DNA from: an uncultured Candidatus Saccharibacteria bacterium
GTDB lineage: Bacteria; Patescibacteriota; Saccharimonadia; CAILAD01; BJGX01
Direction of reading: 5' to 3'
Length of the DNA: 43,472 nucleotides
NCBI GenBank assembly: GCA_964397085.1
Contig: CAYNHH010000001.1
Coordinates: 1-43,472 of the forward strand
Part shown: piece by piece, positions 1 to 43,472 of the stretch
Position numbering within the stretch: the stretch's first letter is position 1
Layout: each line of letters starts with the position of its first letter
Made by a program: the position numbers and the translations under genes
Notes under the pieces: model-generated
What the model was told of the DNA's origin: nothing
Databases searched by the model: none
What the model saw: only the letters and a program-made list of their open reading frames with translations

Positions 1-130
1 CTCTGAATGAGCATGAATATTACTCGAATACCCCACGTGAGCCCCCTTCTCTTTGAGTATAGTCTTAAAATCTTTTAGACTTCAAGATTTACTATATTAG
101 ACCTGGTACATTGTGCTTGTCAATCATCAA

Positions 131-161
131 ATAAAAACCACCAATCTCTAGCAATTGGTGG
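131..161 (-). terminator. Rho-independent terminator ending the rnj transcription unit
   Basis: 8-bp stem CCACCAAT(138-145)/ATTGGTGG(154-161). On the minus strand it is followed by UUUUUAUUU (A-run 133-137 on +). Confidence 0.6.
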
Positions 162-366
162 CCAAGCCTAGCTATTGCACACTATCTTCAGAACAACTGC
201 TGCAATAGTTATGACTGCCCTTGCAAAAGTTGTTCGATTGCGCTCTCGCAAGTAGCACACGAGCCATGCATTCCGACAATCTGTCGACAATAACCGACCA
301 AGGATAACTCGTAAACTCTCTTATGATCTAGATTCTTCGGCGTACCCCAGAATGACACAGTCAGAA

Positions 367-395
367 GAGATCCTGAAATAAATTCAGGCTGACGG
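367..395 (+). repeat. Solo copy of the hairpin repeat that brackets the GIY-YIG gene
   Basis: gagatcctgaaataaattcaggctgacgg differs at 2 positions from 6966-6994. Internal stem ATCCTGAA/TTCAGGcT. Confidence 0.7.
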
Positions 396-450
396 GGAAA
401 GCTAAGGCAATAATACAACGAAGAAATTCGCGCTGTATATTGCCGAGTGA

Positions 451-2646
451 CTAGACTTCTATTACTACAGGCAACACAATTGGACTACGCTTTGTCACCT
501 TGTAGAGCAAGTTACTGAGCTCATCACGCATACGTGCTTTTACTATCGGTGAGTTGGGTGGAGTCTTAGGGTTGCGGTTAGCAAAGATATTTTTGACAAT
601 GGTACGTGAGCTGTTCAGTAACTCTTCATTGTCTTTCACATAGATAAACCCACGGCTAATAATATCTGGACTAGTCACAAGCTTACCAGTCTTACGATTG
701 ACAGTAGCAATTACCGTAAAGATGCCATCACTAGCCATGGCTAGTCGGTCTTTAAGTACTATGTCTTGCACATCACCAATACCACTACCGTCAATCAATA
801 CTGAGCCAGACTGTACGATTGGACCAAGCTTCACTGCTCCATCCATGGCCTCAAGTGTTTGACCATTCTCTATCACAAAGACATTTTCTGGTTTCACTAC
901 CCCACCACGCTTGGCAATCTCGGCATTGTGTACCATATGATGCACTTCACCGTGAATTGGTAAGTAATACTTTGGTCGTACCAAAGAAATCATCTCCTTC
1001 ACTTCTTCATAGTATGCATGACCAGATGTGTGCATAATTCCTAGATCATCAAAAGTTCTAGTAGCCTGTTGATACACGTAAGGTCCCCATCGAAATAGGT
1101 CATCTACCATACCCCATACTGACTTTTCGTTACCAGGAATAATCGAGCTTGAAAGTACCACTACATCTGAGGCCTTGAGCTTGATGTCTTTGTGCTCACC
1201 CTTGCCCATACGTACTAGGCCAGAGTTTTCTTCACCTTGGTGACCCGTGGTAAGTACTGCTACTTCACCATCCTGATATTTGCTGACATCAGCAGCCTTA
1301 ATAAGTAGACCCGGTGGTACTTTGACATACCCAAGCTTCACTGCTATTTCCATGTTACTCAGCAAACTTCGTCCAGCCAGTGCAAGCTTACGCTTAGCCT
1401 TGTGCGCAGCATCTACAAACACCTGAATACGATCTACTTGTGAAGCAAATGAGCTAATAATCACCCGCTTGTTGTAGTTACGAATAAATATCTCATCGAG
1501 AGTCTCAATAATCTCTTGTTCCGTTGGGCTCGTGCCCATGTTTTCACAGCTCGTACTATCACACATAAGCATAAGCACGCCTTCGTCACCAAGCTCTTTT
1601 AAGCGAGCCTTGTTGCTAGGCTTACCGCTCAGTGGATCGTCATCAAAACGCCAATCCCCAGTATTAATAAGTGTTCCCACTGGTGTATGAATAGCAATCG
1701 AGCAAGCGTCTGGGATAGAGTGCGTGATACGGATAAACTCAATACTAAATGCACCAAGCTGTATCTTTTCACCACTATCTTGGTCAACAGTGCGGATCTC
1801 TGGCTTGAAAGGCAACTTGTATTCTTCTAGTTGTCTTTCAATAAACTTGGCCGTAAAATTAGCTGCATATATTGGAGCTGGTAGCTTTGGCAAGATAAAT
1901 GGTATACCACCAACATGATCCATGTGAGCATGAGTAATCAAGTGAGCACGGATTTTGTGCTTTCGTTCTTCAAGATAAGTAGTATCAGGAATAATGTAAT
2001 CAATACCCGGTGTTTCTGGCCCAGGAAACATAAAGCCAATATCCATCACAATAATGTCGTTTTCGTACTCAAGCGCCATCATGTTCTTACCGATCTTATC
2101 TAGTCCACCAAGAGGAATAATCTTGAGCTTACCGGCATCTGTCTTGCTCATAGACACAGGCTTAGCTGTAGCCTTTACTTCTGTAGCACCTGGCTTACCA
2201 TTGGCATTAAAGCTACCTTCAGAAAATACTGCTGGGCCTCTATCGTATTTACGACGCTGAGCAAAGTTGTCACCGCCCCTACCTACACCGCGTGGGCCGC
2301 TTCCGCCGCCTTGTCGATTTTTGTTGTTGTTTCGAGAACGGTTTTGATTATTGCCATTGTGACTAGGCTTTTGCGTACCATTAGCTGCGGCAGCTTTGGC
2401 AGCAGTACCTGCTGGCATCAATTTTGGCGTAGGTGCTTTTGCGGTAGCTTTGGCAGCTGTGCCCGCTGGCATTAGCTTGGGAGTAGGTGCTTTTGCTACA
2501 GGAGCAGTCTCTTGTTTGGGCGCAGGCTTTTTAGCTGACATACCCAAATCTTGAGCAGTCAGTGGTCGGCTATTAAATTGTTTTTTATTGTTTGAATCCA
2601 TTAGTTTGTAATGATTTCTCCTTTGTTTTGTATCGAGTGGATACAA
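451..2646 (-). CDS. rnj: Ribonuclease J (metallo-beta-lactamase/beta-CASP) with a low-complexity N-terminal extension; start codon uncertain (ATG at 2601 is an alternative)
   Basis: 731-aa ORF with the HAHMDHVGG metal-binding motif and the beta-CASP architecture and length typical of RNase J. The first ~170 aa are K/A/P/G/N-rich. Confidence 0.9.
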   Translation of the reverse strand: MYPLDTKQRRNHYKLMDSNNKKQFNSRPLTAQDLGMSAKKPAPKQETAPVAKAPTPKLMPAGTAAKATAKAPTPKLMPAGTAAKAAAANGTQKPSHNGNNQNRSRNNNKNRQGGGSGPRGVGRGGDNFAQRRKYDRGPAVFSEGSFNANGKPGATEVKATAKPVSMSKTDAGKLKIIPLGGLDKIGKNMMALEYENDIIVMDIGFMFPGPETPGIDYIIPDTTYLEERKHKIRAHLITHAHMDHVGGIPFILPKLPAPIYAANFTAKFIERQLEEYKLPFKPEIRTVDQDSGEKIQLGAFSIEFIRITHSIPDACSIAIHTPVGTLINTGDWRFDDDPLSGKPSNKARLKELGDEGVLMLMCDSTSCENMGTSPTEQEIIETLDEIFIRNYNKRVIISSFASQVDRIQVFVDAAHKAKRKLALAGRSLLSNMEIAVKLGYVKVPPGLLIKAADVSKYQDGEVAVLTTGHQGEENSGLVRMGKGEHKDIKLKASDVVVLSSSIIPGNEKSVWGMVDDLFRWGPYVYQQATRTFDDLGIMHTSGHAYYEEVKEMISLVRPKYYLPIHGEVHHMVHNAEIAKRGGVVKPENVFVIENGQTLEAMDGAVKLGPIVQSGSVLIDGSGIGDVQDIVLKDRLAMASDGIFTVIATVNRKTGKLVTSPDIISRGFIYVKDNEELLNSSRTIVKNIFANRNPKTPPNSPIVKARMRDELSNLLYKVTKRSPIVLPVVIEV
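2386..2493 (-). repeat. In-frame 54-nt tandem duplication in the rnj N-terminal extension
   Basis: KAPTPKLMPAGTAAKATA followed directly by KAPTPKLMPAGTAAKAAA (residues 52-87). Confidence 0.85.
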
Positions 2647-2666
2647 GGGTTAATAATAATGACAAA

Positions 2667-2725
2667 TGTCATTTCGACCAAAGTGGAGAAATCTATGCGA
2701 TTCCTCGACTACGCTCGAGATGACA
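2667..2725. repeat. 59-nt imperfect palindromic intergenic element (REP-like)
   Basis: TGTCAT..ATGACA outer arms, TCGA/TCGA, and GTGGAGAAATC vs GATTCCTCGAC (9/11 complementary). It produces the spurious ORF start MSFRPKWRNL. Confidence 0.6.
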
Positions 2726-2738
2726 CGGTATCTATTGG

Positions 2739-3314
2739 TTAATTTTCAAGTTTTTGTAATATTGCAGGTATTTGGGCAAAATCTTCGAGTAGAGTTGAGC
2801 GCATACCACCGTTGTACAGGGCTGCTGCCGGATGATAGAGCGGCAAAAATACCATTCCAGATCTTCGGTATAGGTTTCCGTGTGCCTCTGATATCTTTAG
2901 CTCTGGTAAAAACACATTCATGCTGTGTCTACCCAAGAAAATTATCAGCTGTGGCTGAATGACCTTTATCTGTGCAAGAAGATATGGCAAGCATATTTTA
3001 ATCTCTTCAGCAGTAGGATCACGATTTTCTGGTGGTCTGAACTTCACTATATTGGTGACAAATACTTTGTCTCGGCTCAAGCCTATACTTTCTAGCATTT
3101 CATCAAGAAACTTACCGCTGGCACCCACAAATGGTCTACCGACTTTATCTTCTTGTGCGCCAGGTGCCTCACCTACAAACATAAGTTTGGAGTCTGGGTC
3201 ACCATCTCCCGGTACAGGATTGATACAACTTTTGGCGATTGCAAGCCCACACTGCCGAGAAATGATTTTCTCTGCAATACTATCTAATTTGGCTTGTTTC
3301 TCATCTGTTGTCAT
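2739..3314 (-). CDS. Uracil-DNA glycosylase, family 4
   Basis: GEAPGAQED motif A, PFVGASG, HPAAALY motif B, N-terminal Cys pair; 191 aa. Confidence 0.85.
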   Translation of the reverse strand: MTTDEKQAKLDSIAEKIISRQCGLAIAKSCINPVPGDGDPDSKLMFVGEAPGAQEDKVGRPFVGASGKFLDEMLESIGLSRDKVFVTNIVKFRPPENRDPTAEEIKICLPYLLAQIKVIQPQLIIFLGRHSMNVFLPELKISEAHGNLYRRSGMVFLPLYHPAAALYNGGMRSTLLEDFAQIPAILQKLEN

Positions 3315-3365
3315 TGCAAATCCCCAGTGATACCCCGAAAGCTCGGGGCACGGCTGGAGGCCTGA

Positions 3366-5507
3366 TTATTTATCAGCGAGTTTTTTGGACAAATTAAGTC
3401 TTCCTTTATCATCTATCTCAGTCAATTTTACCCTAAACTCATCACCTTCGCTCACTACATCATGTACATTCTCTACTCTCGCATCAGAGAATTGACTAAT
3501 ATGTACTAGTCCTTCTTTACCAGGCATTATCTCTACAAAGGCACCAAAGTCCATCACCCGTATTACCTTGCCATTGTAGGTTTTGCCTATCTCAGGCTCT
3601 TCAGTAATAGAAGCAATCCACACTTTGGCAGCATCGGCCTTAGCCTGATCCTCTGAATAGATAAGTATTAGGCCTGAATCTTCAATATCAATCTCCACAC
3701 CTGTCTCGGCAGTAATTTTCTGAATAGTTTCACCGCCCTTGCCAATTACTTCACGGATTTTATCAGGATTAATCGTAATCTTTGTAATACGTGGTGCATA
3801 CTGACTCACATCTGGTTTCGGCTCTGCAATCACCTCTAACATCTTCTCCATTATGTGCATTCTACTGTCTTTGGCTTGAGCTAGAGCAGCAGACATAATA
3901 CTTGGTGAGATACCTTTTACCTTGATGTCCATTTGTAATGCAGTAATACCGTCTTTGGTACCAGCTACTTTGAAGTCCATGTCACCGGCAAAATCTTCAG
4001 CATCTTGAATATCAGAGAGAATTACATGATTTTTAGGGTTTTCGTGGTCTATCATAAGACCCATTGCAATACCTGCAACAGGTGCAGTAATAGGCACACC
4101 CGCATCCATCAAGCTCATTGTACTACCACACACACTTGCCATAGAGGTAGAACCAGCACTACTCAGTAGCTCAGATACCACTCGAATAGTATATGGAAAG
4201 TCTTCTACTTCAGGTATTACTGGTACCAAGGCTTTTTCGGCCAAGTAGCCGTGCCCTACTTCTCGTCTACCTGGAGATCGTACCGGGCGAGCTTCCCCAG
4301 TGCTAAATGGTGGGAAATTATAGTGGTGCATGTACCGCTTGGTAGAGTCTTCTTCCATAGTATCAATGAGTTGAGCATCTGAGAGTGAGCCGAGTGTAGT
4401 AATAGTGAGTGCTTGAGTAGTGCCACGAGTAAAGACTGCAGATCCATGCGTACGTGGCAAGATACCAGCAGCACCAGAGATAGGTCGTACCTCAGTAGTC
4501 TCTCGATTGTCTGGACGTTTCTTATCTTCAAAGATTGCTCGGCGAATTTCACCGTCAATGATCTTTTCAAATGCTACCTTTACATCAGCGTGACTATAGC
4601 GTTCTTTACCATCATCAGCCACATCTTCTGAAAGAGTGCCAAAATCTTGCAATACCTGAGCTTCTAGCTCAGCAATGGCTTCGTGTCGAGCTTGTTTGTT
4701 CTCGTGTCGCACTCGCTCACCCAGCTGTTTTTCAAGACTTTTCTTAATCGTCTCATATGCATCAAGATTTGGTGTAAATAATTCAAATTCTATAGGTCTA
4801 ACAACCATCTTTTTAGCCAGCTCTTCTTGCAGGGCAATAACTGGTTGCCAGCTCTTCACTGCTAGCTCAAGTGCCTCAGTCAAAGTATCTTCTTTAGCTT
4901 CTTGTGCAGCACACTCCACCATCATAATTGCATCTTTTGTACCAGCCACAGTCAAGTTAAGATCACTCTTTTCTTGCTCTGGCACTGTTGGATTCACCAC
5001 CAGCTTGCCAGCAATTTGGCCTATGCGAGCAGCTGCCACTGGGCCATCGAATGGTGCGCCAGTCAGCATGAGGGCTGTACTTGCTGCAATTACAGCTACT
5101 ATATCTGGCTCGTGTTCTAAGTCAGCACTCAGTACTGTCACCATTACCTGTACATCATTGCGAAATCCTTTAGGAAAAAGCGGTCGAATAGGTCTATCGA
5201 TAAGACGACTTGTCAGTACGGCTTGATCAGATGGGCGACCTTCTCGCTTCATATAGCGACTACCAGAAATCTTACCACTAGCGTACATACGCTCTTCATA
5301 GTCTATAAGAAGTGGGAAAAAATCCGTTTCGGGCTTGGCCTTAGGTGCTACTACAGCAGTAGCAAGCACTACTGTGTCACCATATTGCACGGTCACAGCT
5401 CCGTCAGCTCGAAAGGCCAACTGGCCTGTTTCTATTGTAAGTTTTTTGCCTGCAAACTCAGTTTCTAACTTGAGTTGCTTGCCATCAAAAGGATGAATAA
5501 TATTCAT
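3366..5507 (-). CDS. pnp: Polynucleotide phosphorylase
   Basis: 713 aa with two RNase PH-like halves, a KH segment (GKGGETIQKI) and a C-terminal S1 domain (GKVIRVMDFGAFVEI). Confidence 0.95.
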   Translation of the reverse strand: MNIIHPFDGKQLKLETEFAGKKLTIETGQLAFRADGAVTVQYGDTVVLATAVVAPKAKPETDFFPLLIDYEERMYASGKISGSRYMKREGRPSDQAVLTSRLIDRPIRPLFPKGFRNDVQVMVTVLSADLEHEPDIVAVIAASTALMLTGAPFDGPVAAARIGQIAGKLVVNPTVPEQEKSDLNLTVAGTKDAIMMVECAAQEAKEDTLTEALELAVKSWQPVIALQEELAKKMVVRPIEFELFTPNLDAYETIKKSLEKQLGERVRHENKQARHEAIAELEAQVLQDFGTLSEDVADDGKERYSHADVKVAFEKIIDGEIRRAIFEDKKRPDNRETTEVRPISGAAGILPRTHGSAVFTRGTTQALTITTLGSLSDAQLIDTMEEDSTKRYMHHYNFPPFSTGEARPVRSPGRREVGHGYLAEKALVPVIPEVEDFPYTIRVVSELLSSAGSTSMASVCGSTMSLMDAGVPITAPVAGIAMGLMIDHENPKNHVILSDIQDAEDFAGDMDFKVAGTKDGITALQMDIKVKGISPSIMSAALAQAKDSRMHIMEKMLEVIAEPKPDVSQYAPRITKITINPDKIREVIGKGGETIQKITAETGVEIDIEDSGLILIYSEDQAKADAAKVWIASITEEPEIGKTYNGKVIRVMDFGAFVEIMPGKEGLVHISQFSDARVENVHDVVSEGDEFRVKLTEIDDKGRLNLSKKLADK

Positions 5508-5696
5508 ATTTATACCTGATATCTTTCTACTGTACCCATTTTATGAACGTTAGTTAGAGGGTTATACAATCACTGGTATCATTCAATTGAACAATTCTTG
5601 TGATCAAACAACTCTATCACCAACTTTGAGGGCAAGTATGTTATTCGTTATGCCAATATAATACTAAAATGTGCTACTTACATAGCGAGCAATGCA

Positions 5697-5963
5697 CTAA
5701 CGACGGAGTTTGAGTTTTTTGACAACAGCAGCGTAACGATCTGGAGATTTCTTCTGGAGGTAATCAAGCAGACGACGACGCTTACTTACCATGGCAAGTA
5801 GTCCACGACGACTGTGATTGTCTTTCTTGTGCTCTTTAAGATGCTCTGTTAATTCATTGATTTTTGAAGTAAACAAAGCTATCTGAACCTCAGCTGATCC
5901 AGTGTCTTTCTCGTGTAGAGAATGTGTTGTTATTACTTTCTTCTTTGTAGTCTTTGCTAGCAT
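5697..5963 (-). CDS. rpsO: 30S ribosomal protein S15
   Basis: 88 aa; [33 protein letters not shown] signature. Sits upstream of pnp as in many bacteria. Confidence 0.95.
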
Positions 5964-5995
5964 ATGATTACCTTATAGTAGCAGATTAGATCGAG

Positions 5996-6631
5996 TTACG
6001 CAAGTGTAATAGCGTCCTTCAAATCATTATTTCCAATTCTTGTGCGAATTATCTGAGTACAATACGCACCTGTGCCGAGTTTACTACCAATATCTTCTCC
6101 GAGAGAACGAATATATGTACCTGATGATACATCTGCCACTAATGTAAGATAAGGATACACATATTTTACTAGTTCCAATCTGTAAATAGTGACTTTTCTT
6201 GGTTGAATCTCTACTTTCTCTCCCCTACGCGCTCTTTTGTAGGCTCTCACGCCATCAATTTTAATAGCGCTATATTGAGGCGGAACCTGCTGTATCTCGC
6301 CTGTAAATGCCTCAAGTGCACTCAAGATAGCCTTTTTAGCGGGCTTTTCACTCGATACTACCGTCTTTTCACCTTCTTGGTCACCTGTATCTGAAGTTTC
6401 ACCCAATTTTAGAGTAAATTCATAAGTTTTATCTAGCTTGAGATAATTATCTGACTGTTTTGTGTAATCCTTGCCAACCAATATTATCAATAGCCCTTCT
6501 GCCTCAGGATCAAGGGTGCCAGCATGCCCTACTTTTTTGACACCACTAAGCCTGCGTACTTGAGCAACCATACTAAAGGAGCTACGCCCACGCGGCTTGT
6601 GTATTAAGATAATTCCTGGTCTAAATTCCAT
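5996..6631 (-). CDS. truB: tRNA pseudouridine(55) synthase TruB (short form)
   Basis: GHAGTLDPEAEGLL catalytic-Asp motif, PPQYSAIKIDG; 211 aa. Confidence 0.9.
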   Translation of the reverse strand: MEFRPGIILIHKPRGRSSFSMVAQVRRLSGVKKVGHAGTLDPEAEGLLIILVGKDYTKQSDNYLKLDKTYEFTLKLGETSDTGDQEGEKTVVSSEKPAKKAILSALEAFTGEIQQVPPQYSAIKIDGVRAYKRARRGEKVEIQPRKVTIYRLELVKYVYPYLTLVADVSSGTYIRSLGEDIGSKLGTGAYCTQIIRTRIGNNDLKDAITLA

Positions 6632-6642
6632 AGTTCCCTTTT

Positions 6643-6670
6643 CGTCATCCTGAATTTACTTCAGGATCTC
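6643..6670. repeat. Left arm of a perfect 28-bp inverted repeat flanking the GIY-YIG gene
   Basis: cgtcatcctgaatttacttcaggatctc is the exact reverse complement of 6966-6993. It overlaps the last 5 codons and the stop of the GIY-YIG ORF. Confidence 0.9.
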
Positions 6671-6952
6671 CCCATATAAATCATTGAAATTCGGATTTTC
6701 CTTTTTAATCTGATCAAACTTCCAATCTCGATGCCAATTCTTGATTTGTTTCTCTCTATTTATTGCATCTTCTGCGCTTGAAAGTACTTCAAAATACACA
6801 AGCTTATCTACATTATACTTACTTGTGAAGCCTAATACTAAATGACTTTTATGTTCATATATTCTTTTCACTAAATCGCTTGTGACACCAACATACAAAA
6901 CCGAGTTTGTTTTATTGGTGAGTATGTAGACATAATAATTATTCAGCTTCAT
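6656..6952 (-). CDS. GIY-YIG nuclease family protein (small, stand-alone)
   Basis: YYVYILTNKTNSVLYVGVTSDLVKRIYEHK matches the GIY..YIG..R..EH core; 98 aa. Confidence 0.85.
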   Translation of the reverse strand: MKLNNYYVYILTNKTNSVLYVGVTSDLVKRIYEHKSHLVLGFTSKYNVDKLVYFEVLSSAEDAINREKQIKNWHRDWKFDQIKKENPNFNDLYGEILK

Positions 6953-6965
6953 AGAATAAAAGATT

Positions 6966-6993
6966 GAGATCCTGAAGTAAATTCAGGATGACG
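6966..6993. repeat. Right arm of the perfect 28-bp inverted repeat flanking the GIY-YIG gene
   Basis: gagatcctgaagtaaattcaggatgacg. Each arm is itself a hairpin (ATCCTGAA/TTCAGGAT, 5-nt loop). Confidence 0.9.
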
Positions 6994-7074
6994 GACTGTA
7001 AATAGCCTAACAACAAAATTACACTGACAAGATTTGGCCGTTGATCATTCTTCCTTTAAAATCCCCTGCAGAAA

Positions 7075-8124
7075 CTACTGCTTCTGGCTGGGATTTTTGA
7101 ATTTTTTTGGGCTCTGCTCAACCTCACTTGTTGACTCTACTACTTCTTCAGCCTTGTCTTCGCTTATAACTTCGCCCGTTTCGGCATCTTTGACACCTTC
7201 TTGTGTGAGTTCTACACCTTTTTTGGCAAGTTTTTCGGCAATAGTCTCGGCTTTACCTGACTCTGATTTACTTGATTCAACTTTTGTCTTTGGGTCAGTT
7301 AGCTTTGGAGTTGGGCGAAATTCACCACTTGGAGTACTACCTGCAACAGAGCTCTGATTATTACTATTGTGACTAAATAGTGCCTGGACTATCTCTTGTT
7401 GCTTAGCACCACCACTCATCATCTGAGCAGCAATAGTCAGACTCTTAGCACTCGTATTTGGCGCAGTAAACCCTTCAGTATTACTCATAATACCGGTAAG
7501 AAGTGCAGTAGCCACATGATAATCAATCATACCTTGAGCTACTGACTCAATAATACCTACGAGCATTTCACACACGCTACTTGCCTGTGGCTCAATATAA
7601 TTCACACTACCGTATTGCTCGTTGCTTCTATGCGCATCAATATTTATCAGGTGTATACCATCAAATATGGTTGGGTTCTGTTCTAAAATTGAGTCAATTT
7701 TAGCTATCTGACTCACACCAAGTACAATTACTAGATCAAATTTGTATGCGCCATAATCAAAAGTTGCATCTTGAGCAGTAAAATTACCCGAAAACGGCGA
7801 TACTACTACTTCAATATTGTCTTCATTGACTTCATACCGTAGCTTATCTACCTCTACCTTGCTCGTATCAAGGCGAATCACAAAATCACGTATACCAGAT
7901 AGGTCACGGCTAATGTGTCGAACATCAAGTACCTTATTAGACTTAGGAAATTCACCAGTCATAATAGCGCTCACTTGCTTGCCAGCGCGTTCCAAAATAA
8001 GCTCGAGGGCAACCATAGCACCGAGCTGGTCATCATTAGGCTGTTTACCGGCCACAAGTAGTATGTGGTTGGCTTGTTTTATCAGTTCTACTGCTTGTTG
8101 TTTGGGGGTCAAATCTTGTTGCAT
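7075..8124 (-). CDS. DHH-family phosphoesterase (NrnA-like oligoribonuclease/pAp phosphatase) with a ~100-aa acidic/K-rich C-terminal tail
   Basis: DHH-type motif INIDAHRSN and a DHHA1-like region with SGGAK; 349 aa. The tail is low complexity (S/E/K/T). Confidence 0.75.
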   Translation of the reverse strand: MQQDLTPKQQAVELIKQANHILLVAGKQPNDDQLGAMVALELILERAGKQVSAIMTGEFPKSNKVLDVRHISRDLSGIRDFVIRLDTSKVEVDKLRYEVNEDNIEVVVSPFSGNFTAQDATFDYGAYKFDLVIVLGVSQIAKIDSILEQNPTIFDGIHLINIDAHRSNEQYGSVNYIEPQASSVCEMLVGIIESVAQGMIDYHVATALLTGIMSNTEGFTAPNTSAKSLTIAAQMMSGGAKQQEIVQALFSHNSNNQSSVAGSTPSGEFRPTPKLTDPKTKVESSKSESGKAETIAEKLAKKGVELTQEGVKDAETGEVISEDKAEEVVESTSEVEQSPKKFKNPSQKQ

Positions 8125-8162
8125 AAATGTGATATTTTGGTTAATAATCTAATTGATTGAGT

Positions 8163-8191
8163 ATTATACCAAACAGAAGTAGTATTGTCAA
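8163..8191 (-). promoter_or_regulatory. Consensus sigma70 promoter for the DHH phosphoesterase gene
   Basis: Minus strand reads TTGACA-N17-TATAAT (tgtcaa 8186-8191, attata 8163-8168). Confidence 0.6.
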
Positions 8192-8220
8192 GCTTATGAG
8201 TGGTTATATTTCTTTTGATA

Positions 8221-8253
8221 AATAAAAAGGTTATTAGATTTCTCTAATAACCT
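8221..8253 (-). terminator. Rho-independent terminator after the PNK-like kinase gene
   Basis: 11-bp stem AGGTTATTAGA/TCTAATAACCT (8228-8253), followed on the minus strand by UUUUUAUU. Confidence 0.7.
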
Positions 8254-8270
8254 TAGGTAGTAATTGCAAA

Positions 8271-8753
8271 TCAGGTCAAAGCAAACGTAGGCACATACAG
8301 CTGGTCAAAGCCTTCGTACACGCGCGGCGGGTCAGCCAACAAAGCATGATGCATGCGCTCCATACTAGTCTGTGGCACCTTGCGATCACGTTTGGCAATC
8401 CGCTCAAGACACACCTCAAGCGGTGTCTGCATCCAGACCCCCTTGATGAAGCCATCAGGCCCCATCACAGAGCGCAAGAACTCCAGTAGCCCAACTCTAT
8501 CGAGCTTCTTGGCATTGGTGGCATCAAAAACCAACACCTTACCATCTTGCAAAGCCTTCTCTGCCCGATCGTAAGCCAGCTTCCAGACCTCCGCGTTCTT
8601 GCTCTGGTCACCAGCATTACCGGTGAGCTCAGCACGAATGTCATCAGGACAGACCACGCACTTGTTCTGTGTGCGAGCCAACTGGTACTTGATGTAGTCA
8701 GACTTGCCAGATGCAGGAATGCCAATCATCACGATTGCACGCATTACCGACAT
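8271..8753 (-). CDS. P-loop kinase resembling the kinase domain of polynucleotide 5'-kinases (AAA_33-like)
   Basis: Walker A GIPASGKS, a downstream PDDIRAEL segment (catalytic-Asp position of T4 Pnk-type kinases), DATN, and RD/R lid residues. Strong SD AAGGAG 4 nt before the ATG at 8753. GC-richer than its flanks. Confidence 0.55.
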   Translation of the reverse strand: MSVMRAIVMIGIPASGKSDYIKYQLARTQNKCVVCPDDIRAELTGNAGDQSKNAEVWKLAYDRAEKALQDGKVLVFDATNAKKLDRVGLLEFLRSVMGPDGFIKGVWMQTPLEVCLERIAKRDRKVPQTSMERMHHALLADPPRVYEGFDQLYVPTFALT

Positions 8754-8820
8754 GTTTCTCCTTGGTTGTGAGGTGCGAATGGGTTTGATCAACTTGATCA
8801 ACGACGTACTACAATAGCAT

Positions 8821-8848
8821 AACTTCTTGAAAAAGAGAAGTTTTTTTT
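8821..8848 (+). terminator. Orphan plus-orientation terminator-like hairpin
   Basis: AACTTCT/AGAAGTT stem followed by a T8 run. No plus-strand gene lies upstream, so its function is unclear. Confidence 0.35.
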
Positions 8849-8934
8849 ACTTTCCCGAACAGAATCGATTCATTCGAATAAACTCTGGTCGGGCCCCGAC
8901 CTACCGGTAAAGATAGGTCAGAGCAGTGGTGAGA

Positions 8935-9066
8935 CTAACGATGACGCCAAGTAGGCACCACCCCAGCCTCCTCGAGCTCTTCGTCAGACATACACCCGAT
9001 GAAGATCATGACAACGAACATTGCGATCAGCACAATCAGTGCTGCTACAACAAAAACGATTGCCAT
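8935..9066 (-). CDS. Possible 43-aa single-TM peptide (weak call)
   Basis: MAIVFVVAALIVLIAMFVVMIFIG then an acidic tail. The start codon lies inside the hairpin 9065-9085, and the longer track ORF overlaps ssrA. Confidence 0.2.
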   Translation of the reverse strand: MAIVFVVAALIVLIAMFVVMIFIGCMSDEELEEAGVVPTWRHR

Positions 9067-9085
9067 ATGAACCCCCAGTTCATAT
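9065..9085 (-). terminator. Hairpin about 50 nt downstream of the ssrA 3' end (possible terminator)
   Basis: ATATGAAC/GTTCATAT 8-bp stem with a 5-nt loop. The U-run is displaced by 8 nt. Confidence 0.35.
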
Positions 9086-9134
9086 ATGGATTTGGATGGT
9101 CTCCTGTCTACCCTCTCGAGTAGAAAGGAAAAAA

Positions 9135-9480
9135 GTGGAGCTGGAGGGAATCGAACCCTCGTCCAGTGCATCGTCACAATACTCGCTACAACCATTCCCA
9201 AATTTCGGCTTTATGGCCACCTTGGAGTTGGGTCTCCGCACCATCTAGTCTTTGCTAGAAGTCAGGCTGTCTTTGCAGCTCGTCATTAGTCTTTCCTAAA
9301 GTCAGTCTCTGCTCCTGTTGCCGAGCTGCAGAGTCGAGGCTCCGAATCTGGATAAATCCTTTTCAAACCGTTGTCTTTTCAGGCGGCGGTTTAGGTAATG
9401 GCCCTGTTTAACGTGTCTGAGCCATCAATACACGGGTTGCAAATACTGCTTTGGGAACACTGTCGAAACCGATCAGCCCC
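9135..9480 (-). ncRNA. ssrA: tmRNA (transfer-messenger RNA)
   Basis: The minus strand starts GGGGCUGAUCGGUUUCGAC and ends GGACGAGGGUUCGAUUCCCUCCAGCUCCAC. The 7-bp acceptor stem has the G3:U alanine identity pair. T-arm GAGGG-UUCGAUU-CCCUC; CCA is not fully encoded. The tag reading frame was not confidently assigned. Confidence 0.9.
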
Positions 9481-9487
9481 TGCTTAG

Positions 9488-9518
9488 ATTCTAGAGTCTA
9501 GATGTTAGACGCTAGCAA
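9488..9518 (-). promoter_or_regulatory. Candidate ssrA promoter
   Basis: -10 TAGAAT (attcta 9488-9493) sits 7 nt before G1 of the tmRNA. Weak -35 TTGCTA with a 19-nt spacer. Confidence 0.4.
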
Positions 9519-9548
9519 AATCCAAAAAGGGACCAACCAAGTTCCTAC

Positions 9549-9573
9549 AAAAAAATCCAAATTTATATTTGGA
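9549..9573 (-). terminator. Canonical rho-independent terminator on the minus strand, just upstream of the ssrA promoter
   Basis: Stem TCCAAAT(9556-9562)/ATTTGGA(9567-9573) with a 4-nt loop, followed on the minus strand by U7 (A-run 9549-9555). Confidence 0.7.
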
Positions 9574-10039
9574 TACATACACTGTTTAAAGTACTCTGAG
9601 CTTTTTTAGAAGATTTTTGATTTAGTCTCAGCATGAATTCTCAATAAAATTAAGAACTCGTGTTGAGACCCTCCGAGACCCCAACGAATTGGTGCCTCGA
9701 AAGGCAATGAGTGTTTGCTTGATGGTTTACTGGCTTACGCCACCAAGCCTTGTTTTAGTTGTAAGCAAGGTACAGGAGTACTCCACTCCAAAACTCTCGG
9801 ACGACACATACACGCTGTTCACACATCCTAAGATGTGGCCAGGCCGCCACTATTTGCAATCACACCAAGCGGCGCTCTATCTTGACCTTACTCAAGAGAG
9901 CGGCCAGCAAGGTGTGATTGTCGAGCTTAGTGATCCCATTGTAGGAAGCTTGGCGTTTCACGGCCGAGCTCACAGGGGAAGGTATCACTTATTTCACCGC
10001 TAGGGTCCCCCAATGCGCATTGTATACTCACCCTCTCGG

Positions 10040-10078
10040 GTCACCTGTTGATGTCACCTTGTGGTGTCACCCCGTTCG
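10040..10078. repeat. Three tandem 13-nt units each starting GTCACC
   Basis: GTCACCTGTTGAT / GTCACCTTGTGGT / GTCACCCCGTTCGAT, with starts at 10040, 10053 and 10066. Confidence 0.75.
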
Positions 10079-10625
10079 ATGTATGGGTTTGTACTCCCAT
10101 CAAGCGCGCTACTCTGATTTCTCCCTACCCCCGCACCAGCATTATTAGGTGCAGCACTTATTTCGCCCGACCTAAGCCGTTTCCATAAGTGTCTGGTGTG
10201 CTCACCAGAAGGTCTTTCGCGGTTGCGATTTCGTTACAGTATGCCTGCGTGCATCGGCCCGAGCGTATCGGGTAGCGCGTACGGCTTACAGTCCCCCTGT
10301 AACAAGGTTCCTCGTTTCGGTCGTGCCTACTCCTGAAGAAACCTTTCTAACTTGTCTGAAAGCCGTAGCTTTCGAATAAAAACCAGAGATAATATCGACT
10401 TTAAGAAATGAAGAGATTGTATAAAATATGTGTACTCTATTATTTCAAAGGAAAATGTCTAGTCTTTATTCGAAAGCCAAAGGCTTTATATATAAGGTTC
10501 AAATGATGTGCCTGTGCACAACTGCCCGCCCACATGTATAGCTATTCACCAATCTGCCCAAAAATATTTAAATATGTGGCACTGGTAATTTGCTAGTTGC
10601 GAGCAAGGCAACTGTGTACAGATTT

Positions 10626-10677
10626 CAAGTTTCGCTCTTTCAGAGCTCATCAGTACTGGTAGTAACCAGTAGACTTG
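10626..10677 (-). ncRNA. Hammerhead self-cleaving ribozyme, type III topology
   Basis: Minus strand reads 5'-CAAGUC^UACUGGU-UACU-ACCAGUA-CUGAUGA-GCUC-UGAAA-GAGC-GAAA-CUUG-3'. All invariant core nucleotides are present. Stem I is 7 bp, stem II 4 bp (G10.1:C11.1) and stem III 5 bp, with a GUC cleavage triplet (cut after C10672). Confidence 0.85.
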
Positions 10678-10927
10678 CACCCCGGGATTACTCCCAGGGC
10701 TTACTAACTTCCTCGCAATGAGGCACAACACCAAGTTAGTCGGTGTGCTCTATTTGGTAATCGCCGAGCTGGCGGGTGGCGGTATTGTCACGACTCCTAG
10801 AAGCCGGCTAATTTACGTCTTGGTGCTAGACGTCAGAATTCTGTTGCTAGGCTCTGATAGGCTTTTGAAAGCCTGCCCCTGTATTGATGCAGCGCGGGCT
10901 ACTAACGGGCCAATACACCCGGAATTT

Positions 10928-11161
10928 TTACCTGTTCACCAGGGCCATCTCGCGGAAGATCCGCTGGTTGGCTTCTGCGAGCCTTTCACTCGCCTCAGAC
11001 TCCCTTTGCTCGAGCGACTTGAACGGGTCGATCCCGTTCTCCACGCACCAGCAGAAGTCCTCGTAGTCCATCTCTTCGACGGGCACAAGAGCGGACATGA
11101 CATGGGGCATTTCATTGGTGATCATACCAAACATACTTAATACACTCAGTAAGACCACCAA
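10928..11161 (-). CDS. Hypothetical small acidic protein (start uncertain; several in-frame ATGs)
   Basis: 77-aa GC-rich ORF directly downstream of promoter 11226-11254. The opposite-strand 140-aa ORF is R/L/P/H-rich and looks like a shadow. Confidence 0.45.
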   Translation of the reverse strand: MVVLLSVLSMFGMITNEMPHVMSALVPVEEMDYEDFCWCVENGIDPFKSLEQRESEASERLAEANQRIFREMALVNR

Positions 11162-11225
11162 ATATGCCCTGCTCTTTTATAACGTACAAATGCTCTTTGT
11201 TAGAACAACTCAAGCATCGAAAAGT

Positions 11226-11254
11226 AGTATAGCAAACTTTAAATAAAATGTCAA
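11226..11254 (-). promoter_or_regulatory. Consensus sigma70 promoter with extended -10
   Basis: Minus strand reads TTGACA-ttttatttaaagtttgc-TATACT (17-nt spacer, TGc extended -10). Confidence 0.6.
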
Positions 11255-11363
11255 TACTTTTATACACTTTATTTACAATTATGTACACTAACAGATATAA
11301 AATAGGAATATTTTATGTCATACTTTATAAATATATCGAGATAATACAGCAATGTATAAAAAT

Positions 11364-11387
11364 ACCCCCTTCATGACAAAAGGGGGT
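11364..11387 (-). terminator. Rho-independent terminator overlapping the stop codon of 11371..11709
   Basis: ACCCCCTT/AAGGGGGT 8-bp stem, followed on the minus strand by AUUUUUAU. Confidence 0.7.
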
Positions 11388-11709
11388 TGAAATACTTAGC
11401 AAACAATTCTTGAGGCAAGTACTGCTCAATGCAAAGCATGCAGGTGAACAGATCTTGAATCGAATCCTTGTAGTACTGCTTGGTACGTACATTTTCTTGC
11501 CATAGCTGTCTTGCTATACGAACATGCTCAACGAGTCCACTCATAAATGCAAAGACAACATCTTCATTTGATAGGTCGAGATTAAGACGATCTATCTCAT
11601 CCTTCACAGGCTTACGGTAGCGATCTACCATATGCAATGGATTTGCGATAAGACCATCTCGTCTGGTTTGCTCAAGAAAATCAGTGATCATGCACCATTG
11701 TGGCTCCAT
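11371..11709 (-). CDS. Hypothetical protein (112 aa from ATG 11709)
   Basis: The track ORF extends to 11847, but its N-terminal part covers the terminator hairpin 11805-11836. The internal Met (MEPQW...) was therefore taken as the start. Confidence 0.5.
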   Translation of the reverse strand: MEPQWCMITDFLEQTRRDGLIANPLHMVDRYRKPVKDEIDRLNLDLSNEDVVFAFMSGLVEHVRIARQLWQENVRTKQYYKDSIQDLFTCMLCIEQYLPQELFAKYFNPLLS

Positions 11710-11804
11710 ATCAGCTCTTTCTGGTAGGTGCGGATAAATCTGGCATAGTATATCTGGAAATGCACAATTAGTCAAGGTTAAGAGTATTGCGCATAATAGA
11801 AATA

Positions 11805-11836
11805 CCCCGGTTCCGCTCGTGAGAGCAGAACCGGGG
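11805..11836 (-). terminator. GC-rich hairpin terminator after 11864..12142
   Basis: CCCCGGTTC/GAACCGGGG 9-bp stem plus an inner GCTC-GTGA-GAGC, followed by U-rich GUAUUUCUAUU on the minus strand. Confidence 0.6.
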
Positions 11837-11863
11837 CAGACAAACATTACTCATTCCTGAGAA

Positions 11864-12142
11864 TTAGCTCACTTTCGCGAGACTTACCTCATTTCGAGGT
11901 GGTACCTTGTCAGGACAGTGCAAAGCATCACTTTGCGAAGACTCATAACTTACTGAAATATGCTGTCGTCGCGGCTCTCTGTTGACAGCCAACTTCTCAA
12001 GCAGACTCCAGATGAAACCAGTAACGTGATTGACAGCGATTGCTGTACCTGTTGCCACACTGATCTCAATCTTGTCGAAGAGTACATTTACATCGAAGTC
12101 CTTCGATGCTTTTGCTGCACTCTTGACTGCGTTTGATAACAA
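11864..12142 (-). CDS. Hypothetical protein (92 aa, TTG start)
   Basis: SD GAGGAG lies 5 nt before the TTG. GC-rich. An alternative overlapping basic 68-aa frame (ATG 12294) cannot be excluded. Confidence 0.45.
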   Translation of the reverse strand: MLSNAVKSAAKASKDFDVNVLFDKIEISVATGTAIAVNHVTGFIWSLLEKLAVNREPRRQHISVSYESSQSDALHCPDKVPPRNEVSLAKVS

Positions 12143-12402
12143 AGGATCTCCTCTGTCAGGTTTTTGCGAGTGAAGACTTTTTGGCTTCGTCGGGTGTCTT
12201 CTGGCTTCCCGACCTTCTTAGGTGCCGGATGAACGGCACTCTTTAGATTCCACCCATGGTGGTTACTCCTTCGAGCGCACTGCTGCGTCTGCATGTCTTG
12301 AGACCCTCTCAAGACACCTCACATCGCCCCTAGAGGGGCGAACGGATGGATTTCAAATCCCATCCATAACACCACCTCCTTAGGGACGTGTGAGTGCAGT
12401 AC
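12143..12402 (-). promoter_or_regulatory. ~260-nt structured 5' leader with two 4-codon mini-ORFs
   Basis: There are at least six perfect hairpins, including a 10-bp TGTCTTGAGA-GGG-TCTCAAGACA. Mini-ORFs ATGGATGGGATTTGA (12353-12367) and ATGGGTGGAATCTAA (12243-12257) each follow an AAGGAG-type SD. Confidence 0.5.
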
Positions 12403-12408
12403 GATTAG

Positions 12409-12437
12409 ATAATAGCATAACTACAAATATTTGTCAA
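12409..12437 (-). promoter_or_regulatory. Consensus sigma70 promoter with extended -10 driving the 12.4-11.4 kb GC-rich island
   Basis: Minus strand reads TTGACA-aatatttgtagttatgc-TATTAT. It shares the TTATGCTAnTAT block with the promoters at 16893, 20177 and 25688. Confidence 0.6.
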
Positions 12438-12460
12438 CGTTTATTAACAGATATATATAG

Positions 12461-13222
12461 TTATTTCTTTCTGTTCTTCCATGCAAGTTCAAATAGTTGT
12501 CGCAAAGCTTTGGCAATATCTTTACTCTCAATAATAATCCCTACAGAATCTTTCCCTCTGTAAGAAAGAAATGTTACTCCATCATCATACAGATTTATAT
12601 CTGCCTCCACTTCTTCTGGTAAGCGATAGGTTTCACGTAGATCTGTTCTACTAGTAGGAAGTTCACCATCAGCAAATGAATATATTACTTTACTAGCAAT
12701 TTTTTTCTTCATTCTACTCTTTGGATTAGTAACAAGAATATCGGGGATTATTTTCTTAACTTCATCTACATTCGTCATAGAATATACGACTGTGTTTGCT
12801 TTTGCCTTCCGACGAAAATATCCGTGAGCCGTGGGTGCTCCATCTTCACCTTTGTAAAAACGAACCACAGGAGCATCATCGCTGTCAGTAGACCGTGACA
12901 TTTCATTCAATCCAGGTAGTAAGCTCTTGAGCTCGTCTTTTTTGGCACTTAGTGCCTTTGCTTGAGCTTCTAGATAGCGATCTATAGCCGCAGGTGGCTC
13001 AGCCACAAAAACTGTTTTTTTACCTTGTGTAGATTCACTGACCAGGCCCATATTGGCGAGTTCGTCTAAAATAACGTACGCCGTGGCACGATTAATGTCA
13101 GCTTGCTCGGCAATTTTTTGTACCGCACTAGGGCCCAAAAACAATGCCGCTACATAGACTTTGGCTTGCTTGTCGGTGAATCCTACAGATTGCAGCTTGG
13201 CTGCGAGTTCTACTATTTGCAT
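12461..13222 (-). CDS. TrmB-family transcriptional regulator
   Basis: N-terminal winged HTH (GFTDKQAKVYVALFLGPSAVQKIAEQADINRATAYVILDELANMGLV) plus a C-terminal domain of TrmB length. Paralog of 24049..24804. Confidence 0.85.
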   Translation of the reverse strand: MQIVELAAKLQSVGFTDKQAKVYVAALFLGPSAVQKIAEQADINRATAYVILDELANMGLVSESTQGKKTVFVAEPPAAIDRYLEAQAKALSAKKDELKSLLPGLNEMSRSTDSDDAPVVRFYKGEDGAPTAHGYFRRKAKANTVVYSMTNVDEVKKIIPDILVTNPKSRMKKKIASKVIYSFADGELPTSRTDLRETYRLPEEVEADINLYDDGVTFLSYRGKDSVGIIIESKDIAKALRQLFELAWKNRKK

Positions 13223-13228
13223 AAGCGT

Positions 13229-13257
13229 ATTCTAGCACAGCAGTGCTATGTTGTCAA
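13229..13257 (-). promoter_or_regulatory. Promoter positioned for leaderless translation of TrmB paralog 1
   Basis: Minus strand reads TTGACA-N17-(TGc)TAGAAT, with only 6 nt between the -10 and the ATG at 13222. Confidence 0.55.
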
Positions 13258-13316
13258 TATCTTTCAACAAAAAATGCGCCTCTGCAATTACTACCGGGGT
13301 AGTAAAAGCAAAGACG

Positions 13317-13520
13317 CTAGTTATGCTGTGAAGAAGCAAATTCTGCAATTTTGTTTCTGCAAAACTCACAGGTGAGCACATGGGCCTTTTGCGCTTCTTC
13401 TGACTCCAAAGAGTCAAAAAAATCTGCAAGGAATGCCTCTGGGACAACGAAGCCACAACCTGCGGTAGGCTGAGCTACAAAGGGTACATCAATCGACTCG
13501 TCATGTGCCTCACTAGGCAT
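13317..13520 (-). CDS. Hypothetical small acidic protein with a C-terminal CxxC
   Basis: 67 aa. Strong SD AAGGAGGTGA 6 nt before the ATG; own promoter upstream. Confidence 0.6.
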   Translation of the reverse strand: MPSEAHDESIDVPFVAQPTAGCGFVVPEAFLADFFDSLESEEAQKAHVLTCEFCRNKIAEFASSQHN

Positions 13521-13569
13521 ACGTACTCACCTCCTTTAGAAGTAAGCTAGAGAACTATGAGCACAAGAG

Positions 13570-13598
13570 ATTGTAGTATACAAATAGAGTTTTGTCAA
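13570..13598 (-). promoter_or_regulatory. Sigma70 promoter for 13317..13520
   Basis: Minus strand reads TTGACA-N17-TACAAT. Confidence 0.55.
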
Positions 13599-13610
13599 TA
13601 TATGCACAGA

Positions 13611-14462
13611 CTAACGTGCTGCATCCTGCAGTTTTTGTTGTATATCTCTCACTTGGTCTGATCTCACATCAAAACCCTCTATTTGTCGTTGTTCTACAGC
13701 GACTTCTTTGTAGTTACCCTGGGTATCATCGATATTGCCACCGGTTTTGACATCAACAGGCACCTCTCTTCCACGTACAAGTATCGCCATATCTATACCT
13801 TTTGCATCTTCTGGCTGAGTACTAAGGCGCACATTCTCTACCCCAAACATAGCTCGGGCTACTCGTGCCACAGCTACTTCGGCACCCATACCGGCAACAA
13901 GCTTTCGTACCGTACCACCCGATCCATTCATGGCTTTTTCCAACAGATTCTCGATTTGTTCTCTAGAAACGACATCAGCAAAAGTATCAATGAGCTCTCT
14001 GAGCTTGTGATTGAATGGTAATATTTTTGCTACTTCAAGTTTTCTCTGGGCAAAGAGTTGCGATCTTTCTGCTTTTTCGTCAGTAGTAAGGACTTCTCCC
14101 CTGCTAGTTTTAATCCTTAGTTCTGTCAGTCTATCATTGATCTTATCAAGGCCTTTTTGGATAATTTCAGCTTGTGGTGCAGAGACTATAATATCTGCAA
14201 GATTTGCCAGCTCTGCATATTCAGCATTATTGACAAATTTTTCTCGAGTACGGGCCAGAGCTACTGCACGTGCAGAGGGCAAGCTTCTCTCTGCCAAAGA
14301 TAGTTCACTCTCGCCCCGCGCAATAGAGTCTTGCTCTGACTTGATAGAATCAAAGATATCAGACACCTCCCAAGTAAAAACATCACTATTAACTTCATCA
14401 AGTAGTGGAAGTCTGTCTGGTGATTTACTACCTGTTGTTTCTCGCGACTCAAGCATTGTCAT
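13611..14462 (-). CDS. Hypothetical protein with a C-terminal PD-(D/E)xK nuclease-like motif set
   Basis: 283 aa. Residues ~192-241 read GAEVAVARVARAMFG...KGIDMAILVRGREVPVDVKTG, which fits the E ... D ... (D/E)xK order of restriction-endonuclease-like folds. The N-terminal part is helical. Confidence 0.6.
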   Translation of the reverse strand: MTMLESRETTGSKSPDRLPLLDEVNSDVFTWEVSDIFDSIKSEQDSIARGESELSLAERSLPSARAVALARTREKFVNNAEYAELANLADIIVSAPQAEIIQKGLDKINDRLTELRIKTSRGEVLTTDEKAERSQLFAQRKLEVAKILPFNHKLRELIDTFADVVSREQIENLLEKAMNGSGGTVRKLVAGMGAEVAVARVARAMFGVENVRLSTQPEDAKGIDMAILVRGREVPVDVKTGGNIDDTQGNYKEVAVEQRQIEGFDVRSDQVRDIQQKLQDAAR

Positions 14463-14608
14463 AATACTGGTTAGTATATCAAGGCATAAATCTATTTACA
14501 ATCTGGTGTCTATCTGCTATGATGAGCGTTGTTCTGTTTACTTACTTGTAAAAGTAATGTAAATATAAATCTCTTTAATCTTATTAACCAAGGAATCTTA
14601 GTAACTCT

Positions 14609-15001
14609 ATGCCAATTATCAAATCAGCCAAAAAACGTATGCGCCAGCAAGATGCACGACGTACATACAATGTAGGTGTGAAGACTACTGTAAAAAAACA
14701 CATTCGTGTGGTAAAAGATGAAGTTGCTACTGGTAAAGTTACCAGCGCTGCACTTGTTGCTGCTGTTTCTCAGCTAGACCTTGCTGTACGCAAAGGTGTA
14801 CTTCACAAGCGTACTGCAGACCGTAAAAAGTCTCGACTCACCAAAGAGTACAACTCTCTTGCTGCCAAACCATATGGTACAGACAACCCTGGTAAGCCAG
14901 GTACTAAGAAAAAAGTAGCAAAAAAGCCAGCTCCCAAAGCAGTAGCCAAGAAAGCTCCAGCTAAAAAAGCCGCTCCCAAAAAACCAACTGCCAAGAAATA
15001 A
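14609..15001 (+). CDS. rpsT: 30S ribosomal protein S20 with a K/A/P-rich C-terminal tail
   Basis: The MPIIKSAKKRMRQ start is typical of S20. The last ~45 aa are KKVAKKPAPKAVAKKAPAKKAAPKKPTAKK-like. Confidence 0.9.
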   Translation: MPIIKSAKKRMRQQDARRTYNVGVKTTVKKHIRVVKDEVATGKVTSAALVAAVSQLDLAVRKGVLHKRTADRKKSRLTKEYNSLAAKPYGTDNPGKPGTKKKVAKKPAPKAVAKKAPAKKAAPKKPTAKK

Positions 15002-15008
15002 ACAAAAA

Positions 15009-15031
15009 CTCCACCGAACGGCGGAGTTTTT
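15009..15031. terminator. Bidirectional terminator between convergent rpsT and holA
   Basis: CTCCACC-GAAC-GGCGGAG hairpin (one mismatch) flanked by A5 and T5. Confidence 0.6.
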
Positions 15032-15033
15032 GT

Positions 15034-15957
15034 TTATAACAGGCTCAATTGGTAAATGAGCATTTCCATAGCCACTCCAGATTCTAGCCTGCCCGTCTTC
15101 ACCTCAAAGTCTGTATCAACTATTAACTGATAAGCCTCCGCTAGCTGGCTCATATCTCTATTGCGCACCAAGTTTTGGGCCTTTGTAGCTGCATACGGGC
15201 TAATAGAGAGTTCTTTTTGCCACTCATTGCCTTGAGTTTCATTATCTTTGGCAAGCACCATTGTGCGGTACTGATACGTAATAGCACCTAGTATCATCTG
15301 ATCGGCCTCACCGGCAACTCTCAGATTCTTGTACAGTTGAGTGGCTTTTGCCACGTCTCCTCGAGTAATTGAGTCTATCATCATAAAAGCAGTCTGATGC
15401 AAATTGGGTACCACCAGCTCATCAATAGATGCAACGGTAATTTCTTGCGAGTAATTACACAGCTTGGCTATTTCTTGCTCTAATTGCCATTGATCGTTCC
15501 CTACTCTTTCTATGAGTACATTTATAGTACGGTTATCTATGCTGCCACTGTATTCTTGTACCAGCTTCTTGACCCAATTCACTAGGTCATGAGGGCTCAA
15601 CAGGTTAAAATTCTTGGCATTCTTGAGCTTTGAGAGAGTCTTAAAGTACACACTACGCTTGTCTACTTGAGTATCTATTATCACTAAATTGGTAGAGTCA
15701 GCACTGCTAGAAATGAGCTCATCGAGCTTGTCTTTTTGAAGCTTGTGCCCAGCAAGATCTTTGACTATCAGCAAACGGCTACTTACAAACATAGGTACCA
15801 CAGCCAAGGCATTGAGTAGATCGCTAAGGGTACGCTCACTCATCTCAAAGACATCCATATCTGCATCACTACCCGTCTTGCCAATATAACTCTGTTTGAT
15901 TTTGGCCACTTGTTTGGCTATTGCATAGCTATTATCACCATAGAAGTAAAATATCAT
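15034..15957 (-). CDS. holA: DNA polymerase III subunit delta
   Basis: ~307 aa from ATG 15957 (MIFYFYGDNSY...), with the length and N-terminal pattern of HolA. ATGA overlap with the mutM stop. Confidence 0.7.
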   Translation of the reverse strand: MIFYFYGDNSYAIAKQVAKIKQSYIGKTGSDADMDVFEMSERTLSDLLNALAVVPMFVSSRLLIVKDLAGHKLQKDKLDELISSSADSTNLVIIDTQVDKRSVYFKTLSKLKNAKNFNLLSPHDLVNWVKKLVQEYSGSIDNRTINVLIERVGNDQWQLEQEIAKLCNYSQEITVASIDELVVPNLHQTAFMMIDSITRGDVAKATQLYKNLRVAGEADQMILGAITYQYRTMVLAKDNETQGNEWQKELSISPYAATKAQNLVRNRDMSQLAEAYQLIVDTDFEVKTGRLESGVAMEMLIYQLSLL

Positions 15958-16841
15958 GGCTTTGCCTTCACTATCTTCTGACACTTTGGGCAAACGTGCG
16001 TGCCACGCCCGGCAACTCGTATTTTTTTGATCTCACTACCACACACCGGGCAAGTCTGTCCTTCTCGTCTAAAAACCTTGGCAAAAGTAAGATAACTGCC
16101 CTTTTTGCCCTCAGCATCTACATAATTTCTATCTGAAGAGCCACCTAGCTCTATACTCAGACTCATCACCTCACGTAGTGCCGTGTAAAGCCGCTTGAGC
16201 TTCACTATACTCACATCTTGGACTTTTGTGGCAGGGTGAATTCTAGCCGCATATAACCCTTCATCTGCGTAAATATTACCTACTCCTGCCACCACTGTCT
16301 GGTCAAGAATTGCGGCTTTGATGCTGGTTTTACTCCGTCGCTTCACTGCATCACGAAATTGTTCAAAAGTGTACGCATCACTCAGTGGTTCTGGACCCAA
16401 CTTACTCAAGAACAGATTGGAAGTATAGAGGTCTTGAGATTTTTCTAGCTTTACCCAGCCAAACTTTCGTTGGTCGTTAAAGTACAGTTTGGCGCCATTA
16501 GCAAAAGTAAGCGTAACGCGCGTAGATCGATCTGGTAGCTTACTTATAAGGCTATCGTTGGGGTGGCCTGCACCAAAATGTTGCGTGCCATTATCAAACA
16601 CTAGTTGGCCGGTCATTTTGAGATGTATAAGTAGGCTGTAGCCAGATGATAAAGGGATAATTATCACTTTACCCCGACGATTTACTGCCTCTACTTTTGC
16701 ACCAATCAACGTTGTATTGACCAGTTCTTGGCTGTTAGGAAAGCCCTTTGGCCAATCAAAAACCACGCTTTTTACTTGTAGGCCCGGTAAAAAGCGTTGC
16801 AATCCAAGTCTAACTGTCTCTACCTCTGGCAACTCTGGCAT
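15954..16841 (-). CDS. mutM: Formamidopyrimidine-DNA glycosylase
   Basis: MPELPEVETV N-terminus and a C-terminal zinc finger CPVCGSEI...CPKCQ; 295 aa. Confidence 0.9.
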   Translation of the reverse strand: MPELPEVETVRLGLQRFLPGLQVKSVVFDWPKGFPNSQELVNTTLIGAKVEAVNRRGKVIIIPLSSGYSLLIHLKMTGQLVFDNGTQHFGAGHPNDSLISKLPDRSTRVTLTFANGAKLYFNDQRKFGWVKLEKSQDLYTSNLFLSKLGPEPLSDAYTFEQFRDAVKRRSKTSIKAAILDQTVVAGVGNIYADEGLYAARIHPATKVQDVSIVKLKRLYTALREVMSLSIELGGSSDRNYVDAEGKKGSYLTFAKVFRREGQTCPVCGSEIKKIRVAGRGTHVCPKCQKIVKAKP

Positions 16842-16892
16842 AGTAGTATTATACCCGAAATAGTTAGTTAACGTCTCTTGAAGACAATCAGA

Positions 16893-16921
16893 TTGACTTT
16901 TGATGCAATTTATGCTAATAT
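16893..16921 (+). promoter_or_regulatory. Promoter cassette 1 (TTGACT-N17-TAATAT, extended -10)
   Basis: TTGACTTTTGATGCAATTTATGCTAATAT; near-identical to 20177-20205 and 25688-25716. Confidence 0.65.
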
Positions 16922-16956
16922 TTGTTAGTTCGCCCGCACATTAAAAAGGGGTAAAG

Positions 16957-17169
16957 ATGCTTTCTCTGCTCATCATCTTGATGTTGTTGCTAGTGGCATT
17001 TGCTTTCTACTTCGGATGTCACGTTGGCAGTATGTACTTGCTCTCATTATTGTTTTTTCCAGAATGGGAAAAGAAAGAGCGCCTGCAAAATTCAGTTTTC
17101 ATAGCCATAGGGGTTATAATCGGTTCAATCGTTGGGCCGACAATCATCAGAGTAATCACGGGAGGATGA
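16957..17169 (+). CDS. Small membrane protein (2 predicted TM)
   Basis: 70 aa and hydrophobic. First gene after promoter cassette 1. Confidence 0.5.
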   Translation: MLSLLIILMLLLVAFAFYFGCHVGSMYLLSLLFFPEWEKKERLQNSVFIAIGVIIGSIVGPTIIRVITGG

Positions 17170-17171
17170 GA

Positions 17172-17516
17172 ATGACCATCTTGGTCGTAGACGATGAACG
17201 CACGCTCAATCTCAAAGATGCGTGGCACGTACAGACATGCAGTGAAGCAATATATTACCTCAAAGACCACCCTACCGTGCGCGAGCTGTGGCTTGATCAC
17301 GACCTAGGACCAGACGAAGACATCATGCGTCTGGTTGATTGGCTTCAAGAAGAAGCCTTCTTTGAGCGTGGATGTGAGTTTGACCGTATTGTGGTGCACT
17401 CTATGAACCCGGTTGCTTTCGACAAGATCAACCGTGCCTTGAGTCGCTACTACCCGGTGCATCGCGTCAATGTGACACCGTTTATCGAAACCGTAGAATC
17501 TACCCAAGGGAGATAA
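17172..17516 (+). CDS. Stand-alone receiver-like domain resembling the cyclic-phosphate processing receiver (cREC) family
   Basis: ILVVDDERTL...AWHV.T..EAI.YL......ELWLDHDLG...I..LV.WL....VHSMNPVA follows the DDER/LDHDLG/HS.NP pattern recalled for that family. SD GGAGGA lies upstream. Confidence 0.6.
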   Translation: MTILVVDDERTLNLKDAWHVQTCSEAIYYLKDHPTVRELWLDHDLGPDEDIMRLVDWLQEEAFFERGCEFDRIVVHSMNPVAFDKINRALSRYYPVHRVNVTPFIETVESTQGR

Positions 17517-17519
17517 ATA

Positions 17520-17741
17520 ATGCAAAAGGGATTCGACAACCTACTCAAGCTGATCTTCGGCCTGGCGGCCGGAGTGTTCGTGCTCGCAATCGTGTCGCAT
17601 ATCTTTGGTTATGTCATCTTCGTTGCTGTACTCGCGCTGTTGGTTGCCGCGCTCGCGGTGCTCGTGCGACGCAATGCTCGTTCCCGTGAGCGCATCAGAG
17701 ATCTCAACCGAGATCTCGATCGTGCTCGCCGCAATCCGTGA
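17520..17741 (+). CDS. Small membrane protein with an Arg-rich C-terminal tail
   Basis: 73 aa with two hydrophobic segments, then RRNARSRERIRDLNRDLDRARRNP. Very GC-rich (one line counted at 67%). Confidence 0.55.
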   Translation: MQKGFDNLLKLIFGLAAGVFVLAIVSHIFGYVIFVAVLALLVAALAVLVRRNARSRERIRDLNRDLDRARRNP

Positions 17742-17769
17742 CCACCCCCACTACCTATAGAAAGCAGGA

Positions 17770-18285
17770 GTGATGTATCCAAAGCTCGACACCCAGCTCT
17801 CCCCGCGTGAGCTTGTGCTAGTGCTAGATGAGTGCGAAGCGCAAGATGACGTCACGGCAGAGAGCATCGAGGGTCTCACCTCAGCACTCATCTGTGCCAA
17901 GGTGACTGCCCTGCACTGGCATGATGAGCCAGTGACAGCCACTATGGTGCAAGAGTTGATTCTTCTTCTCGGTCTACTCGTCAAGCCCAAGCACAACACC
18001 AAGGGCTGGCGACAGACCGTGGCGAGTTTTGCAGACCTCAGCTTCGCAACAGCTCCTCAGCACCTACCAAGGGCTATGGAGTCGTATTGCGAGATCTTTG
18101 CCGAGCAGCGCTTTGAAGACGCTGATGGCGCCTATATCCACTTCGAGAAAATCCGTCCTTTCGAGGACGGCAACGGCCGCGTAGGCTGGCTGTTGTGGCT
18201 CATTTACACGTTCGTTACCTCTGGTAAATGGCTCGAAGAGCTGCCACCAGAGTTTTCTGAACTTACCAAGTCTTATACTTGGTAA
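17770..18285 (+). CDS. Fic/DOC-fold protein with a degenerate active-site motif
   Basis: IHFEKIRPFEDGNGRVGWLL aligns to the Fic motif HPFx(D/E)GNGRxxR, but with His->Arg and the final Arg->Trp (nt 18154-18189). Confidence 0.65.
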   Translation: MMYPKLDTQLSPRELVLVLDECEAQDDVTAESIEGLTSALICAKVTALHWHDEPVTATMVQELILLLGLLVKPKHNTKGWRQTVASFADLSFATAPQHLPRAMESYCEIFAEQRFEDADGAYIHFEKIRPFEDGNGRVGWLLWLIYTFVTSGKWLEELPPEFSELTKSYTW

Positions 18286-18292
18286 GTTCTCA

Positions 18293-18324
18293 CCCACCCC
18301 GGGCAACTGGGGTGGGATTTTTTT
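18293..18324 (+). terminator. Rho-independent terminator (its T-tract overlaps the cca stop codon)
   Basis: CCCACCCC/GGGGTGGG 8-bp stem followed by T7. Confidence 0.75.
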
Positions 18325-19777
18325 ATTTAGCTTTAGCAATTCTCTGTTGGGCGATCTCTAGCGCTTCTTCGCGAGTAGAAATCTGTTGATTAGCATACAG
18401 CTCCTCAAGCTCTAACATAATTTTACCTACTAACGGTCCATCTGCCTTGGTAAAATCTGGTATCATTTCACAAACCACTTTGCCATCTAGCTGCAAATCA
18501 CGCTTCACGCTCGGGTACTGTTGCTCAATAGACTGACTCAAATGCTCATGCCATAGCTTAATAATAGTCGGGAATTCCGGCTTTTCTTTACTTATACTGC
18601 CATCTGGCAAAGTACGCCAGCTAGCCTCGCCATCAGCCCTATGTAGCTCAACTAAATCAGCAAATGCCGGATGATTCATCATTTTCTTCTGATTACTCAG
18701 CTTCATCTTAGGTAGTTGAGAAATATTGATATGATGCTCTATGAGCCAGAGTATCTTGTCTTTTTGCTCATTTGAAAACCGAAGCCTATTGAGTATTGGT
18801 CGCGCCAGCTCCGCACTAGTAACATCATGACCATAAAATGTAATGCGGTCACTTTCTTCATCTGGCATTTTCTGCTTGTGTGGCTTACCTATATCGTGAA
18901 GTAAGGTCGCCCAAATAAGCTCGGCACTAGCATCACGAGGTAACGCCTCCATAATGAGCAGTTGATGCTCCCATACATCACCCTCAGCATGAAACTCAGG
19001 CCCTTGCTCTACTCCCTTACCTGCCACCAGATCAGGCAATAATACGTCCAAGATGCCTAGTTCATCAAGATCTTCAATAGCTTGGCGTCGAGACCCTGCA
19101 GTCTTAAATAACGCTGTAAGCTCCCCCTGTAATCGTTCTCCAGAAATTGAGTCAATTTCACCACTTTTGACGGCTGTTTTCAGATCAAGGTGAGTTTGAG
19201 CTTCATAGGCAAAGCCAAATCGATTCTTGAACCGTACCGCTCGCAATATACGCAAAGGATCTTCATGTATCCGTTCTGCTCCATCACCTACAAAACGAAT
19301 TATTTTATTATCCAAATCATCAAGACTCTCGCCAGTATGCATAAGTTGCCAGGTAACAGGGTCTAATGCCAAAGCATTGATAGTAAAGTCTCTACGAGCC
19401 AAATCATCCTCTAACGATGCATCAAGTTCTACCTTAGTCTCTGCTCTGCCCAGATGAGCATCCACATCTTTGCGGTAGCTCGCTACTTCCATCACTACCA
19501 CCCCAATTCGTACACGTGTAACGCCATAAGCCTGTGCAGTATCATGAAACTCTGATCTATCAAAGCCGTGCATAGCCTCAATATGTTCTTGCCGGGCATT
19601 AGTGGCGAGGTCAAAATCTTTCGGTATTCTGCCAAGGAGTAAGTCACGCACCGCTCCACCAATTATGACTGCCTCATAGCCATGAGATTGTATAATTTCT
19701 CCAGCAAGTACTGCCTGTTCCCACTCTATATATGCTTCAGTTTCGGCTTTTTCTGGTCGATAAGACATTGATTCCAT
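18323..19777 (-). CDS. cca: CCA-adding tRNA nucleotidyltransferase with an HD domain
   Basis: GGAVRDLLLGR..KDFDLAT head domain, RDFTINAL, and a downstream HD region (LLHDIGK); 484 aa. Confidence 0.9.
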   Translation of the reverse strand: MESMSYRPEKAETEAYIEWEQAVLAGEIIQSHGYEAVIIGGAVRDLLLGRIPKDFDLATNARQEHIEAMHGFDRSEFHDTAQAYGVTRVRIGVVVMEVASYRKDVDAHLGRAETKVELDASLEDDLARRDFTINALALDPVTWQLMHTGESLDDLDNKIIRFVGDGAERIHEDPLRILRAVRFKNRFGFAYEAQTHLDLKTAVKSGEIDSISGERLQGELTALFKTAGSRRQAIEDLDELGILDVLLPDLVAGKGVEQGPEFHAEGDVWEHQLLIMEALPRDASAELIWATLLHDIGKPHKQKMPDEESDRITFYGHDVTSAELARPILNRLRFSNEQKDKILWLIEHHINISQLPKMKLSNQKKMMNHPAFADLVELHRADGEASWRTLPDGSISKEKPEFPTIIKLWHEHLSQSIEQQYPSVKRDLQLDGKVVCEMIPDFTKADGPLVGKIMLELEELYANQQISTREEALEIAQQRIAKAK

Positions 19778-19812
19778 ACTGAATATTATACCTTATCAAT
19801 CACTATATATCA

Positions 19813-19841
19813 TTGACATTTTGCTATTTTCAAAGTATTAT
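19813..19841 (+). promoter_or_regulatory. Sigma70 promoter for the small membrane ORF
   Basis: TTGACA-N17-TATTAT. Confidence 0.5.
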
Positions 19842-19877
19842 CACACCTGGAAATATTCCTCTCGCCTAGGGAGAAAA

Positions 19878-20090
19878 ATGATCTTTGCAACTCAAGCAGC
19901 CAGCTACACCCCAGCAAATTACCTTGTTGCTTATGCAATTATCGCGCTTGTAGCTATCCCCTGTTTCATCTGGATGCACCGCGCAGGCGTACCCATTCAC
20001 AAGATCTTGCTTTGCGCACTACTGTTCCTTATGTGCCCCATTATCAGTATCTTCTTGATGATCAAGTACACGCAAGAAAACAAAGAGTGA
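19878..20090 (+). CDS. Small membrane protein
   Basis: 70 aa from the ATG preceded by GGGAG; two hydrophobic segments. Confidence 0.45.
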   Translation: MIFATQAASYTPANYLVAYAIIALVAIPCFIWMHRAGVPIHKILLCALLFLMCPIISIFLMIKYTQENKE

Positions 20091-20114
20091 TTGAGCAAAA
20101 GTGATTGCTCTACC

Positions 20115-20149
20115 AATTGTCCCAAAGCCTCGTGTTTTGGGACAATTTT
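20115..20149 (+). terminator. Rho-independent terminator
   Basis: 12-bp stem AATTGTCCCAAA/TTTGGGACAATT followed by a T-rich tail. Confidence 0.7.
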
Positions 20150-20176
20150 ATATACCCTTGCAAATCAAGAAAGTTA

Positions 20177-20205
20177 TTGACTTTTTAGCATTTTTATGCT
20201 AATAT
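20177..20205 (+). promoter_or_regulatory. Promoter cassette 2 (TTGACT-N17-TAATAT, extended -10)
   Basis: TTGACTTTTTAGCATTTTTATGCTAATAT. Confidence 0.65.
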
Positions 20206-20251
20206 CTATCGCAGTACCTACAGTCTGCCAATCTACAGAAGGAGAGGTCAC

Positions 20252-21058
20252 ATGACCCTCACCACGCAGTTCACCGCAACCGACCTGTTCAACCTCGCCC
20301 TGAAGTTGGATGGCAAGGACATCGAGATCCCGCAAGACGGTTATCTCGGTGAGATCGCCGGGAGCAGCTTCGTGCTGCGCGTCAGTGACGTGCCCGACAA
20401 CGTCCACGCCATCAGGGTGGACAACAAGAAGGATGTTGCGCTCGCCAAGAATGTCAGCAAGGAGTCTCGGGTCTTCGCCACCAAGGTGACGATCAAGACG
20501 TCCCTCGACGGGCACTTCCACACGGAGTACCCCGAGAACGTCATGCGCATCATCGTGCTGGAAGACGGTATCGTGCAGATGCACGAGATCGCGCTGATCA
20601 GTCAGCATGGTCACTTCTTCGTCACCCACCAGGTGACGTATGAAGAGCAGATGTACCAGCTCGACGGCACGCTCAAGATCGAACGTTTCGACAGCTGGCC
20701 ACAGATGATGCGTCTGCTCAGCGAGTTCATGGATGATGTGACACCTTTGCCAAGCTACATCTACCAGGACGTGCCAGTGCCAGCCGAACTACCAGCAGGA
20801 GTTGGTGAGGTTGGCTGGTTCAACTTCGCACAAGGGTTCGGGATGATCCGTACCAACGAAGGTATGGCTCGAGTCCACTGGACGCACGTCACCCGTCCCA
20901 ACGAACGACGTGCGTACTTGAATCCAGGTGAACATGTCACCTTCGAAGCCCTCATCGACCCGCGCAACACCAAGGGTCGCGCCACGAGCTTCAAGCTCGA
21001 GGCCGTGGGTGTCGAACCGGCAAGTGATCAGACCCTGGTCTGGCTTGATCTGAAGTAG
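20252..21058 (+). CDS. Two-domain protein: unknown ~185-aa N-terminal domain fused to a C-terminal cold-shock-domain-like OB fold
   Basis: The C-terminus GEVGWFNFAQGFGMIRTNEG.ARVHWTHV...GEHVTFEAL matches the CspA pattern GxVKWFNxxKGFGFI...VFVHxS...G..V.F. SD GAAGGAGAGG. 57% GC in the first 60 nt. Confidence 0.65.
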   Translation: MTLTTQFTATDLFNLALKLDGKDIEIPQDGYLGEIAGSSFVLRVSDVPDNVHAIRVDNKKDVALAKNVSKESRVFATKVTIKTSLDGHFHTEYPENVMRIIVLEDGIVQMHEIALISQHGHFFVTHQVTYEEQMYQLDGTLKIERFDSWPQMMRLLSEFMDDVTPLPSYIYQDVPVPAELPAGVGEVGWFNFAQGFGMIRTNEGMARVHWTHVTRPNERRAYLNPGEHVTFEALIDPRNTKGRATSFKLEAVGVEPASDQTLVWLDLK

Positions 21059-21094
21059 AGCAAAAGTAGTACCGAATAGTCCCTGTCCACCCCG

Positions 21095-21118
21095 CCCCGA
21101 TCTCTCACGAGATCGGGG
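21095..21118. terminator. GC-rich hairpin between convergent genes (no U-tract)
   Basis: CCCCGATCTC-TCAC-GAGATCGGGG, 10-bp stem. Confidence 0.55.
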
Positions 21119-21137
21119 CCTTACTTTACCCAAGTTT

Positions 21138-24035
21138 TTAGTCTAGATCGCCCCAGCTAGTACCAGTCTTTATGCCTACTTCAATTGGTACTGCAAAACT
21201 ATGTACAGCTACCATCTCTGTAGATACCAGCTGAGCAACAGCCTCAGCTTGCTCTGCTTTACACTCTACGATGAGTTCATCATGTATTTGCAATATCAGC
21301 TTGGCACCATCTGGTAACTTCTTATGAATGTGTACCATTGCGAGCTTCATCATGTCTGCAGCAGTACCTTGCAAAGGCATATTTACAGCGGCACGTTCTG
21401 CAGCCGAGCGAATCATATAATTACTTGAGAGTACATCTGGGCAAGGACGTCGTCTGCCAAAGATAGTTTCAGTATAGCCTTTGTCATGGGCCATCTTCTT
21501 GATACTTGCTATGTAGTCCGCCACACCCTTACGAAGCTCGAAATACCTATCGATGAAGTCCTTTGATTGTGCGTAGTCAAACCCTGTGGCTACCGAGAGA
21601 CCATGGGTATTCATACCGTACAACACACCAAAGTTGATAGCCTTAGCAGCATACCGTTGCTCTGGTGTCACTTCATTTGGCTTGATGCCAAACATCTCTG
21701 CGCTAGTAAGTGTATGAATGTCTGCACCATCTTTAAATGCCTTGATCATTGGCTCGTCATTAGCAAGCGCAGCGGCTAGTCGTAGCTCAATCTGACTATA
21801 ATCAGCACTCACAAACACATTACCTGTGTCAGCCACAAATGCCTTACGTATCTGCTTGCCTACCTCAGTACGTACCGGAATATTCTGCAAGTTGGGGTTG
21901 GTACTACTGAGACGTCCTGTCTGAGCAATGGTCTGATTGTAGCTAGTGTGAATTTTGCCGTCTGTAGCTACCAGACGAGGCAAAGCCTCTACATATGTAC
22001 TCATTAGCTTGGTCAGCTCACGGTATTCAAACAGCTCATCAACAATAGGGTGCTTACCCTTAAGCTTTTCTAGCTCTCCAGCTGCAGTACTGACCCCAGT
22101 CTTGATCTTTTTAAGCCCTGTAGTGTCTATCTTGAGCTCATCAAAGAGTATGACCTTGAGCTGTTGAGTTGAGCTAATATTAAACTCTCTGCCTGCATGT
22201 TTCCATATCGCAGAGCGAATCTTATCAAGTCGAATAGTAAACTCTTTTTGGAGTTTTTCCAAAAACTGCACATCCAGAGTAACACCCTGCAGCTCCATAT
22301 CACCAAGTACTTCTATAAGTGGCCACTCCAGCTTTTCGGCCATTTCTGAGAGTTTTTTTGTACCTATTGGCTCAGTCTGTAATGCTTGAGCTAATTTATT
22401 GTACAATCTCCAGGCTATATCAGCATCTTCAGCCGCATATTGCGTAGCTTTCTCGATGTCAACTACATCAAAAGTCTGCTGACCCTTGCCCTTCTTACCT
22501 ATCAATTCTTCAATATCTATCATACTAATGCCCAGCTCACTGTAAGCTAGCTCACTTAGGCTTTGGGCTCTACCAATAGGATTGATCAAAAACGCCGCAA
22601 TCATCGTATCGAAGATGATCTTTTGTAGCGTTACTCCAGCACGTTTGAATATCTGGTAATCGTATTTGATATTGTGCCCAATCTTGCCAATCTTAACATC
22701 TTCTAAGACAGGTTTGAGTTGCTCTAATACATACTCGCTTGCCAACTGACCCGGAGCGAGTTTTAGGTTAAGATCTTCAAGCTCAGAGGAAATTCCAGGA
22801 AGAAGCGAGGATTGCAAGTGAGAGGTAGAATTCCTACCTTGAACGCGACCCGAAACTTCTGACGCCGAAGTTTCCTGAGATTGAAGATCGGGAGAAATCG
22901 TATGACCTACAGGTATGTAGTAAGCCACACCTTCTGCAAAACAAATCGATATCCCTACAAGTTGAGCCACCATTGTATCCACACTTGTTGTCTCGGTATC
23001 AATAGAGAAAACAGTCTGTTTCTTAAGATTTACAATTAGTTCCTGCAAACCTTTTTCGGTATTCACCAGATGATATTTAGCCTTCTTGAGGTGATCACGA
23101 TCAAGCTCAATACTCTCATCTATATCTTCAGTAGTAGTTTGATCTTCATTCTGAGAATCTTCTGTCAACATGTGCGCTGGTAGCTTACTCAAAAGGCTCT
23201 TAAACTCGAGCTCATGAAACAGGTCAAAAACCTTCTTTCTGTCATACTCATGTAGTACCGCATCTTGCAATTTAAATTCAAATTGTACATCTCTTTTGAT
23301 AGTAGACAGATCAAGGCTCAAGTAGGCGTTATCTTTGCTGGCCTCAAGTTTTTTAGCTAGTGCTGGCTTAATTACATCGAGATTGGCATACATGTTATCG
23401 AGCGTCTTGTACTCAGCCACCAACTCAGTGGCTCCTTTGTCACCTATACCTGCCACACCCGGAATATTGTCACTGGTATCACCTTTTAGAGCCTTGTATA
23501 CGATAAATTCTTCTGGAGTGACGCCATACTTGTCTACTACTGCTGCAGTGTCATAGATGAAGGTGTCAGTAAAACCTTTGCGCATGGTATATACCTCCAC
23601 ATGATCAGATACCAGCTGCAATTCATCCATGTCACCTGTCACCACCACGACATCGAGAGTTTTCTCATAGGTCTTGGTAAGTGTACCTATTACATCGTCA
23701 GCCTCAAAACCCTTTGCTTCAATCAACGGAATATTGAAGGCCGCAACCAGCTCTTTTGTAAGTGGCATTTGCGCGTACAGCTCGTCTGGCGCCTTTTTGC
23801 GCGTAGCTTTGTAATCGGTGAATTGATCGTGCCGAAACGTCTTACCAGGCGCATCCCAGGCCACTATGGCATAATCTGGCTTGAGCTCACGCAAGGCCAG
23901 TAGCATCATCATTGTAAAGCCATACACCGCATTGGTAGGAGTACCGTCTTTGGTAGTAAGATGAGGAATAGCATGAAACCCTCTATGTACTAGGGCGTGG
24001 CCATCAAAAACAACTAATTTTTTTCTTGTACTCAT
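21138..24035 (-). CDS. polA: DNA polymerase I (5'-3' exo, 3'-5' exo and polymerase domains) with a ~40-50-aa low-complexity insertion in the exonuclease domain
   Basis: 965 aa. GDTSDNIPGV (5' nuclease), SIDTETTS (ExoI), KYDY, and the polymerase motifs DYSQIELR and QIHDELIVE. Confidence 0.95.
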   Translation of the reverse strand: MSTRKKLVVFDGHALVHRGFHAIPHLTTKDGTPTNAVYGFTMMMLLALRELKPDYAIVAWDAPGKTFRHDQFTDYKATRKKAPDELYAQMPLTKELVAAFNIPLIEAKGFEADDVIGTLTKTYEKTLDVVVVTGDMDELQLVSDHVEVYTMRKGFTDTFIYDTAAVVDKYGVTPEEFIVYKALKGDTSDNIPGVAGIGDKGATELVAEYKTLDNMYANLDVIKPALAKKLEASKDNAYLSLDLSTIKRDVQFEFKLQDAVLHEYDRKKVFDLFHELEFKSLLSKLPAHMLTEDSQNEDQTTTEDIDESIELDRDHLKKAKYHLVNTEKGLQELIVNLKKQTVFSIDTETTSVDTMVAQLVGISICFAEGVAYYIPVGHTISPDLQSQETSASEVSGRVQGRNSTSHLQSSLLPGISSELEDLNLKLAPGQLASEYVLEQLKPVLEDVKIGKIGHNIKYDYQIFKRAGVTLQKIIFDTMIAAFLINPIGRAQSLSELAYSELGISMIDIEELIGKKGKGQQTFDVVDIEKATQYAAEDADIAWRLYNKLAQALQTEPIGTKKLSEMAEKLEWPLIEVLGDMELQGVTLDVQFLEKLQKEFTIRLDKIRSAIWKHAGREFNISSTQQLKVILFDELKIDTTGLKKIKTGVSTAAGELEKLKGKHPIVDELFEYRELTKLMSTYVEALPRLVATDGKIHTSYNQTIAQTGRLSSTNPNLQNIPVRTEVGKQIRKAFVADTGNVFVSADYSQIELRLAAALANDEPMIKAFKDGADIHTLTSAEMFGIKPNEVTPEQRYAAKAINFGVLYGMNTHGLSVATGFDYAQSKDFIDRYFELRKGVADYIASIKKMAHDKGYTETIFGRRRPCPDVLSSNYMIRSAAERAAVNMPLQGTAADMMKLAMVHIHKKLPDGAKLILQIHDELIVECKAEQAEAVAQLVSTEMVAVHSFAVPIEVGIKTGTSWGDLD

Positions 24036-24048
24036 ACTGTTGATTATC

Positions 24049-24804
24049 TCATTTCGCCACAGATGAAGCTAGCTTAATCATATTAAACAGATCGCGCATG
24101 GCTTGAGCAATCTGTGGACTGTGAATAATCGTACCAAGTACTTCATCGCCAAAGCTCAAATACGCTACCTTGTCACCATATATATTTATCTCTACCGGCA
24201 TAGCAAAGGCCTCTGGGTCATAAAACGTACGGGTCAATAGCATCTTTTTGTCTATTGATTTATTATGATTAGCCTGGGGTGTATCTGGAGTAAGAGCATC
24301 TACTTTTATCTTCTTCTTTGCTCTGCTCTTAATAAAATCATCCAAAAAATTATCACCCATATAATCATGCTGAGTTGGCGTCATTATGAGGTGAAAATCT
24401 TGATTAGTATCGAGAATGTCATCATATATATGCTCAAGGGCATCTTTACCCTGAAAGAACCGTACCTCTGGTTGCTCAGTGGTAGCGAAGTACGTTTTTA
24501 CCATATTGGGCATAATACTATTGAGCTTATATTCCCAGTTAAGAATCTTATTTCGACGTCGCTCTACATAAGCCTCAAGATTGACCGGATGTGATGGCTT
24601 ATAGCTCAGATTCTTCTTAGTAGCATCCCTTGTAACTAAGCCTGATTTTTCTAGCTTAGCAAGTATTGCATAGGTGTTAGTTCGCGTCTCGCCTATCTCT
24701 TGAGCCAAGTCTGCAGGTGTATGATCCCCGGCCTCAAGTAAGGCCAAATAAGCATTTGCTTGGGGCTCGGTAAGGCCTATTCCTTGTAGTATTTCTTTGT
24801 TCAT
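24049..24804 (-). CDS. TrmB-family transcriptional regulator (paralog 2)
   Basis: N-terminal wHTH GLTEPQANAYLALLEAGDHTPADLAQEIGETRTNTYAILAKLEKSGLV; 251 aa. Confidence 0.85.
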   Translation of the reverse strand: MNKEILQGIGLTEPQANAYLALLEAGDHTPADLAQEIGETRTNTYAILAKLEKSGLVTRDATKKNLSYKPSHPVNLEAYVERRRNKILNWEYKLNSIMPNMVKTYFATTEQPEVRFFQGKDALEHIYDDILDTNQDFHLIMTPTQHDYMGDNFLDDFIKSRAKKKIKVDALTPDTPQANHNKSIDKKMLLTRTFYDPEAFAMPVEINIYGDKVAYLSFGDEVLGTIIHSPQIAQAMRDLFNMIKLASSVAK

Positions 24805-24812
24805 ATAGCTTC

Positions 24813-24842
24813 AGTATAGCATACTCTAAAGCCAGTTGTCAA
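24813..24842 (-). promoter_or_regulatory. Promoter positioned for leaderless translation of TrmB paralog 2
   Basis: Minus strand reads TTGACA-N18-(TGc)TATACT, with 8 nt between the -10 and the ATG at 24804. Confidence 0.55.
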
Positions 24843-24856
24843 TATTATAATGACAA
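24836..24856. promoter_or_regulatory. 21-bp near-perfect palindrome overlapping the TrmB -35 (candidate operator)
   Basis: TTGTCAATATTATAATGACAA: 6-bp arms TTGTCA/TGACAA plus an inner TAT/ATA. Confidence 0.45.
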
Positions 24857-24903
24857 TTTGTAGCTATATTTACAGATACAACACAATATATTACATTACG
24901 ATA

Positions 24904-24932
24904 TTGACTTTTATACTAACTAAGACTATAAT
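24904..24932 (+). promoter_or_regulatory. Consensus sigma70 promoter, divergent from TrmB paralog 2
   Basis: TTGACT-N17-TATAAT. Confidence 0.6.
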
Positions 24933-24938
24933 TCTATG

Positions 24939-25301
24939 CATACTTAAAAAGTAGTACATAAGACAAGTAAGCGTTCATGCGAACACTCGTAAATCTTCAA
25001 GAGCCCAGTACACAAAACAACACAGTTTTTGAAGACATATGAATCGAGAAATATCTGGCCCCATACAATCTTTAGGCAATAAGAGATTGAATGGGAGTCG
25101 GATTTTCTCGACCCGCTCCCTACTTTACTTCGACACAAGCCCGAGAACTTGTGCCGGATATGAAAGTGTATCCCGGGCGAAGGCAACCCGTTCTGAGTTG
25201 CCATTAGTTCTTATTCGACACCTGTCCTTAAAAGAGACAGAAGTCGGATTGGAATCACCAATTCGATTCGCTTCAAAAGCGAAGTACCTTAGAGGAGAAA
25301 T
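24939..25301 (+). other. ~360-nt untranslated leader or independent small RNA
   Basis: No credible ORF between the predicted TSS (~24939) and the GTG at 25302. Several 5-8-bp hairpins, e.g. GGGAG..CTCCC 25093-25120, CACAAG/CTTGTG, GGCAAC/GTTGCC, TTCGCTT/AAGCGAA. Confidence 0.3.
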
Positions 25302-25616
25302 GTGAGTACTATTAGCACCAAAAAGGAACTTCCTCACGACAAGATAATTATGGCCATTGTGGTAATTTGTGCAATTGGCACCATGATTGTTTTGATGCTT
25401 GGGCGCAATAATTTCCAAGATCAGGAAATTCCTACAGAAAACCCTGCACCCATTGAGGTGAGTTGTGCAACAGCACCACTCTTTGAAGCTGATGCACTAC
25501 ATTACTACGCCGAACAATATCAGTACGGCGGCACTGAATACCGTGCCCAACAGGGCAATTTTGCTGCCAACATGGCCCGTCTGGGCTACGAAAAGTGCGA
25601 GGAGCAATCTAATTAG
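25302..25616 (+). CDS. Small membrane-anchored protein (GTG start)
   Basis: 104 aa. SD AGAGGAG upstream, one TM (IIMAIVVICAIGTMIVLML). Confidence 0.5.
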   Translation: MSTISTKKELPHDKIIMAIVVICAIGTMIVLMLGRNNFQDQEIPTENPAPIEVSCATAPLFEADALHYYAEQYQYGGTEYRAQQGNFAANMARLGYEKCEEQSN

Positions 25617-25687
25617 TCAACTAACGCTAGCAATAGCACTTACTTTAAGGAAACCGTTAGTAAACGGGCCCAACACATGAAATATTA

Positions 25688-25716
25688 TTGACTATTTATG
25701 ATATTTATGCTAATAT
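25688..25716 (+). promoter_or_regulatory. Promoter cassette 3 (TTGACT-N17-TAATAT, extended -10)
   Basis: TTGACTATTTATGATATTTATGCTAATAT. Confidence 0.65.
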
Positions 25717-25856
25717 AGCTATCTAATTTTAACCTGTTGGTAATCAACCTCTCATCTAGAAACAGATAAGGGGTCGGTAACCAACCCGAGCGCACTCATC
25801 TGTCGCGCTGACCATAAAGCCAAAGACAGCAGAACCTCACAATAAGGAAGGTAAGA

Positions 25857-26252
25857 ATGTCGTATTACGATGACGACGTGAAGGACGGATTGAGCCTGTT
25901 TTGGCTCATTCTGTGCGGCGGTGCCGCTCTCCTGTTGCTCTTTGGTGTTGGTGCTGCCGTTTGGCAGAAATCGCTACCTTGGCAGCATGAGAATGAGAGG
26001 CAATCAATCCAGAACGATCGCGGCTACATTCAGGCTCAACAGTCTGTACTAACCGACGAAGTTCATGAGATCCGCAGGCTTGAGGCCGATATCAAGGCTT
26101 ATGGCGAAGACCCCCAGAAGGCCGAAGCCAAGAGTGGTAAAGAAGCCCAGATCAAAGCGGGCCTCGACACCATAGAGCAGAAAATGAATCAGCTCAACCC
26201 CGATGATGTACCCCAACAAGTGCGTGAGCTCCTCACCGAGTATCACCGATGA
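25857..26252 (+). CDS. Membrane-anchored coiled-coil protein
   Basis: 131 aa. TM LFWLILCGGAALLLLFGVGAAVW followed by a charged helical region. SD AAGGAAGG. Confidence 0.65.
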   Translation: MSYYDDDVKDGLSLFWLILCGGAALLLLFGVGAAVWQKSLPWQHENERQSIQNDRGYIQAQQSVLTDEVHEIRRLEADIKAYGEDPQKAEAKSGKEAQIKAGLDTIEQKMNQLNPDDVPQQVRELLTEYHR

Positions 26253-26821
26253 AAGGAACCAGATTGTCCACCCACAGAAAACTTGTTGCAGTTGTAGTCG
26301 CCTTGGCCTGTCTTGCAATGACGACAGGCTGCCTTGGTGACTCACAAGAAGATCGCGATCGAAATGCGCAAGAGCAAGCTCTAAACGAGATGCGGAAGAA
26401 CACCCCACTACCTTCTTTCAAAACTTCTCGCGAACTCGATGAAGCCATTCAGCTGTACATCATGCGCAACAAGTCCATCGACACTACTACCCTGGTGATG
26501 ACCTATGGTAAGTTGCTATTCACTTGTCCGAGCAAAGGCTACGGCCTGCCCTACGGCGTGAATGTGAGCAACCCTGTGCAAAAAGATGGAGCTGGCGGAA
26601 ATATTTCGCAAGCAGAGCCTAACGGCTTGTTCACCGATGGTGTTCAGACCCAAGCAACTTGGGTGATCTGCGTTCGTAAGAACGGAGACCAGGTTGCGAT
26701 CTACTCTGAAGACCACGTCGATGTGTTCCCCTTTGCCGTCAAGGTCAGTGAAACCCCAATGGTCTCTGACATCGATGATCTACCCTCGGGTGCAAAAATC
26801 GAAGTCAAAGACGGCAAGTAG
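26249..26821 (+). CDS. Putative lipoprotein
   Basis: 190 aa. Signal peptide ending ..LACLAMTTGC. ATGA overlap with the upstream gene. Confidence 0.65.
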   Translation: MKGTRLSTHRKLVAVVVALACLAMTTGCLGDSQEDRDRNAQEQALNEMRKNTPLPSFKTSRELDEAIQLYIMRNKSIDTTTLVMTYGKLLFTCPSKGYGLPYGVNVSNPVQKDGAGGNISQAEPNGLFTDGVQTQATWVICVRKNGDQVAIYSEDHVDVFPFAVKVSETPMVSDIDDLPSGAKIEVKDGK

Positions 26822-26834
26822 TACCTTCCTCACA

Positions 26835-26867
26835 GGGAGCCCGGGACCCTAAAAGTCTGGGGCTCCC
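26835..26867 (+). terminator. GC-rich hairpin without a U-tract
   Basis: GGGAGCCC/GGGCTCCC 8-bp stem. Confidence 0.5.
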
Positions 26868-26915
26868 ACCCCTAATTTCTTACTCGACAATCCATATTGT
26901 AAATACCATATTGAT

Positions 26916-26940
26916 TGTCGGGCGTGAAAACAACCGAGCG
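26916..26940 (+). promoter_or_regulatory. Conserved leader motif, copy A
   Basis: TGTCGGGCGTGAAAACAACCGAGCG, about 66 nt before the GTG at 27007. Shared with 29536-29564. Confidence 0.55.
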
Positions 26941-27006
26941 TAATCATGACTGACACGCTGGCAACCCGCCAAAAGTTCAGTTGCAATTTCAAATTGAGGA
27001 GAAAAG

Positions 27007-28152
27007 GTGCACAAACACCAACACAAGTTTGGACGCTTTGCGTTCATCATGGTCGCGATCCTGCTGTTTGCAGGCTTGCTCACCAGCTGTAGCAAGACGT
27101 ACAGCAGTAGTGATGCGTACAAGTGCGCTATCAATACCAAGACCGGCAAGATCGACAAGGAACTTCCTCCAGGGTCTGGTGAAATCGATCAGCCTGATGA
27201 CACAGTCATCTACACGGTCCCAACCTCTGACAGGTTCTACAACATCGACCCCAACCGCAGCATCGCCGACGATGGCGCACCTGACTACGTCAAGGGTCGG
27301 TCGATTGGCTATAAAGACACATTGGCGGTCGTTCATGTCCGCTTCAAGTTCAACCAGACCAAGATCTGTCAGTGGGTGTTGCGTCACGGCAAGCGCAACG
27401 ATGGCAACAACGATGGTGATTTGCAATTCAACGCCCGACTAGCACAGGGCGATGCTAATCAACCAAACCGTCGTGCTCTCACCGAGTGGGCAGTGTGGCT
27501 CAACGAGAACTTTGGCAGTAACATCCAGCGCGTAGCCGAGCCCCTGTGGCAACGCTACGACTGGCCGTACATGGTCTACAACTACCCTGTCAACGCCGAT
27601 AACAATGGTCTACTCGCGCCCGATGTGAAGCCAGAAGCCCTCACTCGCAAGCAACTCGAAACCGACATCGGCAAGGCATTCAGCGATGAGCTTCGAAGCA
27701 AGCTGGGTGATGATTTCTTCTGTGGTGTTGGCTACGATCCAACCAAGCCAGATGTGTGTCCGCCAATCGACATTCAGATTGACGACATCACACTTTTGGA
27801 TAAGAAAGCCATGGATGATCGCAAGGCGCTCGACGTACAGCGTGATGAAGCCAAGAATCTCGAGGAACAATCGAGAATCAATGACGACATCATTGCCAAA
27901 AAGACAGCCGCCAAGGAAAGTGAAGACAATCTGCGTCGACTCGAAACCGAGCTGGCCAACGCCAAGGAGGCTGACAAACGAGCTCAACTTTTGGAACAGC
28001 TGGAAACAGCACGAGTCCAGGCTCAGATTGACAACCAATCCTGCATCGTCAAGAAGGAACAAGCAGGCTATACCTGTGCTGAAGAGGAAGCTGCCAAGCA
28101 TCAGCAGGGCAACACCAACGTGCAGGTCAACCCGCCCACTACCACACCGTAA
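27007..28152 (+). CDS. Lipoprotein with an SPFH/Band-7-like body and a C-terminal coiled coil (family assignment tentative)
   Basis: 381 aa. Good lipobox LLTSC. Beta-rich core followed by a long charged heptad region (ALDVQRDEAKNLEEQSRI...LETARVQAQ), as in SPFH proteins. SD GAGGAG. Confidence 0.65.
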   Translation: MHKHQHKFGRFAFIMVAILLFAGLLTSCSKTYSSSDAYKCAINTKTGKIDKELPPGSGEIDQPDDTVIYTVPTSDRFYNIDPNRSIADDGAPDYVKGRSIGYKDTLAVVHVRFKFNQTKICQWVLRHGKRNDGNNDGDLQFNARLAQGDANQPNRRALTEWAVWLNENFGSNIQRVAEPLWQRYDWPYMVYNYPVNADNNGLLAPDVKPEALTRKQLETDIGKAFSDELRSKLGDDFFCGVGYDPTKPDVCPPIDIQIDDITLLDKKAMDDRKALDVQRDEAKNLEEQSRINDDIIAKKTAAKESEDNLRRLETELANAKEADKRAQLLEQLETARVQAQIDNQSCIVKKEQAGYTCAEEEAAKHQQGNTNVQVNPPTTTP

Positions 28153-28200
28153 GCACAAGTAATACCTACTTTAAAGAGTAGGCTTTTCTCCTAGTTCATC

Positions 28201-28250
28201 GCCAAGAAGGTGGGCGGTAGAGGGTTACACCTCTCCCCCACCTTCTTGGC
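28201..28250 (+). terminator. 50-nt GC-rich hairpin without a U-tract
   Basis: Perfect 14-bp outer stem GCCAAGAAGGTGGG/CCCACCTTCTTGGC plus an inner AGAGG/CCTCT. Confidence 0.55.
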
Positions 28251-28259
28251 CTAACATTT

Positions 28260-28295
28260 CCGTGAAAGTTATGTGCATAATATGATTTTCACGGG
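28260..28295. promoter_or_regulatory. Inverted repeat CCGTGAAA-N20-TTTCACGG framing a -10-like CATAAT/TAATAT (candidate operator/promoter)
   Basis: Perfect 8-bp arms at 28260-28267 and 28288-28295, about 60 nt before the ATG at 28356. Confidence 0.45.
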
Positions 28296-28355
28296 AATAT
28301 TACCCGGCTAGTCTCACTAGTAGTAACTTCACAAACCTAGAGAAAATGAGGAGAC

Positions 28356-29432
28356 ATGAATTCGTCTACCCAGCGCCACAAGCGCATTGCGAGCTTGCAA
28401 GCCCGCGTACTTGGTGGCATTGTGGCAGTCGTGCTTGCGCTCACCACCATGAGTGGTATGAAGCAAGCGTTCGATCACCACACTGCAAGCAACCAAGCCG
28501 AGATGGTTGCCAAACGTAACGAGTTCTGGCAGATTGTTGCTCATCAAAAGGCACCAAATGCCAGTAACGTCAAAAATAGCTTTGCTATCACTTTGCGCAA
28601 TAAGCTTGGAGACCCCGACACCAGGGCCACAGCACTCCCCCAAGAAATTGAAGAGTTTCGGGCTGGGCCAAACGCCTTTGGTGGCATTGAATCTGAGCTT
28701 GGATTTGTGCCTTTTGATAACACCGGGCAGCAATGCACCGTCTGTGGCTCACTAAGTAGCGATATGAAAACAAAGCTCCTACAGATCAAGCAGGGTAACC
28801 TTTCCACTGTATTGGGCCAAGAAGAAGCCACCGTTGGTGACACATCTTGGCATTTTACGCCCTTCGACATGAATACCTTGCTTTGGCTGGCGTTCGTCTA
28901 TAGTGGTAGCACCATTGGTGCGATGATGTTCGCTGTGCGTCGAGATAGCCATGACCACAACTACCGTGCCAGTCTGCTAGACTGGCAGTATGACGGTGGA
29001 TCACAAGCTGATATATATCGCCGACTCAGCAAGCAAATTTCGCCCCTGTACTTCGTGACGGTTCTACCATTGCAGCGTAAGCTCAGCAAAGACAAGACCC
29101 ACAGCAAAGTACTTGAAGCTATTGGACTTGCAAGTAGTGATGCCAAGCTACGTGCTGCTCTCACTCAGATTGATGCATTACCGCTTTCACAGCAAAACGA
29201 TATTGGAGTGATTGAACAACGCGAGCTAATTGAGTCACTACTTGATCAGATTGATCAGCAAGTCAACAACTACAACAACACTGATGATCTGAGTCTGGTT
29301 GTTACACACTCAATTGAAAGCATTCAGGTGCTCACTCGTGATGCAGCAGATGCAATCAACAGTCGTTCTGCGGCACTTGGTGAAATTGATAAAACCGATG
29401 CTCAAGCCAGCGGAAAAACTTCACTCTCATAA
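28356..29432 (+). CDS. Hypothetical membrane protein (2 predicted TM)
   Basis: 358 aa. TMs VLGGIVAVVLALTTMSG and LLWLAFVYSGSTIGAMMFAV. SD GAGGAG. Confidence 0.65.
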   Translation: MNSSTQRHKRIASLQARVLGGIVAVVLALTTMSGMKQAFDHHTASNQAEMVAKRNEFWQIVAHQKAPNASNVKNSFAITLRNKLGDPDTRATALPQEIEEFRAGPNAFGGIESELGFVPFDNTGQQCTVCGSLSSDMKTKLLQIKQGNLSTVLGQEEATVGDTSWHFTPFDMNTLLWLAFVYSGSTIGAMMFAVRRDSHDHNYRASLLDWQYDGGSQADIYRRLSKQISPLYFVTVLPLQRKLSKDKTHSKVLEAIGLASSDAKLRAALTQIDALPLSQQNDIGVIEQRELIESLLDQIDQQVNNYNNTDDLSLVVTHSIESIQVLTRDAADAINSRSAALGEIDKTDAQASGKTSLS

Positions 29433-29447
29433 GTTTCTAGGTAACCG

Positions 29448-29488
29448 CCGGGGTAGTCACACTCACATTCGTGAAGTGACTACCCCGG
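29448..29488 (+). terminator. GC-rich hairpin without a U-tract
   Basis: Perfect 13-bp stem CCGGGGTAGTCAC/GTGACTACCCCGG with an inner TCAC/GTGA. Confidence 0.55.
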
Positions 29489-29535
29489 TAACACATTTTC
29501 ACTTTCGACACTCAGCTCTAATAAATGGAGTTGGC

Positions 29536-29564
29536 TGTCGGGCGTGAAATCCACAACCGAGCAC
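29536..29564 (+). promoter_or_regulatory. Conserved leader motif, copy B
   Basis: TGTCGGGCGTGAAATCCACAACCGAGCA. The 19 nt TTGGCTGTCGGGCGTGAAA differ at 2 positions from TTGATTGTCGGGCGTGAAA at 26911. Confidence 0.55.
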
Positions 29565-29596
29565 CTACCAGCCACAACCAAAAGGATCGTATCACT

Positions 29597-30400
29597 ATGT
29601 GTGTCACTACTGCCCAAGCGCAGATCGACCGTACCCAGGTGTATAGCCTGGTAACTACCCACATCGATGGTGGTCAACCAGTGCACGTTACTGGGTATCA
29701 AAACAGGGCAAAGAATCTTTCGGCCGAGCCCAACTGCATGATCTTGCACTTCCCTTCTCAAGCAGTCCCAGAGCTGCTGCAGGGAGCAACAAGTTCCAAG
29801 GGTCTTATGGCCAGCATCACTGCTGGCCTGGATACGCTAGGGCCAACCCCTCCAGTCTTTAGGGGCAGAGGCAGTCACTTAGAATCCGCCCATGTTGAAG
29901 AGTATGGCGACTACCATGTGGTTCTTGCCGACTACGCCAAGAACATGCTCAATGTACTTGACCAGGTACCTACCAACAGGCGTCCGCGAATCACTCCCCA
30001 GCTCGAAGCCCTGGTGGGCTGGTATGGACAGCAGTTTCCTGATTACACCTTTTTGTTGGCGTGCTTCGACGGTTCGGTACACCCTAGCCACCCAATTGTG
30101 GTGAGCTATGTGCCAGACAATGACGATGTCATTTTTTGCCCCGGCCTTGACGGTCATGATGGGACAGTCCCTGAATTGGGCGCACCTATCGATCGAGATT
30201 TCAAGGTGGCTTATGGAGTTGCCGGTTTGACACTCAAGCACGAGGTCAACTTTGGGCGTTCAGACTGGTGGATCCCCACCAGCATTGCTGGATTTCACGA
30301 CAATCGCGCTTCTGCTCCCAATGGTGATTACGTGATTCCGCTTATGACGCTCCAAGAACGTTTTGATGGACGCGAGCTCGCCGAAGATCTGATCATGTAA
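29597..30400 (+). CDS. Hypothetical soluble protein starting Met-Cys
   Basis: ~267 aa from ATG 29597. The longer track ORF would translate the conserved leader motif. No recognised domain. Confidence 0.6.
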   Translation: MCVTTAQAQIDRTQVYSLVTTHIDGGQPVHVTGYQNRAKNLSAEPNCMILHFPSQAVPELLQGATSSKGLMASITAGLDTLGPTPPVFRGRGSHLESAHVEEYGDYHVVLADYAKNMLNVLDQVPTNRRPRITPQLEALVGWYGQQFPDYTFLLACFDGSVHPSHPIVVSYVPDNDDVIFCPGLDGHDGTVPELGAPIDRDFKVAYGVAGLTLKHEVNFGRSDWWIPTSIAGFHDNRASAPNGDYVIPLMTLQERFDGRELAEDLIM

Positions 30401-30421
30401 CATTCTGAGAAATAAGGTCTT

Positions 30422-30456
30422 TGCTGGTTTCTACCTTAAAGAAACCAGCATTTTTT
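30422..30456 (+). terminator. Rho-independent terminator closing the 25.3-30.4 kb island
   Basis: 11-bp stem TGCTGGTTTCT/AGAAACCAGCA followed by T6. Confidence 0.75.
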
Positions 30457-30475
30457 ATTTGCTATAATATACCAT

Positions 30476-30748
30476 ATGAACGAAGTACGAAAAGATCTTG
30501 GATATCAAAGCGAGCTACCTTCAGAAGAAAGTAGGCAGGCCATGCTACGCATTCTTGCCAATCAGCCACCAAAAGACCCTGAACCAGATTGGAAACTCAG
30601 TGAAGCTACCAAAAAAAACGGCCGCGAAAGTATAGCTCATACCCGTGCAGTACTTGAAGCTAAGCGTAAGCAATCAACGGGTGAAGCATTAACACCAAAT
30701 GAAGTGCAAATACTTACAGACCTACACAATCAAGAACACCAACAATAG
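30476..30748 (+). CDS. Hypothetical protein, apparently leaderless
   Basis: 90 aa. TATAAT (30463-30468) lies 7 nt before the ATG and there is no SD. Confidence 0.5.
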   Translation: MNEVRKDLGYQSELPSEESRQAMLRILANQPPKDPEPDWKLSEATKKNGRESIAHTRAVLEAKRKQSTGEALTPNEVQILTDLHNQEHQQ

Positions 30749-30754
30749 AATATT

Positions 30755-30781
30755 AAAAAAGACCCACGAGGGTCTTTTTTA
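30755..30781. terminator. Bidirectional rho-independent terminator
   Basis: A6-GACCC-ACGA-GGGTC-T6, between convergent genes. Confidence 0.75.
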
Positions 30782-30791
30782 ATCAATACAG

Positions 30792-31901
30792 CTATTGAAT
30801 GTAATCTTTGAGTCGCTTAGAGTCTTTGTGCTTACGAAGCTTAGTAAGTGCCTTGGCTTCAATCTGACGAATACGCTCACGAGTCACCCCAAATTCTTGC
30901 CCCACTTCTTCAAGCGTATGACTACGGCCATCATCTAGACCAAACCGCATGCGTAATATTTTTTGCTCGCGAGGTGTGAGCATACTGAGTGTTTCATCAA
31001 TATGTTCTTTAAGTAGCTCGAAAGTAGCAGCCTCATGTGGAGTAACTGTATCTTGGTCCTCAATAAAATCACCAAGACTACTGTCTTCATCTTCACCAAC
31101 TGTAGCATCAAGGCTGGTGGTATCTTGAGAGATTTTTAAGATGTGATTTACTTTCTCAACGTCAATTTCCATTTCTTTACCAATTTCTTCTGGTAATGGC
31201 TCTCTGCCAAGTTCAGTTGTGAGTCGACGCTGAGTACGAATAAGTTTGTTGATCGTTTCTACCATGTGCACAGGTATTCTAATGACTCTGGCTTGGTCAG
31301 CAATAGCACGAGTAATAGCCTGACGAATCCACCATGTGGCGTAGGTACTAAACTTAAATCCTCGAGTATAATCAAATTTTTCTACAGCCCTAAGAAGACC
31401 AGTATTACCTTCCTCAATTAAATCTAGTAAATCAAGACCACGTCCAATATATTTCTTGGCAATACTTACAACTAGACGAAGGTTGGCTTCTGCAAGAGCA
31501 TCTTTAGCAGCCTTGTCGCCTTTTTCGATACGTTTGGCAAGTGACACTTCTTCTTCAGCAGTAATAAGAGGAATTTTACCAATCTCACGTAGATACAGTC
31601 TTACTGAATCATCAGCAATGTCTTTTATATAATCATCGCTTGCAGCGTTTTCAATATCTTCTTCTGGCTCAGTTTGCCAGATCATCTTGTCTTTTTGATC
31701 AACTACTTCTACACCCTGGTCTATAAGTGCTGAGTATAGATCATCGAGGCCTTCAATATTATTTTCGGCATCAGGAATATCTGACATAATTTCTTGCTGG
31801 GTAACAAAACCCTTCTGACGACCTTTGGCTACTAGCTTTTCAATAGCAGTTACTAAAGTCTGTTCTTCTTCTGAAAGGGCGGGGGCAGGTTTTTTTGGCA
31901 T
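30792..31901 (-). CDS. rpoD: Primary RNA polymerase sigma factor (sigma70 family)
   Basis: Region 2 [41 protein letters not shown] and region 4 [24 protein letters not shown]. Confidence 0.95.
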
Positions 31902-31906
31902 ATTGT

Positions 31907-33661
31907 TTACTCCTCGTTTAATAAGGCCTGATAGGTAGTTAATAACTTTTTGACTTGCGTGGTATCTCCACTTTCCTCAGCTTCTGAGATTGCCCTGGTA
32001 AGTTGACGTTTGTTTTTTTCTCTAACTATTTTGTTTAGTCTATGGATTTGGGTAAAGGCTTCGAGCCGTGCGTCGTGTTCTGATAAATCAGCGTACACGT
32101 GTTCTCCCCGTAATGAAAGTATCTTAACATACTCAGAAAATTTCGGCAAGAGTTTTGCTATCTGTACACTATCCAATTTCTTATTGTCTCGCAAAGCTTC
32201 AAAGATAGGCTTGTGGAGCTGCGAGATATTCTCATAATCCACATCATGCAGGGCATCACGTGCAGGCAGACAGGCAAACATCAGCTCTAGAGTAATTTTT
32301 TCAATCTTTTCAGCCCGAGTAAGCTGACGTTTTTCTTTAACAGCTGGCGTAATATCTACTGAGCTTACTACAGTAATTGGCTTTCGCTCAAGGCCAGCAT
32401 CTAGTTTCTTAAATAGAGTCTCTTCTGGTACATCAACTAGTTGAGCGAGTTTTTTGGTGTAGTGATTTTTCTCGATATCATCATCAAGTCCAGCAATAGT
32501 TGGCAATACAAAGGCCGCAAAATTCTTCTTACCATTGGCAGACTTGGTATCATAATATTCTTTGGCCTGTGAAAAAATATAATCTGGTGCATACTGTGCA
32601 TTTTTTACTGCCTTTTGCCAAGCCTTAGGGTCTTTTGAGACTAACTCATCTGGATCTTTAGCATCTGCATAGCTTATCACCATAAGCTTCACGTCAAGAC
32701 CTGCGGCTATCTCAAGTGCTCGTTGCGTAGCCTTGACGCCCGCTTCATCTTGATCAAAACACAGTTTGATATTCTTGGTAAGTCGCGACAAAATACGCAA
32801 TTGTTCAAAGGTAAGTGCTGTCCCACTTGCTGCTACCGCATTGGTGTACCCTGCATTGGCTAGTGCCAGTACATCCATATTGCCCTCTACCACGATTACT
32901 TCGTCCAGCTTACGAATTGACTCCTTGGCCTGCATAAGACCATAAATAGCAGTACTCTTGTGGTACACAGGTGATTCTGGGGTATTAATATACTTGGCAC
33001 TATCTGGCTCATCTTTGAGTACTCGAGCAGAAAAGCCTATTACTCGTGCTTGAGTATCGAACACCGGAAACATCATTCTGTCTCGAAACAAGTCATATAC
33101 GTTGTCTCGTCCGGCCTTCTGTCGAGCTAAGCCTGCATCTTGTAGCTCTCGCTTGGTAAAGCCTTTATGCAGCAAATAGGTACTTAATGCCTCCCATGAA
33201 TCTGGACTGTATCCTAACCGAAAAGTCTTAATAACCTCTGGCTTGAGCTTTCTTACCTCTCGAAAATACCTCAGTGCTTCTGGGCTCTTTGAGAGAGCAA
33301 GATGATAATACTTCATCGCTTGCTCAAGCGCATCATATATACGGGTTTTGGATTCACCCTGTTTTTGATCTTTTTGACTGCGCGGCTTGAGCTCAATACC
33401 AGCTTTTTTGGCAAGCATTTCTAATGCTTCATAAAACTCAATGCCCTCCATTAGCATTACAAAAGAAAACATATCACCACCCTGGCCAGAGCTAAAATCG
33501 TGCCATATCCCTTTATCGCTACTTACCATAAAGCTGGGAGTTTTTTCAGTCTTAAACGGGCTCAACCCCTTCCAATTACTCCCCGCTTGCTTCAATGGTA
33601 TATAGCCACTCACCACCTCCACGATATCAAGTTTATTTTTTATCTCTTCAACTTCATTCAT
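31907..33661 (-). CDS. dnaG: DNA primase DnaG with a degenerate (Cys/His-less) zinc-binding domain
   Basis: The EKTPSF motif, a TOPRIM region ([17 protein letters not shown]) and the dnaG-rpoD arrangement are present. Start taken at ATG 33661 (MNEVEEIK), because upstream track codons cover a TATAAT box. Confidence 0.9.
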
Positions 33662-33750
33662 ATCTATTATTATAGTCGTGATACCGTACATAAAGCAAAA
33701 AGCGATCTACTAATAAATAGATCGCTATAGTTTTTGCCAGACCTCAACTC

Positions 33751-34110
33751 CTAGATCAGGTATGGCATATGTACATCTGCATGATCAGGAGCTTGATGTG
33801 TTTCACCTTCAGACTCAACCGGTAACGGAAGTTGACCTGCAAAGCGCATGTGACACTGTTCAATTTCCTTTTTTGCAACCCTATACAACTCATCAAAATA
33901 CGCTTTTTGAGCAACCGCATCTTGTAAAAAACCTTCTTTTCGCGCTACACCTTGTTCGTTACGCAACTGCACTGCTCGTGCCACATAGCTCCCTATTTCA
34001 CCCTCAAAGATCTTGTACTCAGGGTGTTGTGTCAGAAACTCCAGCTTCGCTGCTGCCACTATCTCTACAACACTATCCCTACTTGCATGGTATTTTCTGT
34101 TTTGATTCAT
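33751..34110 (-). CDS. Hypothetical helical protein
   Basis: 119-aa ORF; no recognised motif. Confidence 0.55.
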   Translation of the reverse strand: MNQNRKYHASRDSVVEIVAAAKLEFLTQHPEYKIFEGEIGSYVARAVQLRNEQGVARKEGFLQDAVAQKAYFDELYRVAKKEIEQCHMRFAGQLPLPVESEGETHQAPDHADVHMPYLI

Positions 34111-34218
34111 TCTACACCTCGGTTGTACGTGAGCTGCTAGGTCAATGAGCCGTTATAAAATACCATAAATATGCCAAAAAGTAAAAAGCTTTTCAAAGAA
34201 GAAAAGCCGTAGTTATAT

Positions 34219-34542
34219 CTATTCATCTACCAGACCAAGTTGCTCTACCAATTCTTTGATCGTATCCAAAAACAAGCATTTTTCACGCAACCGTTCAATG
34301 GAACGATTGATCACTTCTTGATCAGTATAACCCTGATCAGCAAAATACGTGATATCACGCCAAAGAAAAGCCTCAAGTAAGCGTCGGGAATGAGCAGTAC
34401 TGGACAAATTCGCATCGTCCGGTGAGAGCCCGCGAGACTTAAGCTGAGCAACAAGTTCTTGTTGGAGAATCGCACTCGGCCTCACTCGCTCACGCAAGGT
34501 TTTTGGCTTTTCAGGCTCCAAATATCTATCAGTTGCCCTCAT
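34219..34542 (-). CDS. Hypothetical helical protein
   Basis: 107 aa. ATGA overlap with the upstream gene 34539..35042. Confidence 0.55.
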   Translation of the reverse strand: MRATDRYLEPEKPKTLRERVRPSAILQQELVAQLKSRGLSPDDANLSSTAHSRRLLEAFLWRDITYFADQGYTDQEVINRSIERLREKCLFLDTIKELVEQLGLVDE

Positions 34543-35042
34543 GCTTGTGCCACCTCAAATCTATCTCGTATCTCAACAAATAGTGACTTTGCCTGAACAA
34601 ACTTTCGTACAAACCGAAGTGTACGCGCCAAATCATATTTGTTCTTCTTCGCTTCTTGAATTGCAATCACTGCATAAGTCTCAAGTGCACTTTGCTGACC
34701 ATATTCCAAATGAACATCTCCTAGCAAATCAGCAATGATTCTTTGAGGAGAGAGTTTTCCATCAACCTCCGCTTGATGAAATTCAAACTTCTTCCAAAGA
34801 CTCAACACAGTCCTTTTTGATGAAAAGAAGTGCTCAAATCTCTTTTGGTACTCAGCCGTAAGATTGCGACAGTCATTGGCTTCACCATCTACATTCATTA
34901 CCGCTGCCCAAGCCATCTGCTCGGTAAAATCCAGTCTCTGTTGCGTTGCAAGAAGTGGCAAATCGCCATTCTCTACTGCTAATAGGTATGCATCAGTTGC
35001 TATCAGCAGCACATATGTCTTCAACTTAGGTGTAAGGTGCAC
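34539..35042 (-). CDS. Hypothetical helical protein (GTG start)
   Basis: 167 aa. Strong SD GGAGGTGA 3 nt before the GTG. Confidence 0.55.
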   Translation of the reverse strand: MHLTPKLKTYVLLIATDAYLLAVENGDLPLLATQQRLDFTEQMAWAAVMNVDGEANDCRNLTAEYQKRFEHFFSSKRTVLSLWKKFEFHQAEVDGKLSPQRIIADLLGDVHLEYGQQSALETYAVIAIQEAKKNKYDLARTLRFVRKFVQAKSLFVEIRDRFEVAQA

Positions 35043-35158
35043 TACTCACCTCCAGGTGATTTAGATTATTCAAGATTATATACTCTTTTGATATATTAAG
35101 CAAGAAAGCAATAATACTTATGGTTTGGAACCACTGAGAATTTCTATATAGTAAAGAA

Positions 35159-37111
35159 ATGATTCAATACTACTTTTTGAACAAAAAGTTGCAACAACTT
35201 ACACCCAAGACAATTACCGTAGATATATTTGATACTCTCTTGCTACGAAAGTGGCAACCCGAGCCATGGAGATTCTACCAATTCACCAAAATTATGATTC
35301 CTATACTCAAGGGATATGGGCTCCATGCCACATCATATTATCTCTATACTCAAAGACAAAACCTTACACAACTACTAAGGATAAATAACCAAAAAGTTGG
35401 TAACGACTATGAAACTACCTATAAAGAAATAATGCTTTTGCTCATTACAGATCTTGCGAGACGCCAAAAAATATCTCTGAGTAAAAGACAGGCCCCTCAA
35501 ATAGTCAACAAGCTGATGACAAGCGAACTCAAATACGAGAAAAGTCAATTGTATCCCAATCACCAGCTACTCAAAGTACTCAAAAATGCCAAAATCAAAG
35601 GAGTCAAACTTTACTTTGTAAGTGATATGTACTTACAGTCAGCAGAGCTCAAAGAGCTACTCAGGGCTAACAATATTACCATATTTACAGGGGGAATAAG
35701 CTCGGCAGATACTCTCTACGGCAAATCTAGTGGTCGAGCTTTTGTAGAGTTGTCCAATATACACAAGCAAATATCACTGACTAACACATTACACATTGGG
35801 GATAATCGTCACACAGACTTTAGAATTCCAAAACAGTCAGGACTACATGCATTCCATCTGTATATACCCTTTCATCGGTTCAAGTTAGAAATAGGAAAAT
35901 ACCTCTATGGAGCTCGGTTGAAAATAATTCTGCACAACGCTCGGTCAGAACAAAAGGAACAGTACAATCAACGACTCGAAAGTCAGTTTAGCCAAGACTT
36001 AATGAGTACCCAGCTAGAAGCGCAGTATATTGGCTGGCTTTTTGCACCAGCAATTATTTACTATCTCCACACACTAGGTACCGCATCTACTGTAGAAAAT
36101 AAGCAGGTGATCTTTGTGACCGGCGAAAGTAAGATGTTTTTACAGCTGTACAATCAGTTGGGCTATACGAATGCAAAGATTCTGCCTACTCTCAACCGAA
36201 CAGTCTTAATACAAGCGTATGTAGCAATACTCAACAAAAAGGGTGTTCAGCTACACACTATAATTCCGTTTGTAAAAAGAGTACTACGAAGAAAAAACAC
36301 CTACAATGCTCTAGCTGTACTAGGAATAACAACAACTCATAGCAATCAAAGTTATCTGCTTGGCAAACGCAGTATTTCGAGAGCAGCGCTAAATGAGATA
36401 GACATCAAATCGAATATAAAACAATGGAATGCCGCACTAAGTGCGGTACTCAAACAATGGCAAAAAGTTACAAACACCAGAAGTAACCAGTCGATAATTG
36501 CTGATATTGGCTGGAATGATACTGTTCAGATCTTACTCAAAGAAATACTTTTAGAAAGCAATAAGCCTAACCAAATCAGCGGCATGTACCTAGGCCGAAC
36601 TGGAAGTAATATTTTTCACCCCAACATACATACAGAATCTCAGGGTGTAGTATTCAACTCTCTATCTGACAAACATGCCAAATATCTATATCAGCCTGAA
36701 GTATGGGAAAGCTTCTTAAATCAAGATAATCTTGGTAATCTCACAAGAAATGATATTATCACTGGCGTCACTCAGGCAATTGAGTTTTTTAACCAAAGCA
36801 ATTTTACTGCCCAAGACTTTTGGGCTATGAATCAGCCCTTACTAGTGCGTGCCCTCAAGTATCCACCCAAAAGAATTATTGCCGTAATGGCAAATCTTCA
36901 CTTCGACTATGGCACCAAAGACGAACCAATTTGTCCTCTCATCAATACTTCAGCTACAACTACTCAAAGCTGGAAATGGCTACTATTCAATAGGGGGAAA
37001 TTCAAATCTTTCTATTTTCACCAAGGTTGGAAATGGGGCGCTGCAACGTACTATAATTTTAGAATTCCCTATCGCATCTGGCGTTTTAAAACGAAGAAGC
37101 CAAGCTTCTAA
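35159..37111 (+). CDS. Large protein with an N-terminal HAD-superfamily hydrolase-like domain
   Basis: 650 aa. VDIFDTLLLRKW (HAD motif I-like, as in the COG5610-type hydrolases recalled) and HIGDNRHTDF (motif IV-like). The C-terminal ~350 aa are unknown. Confidence 0.65.
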   Translation: MIQYYFLNKKLQQLTPKTITVDIFDTLLLRKWQPEPWRFYQFTKIMIPILKGYGLHATSYYLYTQRQNLTQLLRINNQKVGNDYETTYKEIMLLLITDLARRQKISLSKRQAPQIVNKLMTSELKYEKSQLYPNHQLLKVLKNAKIKGVKLYFVSDMYLQSAELKELLRANNITIFTGGISSADTLYGKSSGRAFVELSNIHKQISLTNTLHIGDNRHTDFRIPKQSGLHAFHLYIPFHRFKLEIGKYLYGARLKIILHNARSEQKEQYNQRLESQFSQDLMSTQLEAQYIGWLFAPAIIYYLHTLGTASTVENKQVIFVTGESKMFLQLYNQLGYTNAKILPTLNRTVLIQAYVAILNKKGVQLHTIIPFVKRVLRRKNTYNALAVLGITTTHSNQSYLLGKRSISRAALNEIDIKSNIKQWNAALSAVLKQWQKVTNTRSNQSIIADIGWNDTVQILLKEILLESNKPNQISGMYLGRTGSNIFHPNIHTESQGVVFNSLSDKHAKYLYQPEVWESFLNQDNLGNLTRNDIITGVTQAIEFFNQSNFTAQDFWAMNQPLLVRALKYPPKRIIAVMANLHFDYGTKDEPICPLINTSATTTQSWKWLLFNRGKFKSFYFHQGWKWGAATYYNFRIPYRIWRFKTKKPSF

Positions 37112-37977
37112 AAATCCTTGTACGTATAGCCAAGCTGAGTAGCGACATCAATCAGTCCCGGCGTTTCAAATGCTATTTGCCTCAGCTTTTGACTTTGTCT
37201 TACTTTTTGAAGCTTTGTGAGTATTTTGGACTTTAGTCTTGCTGGGTTAATATCAAACTCTTTTTGTCCAATAGTATTTGCTCGCTCTGACAGTACTTTT
37301 TTATCAAAAGAGCCCATATAGGCACCTGGGTTGCCACCAATAGCATGTAGCTGGGCCTTACTAGGTTCTAGCATTCGTTTATCATAACCAACTCCCAAGT
37401 AAGCACATATTTGCTGCAAGACCTTAGCAGGCTCTTCTATGTAGTCTTCACAGTGCACAACAAGACTTGAGACCCCCAGGCGATTCACCGTTCTCATTGC
37501 ATCAAAGTAAGTATCTCGCCAAGCGTTCGCTTCAGCCCAAAGAGGCTCAATATCTCTCGACAAGCAGCTTTTAAGATAATCATGGGGTCTCTTAGTAAGG
37601 ATAATAACTCTAACGTCTTGAATGCGTTTATGGTCTTTACATGAAATCTTTAGCCATTCAACATATTTTGAACCATCAATAATAATTGGCTTCTTTATTC
37701 GTTTTCTTAGGTAATCAATTGATTCTGAAGGACTGTTACTACCAAGTTGGGTAAGCTTTTTTTCTGAGAACAATTCACATTCTTTGTTTTCAATAAGACA
37801 GTGCAAACATCCAGCAGGAAATTTGTTATGGCCATAAGTTTTTTGATAAGCAGGAATCCGAGCAAACTCACCAATATAGGCCATTTGCGGGTGACTATTG
37901 AGCGCCGCTCCCAAGATAGTAGAGCCGGTATACGAAGTGCCTACAATGTAACAGTCTACGTTCTGAGTACTTTTCAT
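37108..37977 (-). CDS. Sulfotransferase-family protein
   Basis: 289 aa. N-terminal IVGTSYTGSTILG resembles the 5'-PSB loop of PAPS-dependent sulfotransferases. Its stop codon overlaps the stop of the convergent gene. Confidence 0.65.
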   Translation of the reverse strand: MKSTQNVDCYIVGTSYTGSTILGAALNSHPQMAYIGEFARIPAYQKTYGHNKFPAGCLHCLIENKECELFSEKKLTQLGSNSPSESIDYLRKRIKKPIIIDGSKYVEWLKISCKDHKRIQDVRVIILTKRPHDYLKSCLSRDIEPLWAEANAWRDTYFDAMRTVNRLGVSSLVVHCEDYIEEPAKVLQQICAYLGVGYDKRMLEPSKAQLHAIGGNPGAYMGSFDKKVLSERANTIGQKEFDINPARLKSKILTKLQKVRQSQKLRQIAFETPGLIDVATQLGYTYKDF

Positions 37978-38029
37978 ATCATTAGTCTAGTAGAGATCTC
38001 GTTACAAATGCAAACGTAAGTTCTACAGT

Positions 38030-39397
38030 CTACTTCCAGACCCAACTTGAGATAAGGACTGAGCTCGCCTTTTTCGCGGTGTCATCATTGTAAGAGGTGG
38101 TGATCAAGAATCCATTTATTACCTTGCCGTCTAACTGATAATTCTTATTAGCAGGTATTACAACTACCGTCTGTTGATCAATCCCATTCACCTTAAGAAT
38201 TACTTTCTTAGCATCTACTCCACCTAGCTTAATATCGTCTTGTGTAGAAATTGTACCAGTCTTTGCTTTGTCGACAAGACTCTGAAGGCTAGACACTGTC
38301 TCAGTAACTGGCGTGATTGTTAGATTGTATTGTGAAACAGTACCAAACTGCGCACCCATTTGACAGGAAGTCTTGGAAAAATCAACCGTTGTTGGCAACA
38401 ATACACCAAAAGTGAAACAATCCCTCACAACCGCCTTATAGCCATCAGGAATCACACCGGCTGCTGCTGGCGTATCTTGCGCTTTTTCTACTGGAGCTAC
38501 TGGCTGATCATTCAATTGTACTGCTGGCTTACGGCTATTTCGGCCAGAAAATAGTACTACAAGGCTCAATATTAAGATAAAGGCGACCGCTACCACGCCT
38601 ATAATAATAAATTTCAATGGTTTCTTACTCTTAGTAGCCTGCTGATCAGCCATGCCATCTGCCATAGCATTATTGCTCATTCCAAAGTCTGGTGGTAAAG
38701 CACCTAGACCTGGATCTACCGACATCTGAGCAAGCATATTTGGATCGGGTTGCACAGCAACGCCCGGCTGCATTTCACCAGGCTGGAGAGGTGGCAAACC
38801 TTGTTGGCTAAGATCGAGAGTATTAGCTGGTGGTATTTGCCCAGGATCACTCGTTTGTACTGCTGCCATCTGTTGTTGATCTAGCCCTGTACCTGGGGGT
38901 TGCATATATGGATCAGTAGGTGGTGGTGACTGAACAGGTGCATAAGGCTGTACTGTTGGTTGAGGAGCTATATTTGAATCTGGCTGCAAGGGTACTGCAT
39001 TCATTGGGTTGGACTGTGCAGAAGCTATCTCATAACCACCACTTGGGCTAACTATAGGAGCAGCATTCATGTTATCACCAACTATCGGTGTAGTAGGGGT
39101 ATTCACTGCATAGTTATCAGTACCAGCAGGCAGTTGTGAAGCATCAGCAACAGCTTGATTTTGCCAACCTGGTGCTACTGGCGGTATTGGTGCCGTCTGT
39201 GTTGATTCAATAGGCGGAACTGGTTGCACTGGTGCAGCGGGCATTTGCACATCTAAAGCTGGTTCGACTGGTTGTGGCTGTGTAGGCAAAGACCCCGGTT
39301 GCGTATTTGCAACCGGTGGAACAACAGACCCCCCTGCTGGCAATTGTGTATTATCTGCGCCTGGAATTGGAAAAGTGTTATCTTGTGGATCTAGCAT
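38030..39397 (-). CDS. Membrane-anchored protein with a P/Q-rich N-terminal half and a ~170-aa C-terminal domain
   Basis: 455 aa. About 260 aa of P/Q/A/V low complexity, the TM FIIIGVVAVAFILILSLVVLF, then a beta-rich domain. Confidence 0.7.
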   Translation of the reverse strand: MLDPQDNTFPIPGADNTQLPAGGSVVPPVANTQPGSLPTQPQPVEPALDVQMPAAPVQPVPPIESTQTAPIPPVAPGWQNQAVADASQLPAGTDNYAVNTPTTPIVGDNMNAAPIVSPSGGYEIASAQSNPMNAVPLQPDSNIAPQPTVQPYAPVQSPPPTDPYMQPPGTGLDQQQMAAVQTSDPGQIPPANTLDLSQQGLPPLQPGEMQPGVAVQPDPNMLAQMSVDPGLGALPPDFGMSNNAMADGMADQQATKSKKPLKFIIIGVVAVAFILILSLVVLFSGRNSRKPAVQLNDQPVAPVEKAQDTPAAAGVIPDGYKAVVRDCFTFGVLLPTTVDFSKTSCQMGAQFGTVSQYNLTITPVTETVSSLQSLVDKAKTGTISTQDDIKLGGVDAKKVILKVNGIDQQTVVVIPANKNYQLDGKVINGFLITTSYNDDTAKKASSVLISSWVWK

Positions 39398-39516
39398 ATT
39401 TCCCTATGCATATTAGTATATCAAGACCCCGCAGTAATGGCTATGGTTATATTTTAAGTTTTTCACTAAAAGCAAAACTATGTTATCAAAGCAAGATATA
39501 TGAAATAATAGATCTC

Positions 39517-40608
39517 ATGTCACAGCTAAACTCATTCTCAGACATCTCAAAATACTATTCACAAAGCACTACTAAAGCCAAAGACTTAGATATAGATTCT
39601 GATCAAACCATTGAGGTTTGGCGACTCGATTATAAGCCAAATAGTCTTGCACAAGCCCACGAATGTTTTGCATTCTGTGGAGCCGTCTTACTTACCAAAA
39701 ATTTCGAAATTAACGATGGTCAAACAGTAGGTGATCTAATTGAACCTGTTAGACTAGACTTACTCAAAAAATGGCGTACTGGCAAGTTGGATCTTCTGAC
39801 TCGCACAAAAGACTATGTCGCCTACAACCAGACAGAGCGACATATGCGCACCATTGCATATGGTGAGGTTTGCAATAGCTTAAGTGAAATAGTTGAATTG
39901 CAAAAAGCGCTACTCCCTGCTGTTAGAGTAATTGCAGGTGACCCCCAAACGGAAATATCTATAGATTCTGACGAAGGTACCGTAGTCAACTTACAGGTGT
40001 TTTCTAAAGACAACACTAACTCAAGTCGACAACAACATGGTGCCCATTCTGACAGAGTAGATACTACGGCTGTAGTACCTATTGAGAATATTGGTCCTCA
40101 TGGCGAACTAGTATTTATAGATAATTATGCACAAAGTTGTGAGCAACTACAGCTCGATCAGCATCAAGATTTCAACCAGAATCTTACCAAGATACTAGAA
40201 CTAGCACCTAAATCAATTAGATTTAGAGTACACACCACTCTACCGGGTAATATTGTTCTCGCGCGCACAGATAAAGACATACATTTCATTAGCTCTAAAA
40301 GCTCTGAAGATGTATTAACAAATATTTCTACCGAGCAACTAGAGCAGGTACAAAATGGCGAATTTGTACTTGGACGGGGCATTATCAATATGGCTTTCGA
40401 GACCAAGCGTTGTCGCGATATAGACCAAATAGCTCATAAAATTGAAAATGAAGCGAGCTTCACAGCTACCAATCATGATTATAAAGCTTTCTTTCAGCAA
40501 CTCGATGATGCACTCAACCAAGCAAATTTAGACCCAGAGATCAAAGAAGCAGTTAGAGGGGCGATCATCACCCGCATCTCAGCCCAAGATCTTTACGGCG
40601 AAGATTAA
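39517..40608 (+). CDS. Hypothetical protein (possible HxD...H metal site; speculative)
   Basis: 363 aa from ATG 39517. The track ORF start at 39307 overlaps the divergent gene. HGAHSDRVD and a later VHTT/IHF could be a 2OG-oxygenase-like triad. Confidence 0.55.
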   Translation: MSQLNSFSDISKYYSQSTTKAKDLDIDSDQTIEVWRLDYKPNSLAQAHECFAFCGAVLLTKNFEINDGQTVGDLIEPVRLDLLKKWRTGKLDLLTRTKDYVAYNQTERHMRTIAYGEVCNSLSEIVELQKALLPAVRVIAGDPQTEISIDSDEGTVVNLQVFSKDNTNSSRQQHGAHSDRVDTTAVVPIENIGPHGELVFIDNYAQSCEQLQLDQHQDFNQNLTKILELAPKSIRFRVHTTLPGNIVLARTDKDIHFISSKSSEDVLTNISTEQLEQVQNGEFVLGRGIINMAFETKRCRDIDQIAHKIENEASFTATNHDYKAFFQQLDDALNQANLDPEIKEAVRGAIITRISAQDLYGED

Positions 40609-41876
40609 GCTTTTCTTTTTGTCACCGCCTTCTTAGCAGCAGCAACTTCATCCCAAGCTTTCTTCTTTCCATGTGCAAAGATAATGCTTTTTTCATCACC
40701 CTTACTCAAAAGTACTACGATGTCACCTTTTGAAGCTTGCGCAATTGCGTAATTCACTGCTTGCTGTCTATCCTGCCTTATAAAATAATCAATATCAATT
40801 TTTTTGCCATGCTTCTTTAGGCCCATCTCAATCTGTGCGATAATATCACTATTTTGCTCACTTCTAGGGTCGTCTTCAGTAAGCACTACTAAGTCACAAT
40901 ATTTTGCAGCCTCTTCGCCCTGCAGTGGACGCTTGCCTTTATCACGTTCACCTGGACAACCAAACACCGCAATGAGCTTACCATTACAGATATGTCTCAG
41001 TTCAGATAATACCTTCGAGAAAGCCTCTGGTGTATGAGCAAAATCGACAATAATCCCAAAATCTTGACCAGCATCAACATATTGCATCCTTCCTGCCACA
41101 GCTTGCAAATCAGCAAGACCTTTTGATATGGCTTTTTCTGATATACCTAGCTCTAAAGACGCCGTAATTGCGGCTAGAGCATTATCGATGTTAAAACTCC
41201 CTAGTAGTTGTAGAGTAATTGGAATTTTCTTGTTTTTATATTTTGCATCAAACTTGGTGAATTGGTGAGATTTGTGTATATTAACTGCCTCTACATCACC
41301 ACCCAATCCATAAAATATTGGTTTCTCAATAGCACTAGCAAAGTCTTGTGCGTGCATATCACCGCGATTTACAACTCCAACACGCAAGCCTGCCTTATTC
41401 TTGTTGGCCAATCTAAATAATCGAACTTTTGCAGACAAATATCTCTCGAAGGTTTTATGATAATCAAGATGCTCAGGAGTAATATTGGTAAAAACAACCA
41501 GGTAAAATGGAATACCCCAAAGTCTACGTTGAGCCAAAGCATGACTGGTAGTCTCAAGTACTAAGTATTCACAGTTATTATCTTTAGCTTTTTTGAGTAG
41601 CGAAAACAACTTACTGGGCTGCAAAGTAGTCATACGAGTTTCGTTAGCCTCTTCACCACTGCCTACATCAAACGAAACTGTCGTAAGAAGAGCAGTCTTG
41701 TGCCCAGCAGCTCGCAGTATTTCAGCAATCATTGTTGAAGTAGTAGTCTTGCCGTCTGTACCAGTGACCGCTATCACCTTCATGCCACGAGCTGGTAATC
41801 CGTTGCGAGCCTGAGCAATACTTGCCTCAGCAATATGTTTGGTAGTCTTTAGAGATTCTACAATATGATCTATCAT
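40605..41876 (-). CDS. Mur ligase family protein, MurE-like, lacking the usual N-terminal domain
   Basis: GTDGKTTT P-loop and a C-terminal LTEDDPRSE resembling the MurE DNPR region; 423 aa. ATGA overlap with trhO. Confidence 0.7.
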   Translation of the reverse strand: MIDHIVESLKTTKHIAEASIAQARNGLPARGMKVIAVTGTDGKTTTSTMIAEILRAAGHKTALLTTVSFDVGSGEEANETRMTTLQPSKLFSLLKKAKDNNCEYLVLETTSHALAQRRLWGIPFYLVVFTNITPEHLDYHKTFERYLSAKVRLFRLANKNKAGLRVGVVNRGDMHAQDFASAIEKPIFYGLGGDVEAVNIHKSHQFTKFDAKYKNKKIPITLQLLGSFNIDNALAAITASLELGISEKAISKGLADLQAVAGRMQYVDAGQDFGIIVDFAHTPEAFSKVLSELRHICNGKLIAVFGCPGERDKGKRPLQGEEAAKYCDLVVLTEDDPRSEQNSDIIAQIEMGLKKHGKKIDIDYFIRQDRQQAVNYAIAQASKGDIVVLLSKGDEKSIIFAHGKKKAWDEVAAAKKAVTKRKA

Positions 41877-42742
41877 TTTTTCGCTAGCTCATTAACTGCA
41901 ACTGGGCAAAGACCAGCATGTTTTTTCTCGCAATCCTTGCAGCAAATAAAGAGTTGATGACAATCTGGCTTGGTGCAATCAATATAGCGATCACTTTTTG
42001 CACCACAATGTACGCATTTACTCAATACCTCTGCCCCGCTCGGTGTGTCAGTATTTGTCACCATCCTATCATCAAAGACAAAATTTTTGCCTTTAAAATG
42101 ACCGTTAGGATACTTCTCGAGGTATTTTGCTATGCCCCCTTCTAGCTGATACACATCTGTATATCCTTCTTCGGTAAGTAAGGCAGTTGCTTTCTCGCAA
42201 CGAATACCGCCAGTGCAATAAGTAAGTACTTTCTTTTTAGGGTCGATTTTAAGATTTTTTACTTTCTTAGGTAGCTCATAAAACTTGGTGGTGTCAGGCT
42301 GAATTGCACCTTCAAAACGACCTACTTCATATTCATAATTATTGCGCATATCTACCACGGCAAAATCTTTTTCATTCTCAAGTACTGCATGAAATTGCTC
42401 TGGCGTAAGATACTTACCTGCCTTACTCATATCTACTTTTTTGCCCAGAGTAACTATCTCATCTCGCTTTTTTACAATGAGTTTGTGAAAAGGTAGCTTA
42501 CCAGCCGGCGTACGCTTAAAGACTATATCGGCAAACAACGGGTGCGCATCCATATATTTTGTGTACTGTTTCAGTTGAGCCGAAGTCCCTGCCACTGTAC
42601 CATTTATGCCTTCCTCGGCGATAAGTATTCGACCAGTCAGGCCAATGCCGGCACAAACCAGCTTGTGTTGTAATACCTCAAACTCCGGCTGAGGGACATG
42701 TACAAATTTGTAATAGAGTAATACGTATATATGTGAGCTCAT
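41873..42742 (-). CDS. trhO: Rhodanese-domain tRNA uridine(34) hydroxylase (TrhO/YceA family)
   Basis: 289 aa. N-terminal UPF0176-type region, rhodanese loop CTGGIRCEKA and a C-terminal Cys cluster. Confidence 0.8.
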   Translation of the reverse strand: MSSHIYVLLYYKFVHVPQPEFEVLQHKLVCAGIGLTGRILIAEEGINGTVAGTSAQLKQYTKYMDAHPLFADIVFKRTPAGKLPFHKLIVKKRDEIVTLGKKVDMSKAGKYLTPEQFHAVLENEKDFAVVDMRNNYEYEVGRFEGAIQPDTTKFYELPKKVKNLKIDPKKKVLTYCTGGIRCEKATALLTEEGYTDVYQLEGGIAKYLEKYPNGHFKGKNFVFDDRMVTNTDTPSGAEVLSKCVHCGAKSDRYIDCTKPDCHQLFICCKDCEKKHAGLCPVAVNELAKK

Positions 42743-42879
42743 AATACCAGTGATTATACCTGAAAATATACTATATTTCTAGCCACCAAATCAATTTGCA
42801 GTATAATGCTTATACTTGTAAACTAAGAGTAAATATGATAAAAACAGTAACAGTGTCCATACCCGCTAGAGGAGAATAA

Positions 42880-43472
42880 GTGACAAGTACCGCACAGGAA
42901 ATTCATGATAGTCGAGAAAGCGCTACACACAAGCGAAAGGCCAAGTACAAACGTATTTTGCTCAAGCTCTCAGGAGAAGCTCAGGGCAATACCTACACGC
43001 TTGAAGATGGCTCAACCCTTGTTGCTGGATTTGACACCAGCAAAATGCGACTAGAGGCAGAGGAGATCATTGCCGTCATCAAAGAACTTGAAGTTGAGCT
43101 CGTGATTGTAGTAGGCGGGGGAAACATCTTTCGTGGCCGGGACGCAATTGGCCTCGACAAGAACACCGCTGACTACATGGGCATGCTTGCAACCGTACAG
43201 AATGCTCTCGCACTTGAAGACATCCTCAAGCAAGAGGGTGTGGAGGTGCGGATGAACTCGAGCCTTGAGATCAAAGACGTCGCAGAGCCATTCATCTGGA
43301 AGAAGACCAAGCGTCACCTTGAGAAAGGCCGCGTAGTGATCTGTGCAGGAGGCCTTGGAGAGCCTGGTTTTACCACCGACACTGCATCGGCGCAACGTGC
43401 AATGAATTTGGGGTGTGAAGCCATCTTGATGGCCAAGCAAGGTACCGATGGGATCTACGACACAGACCCCAA
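42880..43472 (+). CDS. pyrH: UMP kinase, 3' end beyond the window
   Basis: GTG start after AGAGGAG. YKRILLKLSGEA and VVGGGNIFRG motifs. Open to the window edge, so it is absent from the ORF track. Confidence 0.85.
   Translation, partial: MTSTAQEIHDSRESATHKRKAKYKRILLKLSGEAQGNTYTLEDGSTLVAGFDTSKMRLEAEEIIAVIKELEVELVIVVGGGNIFRGRDAIGLDKNTADYMGMLATVQNALALEDILKQEGVEVRMNSSLEIKDVAEPFIWKKTKRHLEKGRVVICAGGLGEPGFTTDTASAQRAMNLGCEAILMAKQGTDGIYDTDP

Follow-up and report, generated by a model that had tools for sequence, protein, structure and literature searches.

What is the long stretch without coding signal that lies behind a ribozyme motif beside ssrA, and is its RNA a product in its own right? The question is raised by the minus strand of a 43,472-nucleotide stretch of a Candidatus Saccharibacteria chromosome (the window, meaning the whole stretch of DNA that was analyzed), which carries, in order, a promoter, a small ORF, a type III hammerhead, ~1.12 kb without coding signal, a hairpin followed by U7, and ssrA. 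Our favored explanation, to which we assign a probability of roughly 0.65, is that the locus is a transcription unit conserved in one Candidatus Saccharibacteria clade, in which the hammerhead frees a large, stable, trans-acting structured RNA. The explanation builds on the observed parts, their order and conservation, the covariation of helices, the noncoding nature and strand of the long RNA and a relative that has no hammerhead; from these we infer that the unit is transcribed, that it is cleaved in vivo and that the RNA is stable and acts in trans.

As we envisage it, a strong sigma-70-type promoter would give rise to one transcript comprising a ~65-aa gene, a structured leader, the type III hammerhead and a folded RNA of ~1.1 kb (domains D1 and D2, the C1/C2 hairpins, a central multi-helix domain, a variable segment and a 3' domain), which would stop at a weak terminator upstream of ssrA. 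The hammerhead would cut itself between 10672 and 10671, leaving the ORF mRNA with a G+C-rich hairpin and a 2',3'-cyclic phosphate end and releasing the large RNA with a 5'-OH, the ribozyme body first and D1 directly after it. The released RNA would most likely be stable and trans-acting, and would add a new family to the large "ornate" RNAs of bacteria.

Promoter and terminator of the putative transcription unit

The start of the unit was assigned to a sigma-70-type promoter at 11226..11254 (minus strand), TTGACA-17-(TG)TATACT, which matches 11 of 12 positions and has an upstream TG, in agreement with the consensus promoter that had been proposed there in an earlier reading of this DNA made without database searches (the sequence-only reading). 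It is the best-scoring site of the region, and the same promoter type heads the unit in every relative, with one such site per ~20-kb locus. The sole other sense-strand promoter match in the window was a 9/12 site at 10461-10434, inside the window-specific D2 loop. Between the two ends of the unit, scanning revealed neither a terminator nor a strong promoter on the sense strand, either in the window or in the minimal homologue, L016 (~730 nt). In particular, no terminator-like site was found on the minus strand from 11226 to 9574, consistent with the earlier statement that no terminator separates the ORF from the hammerhead; termination between 10928 and 10678, which that reading had named as grounds for refutation, has no sign in the sequence.

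The 3' limit was less straightforward. A hairpin followed by U7 is indeed present at 9549..9574 (minus strand; read from the sequence and also folded), with a stem of 8 bp (9574-9567 with 9562-9555) preceding the U7 (9555-9549), and it is kept in L009, L015 and L016 with one compensatory pair change. The description of this element as a canonical intrinsic terminator held for the hairpin and U-tract, and not for its strength, as the stem has only 2 G-C pairs, and it was because of this weak stem that it was not listed by the terminator scan. The homologous terminator of L016 passes the scan and is the only sense-strand terminator in that unit. Given the weakness of the window terminator, transcripts could actually end within ssrA or past it. 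The tmRNA gene was confirmed as the downstream neighbor, outside the RNA, at 9133..9480 (minus strand; Rfam RF00023, 90.3 bits). The ssrA promoter that had been assumed was not supported, as no promoter-like site was found between terminator and ssrA in either the window or L016, and ssrA could be reached by read-through.

The hammerhead ribozyme

The hammerhead (10624..10679, minus strand) was matched by the Rfam model RF00008 (Hammerhead_3) with 40.3 bits and an E-value of 1.2e-6. The match does not reach the Rfam gathering score of 48.5, and nor do any of the copies in the relatives (27-45 bits, E-values from 1e-6 to 0.1). Supporting the assignment, which the sequence-only reading had also made, was the full catalytic core (CUGAUGAG ... 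CGAAAC, GUC^U), which is invariant in 8 species and has its predicted cut after GUC, at 10672|10671. Stems I and II are closed by loops, stem III is open, and all three covary across species: 98.2% of cells were paired in 8 species and 9 of 14 pairs were compensatory, a result that was reached by none of 500 shuffles and compares with 25-49% in slid controls. It is important to note that loops I and II are short, and fast cleavage in vivo is not assured. No processing site other than the hammerhead could be recognized, and Rfam identified no second ribozyme of any known class at the 3' end.

Recurrence of the locus in related genomes

The sequence-only reading had also raised the question of whether ORF, hammerhead, long spacer and ssrA recur together in relatives. 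The combination of promoter, small ORF, hammerhead and long RNA was present in the window and in nine related genomes (L009, L010, L011, L012, L013, L015, L016, L062 and L069), and overall the recurrence extended to at least ten related species-level genomes, with every copy behind the same promoter type. In most relatives the homology spans the hammerhead to the 3' domain. The part of the proposed arrangement that did not hold was ssrA as a constant neighbor: it lies downstream of the unit in five of the nine related genomes, and L010, L011 and L062 have the unit without it, so its adjacency is frequent and not obligatory. Homologous noncoding DNA occupies the same syntenic slot (trmB-like ... 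AAA_33/DHH) in these nine genomes and in L063. A search for related loci by way of the neighboring AAA_33 gene found no locus, and for the neighboring 158-aa protein a single homologue was found, encoded on a short contig whose downstream sequence differs.

Some features of the locus would be expected if it had been left behind or carried in by an ssrA-associated mobile element, be it a prophage, a satellite or an integrative island. The unit has a G+C content of 50-57%, compared with 26-43% for the spacers and genes on either side, its small ORFs are exchangeable, a near-identical strain (L002) has a mosaic replacement of 9856-9084 that includes ssrA, and bacterial hammerheads are often found in prophages (PMC3088659). 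However, neither the unit nor its immediate surroundings contain integrase, phage or plasmid genes. A BLAST comparison with phage records gave no match, no homologue was found among IMG/VR contigs, the unit lies upstream (5') of ssrA and not at the ssrA 3' end where such insertions would be sought, and the chromosomal neighbors are constant across species. We therefore consider a mobile origin very improbable.

Noncoding nature and strand of the RNA body

The claim that 10671-9549 contains no credible ORF was upheld: only short or antisense ORFs were found, 3 of 13 and 1 of 17 indels at ~78% identity were multiples of three, and mismatches in the body were spread flat over the three phases, without 3-nt periodicity. 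An antisense ORF that overlaps the 5' edge (10718-11140) had no match in Pfam. In each of the 8 species compared, the fold of the sense strand was 20-67 kcal/mol more stable than that of the antisense strand; the sense strand is also richer in G-U pairs, and both strands folded better than shuffled sequence. An element on the antisense strand was rejected on the basis of the stability of the sense-strand fold and of the D1 model scores given below.

These data bear directly on the idea, put forward in the sequence-only reading as one that would refute it, that homologous regions in relatives are intact genes and the locus is decaying pseudogene DNA. The homologues proved to be conserved, structured and noncoding, neither intact nor decaying genes. 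A wider form of this idea, in which the locus is either such decaying DNA or an inverted-repeat element acting at the DNA level in replication or recombination, could draw upon the long inverted repeats, the better-than-shuffled folding of both strands and the fact that several assemblies break at the locus. It is countered by the absence of a coding signature on either strand, by six-frame ORFs that belong to no family, by a sense strand that is consistently the more stable and the richer in G-U pairs, and by the location of the conserved single-stranded loops and the ribozyme on one strand, and we regard it as barely tenable.

The RNA body could not be assigned to a known family. Rfam searches returned no family for it in the window at E-values up to 10, or in L009, L010, L013, L060, L062, L063 and L068 at E-values up to 1 or 0.1, and the Rfam matches in the window and these seven relatives were limited to tmRNA, tRNA and Hammerhead_3. 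The covariance models of OLE, GOLLD, ROOL, raiA, HEARO, RNase P, group I and II introns, 6S and SRP gave no match to the body; a divergent RNase P, 6S or SRP RNA or a group II intron was rejected, as no model matches and the motifs do not fit (Rfam and reading of the sequence). Among 185,579 GTDB species genomes the C2 motif was identified in these Saccharibacteria only, apart from chance matches; its 16 matches in IMG/VR and 8 in JGI metagenome contigs were also due to chance, as were the two GTDB matches to an 18-mer of the 3' domain. Our literature search, which covered hammerheads, Saccharibacteria, CPR and structured RNA, brought up no relevant work.

Domains and covariation

Directly after the ribozyme body, at 10506..10623 (all domain coordinates are on the minus strand), is D1, an irregular hairpin of ~118 nt whose top consists of CAGUGCY, a AUAUUUAAA loop and RGCASAUUG, as identified by covariance model and folding. 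It folds as one long hairpin in 8 species (folding z-scores of -4.8 to -7.2), with 93.8% of cells paired and 23 of 36 pairs compensatory. Its covariance model detects a single copy in each locus, on the sense strand, and scores 99-128 bits on that strand in the four training species versus 31-35 bits on the antisense. D2 (10360..10487) is a long A+U-rich hairpin ending in GCUUUCA. It is known from predicted folds and is optional, being predicted in the window, L010, L011, L012, L013 and L069 and missing from L009, L015 and L016. The most conserved sequence of the RNA is that of the core hairpins C1 and C2 (10233..10343; GGGACUG and AUGCGCG...CCGAYACGNUCGGRSCGAUGCA), a block with 80-87% identity to L016, L009 and L015 that forms two hairpins in the fold of each species, the outer stems varying in sequence and the inner hairpin invariant.

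The central multi-helix domain (9866..10232) was analyzed in an alignment of 4 species based on sequence only. Across its 370 nt, 90 pairs were predicted with 92.7% of cells paired and 28 pairs compensatory, which none of 500 shuffles reached and for which slid controls gave 31-40%; its long-range helices span ~240 nt. The domain is closed by the "E" hairpin (GCUCUC...GAGCGCCGC; 9857..9920) and is missing from L016. It is followed by a variable segment (9708..9856), which is unalignable across species and is replaced by unrelated sequence in L002, and by the 3' domain (9627..9705), two adjacent hairpins around GGAGGGUCUCAACA that are conserved in L002, L010, L013 and L016 and for which 33 pairs were predicted, 7 of them compensatory. 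L009, L012 and L015 have a second variant of the 3' domain.

The body thus has the properties by which a structured noncoding RNA is recognized, that is, compensatory helices (in D1, the central domain and the 3' domain) without a coding signature. The covariation rests on 4-10 related sequences, without a phylogeny-aware (R-scape-type) test, and the D1 alignment was fitted to its model. When groups A and B were aligned with plain MAFFT, the outer stems of both D1 and C2 came out misaligned, and for this reason D1 was analyzed via the covariance model and C1 and C2 via folds of each species. The order of the domains is identical in all species, and they form a chain of separable pieces, gained and lost between species. 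We interpret the RNA as a real and apparently undescribed large structured RNA of modular build, with a 5' end that we infer to be made by the ribozyme.

The exchangeable small-ORF slot and the leader

A 77-aa frame (11161-10928, opening at TTG 11161) exists as had been reported. Its length was revised: based on the ORF listing and homologues, the gene probably starts at ATG 11125 and encodes 65 aa (10928..11125, minus strand). A word-indexed search with this ORF returned only itself, and an exhaustive HMMER search identified the homologues P0124 (56% identity, E 2e-13) and P0125, with a conserved core of LVPV..DYEDF.W.V.NG.DPF. P0124 occupies the same slot in L069, a Saccharibacteria contig, with an AAGGAGG Shine-Dalgarno sequence ahead of it and a hammerhead and D1 after it. 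Across the relatives the slot holds at least four unrelated families of ~65 aa. None of nine small ORFs had a match in Pfam or PHROGs, and an AlphaFold model of the window protein (pLDDT 77, two helices) matched no fold in the PDB.

The spacer between ORF and hammerhead holds a conserved hairpin of its own (10833..10857, minus strand), with loop GCCUAGCAACAGAAU. Its motif, GCAACAGAA, is conserved at this position in most relatives, with one-base variants in L011 and L069. Immediately upstream of the hammerhead is a G+C-rich hairpin (10680..10699, minus strand), a position occupied in every relative by a hairpin of differing sequence. Cleavage would place this hairpin at the 3' end of the ORF mRNA, where a protective role may be inferred for it.

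With a gene and a ribozyme ahead of it, the long RNA might have no function of its own and be simply the structured 3' region of a small-ORF operon, the hammerhead tuning mRNA stability or insulating the ORF. The other hammerheads of the relatives, which lie at gene 3' ends or between genes, would suit such a role, for which a precedent was proposed in prophage operons (PMC3088659). However, in this locus it is the ORF that varies and the RNA that is conserved, with at least four unrelated ORF families in front of one RNA; covariation extends at least 600 nt past the ribozyme; and the RNA is kept in L063 in the absence of any ORF or hammerhead. We find this alternative improbable.

L063 is also informative as to what the ribozyme is for. 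In this relative D1 begins within ~10 nt of the promoter and is followed by C1 and C2, ORF and hammerhead both being absent. Since L063 starts the same RNA at the promoter without either element, the role of the ribozyme appears, from this comparison of sequences, to be to free the 5' end of the RNA. Under our favored explanation the ribozyme would stand in for the transcription start of the ORF-less relative, defining the 5' end and uncoupling the exchangeable gene upstream.

One RNA or several

A more serious competitor, which we judge possible though clearly less likely than a single functional RNA, is that the transcript is a precursor, an "RNA island" that would be cut into several small structured RNAs and mRNAs by the hammerhead, by RNase III at D1 and D2 and by RNase P at ssrA, with ssrA perhaps the last cistron through read-through. 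In keeping with this, the domains are not tied to one another (the central domain is missing from L016, D2 is not present in every species and the 3' domain has two variants), extra small ORFs with Shine-Dalgarno sequences lie inside the units of L010, L011, L012 and L013, and the weak terminator is not followed by a promoter-like site before ssrA in the window or L016. A further case comes from L068, which has a C2-like motif in its own ~480-nt promoter-to-terminator unit and, separately, another RNA of ~860 nt bracketed by two hammerheads, with a tRNA-like tmRNA fragment in the same unit. That the C2-like RNA and the hammerhead-flanked RNA are separate in L068 argues against one indivisible functional molecule. 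Weighing against a mere precursor are the constant order of domains in all species, the central-domain helices that reach over ~240 nt, the units of L010, L011 and L062 that have no ssrA, and the hammerhead being the only recognizable processing site.

Stating our favored explanation in its more specific form, we give about even odds to an undescribed class of modular, multi-domain RNAs of 0.75-1.5 kb in one Saccharibacteria clade, with a mature 5' end set by a hammerhead or, in units without the ribozyme, by the start of transcription, with the promoter also driving a rapidly exchanged ~65-aa cassette, and with a leader hairpin whose loop recurs in the neighboring tmRNA.

Comparison with known systems

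The hammerhead resembles other RF00008 members in its core (CUGAUGA...GAAA), its GUC triplet, its closed stems I and II and its open stem III. It differs in its low score and in its location, which is chromosomal, outside any prophage and immediately ahead of a conserved large RNA, not between genes or within a viroid-like repeat. Bacterial hammerheads have been documented as flanking exchangeable genes and processing polycistronic RNA (PMC3088659). Those of prophage operons (Perreault et al. 2011, PMC3088659) likewise punctuate a longer transcript and have small, inconstant neighbor genes of unknown function, but the constant partner here is a noncoding RNA of ~1 kb rather than a gene, there is no phage context, and the window has a single ribozyme (L068 has two, bracketing an RNA). 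Retrozymes and viroid-like circular RNAs (PMC5680766, PMC7761336) also place a type III hammerhead beside a highly paired noncoding RNA of 0.6-1 kb, and the two hammerheads around ~860 nt in L068 have a layout that would give ligatable 5'-OH and cyclic-phosphate ends. In contrast, the window locus is a vertically inherited chromosomal gene, neither repeat nor replicon, and with one hammerhead and a terminator it could not yield a unit-length circle.

The glmS ribozyme offers a further comparison within our favored explanation. It is a self-cleaving ribozyme in a bacterial transcript whose downstream product has a 5'-OH, and that product is an mRNA, marked for decay by RNase J1. The window hammerhead would likewise give a 5'-OH downstream RNA, cleavage being inferred, but here the product is a conserved noncoding RNA that is presumed to be stable, and no ligand-binding role is indicated. 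Among large bacterial RNAs, GOLLD and ROOL are often found near tRNA genes. The RNA described here is like OLE, GOLLD, ROOL and raiA (PMC12286853; PMC12968392) in its size (0.75-1.5 kb), its many conserved helices, long-range ones included, its noncoding nature, its narrow phylogenetic range and its adjoining stable-RNA genes (tmRNA, tRNAs). It differs from them in having no match to their covariance models even at E = 10, in strongly modular domains and, by inference, in a ribozyme-made 5' end in the window and co-transcription with a protein gene.

The role of bacterial hammerheads is largely unknown, and this locus offers a concrete task for them, the formation of a conserved RNA's 5' end, together with a natural control in L063, where a transcription start takes the place of the ribozyme. 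If the more specific form of our explanation is true, this would be the first bacterial self-cleaving ribozyme dedicated to the maturation of a stable noncoding RNA. The RNA is also a candidate addition to the few very large structured RNAs of bacteria. For members of the Candidate Phyla Radiation, whose genomes are ~1 Mb, devoting 1 kb to an RNA gene with a near-consensus promoter is a considerable investment. Several assemblies break inside the unit, which is thus probably under-represented in metagenome-assembled genomes.

A complement to the GCAACAGAA loop of the leader hairpin was sought inside the units, and none was found, one tmRNA being the exception. The same loop of 12-15 nt recurs within the tmRNAs of this clade, where it caps an internal hairpin with covarying stems. 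We speculate that the exchangeable small-protein slot and this shared loop could tie the RNA to trans-translation or to host interactions; the loop no more than hints at a binding partner shared with the trans-translation RNA.

A predicted self-cleaving transcript beside ssrA

We consider it probable, at roughly 65%, that the minus-strand unit beside ssrA gives a bifunctional transcript that is cut by a hammerhead to release an RNA of ~1.12 kb, with transcription, cleavage, stability and trans action all inferred in the absence of expression data. The architecture of the unit, its conservation, covariation and strand, and a natural variant lacking the ribozyme were observed; the feature described in the sequence-only reading is real, and the interpretation given there is supported. 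Under the proposed mechanism, a single strong promoter would produce the bifunctional transcript, and self-cleavage at 10672|10671 would leave an upstream mRNA whose 3' end is the 10699-10680 hairpin carrying a cyclic phosphate, and a downstream RNA of ~1.12 kb with a 5'-OH at its start and a weak terminator at its end.

The promoter proposed earlier, TTGACA-17-TATACT with TG before the -10, was recovered at 11254-11226 (minus strand, 11/12 positions matching), and nothing terminator-like was found on the minus strand from the promoter to 9574, leaving no sign of the termination between ORF and hammerhead that would have refuted the unit. The supposedly canonical terminator was borne out only in part: the 8-bp minus-strand stem (9574-9567 with 9562-9555, read from sequence) and its U7 exist, but with just two G-C pairs it is weak and was omitted by the terminator scan. 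The neighboring ssrA was matched by Rfam at 9480-9133 (minus strand, 90 bits), although ARAGORN did not report a tmRNA there. The claimed ssrA promoter was not upheld, as there was no promoter-like site between terminator and ssrA in either the window or the related locus L016, which has precisely one promoter and one terminator on the sense strand. The weak terminator, the lack of a recognizable ssrA promoter and the separability of the RNA's domains all favor the main rival, in which cuts in a precursor transcript yield several RNAs, ssrA perhaps among them through read-through; we regard this as unlikely but not negligible.

Several features of ssrA were also recorded. The window gene ends ...CUCCACUU, so that CCA is not encoded, and GCC GCC UGA follows the first pseudoknot of the tmRNA in the window and in L002, a closely related contig, alike. 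Directly 3' of ssrA is a gene for a 43-aa hydrophobic peptide (MAIVFVVAALIVLIAMFVVMIFIG..., window 9066-8935, minus strand) with a GGGGG Shine-Dalgarno; it is called as a gene in L002, where strain near-identity restarts just before it. The loop of a leader hairpin in the unit (window 10857-10833), GCCURGCAACAGAA, has 12-15 nt in common with the loop of an internal hairpin in this clade's tmRNAs (AGCCUGGCAACAGAA; window 9321-9313, L002 2526, L009 7208, L012 7720, L013 8464, L015 7943, L016 7456 and L017 999), the 4-bp stem of which covaries (CUGC/GCAG, CCAC/GUGG, CCGC/GCGG, UCGC/GCGA). Since no sequence complementary to this loop was found in the units, it is possible that the two loops share a protein or ribosome contact.

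Genomic setting and recurrence

Pfam identified housekeeping genes of chromosomal type (PolA, TruB, a DHH phosphoesterase and a TrmB-like regulator), and the DHH protein matched 11 loci at 68-84% identity, mostly titled as Candidatus Saccharibacteria, Saccharimonadia or Patescibacteria MAGs (three are generic 'bacterium'). Based on these genes and relatives, the window is assigned to a Saccharibacteria (CPR) chromosome and not to a phage. G+C is 50-57% across 11100-9700, with the exception of the A+U-rich D2 stretch, and 26-37% in the flanking spacers.

A search of Saccharibacteria loci with 11260-9481 as query (nhmmer and blastn) identified homologous DNA in L009, L010, L011, L012, L013, L015, L016 and L017, located 5' of ssrA or, where ssrA is lacking, in the equivalent slot. 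Most alignments started at query 573-608 (the hammerhead) and ended at about 1640 (the 3' domain), and the promoter (query 1-37) was conserved too. Contigs with TrmB homologs added L062 (a full unit), L063, L060 and L068, and L069 was added through a small-ORF homolog. The recurrence that the sequence-only reading had proposed checking by comparative genomics was found, with hammerhead-headed homologous DNA in L009-L013, L015-L017, L062 and L069. A mobile-element remnant is poorly supported. The unit is missing from some lineages, given that AAA_33 directly follows the trmB-like gene in L066 and L067. Across 185,579 species genomes, the RNA's most conserved motif, CCGAYACGNUCGGRSCGAUGCA, was confined to these Saccharibacteria, chance hits aside, and it had no true homolog in JGI metagenome contigs or IMG/VR.

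Three Logan contigs were 99-100% identical to the window where overlapping. One of these, L002, was 99% identical down to 9857 and 98% again past a divergent replacement (1984-2763) of window 9856-9084, taking in the 3' third of the RNA, the terminator, the complete ssrA and a further ~50 nt, within which a 49-nt block around GGAGGGUCUCAACACGAG was kept at 82% identity. The pattern resembles the outcome of recombination with a distant lineage, and its left breakpoint coincides exactly with the 3' end of the E hairpin. The tmRNAs of L002 and L016 share ~77% identity. Several independent assemblies break within the unit (contig ends of L001, at window 10557, and of L003, L060, L063 and L069), one of them at the D1 apical loop. 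Long hairpins or strain variation are the probable cause, and the unit may therefore be under-represented in MAGs. Separately, an ORF-free, G+C-rich, promoter-driven stretch of ~450 nt, without an Rfam match, directly follows the trmB-like gene in L063 (~6780-7270) and L060 (~6780-7260) and is conserved between them; 92-aa and 158-aa ORFs occupy its position in the window.

Structure of the RNA body

As first claimed, 10671-9549 contains no credible ORF, only short or antisense ones. The possibility that it is a pseudogene, with intact genes in relatives, is poorly supported: between species pairs of ~78% identity only 3/13 and 1/17 indels were multiples of three, mismatches were flat across the three phases (e.g. 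87, 84, 85), and helices covaried. In every species, the minus-strand domain D1 (10623-10506) folds into a single long, irregular hairpin (z-scores -4.8 to -7.2), its lower stems being still paired though unalignable between two sequence groups. A D1 covariance model built on four sequences recovered a single sense-strand copy from each of the other loci; across 10 sequences, in an alignment fitted to the model, 93.8% of cells were paired and 23/36 pairs were compensatory, versus 28-41% and 5-9 pairs in slid controls. The two hairpins C1 and C2 (10343-10233, minus strand) combine an invariant inner motif with outer stems that vary by species (e.g. GUUACAG/CUGUAAC, GCUGCAG/CUGUAGC, CCUGUAG/CUACGGG). 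For the central domain (10232-9866, minus strand), 90 pairs were predicted, some helices closing ~240 nt; when four species were aligned by MAFFT on sequence alone, 92.7% of cells were paired with 28 compensatory pairs, a level reached by 0/500 shuffles and compared with 31-40% in slid controls. The 3' domain has 33 pairs, 7/33 compensatory. These counts rest on a modest number of sequences. A functionless 3' region is poorly supported, as is an element acting at the DNA level; the sense strand folded better than its complement by 20-67 kcal/mol in 8/8 species at a G+U fraction of ~0.5. No Rfam family matched the body at any point, whether in the window or in seven relatives, and by such comparison the RNA falls outside every described family.

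The hammerhead and the small-protein slot

The putative ribozyme (10679-10624, minus strand) matched Rfam Hammerhead_3 at 40.3 bits (E 1.2e-6), below the gathering score of 48.5. Its catalytic core is complete, with the predicted cut after GUC at the coordinate of the sequence-only reading, and a core lies at the 5' edge of homology in each locus recovered with the 11260-9481 query. Stem II covaries, and across eight species 98.2% of helix cells were paired, with compensatory changes in 9/14 pairs (0/500 shuffles; slid controls 25-49%). Judged by core and helices, it is a type III hammerhead despite its score.

The 77-aa frame reported at 11161-10928 exists, but the likely start is ATG 11125 (65 aa), based on N-terminal similarity to the L012 protein and the sizes of other cassettes. 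Unrelated families of about 63-80 aa occupy this slot: Arg-rich (L009, L015, L016), Zn-ribbon-like (L012, L013, L060), Cys-rich (L010, L011) and the window's own minus-strand frame. A word-indexed search with the window ORF returned only itself; exhaustive HMMER searching found the homologs P0124 (56% identity, E 2e-13) and P0125, with a core of LVPV..DYEDF.W.V.NG.DPF. P0124 occupies the corresponding slot in L069, has an AAGGAGG Shine-Dalgarno in front of it and is followed by leader, hammerhead, D1 and D2. Codon differences by position (26, 18, 30, with 10 synonymous codons) fit a weakly constrained coding gene, and strain L001 had three differences, all non-synonymous. Pfam, PHROG and fold matches gave no function. 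Another conserved small protein, acidic and ~52-65 aa (MDETNDL...EICLEFF.MGHESGH.CA...VSAGYL), has no family match and is preceded by a strong Shine-Dalgarno; it is encoded 3' of the RNA body in L010 (9053-9250), L011 (6065-6262) and L013 (7953-8144), and ahead of the hammerheads in L068 (7649-7806).

Modularity and comparison with known RNAs

The order of parts is constant among relatives: promoter, small ORF, leader hairpin (GCCURGCAACAGAA), G+C-rich hairpin, hammerhead, D1, D2, C1/C2, central domain, E hairpin, variable segment, 3' domain (two variants), extra small ORFs (L010, L011, L012, L013), terminator and ssrA. D2, the central domain, the extra ORFs and ssrA are optional, and the minimal form, in L016, is ~730 nt from cut to terminator. 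In L063 (7352-7833, the contig stopping inside the RNA) D1 begins within ~10 nt of the same promoter (TTGACA...TACACTAC), and D2, C1 and C2 come next, with neither ORF nor hammerhead. What stays constant is therefore the RNA, and the ribozyme would be required just where a gene separates promoter from RNA.

By analogy, the closest kind of RNA would be the large ornate bacterial RNAs OLE, GOLLD, ROOL and raiA (PMC12286853, PMC12968392), which the RNA body resembles in size, complexity and location beside stable-RNA genes. Unlike them, its 5' end would be ribozyme-made, it would share its transcript with an exchangeable protein cassette, and its domains come and go. Literature searches found no description of this RNA; the novelty lies in the arrangement, a self-cleaving ribozyme and a large structured RNA being newly combined.

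In L068, a complete, more distant Saccharibacteria genome of 1.19 Mb, the parts are rearranged over 6772-9650. A C2-like motif occupies a separate promoter-to-terminator unit of ~480 nt, and a second promoter drives a small ORF together with a tmRNA-like element of 78 nt (7837-7914) that has only the tRNA-like domain (Rfam tmRNA, 44.8 bits). A structured RNA of ~860 nt, weakly matching the central domain, is bracketed by two similar hammerhead motifs (cores ~8312 and ~9172), the first alone reaching E<=1 in Rfam, and beyond the second is a 122-aa gene that has a Shine-Dalgarno. This layout implies that hammerheads act as punctuation around the RNA, in line with the role that Perreault et al. 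proposed for hammerheads on either side of non-constant genes of bacterial operons (PMC3088659). Punctuation by hammerheads seems to be common across this clade. Only one is present in the window; additional type III examples were seen in L009 (336-383), L015 (~1577-1625), L016 (~1020-1068), L065 (~4005-4050), L010 (5230-5287 and, on the minus strand, 1919-1994) and L063 (1253-1321, minus strand). Each is either intergenic or located where an unrelated gene ends, in most cases preceded by a large hairpin, and one in L010 is just 5' of a terminator.

Follow-up and report, generated by a model that had tools for sequence, protein, structure and literature searches.

A conserved non-coding RNA of about 1.1 kb with a predicted 5′ hammerhead ribozyme in Saccharibacteria

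To our knowledge, large and intricately folded bacterial RNAs are rare, and all of those found so far (RNase P, OLE, GOLLD, ROOL and HEARO/omega RNA) perform, or are suspected to perform, sophisticated biochemistry. The Saccharibacteria clade considered here consists of ultra-small, epibiotic CPR bacteria whose genomes measure about 1 Mb. Herein, a stretch of 43,472 nucleotides from an uncultured Saccharibacteria bacterium (the window) was analysed. A GC-rich, gene-free part of it encodes, on the minus strand, a non-coding RNA of about 1.1 kb that is conserved and heavily folded. This RNA resembles OLE, GOLLD, ROOL, HEARO and raiA in its size (hundreds of nucleotides to about 1 kb), in its narrow and patchy distribution, in its covarying helices placed among invariant unpaired stretches, pseudoknots and GNRA loops, and in the tRNA-like neighbour of several loci (a tmRNA here, tRNA genes in locus L073). 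It differs from them in residing in Saccharibacteria chromosomes rather than in phages, plasmids or viral contigs, and in having a 5′ hammerhead, a modular body, deletion variants and repeated punctuating hairpins.

The 4227 families of Rfam 15 were searched via cmscan at E <= 10 for window positions 9400-11200 and at E <= 5 for loci L005 and L011. The sole matches were to the tmRNA and, with a score under the gathering threshold, to the hammerhead; the body matched nothing in the three homologues. GOLLD, ROOL, OLE, HEARO and raiA are excluded at these thresholds. An earlier sequence-only reading had likened the region to the GOLLD/ROOL class by its size and its tRNA-like neighbour; both likenesses hold, without any Rfam match behind them. 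The phage habitat of GOLLD and ROOL is not met either, since blastn against 50,697 phage records and 72,556 plasmids gave no match, nor did three specific motif patterns against IMG/VR. The 43 viral-contig matches of a C-block pattern were attributed to chance (DNA of 48-70% GC without nhmmer homology), and the three metagenome matches of a longer C-block pattern all lie in DNA of 68-73% GC, two of them helicase-like coding sequence by eye. The bacterial RNase P models (RNaseP_bact_a/b), which cover P4 and the conserved regions CR-I to CR-V, were not matched at E <= 10, the sole likeness being a GGGUGAAAC loop seen by eye. Group I and group II introns, the latter with their domain V/VI and D1-D4 models, were not matched at E <= 10, and no locus carries a reverse transcriptase gene. 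These results bear out the earlier failure to recognise RNase P or a group II intron. The RNA belongs to no catalogued family and is a new RNA family.

TIGR arrays of Patescibacteria and phages were also compared. They consist of tandem units of about 36 nt, each with two repeats of 8-12 nt and two spacers of about 9 nt, present 5-15 times beside a Nop-domain Tas gene (PMC12045711). Both are structured, non-coding, repeat-punctuated loci of CPR bacteria that end in a terminator; the modules of this locus are long and conserved, unlike the short variable spacers of the arrays (PMC12045711). A TIGR array was rejected, as Tandem Repeats Finder gave only a 13-nt repeat of 2.5 copies and no Nop-domain protein is encoded nearby.

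Conservation and non-coding character of the minus-strand unit

The GC content of positions 9650-10340 is 52.5%, compared with 44.0% for the whole window. The GC-rich core had been recognised from the letters alone, against a backbone estimated at 42-43%. Folding of 9650-10380 yields a minimum free energy of -250 kcal/mol on the plus strand (shuffles -217 +/- 7; z -4.5) and -267 kcal/mol on the minus strand (shuffles -236 +/- 6; z -5.0), with only 20 shuffles run. No ORF in the core is longer than the plus-strand ORF of 104 aa (9689-10003) that had already been noted, and among the relatives this ORF is shared only by the near-identical contig L001.

The helices listed by the sequence-only reading were all recovered in place or within 1-2 nt. 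They include the nested hairpin, with outer arms CAATCACACC (9857) and GGTGTGATTG (9911) and inner helix CGCTCT (9873)/AGAGCG (9897), the hairpin CTGGTG-TGCT-CACCAG (10193), the pairs GCACC (10133)/GGTGC (10148) and CCCGA (10258)/TCGGG (10268), and the hairpin TTACAG-TCCCC-CTGTAA (10286). GAAAGC-CGTA-GCTTTC is present too, at 10358-10373, slightly beyond the proposed limits of 9650-10340. Within these limits the core is real; the conserved structured unit is larger, with its limits at about 10739 and about 9549 of the minus strand. The minus strand, the hammerhead ribozyme, an AU-rich 5′ domain and the modular body had gone unnoticed. The main proposal, a large structured RNA of no known class, is supported, and none of the refuting tests that were run refuted it.

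At least 13 assemblies of Saccharibacteria carry homologous DNA at the corresponding locus (TrmB ... DHH-truB-rpsO-pnp). The nhmmer comparison of the window with L004-L008, L010 and L011 gave E values of 1e-11 to 5e-28, with a weaker match to L012 (2e-9), always between TrmB and DHH. The RNA is missing at this locus in the close relatives L003, L009, L059, L065 and L074.

The conserved blocks do not encode a protein. Translated matches occur in all frames of both strands over the same nucleotide-conserved blocks, and no trace of a frameshifted gene remnant, which would have refuted the proposal, was found. Substitutions are flat modulo 3 (mismatches 73/81/72 and 32/41/29), and indels are mostly of 1-2 nt, with multiples of three in only 1/17 and 2/11 in close pairs. 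The criteria for a protein gene or pseudogene, namely a conserved frame, 3-nt periodicity and in-frame indels, are not met. The sense strand of the RNA is the minus strand. This follows from the D-domain helices (described below), which contain 19 G-U and 4 A-C pairs in the minus-strand reading, and the orientations of the hammerhead and the terminator agree.

Promoter, hammerhead ribozyme and the ends of the RNA

The elements that define the transcription unit and its surroundings are as follows.

11226-11254, minus strand: sigma-70-type promoter-like site, TTGACA-17-TATACT with an upstream TG (11/12 matches; function inferred)
10928-11161, minus strand: 77-aa ORF between promoter and hammerhead (coding status uncertain)
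10704-10739, minus strand: P-1, nested hairpin upstream of the ribozyme, CTAACTT ... AAGTTAG enclosing CCTC ... GAGG
10680-10699, minus strand: P0, GC-rich hairpin abutting hammerhead stem III
10624-10679, minus strand: type III hammerhead ribozyme (RF00008, 40.3 bits; intact core; cleavage predicted, no activity data)
9549-10671, minus strand: predicted mature RNA of about 1,120 nt, hammerhead cut to terminator (synthesis of the parts; ends predicted)
9549-9574, minus strand: weak intrinsic terminator, AUCCAAA-UAUAAA-UUUGGAU plus seven U, predicted RNA 3′ end (read from sequence)
9133-9480, minus strand: tmRNA gene, a separate unit and the downstream neighbour (RF00023, 90.3 bits against a gathering score of 47)

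The promoter-like site at 11254-11226 is likely the start of the transcription unit, and in L062, L007, L011 and L076 the same AT-rich promoter region shows weak conservation some 450-600 nt ahead of the hammerhead. At the position of the 77-aa ORF a gene is called on contig L001; the ORF has no Pfam match, and other clades carry unrelated small ORFs there. The two hairpins that follow vary in sequence and remain paired. The outer stem of P-1 is complementary in relatives (GGTAGT/ACTACC, GGTAGA/TCTACC, CTTGG/CCAAG, GCACT/AGTGC, AGAGAT/ATCTCT), and P0 is a perfect stem of 8-12 bp in every homologue, its sequence differing each time (for example CCCCGACT/AGTCGGGG, CCTCGTCTGA/TCAGACGAGG, CCCCGCTGCGC/GCGCAGCGGGG and CCAAGAAGC/GCTTCTTGG).

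The hammerhead of the window matches RF00008 at E 8e-7 in the 1801-base scan and at E 2e-5 in the whole window. The copies in L005 (29.8 bits) and L011 (33.5 bits) are weaker, with short-scan E values of 8e-7 to 8e-4 for these hammerheads, and none of the three reaches the gathering score of 48.5 bits. The core of the window copy, AAGUC|UACUGG ... CUGAUGAG ... CGAAAC, has CUGAUGA, GAAA and GUC intact, with the predicted cut after GUC at 10672|10671; the cleavage-site cytidine is 10672, and the core G ahead of stem II lies at 10648. The catalytic core, defined by C3-A9 CUGAUGA, G12-A14 GAA, an A15.1-U16.1 pair and an NUH cleavage triplet, is kept in 17/17 copies, and the triplet is GUC, UUC or AUC. 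Over 14 aligned copies, 90.1% of the cells pair, 13 of the 16 stem pairs are changed on both sides, and no shuffle out of 500 equals this; the covariation score is 0.63, compared with 0.26 for shuffles. All three stems covary, and the helices open at stem III, which has only 3 bp in several relatives unless a bulge is allowed. These hammerheads share with the type III members of RF00008 the CUGAUGA and GAAA core, the GUC/UUC triplet and three stems open at stem III. They differ in their scores of 29.8-40.3 bits, in a stem II that some relatives extend by inserts as long as about 27 nt, and in the GC-rich hairpin that always lies 5′ and the AU-loop hairpin that always lies 3′ of them. A literature search on hammerheads or large RNAs in Saccharibacteria, CPR bacteria or Patescibacteria found nothing relevant, and the idea that Drum RNAs follow hammerheads is unsupported by PMC5737381.

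Further hammerheads are present immediately upstream of a kinase gene (L062, L063) and beside rpsT (L005, L076). A hammerhead with the B hairpin but without the body lies directly upstream of the tmRNA in L082 and upstream of a 113-aa ORF in L062. Such bodiless occurrences raise the possibility that the ribozyme serves the upstream gene instead of the RNA. The hammerhead seems to be a recurrent intergenic processing element in these bacteria, found upstream of the large RNA, the tmRNA, the kinase gene and rpsT.

The cleavage of the glmS ribozyme leaves a 5′-OH that governs decay by RNase J1. Self-cleavage at 10672|10671 would similarly give a downstream 5′-OH and an upstream cyclic phosphate. 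Here, the 5′-OH nucleotide is paired in stem I, unlike in glmS, and no metabolite sensing is implied. This pairing and the conserved structured product make stabilisation likelier than destabilisation.

At the 3′ end, the terminator at 9574-9549 is missing from the terminator scan because it has too few G-C pairs. UCCAAA ... UUUGGA with a U-run is found at the same position in L004, L010, L011 and L012, which makes five loci with the window. The gene beyond it, called tRNA-like by the sequence-only reading, is indeed present and is a tmRNA, not a tRNA. It matches RF00023 over the full length (1-374) and has a TAGAAT -10-like sequence at about 9482-9487; ARAGORN found nothing, the tmRNA included. 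The tmRNA follows the RNA in the window, L001, L004, L007, L008, L010, L011 and L012, and was not detected within loci L005, L006, L062, L066, L069, L076 and L078. The RNA is thus taken, from gene arrangement alone, to be a unit independent of the tmRNA, given the conserved terminator between them and its presence in loci without a detected tmRNA. One clade (L005, L006, L008, L076) has no clear terminator, and an E-type hairpin, a GGAGGTGA Shine-Dalgarno sequence and a conserved 65-aa ORF follow the RNA, an arrangement that fits a leader role. In the window, nothing matches this ORF significantly (best E 0.41, wrong strand). Genes nearby encode PNPase, RNase J, a DHH protein of nanoRNase-like type and a neighbouring Pnkp-like 5′-OH kinase of 176 aa.

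Domains of the RNA body and their natural variants

The body of the RNA contains the following domains, listed from 5′ to 3′.

10530-10620, minus strand: B domain, a long irregular stem
10358-10477, minus strand: AT-rich long hairpin, GCUUUCGAAUAAA ... UUUAUUCGAAAGC
10250-10345, minus strand: C block, with an AAGGUU/AACCUU helix, the hairpin UUACAG-GGGGA-CUGUAA, and the hairpin CCGA-YACGN-UCGG followed by RCCGAUGCA
10155-10191, minus strand: J motif, AAACGG-[hairpin]-GUCGGGYGA inside a covarying CACUUAU/AUAAGUG helix
9922-10041, minus strand: D domain, pseudoknotted
9857-9920, minus strand: E hairpin, the 64-nt nested hairpin
9662-9704, minus strand: F block, with the UUCG-type hairpin CCU-UUCG-AGG and a conserved GUUGGG-N5-GGAGGGUCUCAAC

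Large domain indels make a global MAFFT alignment of the whole RNA unreliable; block-wise alignments and one covariance model were used instead. No long-range helix that joins the 5′ and 3′ domains was demonstrated.

The tip of the B domain is the B hairpin (10549-10585), CCAGUGC/GCAGAUUGG with the conserved AU-rich loop AUAUUUAAAUA. Its closing pair is C-G, U-A, A-U, G-U or G-C among the relatives, L008 shows GC/GC changed to GU/AC, and the enclosing helix covaries as well (UCUGUGG/CCACAGA versus GUCUGCG/CGCAGAC). The AT-rich long hairpin is missing from L004, L010 and L011; where it occurs, in L005-type loci, L007 and L008, its arms covary. It overlaps the alternative hairpin GAAAGC-UACG-GCUUUC (10358-10373), and this mutually exclusive pairing is conserved. 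The C block is the most conserved stretch. Its nucleotide identity to L011, L004 and L010 is 80-87%, against only 68-71% identity for the DHH protein of these loci, and its RCCGAUGCA is near-invariant. The enclosing helix of the J motif is CACUGCUC/GAGUGGUG in L005, CUUCAUCU/GGAUGAAG in L008 and CAGCU/AGCUG in L076.

The D domain begins its list of elements with the GNRA hairpin ACCC-GAGA-GGGU and an A-rich linker, to which the closing helix GAGU/GCUC, a pseudoknot and a hairpin looped by UGAAA are added. In the pseudoknot, the D1 helix GGGGA/UCCCC is crossed by D2, GUGAUACC/GGGAUCAC. D1 is CUUUGG/CCAAAG in L073. Within the MAFFT alignment 90.4% of the cells pair and 11/23 pairs are changed on both sides; the model-fitted alignment gives 92% and 16/23, equalled by 0/500 shuffles, and slid controls reach at most 59% paired. 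Covariance model R1 scores 116 bits on 9918-10047 of the minus strand, and RNAalifold independently recovers Dg, D0, D1 and Dh. A 12-nt palindrome, CAATGCGCATTG, had been noted at 10011 and is present; it is actually one strand of a long-range helix. The palindrome-equivalent CGGAUC pairs with an upstream GAUCCG in relatives, and GCGCUUG pairs with CAA(U)GCGC in the window, which points to a long-range intramolecular helix. A dimerisation site was rejected on this ground, by eye and without formal counting.

The core of the E hairpin reads CGCUC-UC(N)n-loop-(N')nGA-UN-GAGCG and contains a 2-nt bulge. Pairing is kept in 90.1% of the cells, and covariation is seen in the distal stem, where both sides are changed in 5 pairs (21 cells). 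E-type hairpins occur 2-3 times per locus in one clade and only once in the clade of the window, and deletion and recombination junctions coincide with them. The CGC/AGC start and the 2-nt 3′ bulge loosely resemble domain V of group II introns; identity with domain V was rejected, because the E hairpin is repeated and has no constant GNRA loop. The F block is the sole part of 9481-9856 that still aligns with L001, and its GGAGGGUCUCAAC is identical in the window, L001, L005, L008, L011 and L076.

The body is modular, not one indivisible fold. Natural variants lack whole modules (J+D in L011; J+D+E in L078; the middle and F blocks in L066), which argues against a single indivisible structure. 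The window and L001 are mosaic here, and the break between them coincides with the E-hairpin edge. In L062 and L063 the D domain is separate from C, E and F, and L073 has a diverged J-D module by itself, with its own terminator, beside tRNA genes. Wherever modules are present, their order is fixed.

Explanations of the locus and its meaning for Saccharibacteria

The conserved minus-strand unit is best explained, with confidence only a little above even, as the source of a ribozyme-released, stable, trans-acting structured RNA. Transcription would begin at a strong, conserved promoter (about 11254) and cross the short clade-variable ORF, then P-1 and P0. The type III hammerhead would be reached next and would cut itself at 10672|10671. 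The upstream fragment would be freed with a 3′ end made of the GC-rich P0 hairpin and a 2′,3′-cyclic phosphate, and the downstream RNA of about 1.1 kb would be freed with its 5′-OH nucleotide already base-paired in stem I. This RNA is predicted to fold as independent domains (the B hairpin with its AU loop, C, J, pseudoknotted D, the E hairpin and F) and to stop at the weak terminator 9574-9549, ahead of the tmRNA promoter. As both new ends would be buried in structure, the product is read as a stable trans-acting RNA, not as the leader of the next gene. Expression data are lacking, and co-transcription, cleavage, the RNA ends, stability and trans action are all inferred. The function itself is unknown; by analogy with OLE, ROOL and GOLLD, our best guess is that the product may be a protein scaffold, or a self-organising or catalytic RNA.

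A wider form of this reading, which we judge an even bet, is an undescribed class of large non-coding RNA (about 0.65-1.1 kb) confined to a Saccharibacteria clade, with a 5′ end made by a hammerhead, exchangeable modules, punctuation by E hairpins and a biochemical task of its own. Its body would include a conserved pseudoknotted domain of about 130 nt, and the E-type hairpins would double as recombination or processing points. If this is true, the RNA or its J-D module does catalysis, ligand or protein binding, or self-assembly (known from ROOL and GOLLD), and the task might be linked to the nearby RNA-end chemistry (Pnkp-like kinase, RNase J, PNPase, nanoRNase-like protein, tmRNA).

The locus could instead be a cis-acting processing or insulation cassette, an explanation that we consider unlikely yet real enough to weigh. 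The hammerhead, P0, B and the body would then be a long structured 3′ or 5′ untranslated region. It would determine where the upstream small-ORF mRNA ends and how stable that mRNA is, and it might also act on the gene downstream (in one clade the 65-aa ORF, in the other the tmRNA), with E-type hairpins as binding or RNase III sites. The bodiless hammerheads with B in L082 and L062 and the other hammerheads by the kinase gene and rpsT fit this proposal, and so does the terminator-less run of the RNA into the GGAGGTGA Shine-Dalgarno sequence and the conserved ORF in L005, L006, L008 and L076. However, the clade of the window has a conserved terminator that separates the RNA from the tmRNA, the RNA is conserved although the downstream gene varies by clade, and the J-D module of L073 stands alone with its own terminator. 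A covarying, pseudoknotted structure of about 1 kb also far exceeds the needs of known leaders or insulators.

It is rather doubtful that the unit is a polycistronic array of small RNAs (B, C, J-D, middle-F) cleaved at E-type hairpins after the first hammerhead cut. The 2-3 E-type hairpins per locus do bracket modules, and the deletion variants L078, L066 and L011 drop whole modules. The window/L001 break at the E-hairpin edge, the D domain apart from C, E and F (L062, L063) and the stand-alone J-D gene of L073 also favour an array. But recombination alone predicts deletions at direct repeats, the order of the modules is fixed, the clade of the window has a single E hairpin, and there is no evidence for cleavage at E hairpins.

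The patchy presence at one locus, the window/L001 mosaic, the flanking small ORFs of unknown function that differ by clade, and the loose likeness of the E hairpin to domain V could all suggest a mobile or defence element in a variable chromosomal spot, as a remnant or as its RNA (a degenerate intron, a retroelement RNA or a guide-RNA array). This origin is very improbable. No reverse transcriptase, integrase, nuclease or Nop-domain gene lies nearby, the intron search of Rfam was negative at E <= 10, and the phage, plasmid and viral-contig collections held nothing. The E hairpin, unlike domain V, is repeated and without a constant GNRA loop, and the 36-nt tandem periodicity that TIGR arrays require (PMC12045711) is absent. 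A decayed protein gene, or chance hairpins from GC-rich sequence, can practically be dismissed: high GC alone does favour predicted hairpins and a 104-aa plus-strand ORF exists, but that ORF is not conserved, substitutions are flat modulo 3, 16/17 and 9/11 indels in close pairs have lengths not divisible by three, every frame of both strands gives translated similarity over the same blocks, and the folding z values of -4.5 and -5.0 are accompanied by many compensatory changes.

As a ribozyme-released structured RNA, the reading preferred here, the locus is a natural case of a hammerhead reused as a bacterial device for making RNA ends between genes, with cleavage predicted. The natural deletion variants delimit the domains of the RNA, and the compact pseudoknotted D domain is small enough for structural or ligand-binding work. 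About 0.1% of a small, streamlined CPR genome is spent on a conserved structure of about 1.1 kb without a catalogued relative. This raises the testable question of why such an organism needs this RNA.

A conserved non-coding unit on the minus strand

The sequence-only reading proposed that 9650-10340, a GC-rich, hairpin-dense stretch without a plausible gene, encodes a large structured RNA. Its listed hairpins were all found in place. The GC content is 52.5% vs 44.0% window-wide, and the single ORF of at least 60 aa inside is the 104-aa one on the plus strand. Strong folding of 9650-10380 was measured against dinucleotide shuffles (n=20 only), with z-scores of -4.5 on the plus strand and -5.0 on the minus strand. 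The structured unit is real, but its bounds had to be redrawn on the minus strand, from about 10739 to 9549, with an upstream promoter and a small ORF. The neighbour described as tRNA-like is indeed a gene, yet not for a tRNA. It is a tmRNA gene (9480-9133, minus strand; Rfam 90.3 bits), which was missed by ARAGORN, as no tRNA or tmRNA was reported in the whole 43-kb window. The flanking genes are truB, a DHH-family (NrnA-like) protein, a small P-loop kinase, a TrmB-like regulator, rpsO, and pnp.

Features of the RNA and its upstream region, in 5' to 3' order
11254-11226, minus: strong promoter-like site (sequence scan)
10739-10704, minus: P-1 hairpin
10699-10680, minus: P0, GC-rich hairpin
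10679-10624, minus: type III hammerhead ribozyme (permissive Rfam scan of 9400-11200)
about 10620-10530, minus: B domain, tip hairpin 10585-10549 with a conserved AU-rich loop
10477-10368, minus: long AT-rich hairpin, kept in some clades and absent in others
10345-10250, minus: block C, best-conserved sequence of the RNA
10191-10155, minus: motif J, enclosed by a covarying helix
10041-9922, minus: domain D
9920-9857, minus: E hairpin, the 64-nt nested hairpin of the sequence-only reading
9704-9662, minus: block F, carrying the invariant GGAGGGUCUCAAC
9574-9549, minus: weak intrinsic terminator, 5' of the tmRNA promoter region

Relatives were found by using the DHH protein as the query in a species-representative genome collection. 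The 11 loci obtained, mostly titled Candidatus Saccharibacteria, have a DHH protein identity of 68-84%. When 9481-10940 was searched by nhmmer and blastn, homologous non-coding DNA was detected in 8 of the 11 (E 5e-28 to 2e-9), with 75-87% nucleotide identity in the homologous blocks. In these eight loci, the homologue always lies between the TrmB-like and DHH genes, on the strand corresponding to the window minus strand. More DHH homologues added the contigs L062, L066/67, L069-71, L076, and L078, and the more distant L073 and L082. About 13 loci, drawn from four or five sub-clades, underlie the alignments of the RNA. The length from the hammerhead cut to the U-run is about 1,120 nt, both ends being predicted, and the hammerhead core and block F are 621 to 1,077 nt apart among relatives. 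The part between the E hairpin and block F is diverged.

No coding signal was found. The 104-aa ORF has a counterpart only in the near-identical contig L001. Translated matches of six-frame stop-to-stop segments were weak, confined to nucleotide-conserved stretches, and spread over several frames and both strands at once. Mismatches in close pairs were flat modulo 3 (73/81/72 and 32/41/29), and 16/17 and 9/11 indels were not multiples of three. The domain D helices, read on the minus strand, contain 19 G-U vs 4 A-C, and the orientations of the hammerhead and the terminator agree with the minus strand. The region is non-coding, and its sense strand is the minus strand.

Hammerhead, domain D, and E hairpin

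In the Rfam scan of 9400-11200, the hammerhead was the one new match (40.3 bits, E 8e-7; gathering score 48.5), and the body of the RNA was unmatched at E <= 10. The whole-window scan gave no further match of note beyond the tmRNA and the hammerhead. The core nucleotides are complete in 17 copies, with numerous compensatory changes in the three stems. In an alignment of 14 sequences, 90.1% of cells are paired, and both sides have changed in 13 of the 16 pairs. Covariation scores 0.63 vs 0.26 for shuffled alignments (0/500 reach it), and slid controls pair at 48% or less. The element fits the structural definition of a type III hammerhead, not the Rfam score threshold. Its cut is predicted after GUC, between 10672 and 10671.

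Directly upstream lies P0, which forms a perfect stem of 8-12 bp in every relative, with a different sequence each time. A promoter region is weakly conserved about 450-600 nt 5' of the hammerhead in L062, L007, L011, and L076; the short ORF 3' of it is unrelated from clade to clade. Further upstream, two strong terminator-like hairpins were observed on the minus strand (11803-11838 and 11364-11387). One of them, with a 16-bp stem, lies within the N-terminal part of a 158-aa ORF (11371-11847), so the true start of this ORF is probably further downstream. A weak Rfam match to anti-hemB (11356-11442) is probably merely the second hairpin, which it overlaps.

Further well-formed type III hammerheads were seen at L005:5256, L076:524, L082:7539, L062:5326, and L063:2957, set beside rpsT, 5' of the kinase gene, or about 170 nt 5' of tmRNA. 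In this clade, hammerheads seem to recur as intergenic elements.

Domain D, about 130 nt, consists of a GNRA-capped hairpin, an A-rich linker, a closing helix, and a UGAAA-loop hairpin with a tandem purine internal loop. Helices D1 and D2 cross and form a pseudoknot. When ten sequences were aligned with MAFFT, 90.4% of cells were paired and both sides had changed in 11 of the 23 pairs (0/500 shuffles), with slid controls at 59% or less. Four helices were predicted independently by RNAalifold. A covariance model built on this alignment scored 116 bits on 9918-10047 (minus strand) and matched only the expected places, plus one weak new match in L073. The model-fitted alignment, which is biased to the structure, has 92% paired cells and both-side changes in 16 of 23 pairs. 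The match in L073 belongs to a stand-alone, diverged J-D homologue (L073:1085-1530) of about 430 nt, with two tRNA genes to one side and the DHH gene to the other. This homologue carries a strong intrinsic terminator of its own, lacks a hammerhead, and can be aligned over its full length with J-D of the window RNA; D1 shows compensatory changes, CUUUGG/CCAAAG vs GGGG(A)/(U)CCCC. Just 5' of the GNRA hairpin, a tandem repeat of GGUGAC plus 7 nt (period 13; 10040-10090, minus sense) was noted in the window and L001 only. It has 2.5 copies by Tandem Repeats Finder and up to 4 by eye, and looks like a local duplication of the 5' arm of the hairpin.

The E hairpin has a conserved core, CGCUC-UC ... 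GA-UN-GAGCG, with a 2-nt bulge. Its distal stem covaries (90.1% of cells paired, 21 cells altered on both sides). The closing pair of the B hairpin varies by relative as C-G, U-A, A-U, G-U, or G-C. The AT-rich hairpin overlaps a conserved alternative pairing, GAAAGC/GCUUUC.

Separable modules and possible mode of action

Natural variants have lost whole blocks: J, D, and E are missing in L078, the middle part and F in L066, and in L011 C is joined straight to E. Identity between the window and L001 is 99.3% over 9857-11840 and 93% over 7000-9480, but window 9481-9856, which spans the 3'-most third of the RNA plus the promoter region of the tmRNA, cannot be aligned with L001:1984-2383 outside block F. 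The alignment breaks off precisely where the E hairpin has its 3' edge. This suggests, from sequence comparison, that the 3' module was exchanged by recombination. In L062, an ORF separates the 5' domain from a D domain. The distant L082 carries a hammerhead and a B-like AU-loop hairpin about 170 nt 5' of tmRNA without the large body. The block losses, the L001 break, the L062 insertion, and the body-less L082 indicate a unit made of separable parts. Judged by the loci compared, the combination of hammerhead and B hairpin is distributed more widely than the body. No long-range helix joining modules was established in about 13 loci.

The reading that we favor, with moderate confidence in the absence of expression data and with predicted ends, is a released, trans-acting RNA. 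Transcription would start at the upstream promoter, and the hammerhead would cut co-transcriptionally. The upstream fragment would end in the P0 hairpin with a cyclic phosphate, and the downstream RNA would begin with a 5'-OH nucleotide already paired in stem I; both ends would thus be shielded from exonucleases. Once freed, the ~1.1-kb RNA or individual modules of it may serve in trans as a scaffold, binder, or catalyst.

A cassette that acts in cis, in processing or as a leader, is possible, though unlikely. The tmRNA gene lies 3' of the RNA in eight loci (window, L001, L004, L007, L008, L010, L011, and L012), and a conserved 65-aa ORF with a Shine-Dalgarno site in L005, L006, L008, L066, L069-71, L076, and L078. 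L008 carries both, so the two follower sets partly overlap; the ORF was not identified as follower for L062 and L007. The terminator position is conserved in L004, L010, L011, and L012.

A polycistronic transcript that is cut into an array of smaller RNAs at the E hairpins is given rather little weight. E-type hairpins occur two or three per locus in the L005/L006/L069 clade, and the junctions of the block losses lie at them.

A remnant of a mobile or defence element is very doubtful. Its patchy presence speaks for this reading: the RNA is absent at this locus in the close relatives L003, L009, L059-61, L065, and L074/75. Against it, nothing similar was found in phage, plasmid, and viral-contig collections. 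A pseudogene or chance is hardly credible for a conserved non-coding minus-strand unit shown to have an intact covarying hammerhead, many covarying helices, a pseudoknotted domain, and a conserved terminator.

Neighboring genes and known RNAs

The ~65-aa ORF, found 3' of the RNA in one clade (L006:6065-6262, L076:5850-6050, L066:7658-7855, L078:7656-7853, L005:9053-9247, and L008:7956-8141), has an E-type hairpin and a GGAGGTGA Shine-Dalgarno site on its 5' side. Its protein reads MDETN ... EICLEFF.GHESGH.CAE ... KVSAGYL, with an HExxH-like motif inside. Neither Pfam nor NCBIfam gave a match for it, and the window contains no significant homologue. The C-terminal part PAEVLVVHLFDGHKSGH of a plus-strand window ORF (10718-11140) is similar to PAEICLEFFWMGHESGH of the sister-clade ORF, probably by chance (tblastn E 0.41 in a ~1 Mb database, opposite strand).

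The wider neighborhood holds many RNA-end enzymes: PNPase, RNase J, the DHH nanoRNase-like protein, and the 176-aa P-loop kinase (8271-8801, minus strand; Pfam AAA_33), which adjoins the tmRNA. The best NCBIfam match of the kinase is the 5'-OH polynucleotide kinase domain of bacterial Pnkp (TIGR04075, E 1.7e-14), far under the full-length cut-off of that model. A hammerhead lies immediately 5' of the kinase orthologue in L062 (5326) and L063 (2957). Ribozyme-made 5'-OH ends may be linked to a 5'-OH kinase, an association rather than proof.

RNase P and group I or group II introns were rejected. A TIGR array, which requires a 36-nt periodicity and a Nop-domain gene (PMC12045711), was rejected since neither is present. 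In size, architecture, and patchy distribution, the RNA resembles the large ornate bacterial RNAs. It belongs to none of their classes, because no Rfam 15 family matches its body in three homologues. No hammerhead or large RNA in Saccharibacteria, CPR, or Patescibacteria was described in the full-text literature searched, which does not cover all journals. The original observation is confirmed, and its interpretation as a large structured RNA of no known class is supported. With its function unknown and its cleavage inferred, the RNA is a new family of large structured, ribozyme-processed bacterial RNA.

Follow-up and report, generated by a model that had tools for sequence, protein, structure and literature searches.

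What role does a chromosomal hammerhead ribozyme play in an uncultivated Saccharibacteria (CPR) bacterium? Hammerheads occur in all domains of life. To our knowledge, almost every bacterial example is of unproven function and most lie in prophages. The window, i.e. the whole stretch of 43,472 nucleotides analysed here, carries on its minus strand a 52-nt motif that had been read as a complete type III hammerhead in a stretch next to the tmRNA gene ssrA (Table 1). As set out below, it is very likely that sequence comparison has identified a real, evolutionarily conserved type III hammerhead in this uncultivated chromosome. Moreover, the motif is probably functional, that is, a cis-cleaving ribozyme vertically inherited in a Saccharibacteria clade at a fixed chromosomal position, within a strongly promoted unit upstream of ssrA.

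Read from 10677 to 10626, the minus strand gives CAAGUC UACUGGU UACU ACCAGUA CUGAUGA GCUC UGAAA GAGC GAAA CUUG. This re-reading returned exactly the sequence of the original prediction, including the full core (C3 U4 G5 A6 U7 G8 A9 and G12 A13 A14), the GUC triplet, and both closing pairs, A15.1:U16.1 in stem III and G10.1:C11.1 in stem II. Position 17 is a C (H, not G) that maps to 10672, which places the scissile bond between 10672 and 10671, just where it had been proposed. Stems I and II are closed by loops, while stem III is open and both ends exit there, as is the case in all relatives. The lengths assigned to stems I and III were likewise reproduced; stem II can be drawn with the proposed four base pairs or, as in the ViennaRNA fold, with five and a GAA triloop. 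In ViennaRNA, the minimum-energy structure and the centroid both correspond to the hammerhead fold, whose energy (z = -2.1 versus shuffles) by itself lends modest thermodynamic support.

Table 1. Features of the hammerhead locus (coordinates refer to the window).
Feature	Position	Strand	Description
Sigma-70-type promoter	11226..11254	(-)	TTGACA, 17 nt, TG-extended TATACT; A/T-rich tract upstream
Small ORF, 68 aa	10928..11134	(-)	ATG at 11134; gene-caller prediction on Logan contigs; L039 homologue
3'UTR hairpin of the small ORF	10833..10857	(-)	Loop motif GCCUAGCAACAGAA; family consensus YYWGGCAACAGAA
GC-rich hairpin	10680..10699	(-)	8 bp, GUAA loop; 2 nt from stem III and 8 nt from the cut
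Type III hammerhead ribozyme	10626..10677	(-)	Sequence, fold, Rfam match, chance control, covariation
Hammerhead stem III	10677-10673 with 10630-10626	(-)	5 bp
Hammerhead stem I	10671-10665 with 10660-10654	(-)	7 bp; loop 10664-10661 (UACU)
Hammerhead core CUGAUGA	10653-10647	(-)	
Hammerhead stem II	10646-10643 with 10637-10634	(-)	4 bp; loop 10642-10638 (UGAAA)
Hammerhead GAAA	10633-10630	(-)	
Predicted 3' cleavage product, ~1.1 kb	9549..10671	(-)	ORF-free, relatively GC-rich; from folded hammerhead (5'-OH) to terminator
First conserved hairpin of the downstream RNA	10546..10588	(-)	Internal loop; invariant AU-rich terminal loop AUAUUUAAA
3' module of the downstream RNA	9619..9714	(-)	Long UUCG-capped hairpin, then helix enclosing small AU-rich hairpin
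Weak AT-rich terminator-like hairpin	9549..9574	(-)	AUCCAAAU-AUAA-AUUUGGAU, then 6 U
tmRNA gene (ssrA), downstream neighbour (context)	9133..9480	(-)	Rfam RF00023, 90.3 bits

The Rfam model Hammerhead_3 (RF00008, clan CL00010) aligns to the motif over model positions 1-54 of 54 with 40.3 bits (E = 2.3e-7 in a 501-nt search, 9.5e-7 in a 2.1-kb search). A score above the gathering threshold had been expected; the value obtained falls below the 48.5 bits in question, which are a curated annotation cut-off and not a biochemical criterion. This shortfall would account for the missing annotation. At the gathering threshold, Rfam returned solely the tmRNA and tRNAs for the whole window and seven relatives, and the hammerhead appears only in permissive searches. 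The hammerhead of the relative L014 reaches 33.5 bits (E = 5.2e-5), so that the gathering threshold misses both Saccharibacteria members that were scored. Viroid, satellite and eukaryotic sequences make up most of RF00008. With this family the motif shares the three-way junction, the core, G10.1:C11.1, A15.1:U16.1, the NUH triplet and the open stem III, whereas it differs in a stem III of five rather than seven base pairs and in being chromosomal and single-copy in a CPR bacterium. A relaxed type III descriptor found one site in the window, the motif itself, while 300 dinucleotide-preserving shuffles gave no hit. An orthologue-based covariance model also recovered a single copy, and neither this model nor permissive Rfam searches revealed a second ribozyme in the window that could yield a circular or unit-length RNA.

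The comparison set comprised 11 further sequences from Saccharibacteria MAGs and metagenomes (12 with the window), i.e. the strain L001 and ten divergent relatives that carry a hammerhead at the same position of the locus (L007-L011, L013, L014, L039, L043 and L056). A metagenome scan for the hammerhead combined with a downstream motif returned 43 loci, three of which (L039, L043 and L056) are true homologues. The remaining loci were dismissed as chance matches, including a gut-metagenome sequence on 14 contigs. Across the 12 syntenic sequences, CUGAUGA, GAAA, the 15.1:16.1 and 10.1:11.1 pairs and H17 are invariant, and the closing pairs are U:A and G:C in 12 of 12 cases each (18 of 18 in the larger set mentioned below). 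Overall, 95.8% of the alignment cells are paired, compared to 26-47% in slid controls, with compensatory double substitutions in 12 of the 16 stem pairs. These are distributed over stem I (100% paired, six of seven pairs compensatory), stem II (97.9%, three of four) and stem III (88.3%, three of five), the shortfall of the latter being due in part to an alignment shift in L011 and to a likely bulged nucleotide in L008 and L010. Addition of six further hammerheads from the same loci gave 97.5% paired cells and 13 of 16 compensatory pairs among 18 distinct sequences. Hence, the orthologous loci, which the original prediction had suggested comparing for core drift or covariation, combine an invariant core with covarying stems and support its type III reading.

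L011 harbors a UUC triplet with a compensating A15.2, strains of 99% identity differ within the hammerhead exclusively in loop II, and loop lengths among relatives differ by non-multiples of three. A tertiary contact between loops I and II is required for fast hammerhead cleavage at physiological Mg2+. Loop II usually has an A-run at its end, and a U from loop I or from its closing U-G pair is found in every sequence, a pattern compatible with the known U-A loop-loop contact; Watson-Crick covariation between the two loops was not seen in the alignment. In some relatives (L006 and L012) the whole unit is absent from the locus, which indicates that it is not essential to all Saccharibacteria. 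Others hold extra hammerheads, again directly downstream of a typically small ORF, and followed by holA, an unidentified gene or a terminator.

A 62-aa ORF (10546-10734, minus strand) overlaps the hammerhead and had been suspected to be a spurious reading of the ribozyme. This suspicion was borne out: the ORF has no Pfam match and no protein-level conservation in the relatives, and a 1-nt insertion in loop II of L001 (99% identical) would shift its frame. A chance motif, an inactive relic or this ORF as the true feature is thus barely credible. While the ORF does span the motif and the Rfam score lies below the gathering threshold, such an explanation would have to accommodate the empty shuffles, the invariant core and covarying stems across 12 to 18 sequences, and the loop lengths that break any reading frame.

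The description of the surroundings as an otherwise unexplained, ORF-poor stretch requires revision, as it instead holds a conserved promoter, a small ORF, the hammerhead and a structured RNA of ~1.1 kb. The promoter matches 11 of 12 consensus positions plus the TG extension, with a predicted start near 11219, and is nearly identical in L007, L008, L009, L010, L011, L013, L014, L039 and L043. It is the only conserved promoter upstream of the hammerhead, and no U-tract terminator was found between the two. Based on the sequence, we infer that the small ORF, the hammerhead and the downstream RNA would be co-transcribed as one unit.

The small ORF may alternatively start at an in-frame ATG at 11125, while the gene callers' version comprises 76 aa from 11158. 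Its homologue in L039 (57.7% amino-acid identity, E = 2e-10), which beats the antisense frame, is preceded by a good Shine-Dalgarno sequence. Searches of Pfam, PHROG and NCBIfam gave no match, and among 5.8 billion proteins only the query itself was retrieved. The other relatives encode unrelated small ORFs at this position, which belong to at least four unrelated families; small ORFs at the locus gave no significant Pfam or PHROG matches. The 3'UTR is more constant: the loop motif of its hairpin is kept in all relatives (with the variant GGGAACAGAA in L039), while the closing stem varies from UCAGA/UCUGA in the window to CGAGAAA/UUUCUCG in L007, CAAGAA/UUCUUG in L014 and GGCUU/AAGCC in L008. 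Immediately before the cut, a strong, covarying hairpin of ~7-11 bp but differing sequence is present in 11 of 11 syntenic sequences, and the upstream 63 nt fold with z = -3.5 to -5.5. The GC-rich hairpin of the window lacks a following U-tract and hence does not qualify as an intrinsic terminator.

Beyond the hammerhead, blocks of the downstream RNA are conserved in L007, L008, L009, L010, L011, L013, L014, L043 and L056, with no conserved ORF among the relatives. Its middle part is variable and contains small ORFs in some of them, and covarying helices are found at both ends. The first conserved hairpin (alignment A6, 11 sequences) is 95.5% paired with five of ten pairs compensatory, as opposed to 28-46% in slid controls. 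For the 3' module, which scores 74 bits with model R2, RNAalifold predicted 31 pairs, 18 of which show compensatory changes. The same structured module recurs at the locus after the 1.1-kb RNA, tmRNA, tRNA and small-ORF genes. The terminal hairpin is too poor in G-C pairs for a terminator scanner; in L007, L013 and L014 its counterpart is UCCAAAC...GUUUGGA followed by a U-run, with a compensatory change. Permissive scans with Rfam 15 (E <= 5 to 10) of positions 9400-11500 of the window and 5950-7330 of L014 gave no credible match other than Hammerhead_3 and tmRNA, and blastn of the downstream RNA against a phage database returned nothing. RNase P RNA, considered because of ACAGAA and CCGGCUU-like strings, was discarded for want of a model match, as were GOLLD, ROOL, OLE, HEARO and group I or II introns, none of which matched by its Rfam model.

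Taken together, the hammerhead most likely cuts a small-protein mRNA from the ~1.1-kb structured RNA directly upstream of the tmRNA gene. Transcription would start near 11219 at the conserved TTGACA-17-TGnTATACT promoter and yield a transcript with the small ORF and its structured 3'UTR. The complete core and the covariation suggest that, as soon as stem I, stem II and the two strands of stem III have been transcribed, the hammerhead adopts its fold and, by internal transesterification, cuts itself after C10672. The five A-U-rich base pairs of stem III would then melt. The 5' product would be the small-ORF mRNA, ending in the GC hairpin and an 8-nt tail with a 2',3'-cyclic phosphate (predicted end: GC hairpin plus UGCAAGUC). 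The 3' product would be the ~1.1-kb structured RNA with its 5'-OH buried in the compact hammerhead fold, extending to the weak terminator at ~9550. In light of established knowledge on RNA decay, such ends should be poor substrates for 5'-phosphate-dependent and 3'-OH-dependent degradation. In this scheme, the ribozyme would act as a built-in insulator and end-maker, which uncouples an interchangeable translated small-ORF cassette from a conserved non-coding RNA under a shared promoter.

Three further readings concern the origin of the unit and the purpose of cleavage. tmRNA genes are common integration sites, which brings to mind a prophage or other mobile element inserted beside ssrA; the unit stretch also exceeds its surroundings in GC content, and its small ORFs are exchanged between lineages. 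However, the usual insertion point of integrative elements is the 3' end of the gene, whereas the unit is located 5' of ssrA, and synteny extends across relatives with DHH proteins 68-84% identical to that of the window. The surrounding genes are of the housekeeping type (RNase J, UDG, PNPase, TruB, NrnA-like DHH, TrmB, S20, holA, fpg, CCA/polyA polymerase and PolA, as well as S15 as called on the near-identical contig L002). Although many bacterial hammerheads are located near prophage integrases (PMC3088659), no integrase or phage gene was present within the window stretches examined, and neither INPHARED phages nor IMG/VR contained a match to the unit. Of two scans of viral contigs, one was empty and the other returned 14 chance matches, and no convincing direct repeats or att sites flank the unit. 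An origin as a mobile element is thus very improbable. As a separate candidate, a functional coupling of the neighbouring Pnkp-like 5'-kinase (8801-8271) to the ribozyme was rejected for lack of co-occurrence, as this kinase is present in L006 and L012, which are devoid of the hammerhead, and did not turn up in the stretches retrieved from L008, L009 and L011, which possess it. The window also encodes a cREC-domain protein (17016-17516).

The remaining two readings accept an active ribozyme. It is unlikely, albeit worth considering, that the hammerhead processes a long stable-RNA operon precursor, in which transcription from the promoter at 11254-11226 would also cover the tmRNA and, in relatives, the tRNAs that follow; mRNA, 1.1-kb RNA, tmRNA and tRNAs would then be released by the joint action of the hammerhead, RNase P and the gene-end module that recurs at the locus. 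The unit is followed by ssrA in L007, L010, L011, L013 and L014, and by sequence motif in L043 (in the window the tmRNA was detected by Rfam, not by ARAGORN), and tmRNA and tRNAs lie downstream in the same orientation in most relatives. No conserved promoter was found directly upstream of tmRNA in the relatives, whereas the distal one hardly varies and is similar to promoters of stable RNAs. Moreover, tmRNA is preceded by a weak, AT-rich terminator, and the same module stands behind the 1.1-kb RNA, small ORFs, tmRNA and tRNAs. Against such a precursor speak the conserved hairpin and U-run between the 1.1-kb RNA and tmRNA, a TAGAAT hexamer in the window that ends 7 nt before the mature tmRNA 5' end, and L008 and L009, where no ssrA was found downstream of the hammerhead unit. 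Alternatively, cleavage might chiefly regulate the upstream small protein, either via mRNA half-life or as an on/off switch through alternative pairing, with the downstream RNA as a by-product or regulatory platform. With small ORFs from at least four unrelated families next to a conserved promoter, hammerhead and downstream RNA, this appears quite unlikely, even though the other hammerheads of the relatives also reside in the 3'UTRs of typically small ORFs. The conserved 3'UTR loop motif GGCAACAGAA is partly complementary to the sequence just after the hammerhead and could form an alternative structure, but a convincing covarying pairing of this kind was not found. Insulation and end formation remain the preferred role of the ribozyme.

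How does this role relate to known systems? Bacterial hammerheads have been described to flank variable genes, and a role in dividing long transcripts into RNAs of gene length has been proposed for them (Perreault et al. 2011, PMC3088659). The Saccharibacteria unit has in common with them the short neighbour genes of inconstant identity, the proposed transcript-cutting role and, in its relatives, several hammerheads per genomic region. In contrast, it is syntenic and vertically inherited without a prophage or integrase context, and, instead of a second mRNA, its 3' product would be a long, structured non-coding RNA. A literature search for hammerheads in Saccharibacteria, CPR or Patescibacteria retrieved nothing relevant.

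Synthetic insulators of the RiboJ type, engineered from a satellite-RNA hammerhead, consist of a cis-cleaving hammerhead-type ribozyme and a hairpin, which removes upstream sequence, leaves a defined 5'-OH and makes the downstream RNA independent of what precedes it. The window ribozyme is proposed to work alike, with the differences that it is natural and that a conserved stabilising hairpin is placed on the upstream product instead. Like OLE, GOLLD, ROOL, HEARO and raiA RNAs, the downstream RNA is kilobase-sized, lacks ORFs and is enriched in GC relative to its AT-rich genome; it also has many covarying helices and loops of the GNRA/UUCG type, and GOLLD and ROOL adjoin tRNA-type genes as well. 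The downstream RNA differs in its variable middle, with small ORFs in some relatives, and we know of no member of these five classes that begins with a hammerhead. While the hammerhead itself belongs to a known class, the downstream RNA and the structured module that recurs after genes may be new candidates.

The wider interpretation is put forward tentatively, as a possibility on which we would not yet rely: the hammerhead could be the 5'-end-forming device of an undescribed class of ~1.1-kb structured RNAs specific to Saccharibacteria (CPR), with a near-invariant strong promoter and interchangeable small-protein cassettes beside tmRNA/tRNA genes, within a ribozyme-and-module 'punctuation' system that would process composite mRNA and stable-RNA transcripts in reduced genomes. 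In any case, the window hammerhead resides in the chromosome and is passed on vertically within a clade of an ultra-small, host-dependent CPR lineage. Its fixed architecture, consisting of a strong promoter, a swappable small ORF, a protective hairpin, the ribozyme and a 1.1-kb RNA, therefore provides a concrete and testable case for a ribozyme that may serve as transcript insulator and end-maker.

On the minus strand, positions 10677-10626 read CAAGUC/UACUGGU-UACU-ACCAGUA-CUGAUGA-GCUC-UGAAA-GAGC-GAAA-CUUG, exactly as given in the original prediction of a complete type III hammerhead near ssrA (the tmRNA gene), and every conserved hammerhead position is indeed present, with C17 corresponding to base 10672. 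For a 66-nt excerpt, the minimum-energy structure and the centroid given by ViennaRNA both correspond to the hammerhead fold; as z is -2.1, folding energy alone provides modest support. Rfam Hammerhead_3 (RF00008) aligns across its full model length with 40.3 bits (E = 2.3e-7 and 9.5e-7 when 501 nt and 2.1 kb were searched, respectively). The expectation of a score above the gathering threshold thus failed against the curated 48.5 bits, and a default whole-window Rfam scan therefore lists the tmRNA (9480-9133) only. Since this score is the single point on which the motif falls short of class membership, and the threshold is an annotation cut-off, the motif is, judged by its sequence, a canonical type III hammerhead and a member of the known class. 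A relaxed type III descriptor (core, stem I of at least 5 bp, stem II of 4 bp with G:C, stem III of at least 4 bp with A:U, H17) matches the window once, at this site, and has no match in 300 dinucleotide-preserving shuffles; that the observation is not due to chance is confirmed. Compared with the 99%-identical metagenome contig L001, the hammerhead differs solely in loop II (UGAAA to UUGUAA), and this 1-nt indel shifts the frame of a 62-aa ORF overlapping the hammerhead. As this ORF has neither a family match nor conservation at the protein level, its earlier dismissal as spurious stands.

Exact protein matches were confined to short contigs from metagenomes; among these, L001, L002 and L004 share 99-100% identity with the window around the motif. 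The neighbouring DHH (NrnA-like) protein matched 11 loci in GTDB representative genomes with 68-84% protein identity, all from Candidatus Saccharibacteria or Patescibacteria MAGs. By blastn, several of these loci retain, in synteny, the regions of promoter and hammerhead, portions of the non-coding stretch downstream and the tmRNA. With a regular expression and later a covariance model, a hammerhead was located at the equivalent position in L007, L008, L009, L010, L011, L013 and L014. One metagenome scan added the loci L039, L043 and L056; its remaining 40 matches were due to chance. Across an alignment of 12 hammerheads, CUGAUGA, GAAA, the pairs U16.1:A15.1 and G10.1:C11.1, and C17 are invariant and the stems vary, with stem I occurring as UACUGGU/ACCAGUA, GGUAAGU/ACUUACC, UGCUGGU/GCCAGCA, UCCUG/CAGGA or CUCCAAU/GUUGGAG. 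Standard pairs make up 95.8% over the 16 stem pairs, 12 of which are changed on both sides; none of 500 shuffles attained the observed pairing or covariation score, and controls with the 3' partners slid by 1 to 3 columns had 26-47% of cells paired. The cleavage triplet of L011 is UUC, compensated by A at 15.2. When six more hammerheads from these loci were included and the resulting 18 distinct sequences were aligned to the covariance model of the orthologous hammerheads, 97.5% of cells were paired and 13 of 16 pairs were compensatory, in an alignment that was fitted to the model and therefore leans towards the structure. With its invariant core and covarying stems in syntenic relatives, the comparison bears out the predicted fold and supports, at the level of sequence, a real, conserved hammerhead. 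No Watson-Crick covariation that would point to a tertiary contact between loops I and II was seen.

Features of the hammerhead unit, its surroundings and related loci (L007 to L014, loci from Saccharibacteria/Patescibacteria genomes; L015, a related locus; L039, metagenome locus; positions without a locus refer to the window)
Feature	Position	Strand	Remark
Terminator of upstream gene	11387-11364	-	
Promoter	11254-11226	-	TTGACA, 17 nt, TG-extended TATACT; 11/12 consensus positions
Small ORF, 68 aa	11134-10928	-	homologue in L039
3'UTR hairpin	10857-10833	-	conserved loop motif YYWGGCAACAGAA; stem differs among relatives
GC-rich hairpin	10699-10680	-	ends 2 nt ahead of stem III
ORF-free RNA, ~1.1 kb	10671-9549	-	starts at hammerhead; conserved in Saccharibacteria relatives
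First conserved hairpin of this RNA	10588-10546	-	invariant AUAUUUAAA loop
3' module of this RNA	9714-9619	-	RNAalifold: 31 pairs predicted, 18 compensatory
AT-rich hairpin and U-run, end of this RNA	9574-9549	-	conserved in L007, L013, L014 with compensatory change
Module copy between tmRNA and kinase gene	8932-8846	-	match to model of the 3' module
Recurring module copies	L007 7600-7678; L011 8647-8749, 8180-8222; L014 7860-7932		
Recurring module copies	L015 625-715, 1886-1963; L009 6269-6343; L010 7393-7476		
Kinase	8801-8271	-	closest to bacterial Pnkp polynucleotide 5'-kinase domain (PDB 4gp6, TIGR04075)
cREC (cyclic-phosphate-processing receiver) domain protein	17016-17516	+	adjoins Fic gene
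Hammerhead between small membrane-protein ORF and holA	L007 332-387; L013 1573-1628; L014 1016-1071		
Related hammerhead after homologous small ORF, before different gene	L008 1995-1918; L009 326-249	-	
Third kind of hammerhead, in 3'UTR just before terminator	L008 5229-5288		

Nine relatives have almost the same promoter with the same A/T-rich tract upstream of it, and no other DNA in this region is as conserved. Between promoter and hammerhead lie small ORFs of at least four unrelated families (window, L007-L014, L039, L043): the window protein with its L039 homologue (57.7% identity, E = 2e-10, good Shine-Dalgarno sequence), a basic MSK..RRKL family in L007, L013, L014 and L043, a WAVVVECGNGEVHYFERSACHPD family in L008 and L009, and a zinc-ribbon-like family in L010 and L011. 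None has a significant Pfam or PHROGs match, and 5.8 billion sequences contain no further homologue of the window protein. The exchange of ORFs looks like cassette replacement within a conserved chassis. Leader and first codons (M-I/T-T-N) are alike in the window and L010 despite the different proteins. The window and L001 (3.4 kb, 99% identity) differ by 25 mismatches, about 18 of which fall in ~170 nt at 10960-10790, where the small ORF ends and its 3'UTR begins, and the three changes within the ORF are all non-synonymous; this cluster reflects either local hypervariability or an error of assembly. A comparable hairpin just before the hammerhead, of differing sequence, is found in all 11 syntenic sequences; in the window, it is not a terminator, because no U-run follows. 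The loop motif of the preceding 3'UTR hairpin is partly complementary to UCUGU...GUUGCC just 3' of the hammerhead (about 10616-10601).

The RNA downstream of the predicted cut carries covarying helices at both ends. Its first hairpin is 95.5% paired with five of 10 pairs compensatory (slid controls, 28-46%), and further conserved blocks follow, e. g. UGCGCG..CCGAUACGCUCGG..CGAUGCA. The middle varies in length and contains small ORFs in some relatives (L010, L056), and the terminal AT-rich hairpin and U-run are followed by the tmRNA gene. Permissive Rfam searches of the unit from the window and L014 yielded no credible match beyond Hammerhead_3 and tmRNA, and nothing similar was found in a phage database or IMG/VR. 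Conserved, covarying at both ends and without a match in Rfam 15, the ~1.1-kb RNA might represent a novel non-coding RNA of large size. Its GAU.GAGCGC.GC block occurs twice each in L008 (+738 and +1302, counted from the CUGAUGA core) and L009 (+743 and +973), which suggests that a module of the RNA was duplicated internally. Neither locus has a tmRNA downstream; in its place, both harbor a conserved 65-aa ORF that is also found in L011.

A model built from the 3' module also matches after tmRNA, tRNA and small-ORF genes at these loci, and the module sits directly behind these as well as large-RNA genes. Eight copies, spread over seven relatives and the window, share a core consensus of a variable GC hairpin and a conserved helix CCCGACCAGAG...UCUGGUCGGG that encloses a small AU-rich hairpin and is followed by AAAGUCCCG. 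The module matches no Rfam family and looks like a lineage-specific gene-end element; it could serve in gene ends, processing or recombination. The neighbouring tmRNA was found full-length by the Rfam model at 90.3 bits, yet ARAGORN gave no tmRNA or tRNA in the window. In L002, the allele at 1984-2763 is only ~70% identical to window 9857-9084, with flanks 97.7-99.3% identical; this replaced 0.77-kb tract spans the complete tmRNA gene together with the 3' portion of the large RNA and was probably acquired from a more distantly related donor by homologous recombination.

Relatives possess additional type III hammerheads, again placed shortly after an ORF that is typically small. A long CU-rich tract precedes the first two of the three kinds listed. 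The window is devoid of these extra copies, and fpg abuts holA at 15954-15993.

The best-supported reading is that a cis-acting ribozyme would cut one primary transcript into two RNAs. Transcription would start at the conserved promoter and run through the hammerhead, whose cleavage is presumably efficient in vivo. The 5' product would be a small-protein mRNA closed off by a stable hairpin and an 8-nt tail that carries a 2',3'-cyclic phosphate, and the 3' product a ~1.1-kb structured RNA with its 5'-OH end within the compact hammerhead fold; stem III, 5 bp and A-U-rich, should let them separate. Decay by RNase J/E-type and PNPase-type enzymes prefers 5'-monophosphate and 3'-OH ends, and hence the resulting ends may stabilise or insulate both products. 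The surrounding genes are housekeeping genes, among them those for RNase J, UDG, PNPase, TruB, DHH phosphoesterase, the Pnkp-like kinase, TrmB regulators, S20, holA, fpg, CCA/polyA polymerase and PolA, with S15 and a GIY-YIG protein called on L002. Genes for RNA-end metabolism are abundant nearby (8801-8271 and 451-2646, minus strand; 17016-17516, plus strand), including, besides the kinase and the cREC protein, RNase J, PNPase, the NrnA-like DHH protein and CCA/polyA polymerase, and such enzymes would suit hammerhead-made 5'-OH and 2',3'-cyclic-phosphate ends. As the presence of the kinase in relatives does not go along with that of the hammerhead, this link is a lead only.

Alternatively, the promoter may also drive the tmRNA and tRNAs, in which case the unit would belong to a composite operon of stable RNAs. 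No conserved tmRNA promoter was found in relatives, which would fit such an arrangement, but a weak terminator separates the ~1.1-kb RNA from the tmRNA, and L008 and L009 lack the latter downstream. The ribozyme may also chiefly tune expression of the small ORF. An origin from a mobile element is unlikely given that the unit is syntenic across relatives, lies 5' of ssrA and lacks viral matches, with no integrase or phage gene among the genes surrounding the unit. A chance motif, a relic or a coding sequence is contradicted by the comparative data in each case.

Cleavage of a transcript into two RNAs would resemble the role proposed for bacterial hammerheads found mostly in prophages, i. e. cutting long transcripts into gene-length RNAs beside variable genes (PMC3088659). 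No report of a hammerhead in Saccharibacteria or CPR was found in the literature searched, and the ribozyme appears unreported for these groups. The potential novelty lies in its context, a conserved hammerhead with which a large structured RNA without Rfam match would begin, together with the recurring module. The interest of the finding is raised by the fact that this context is conserved outside prophages in a CPR lineage and by the RNA that the hammerhead heads.
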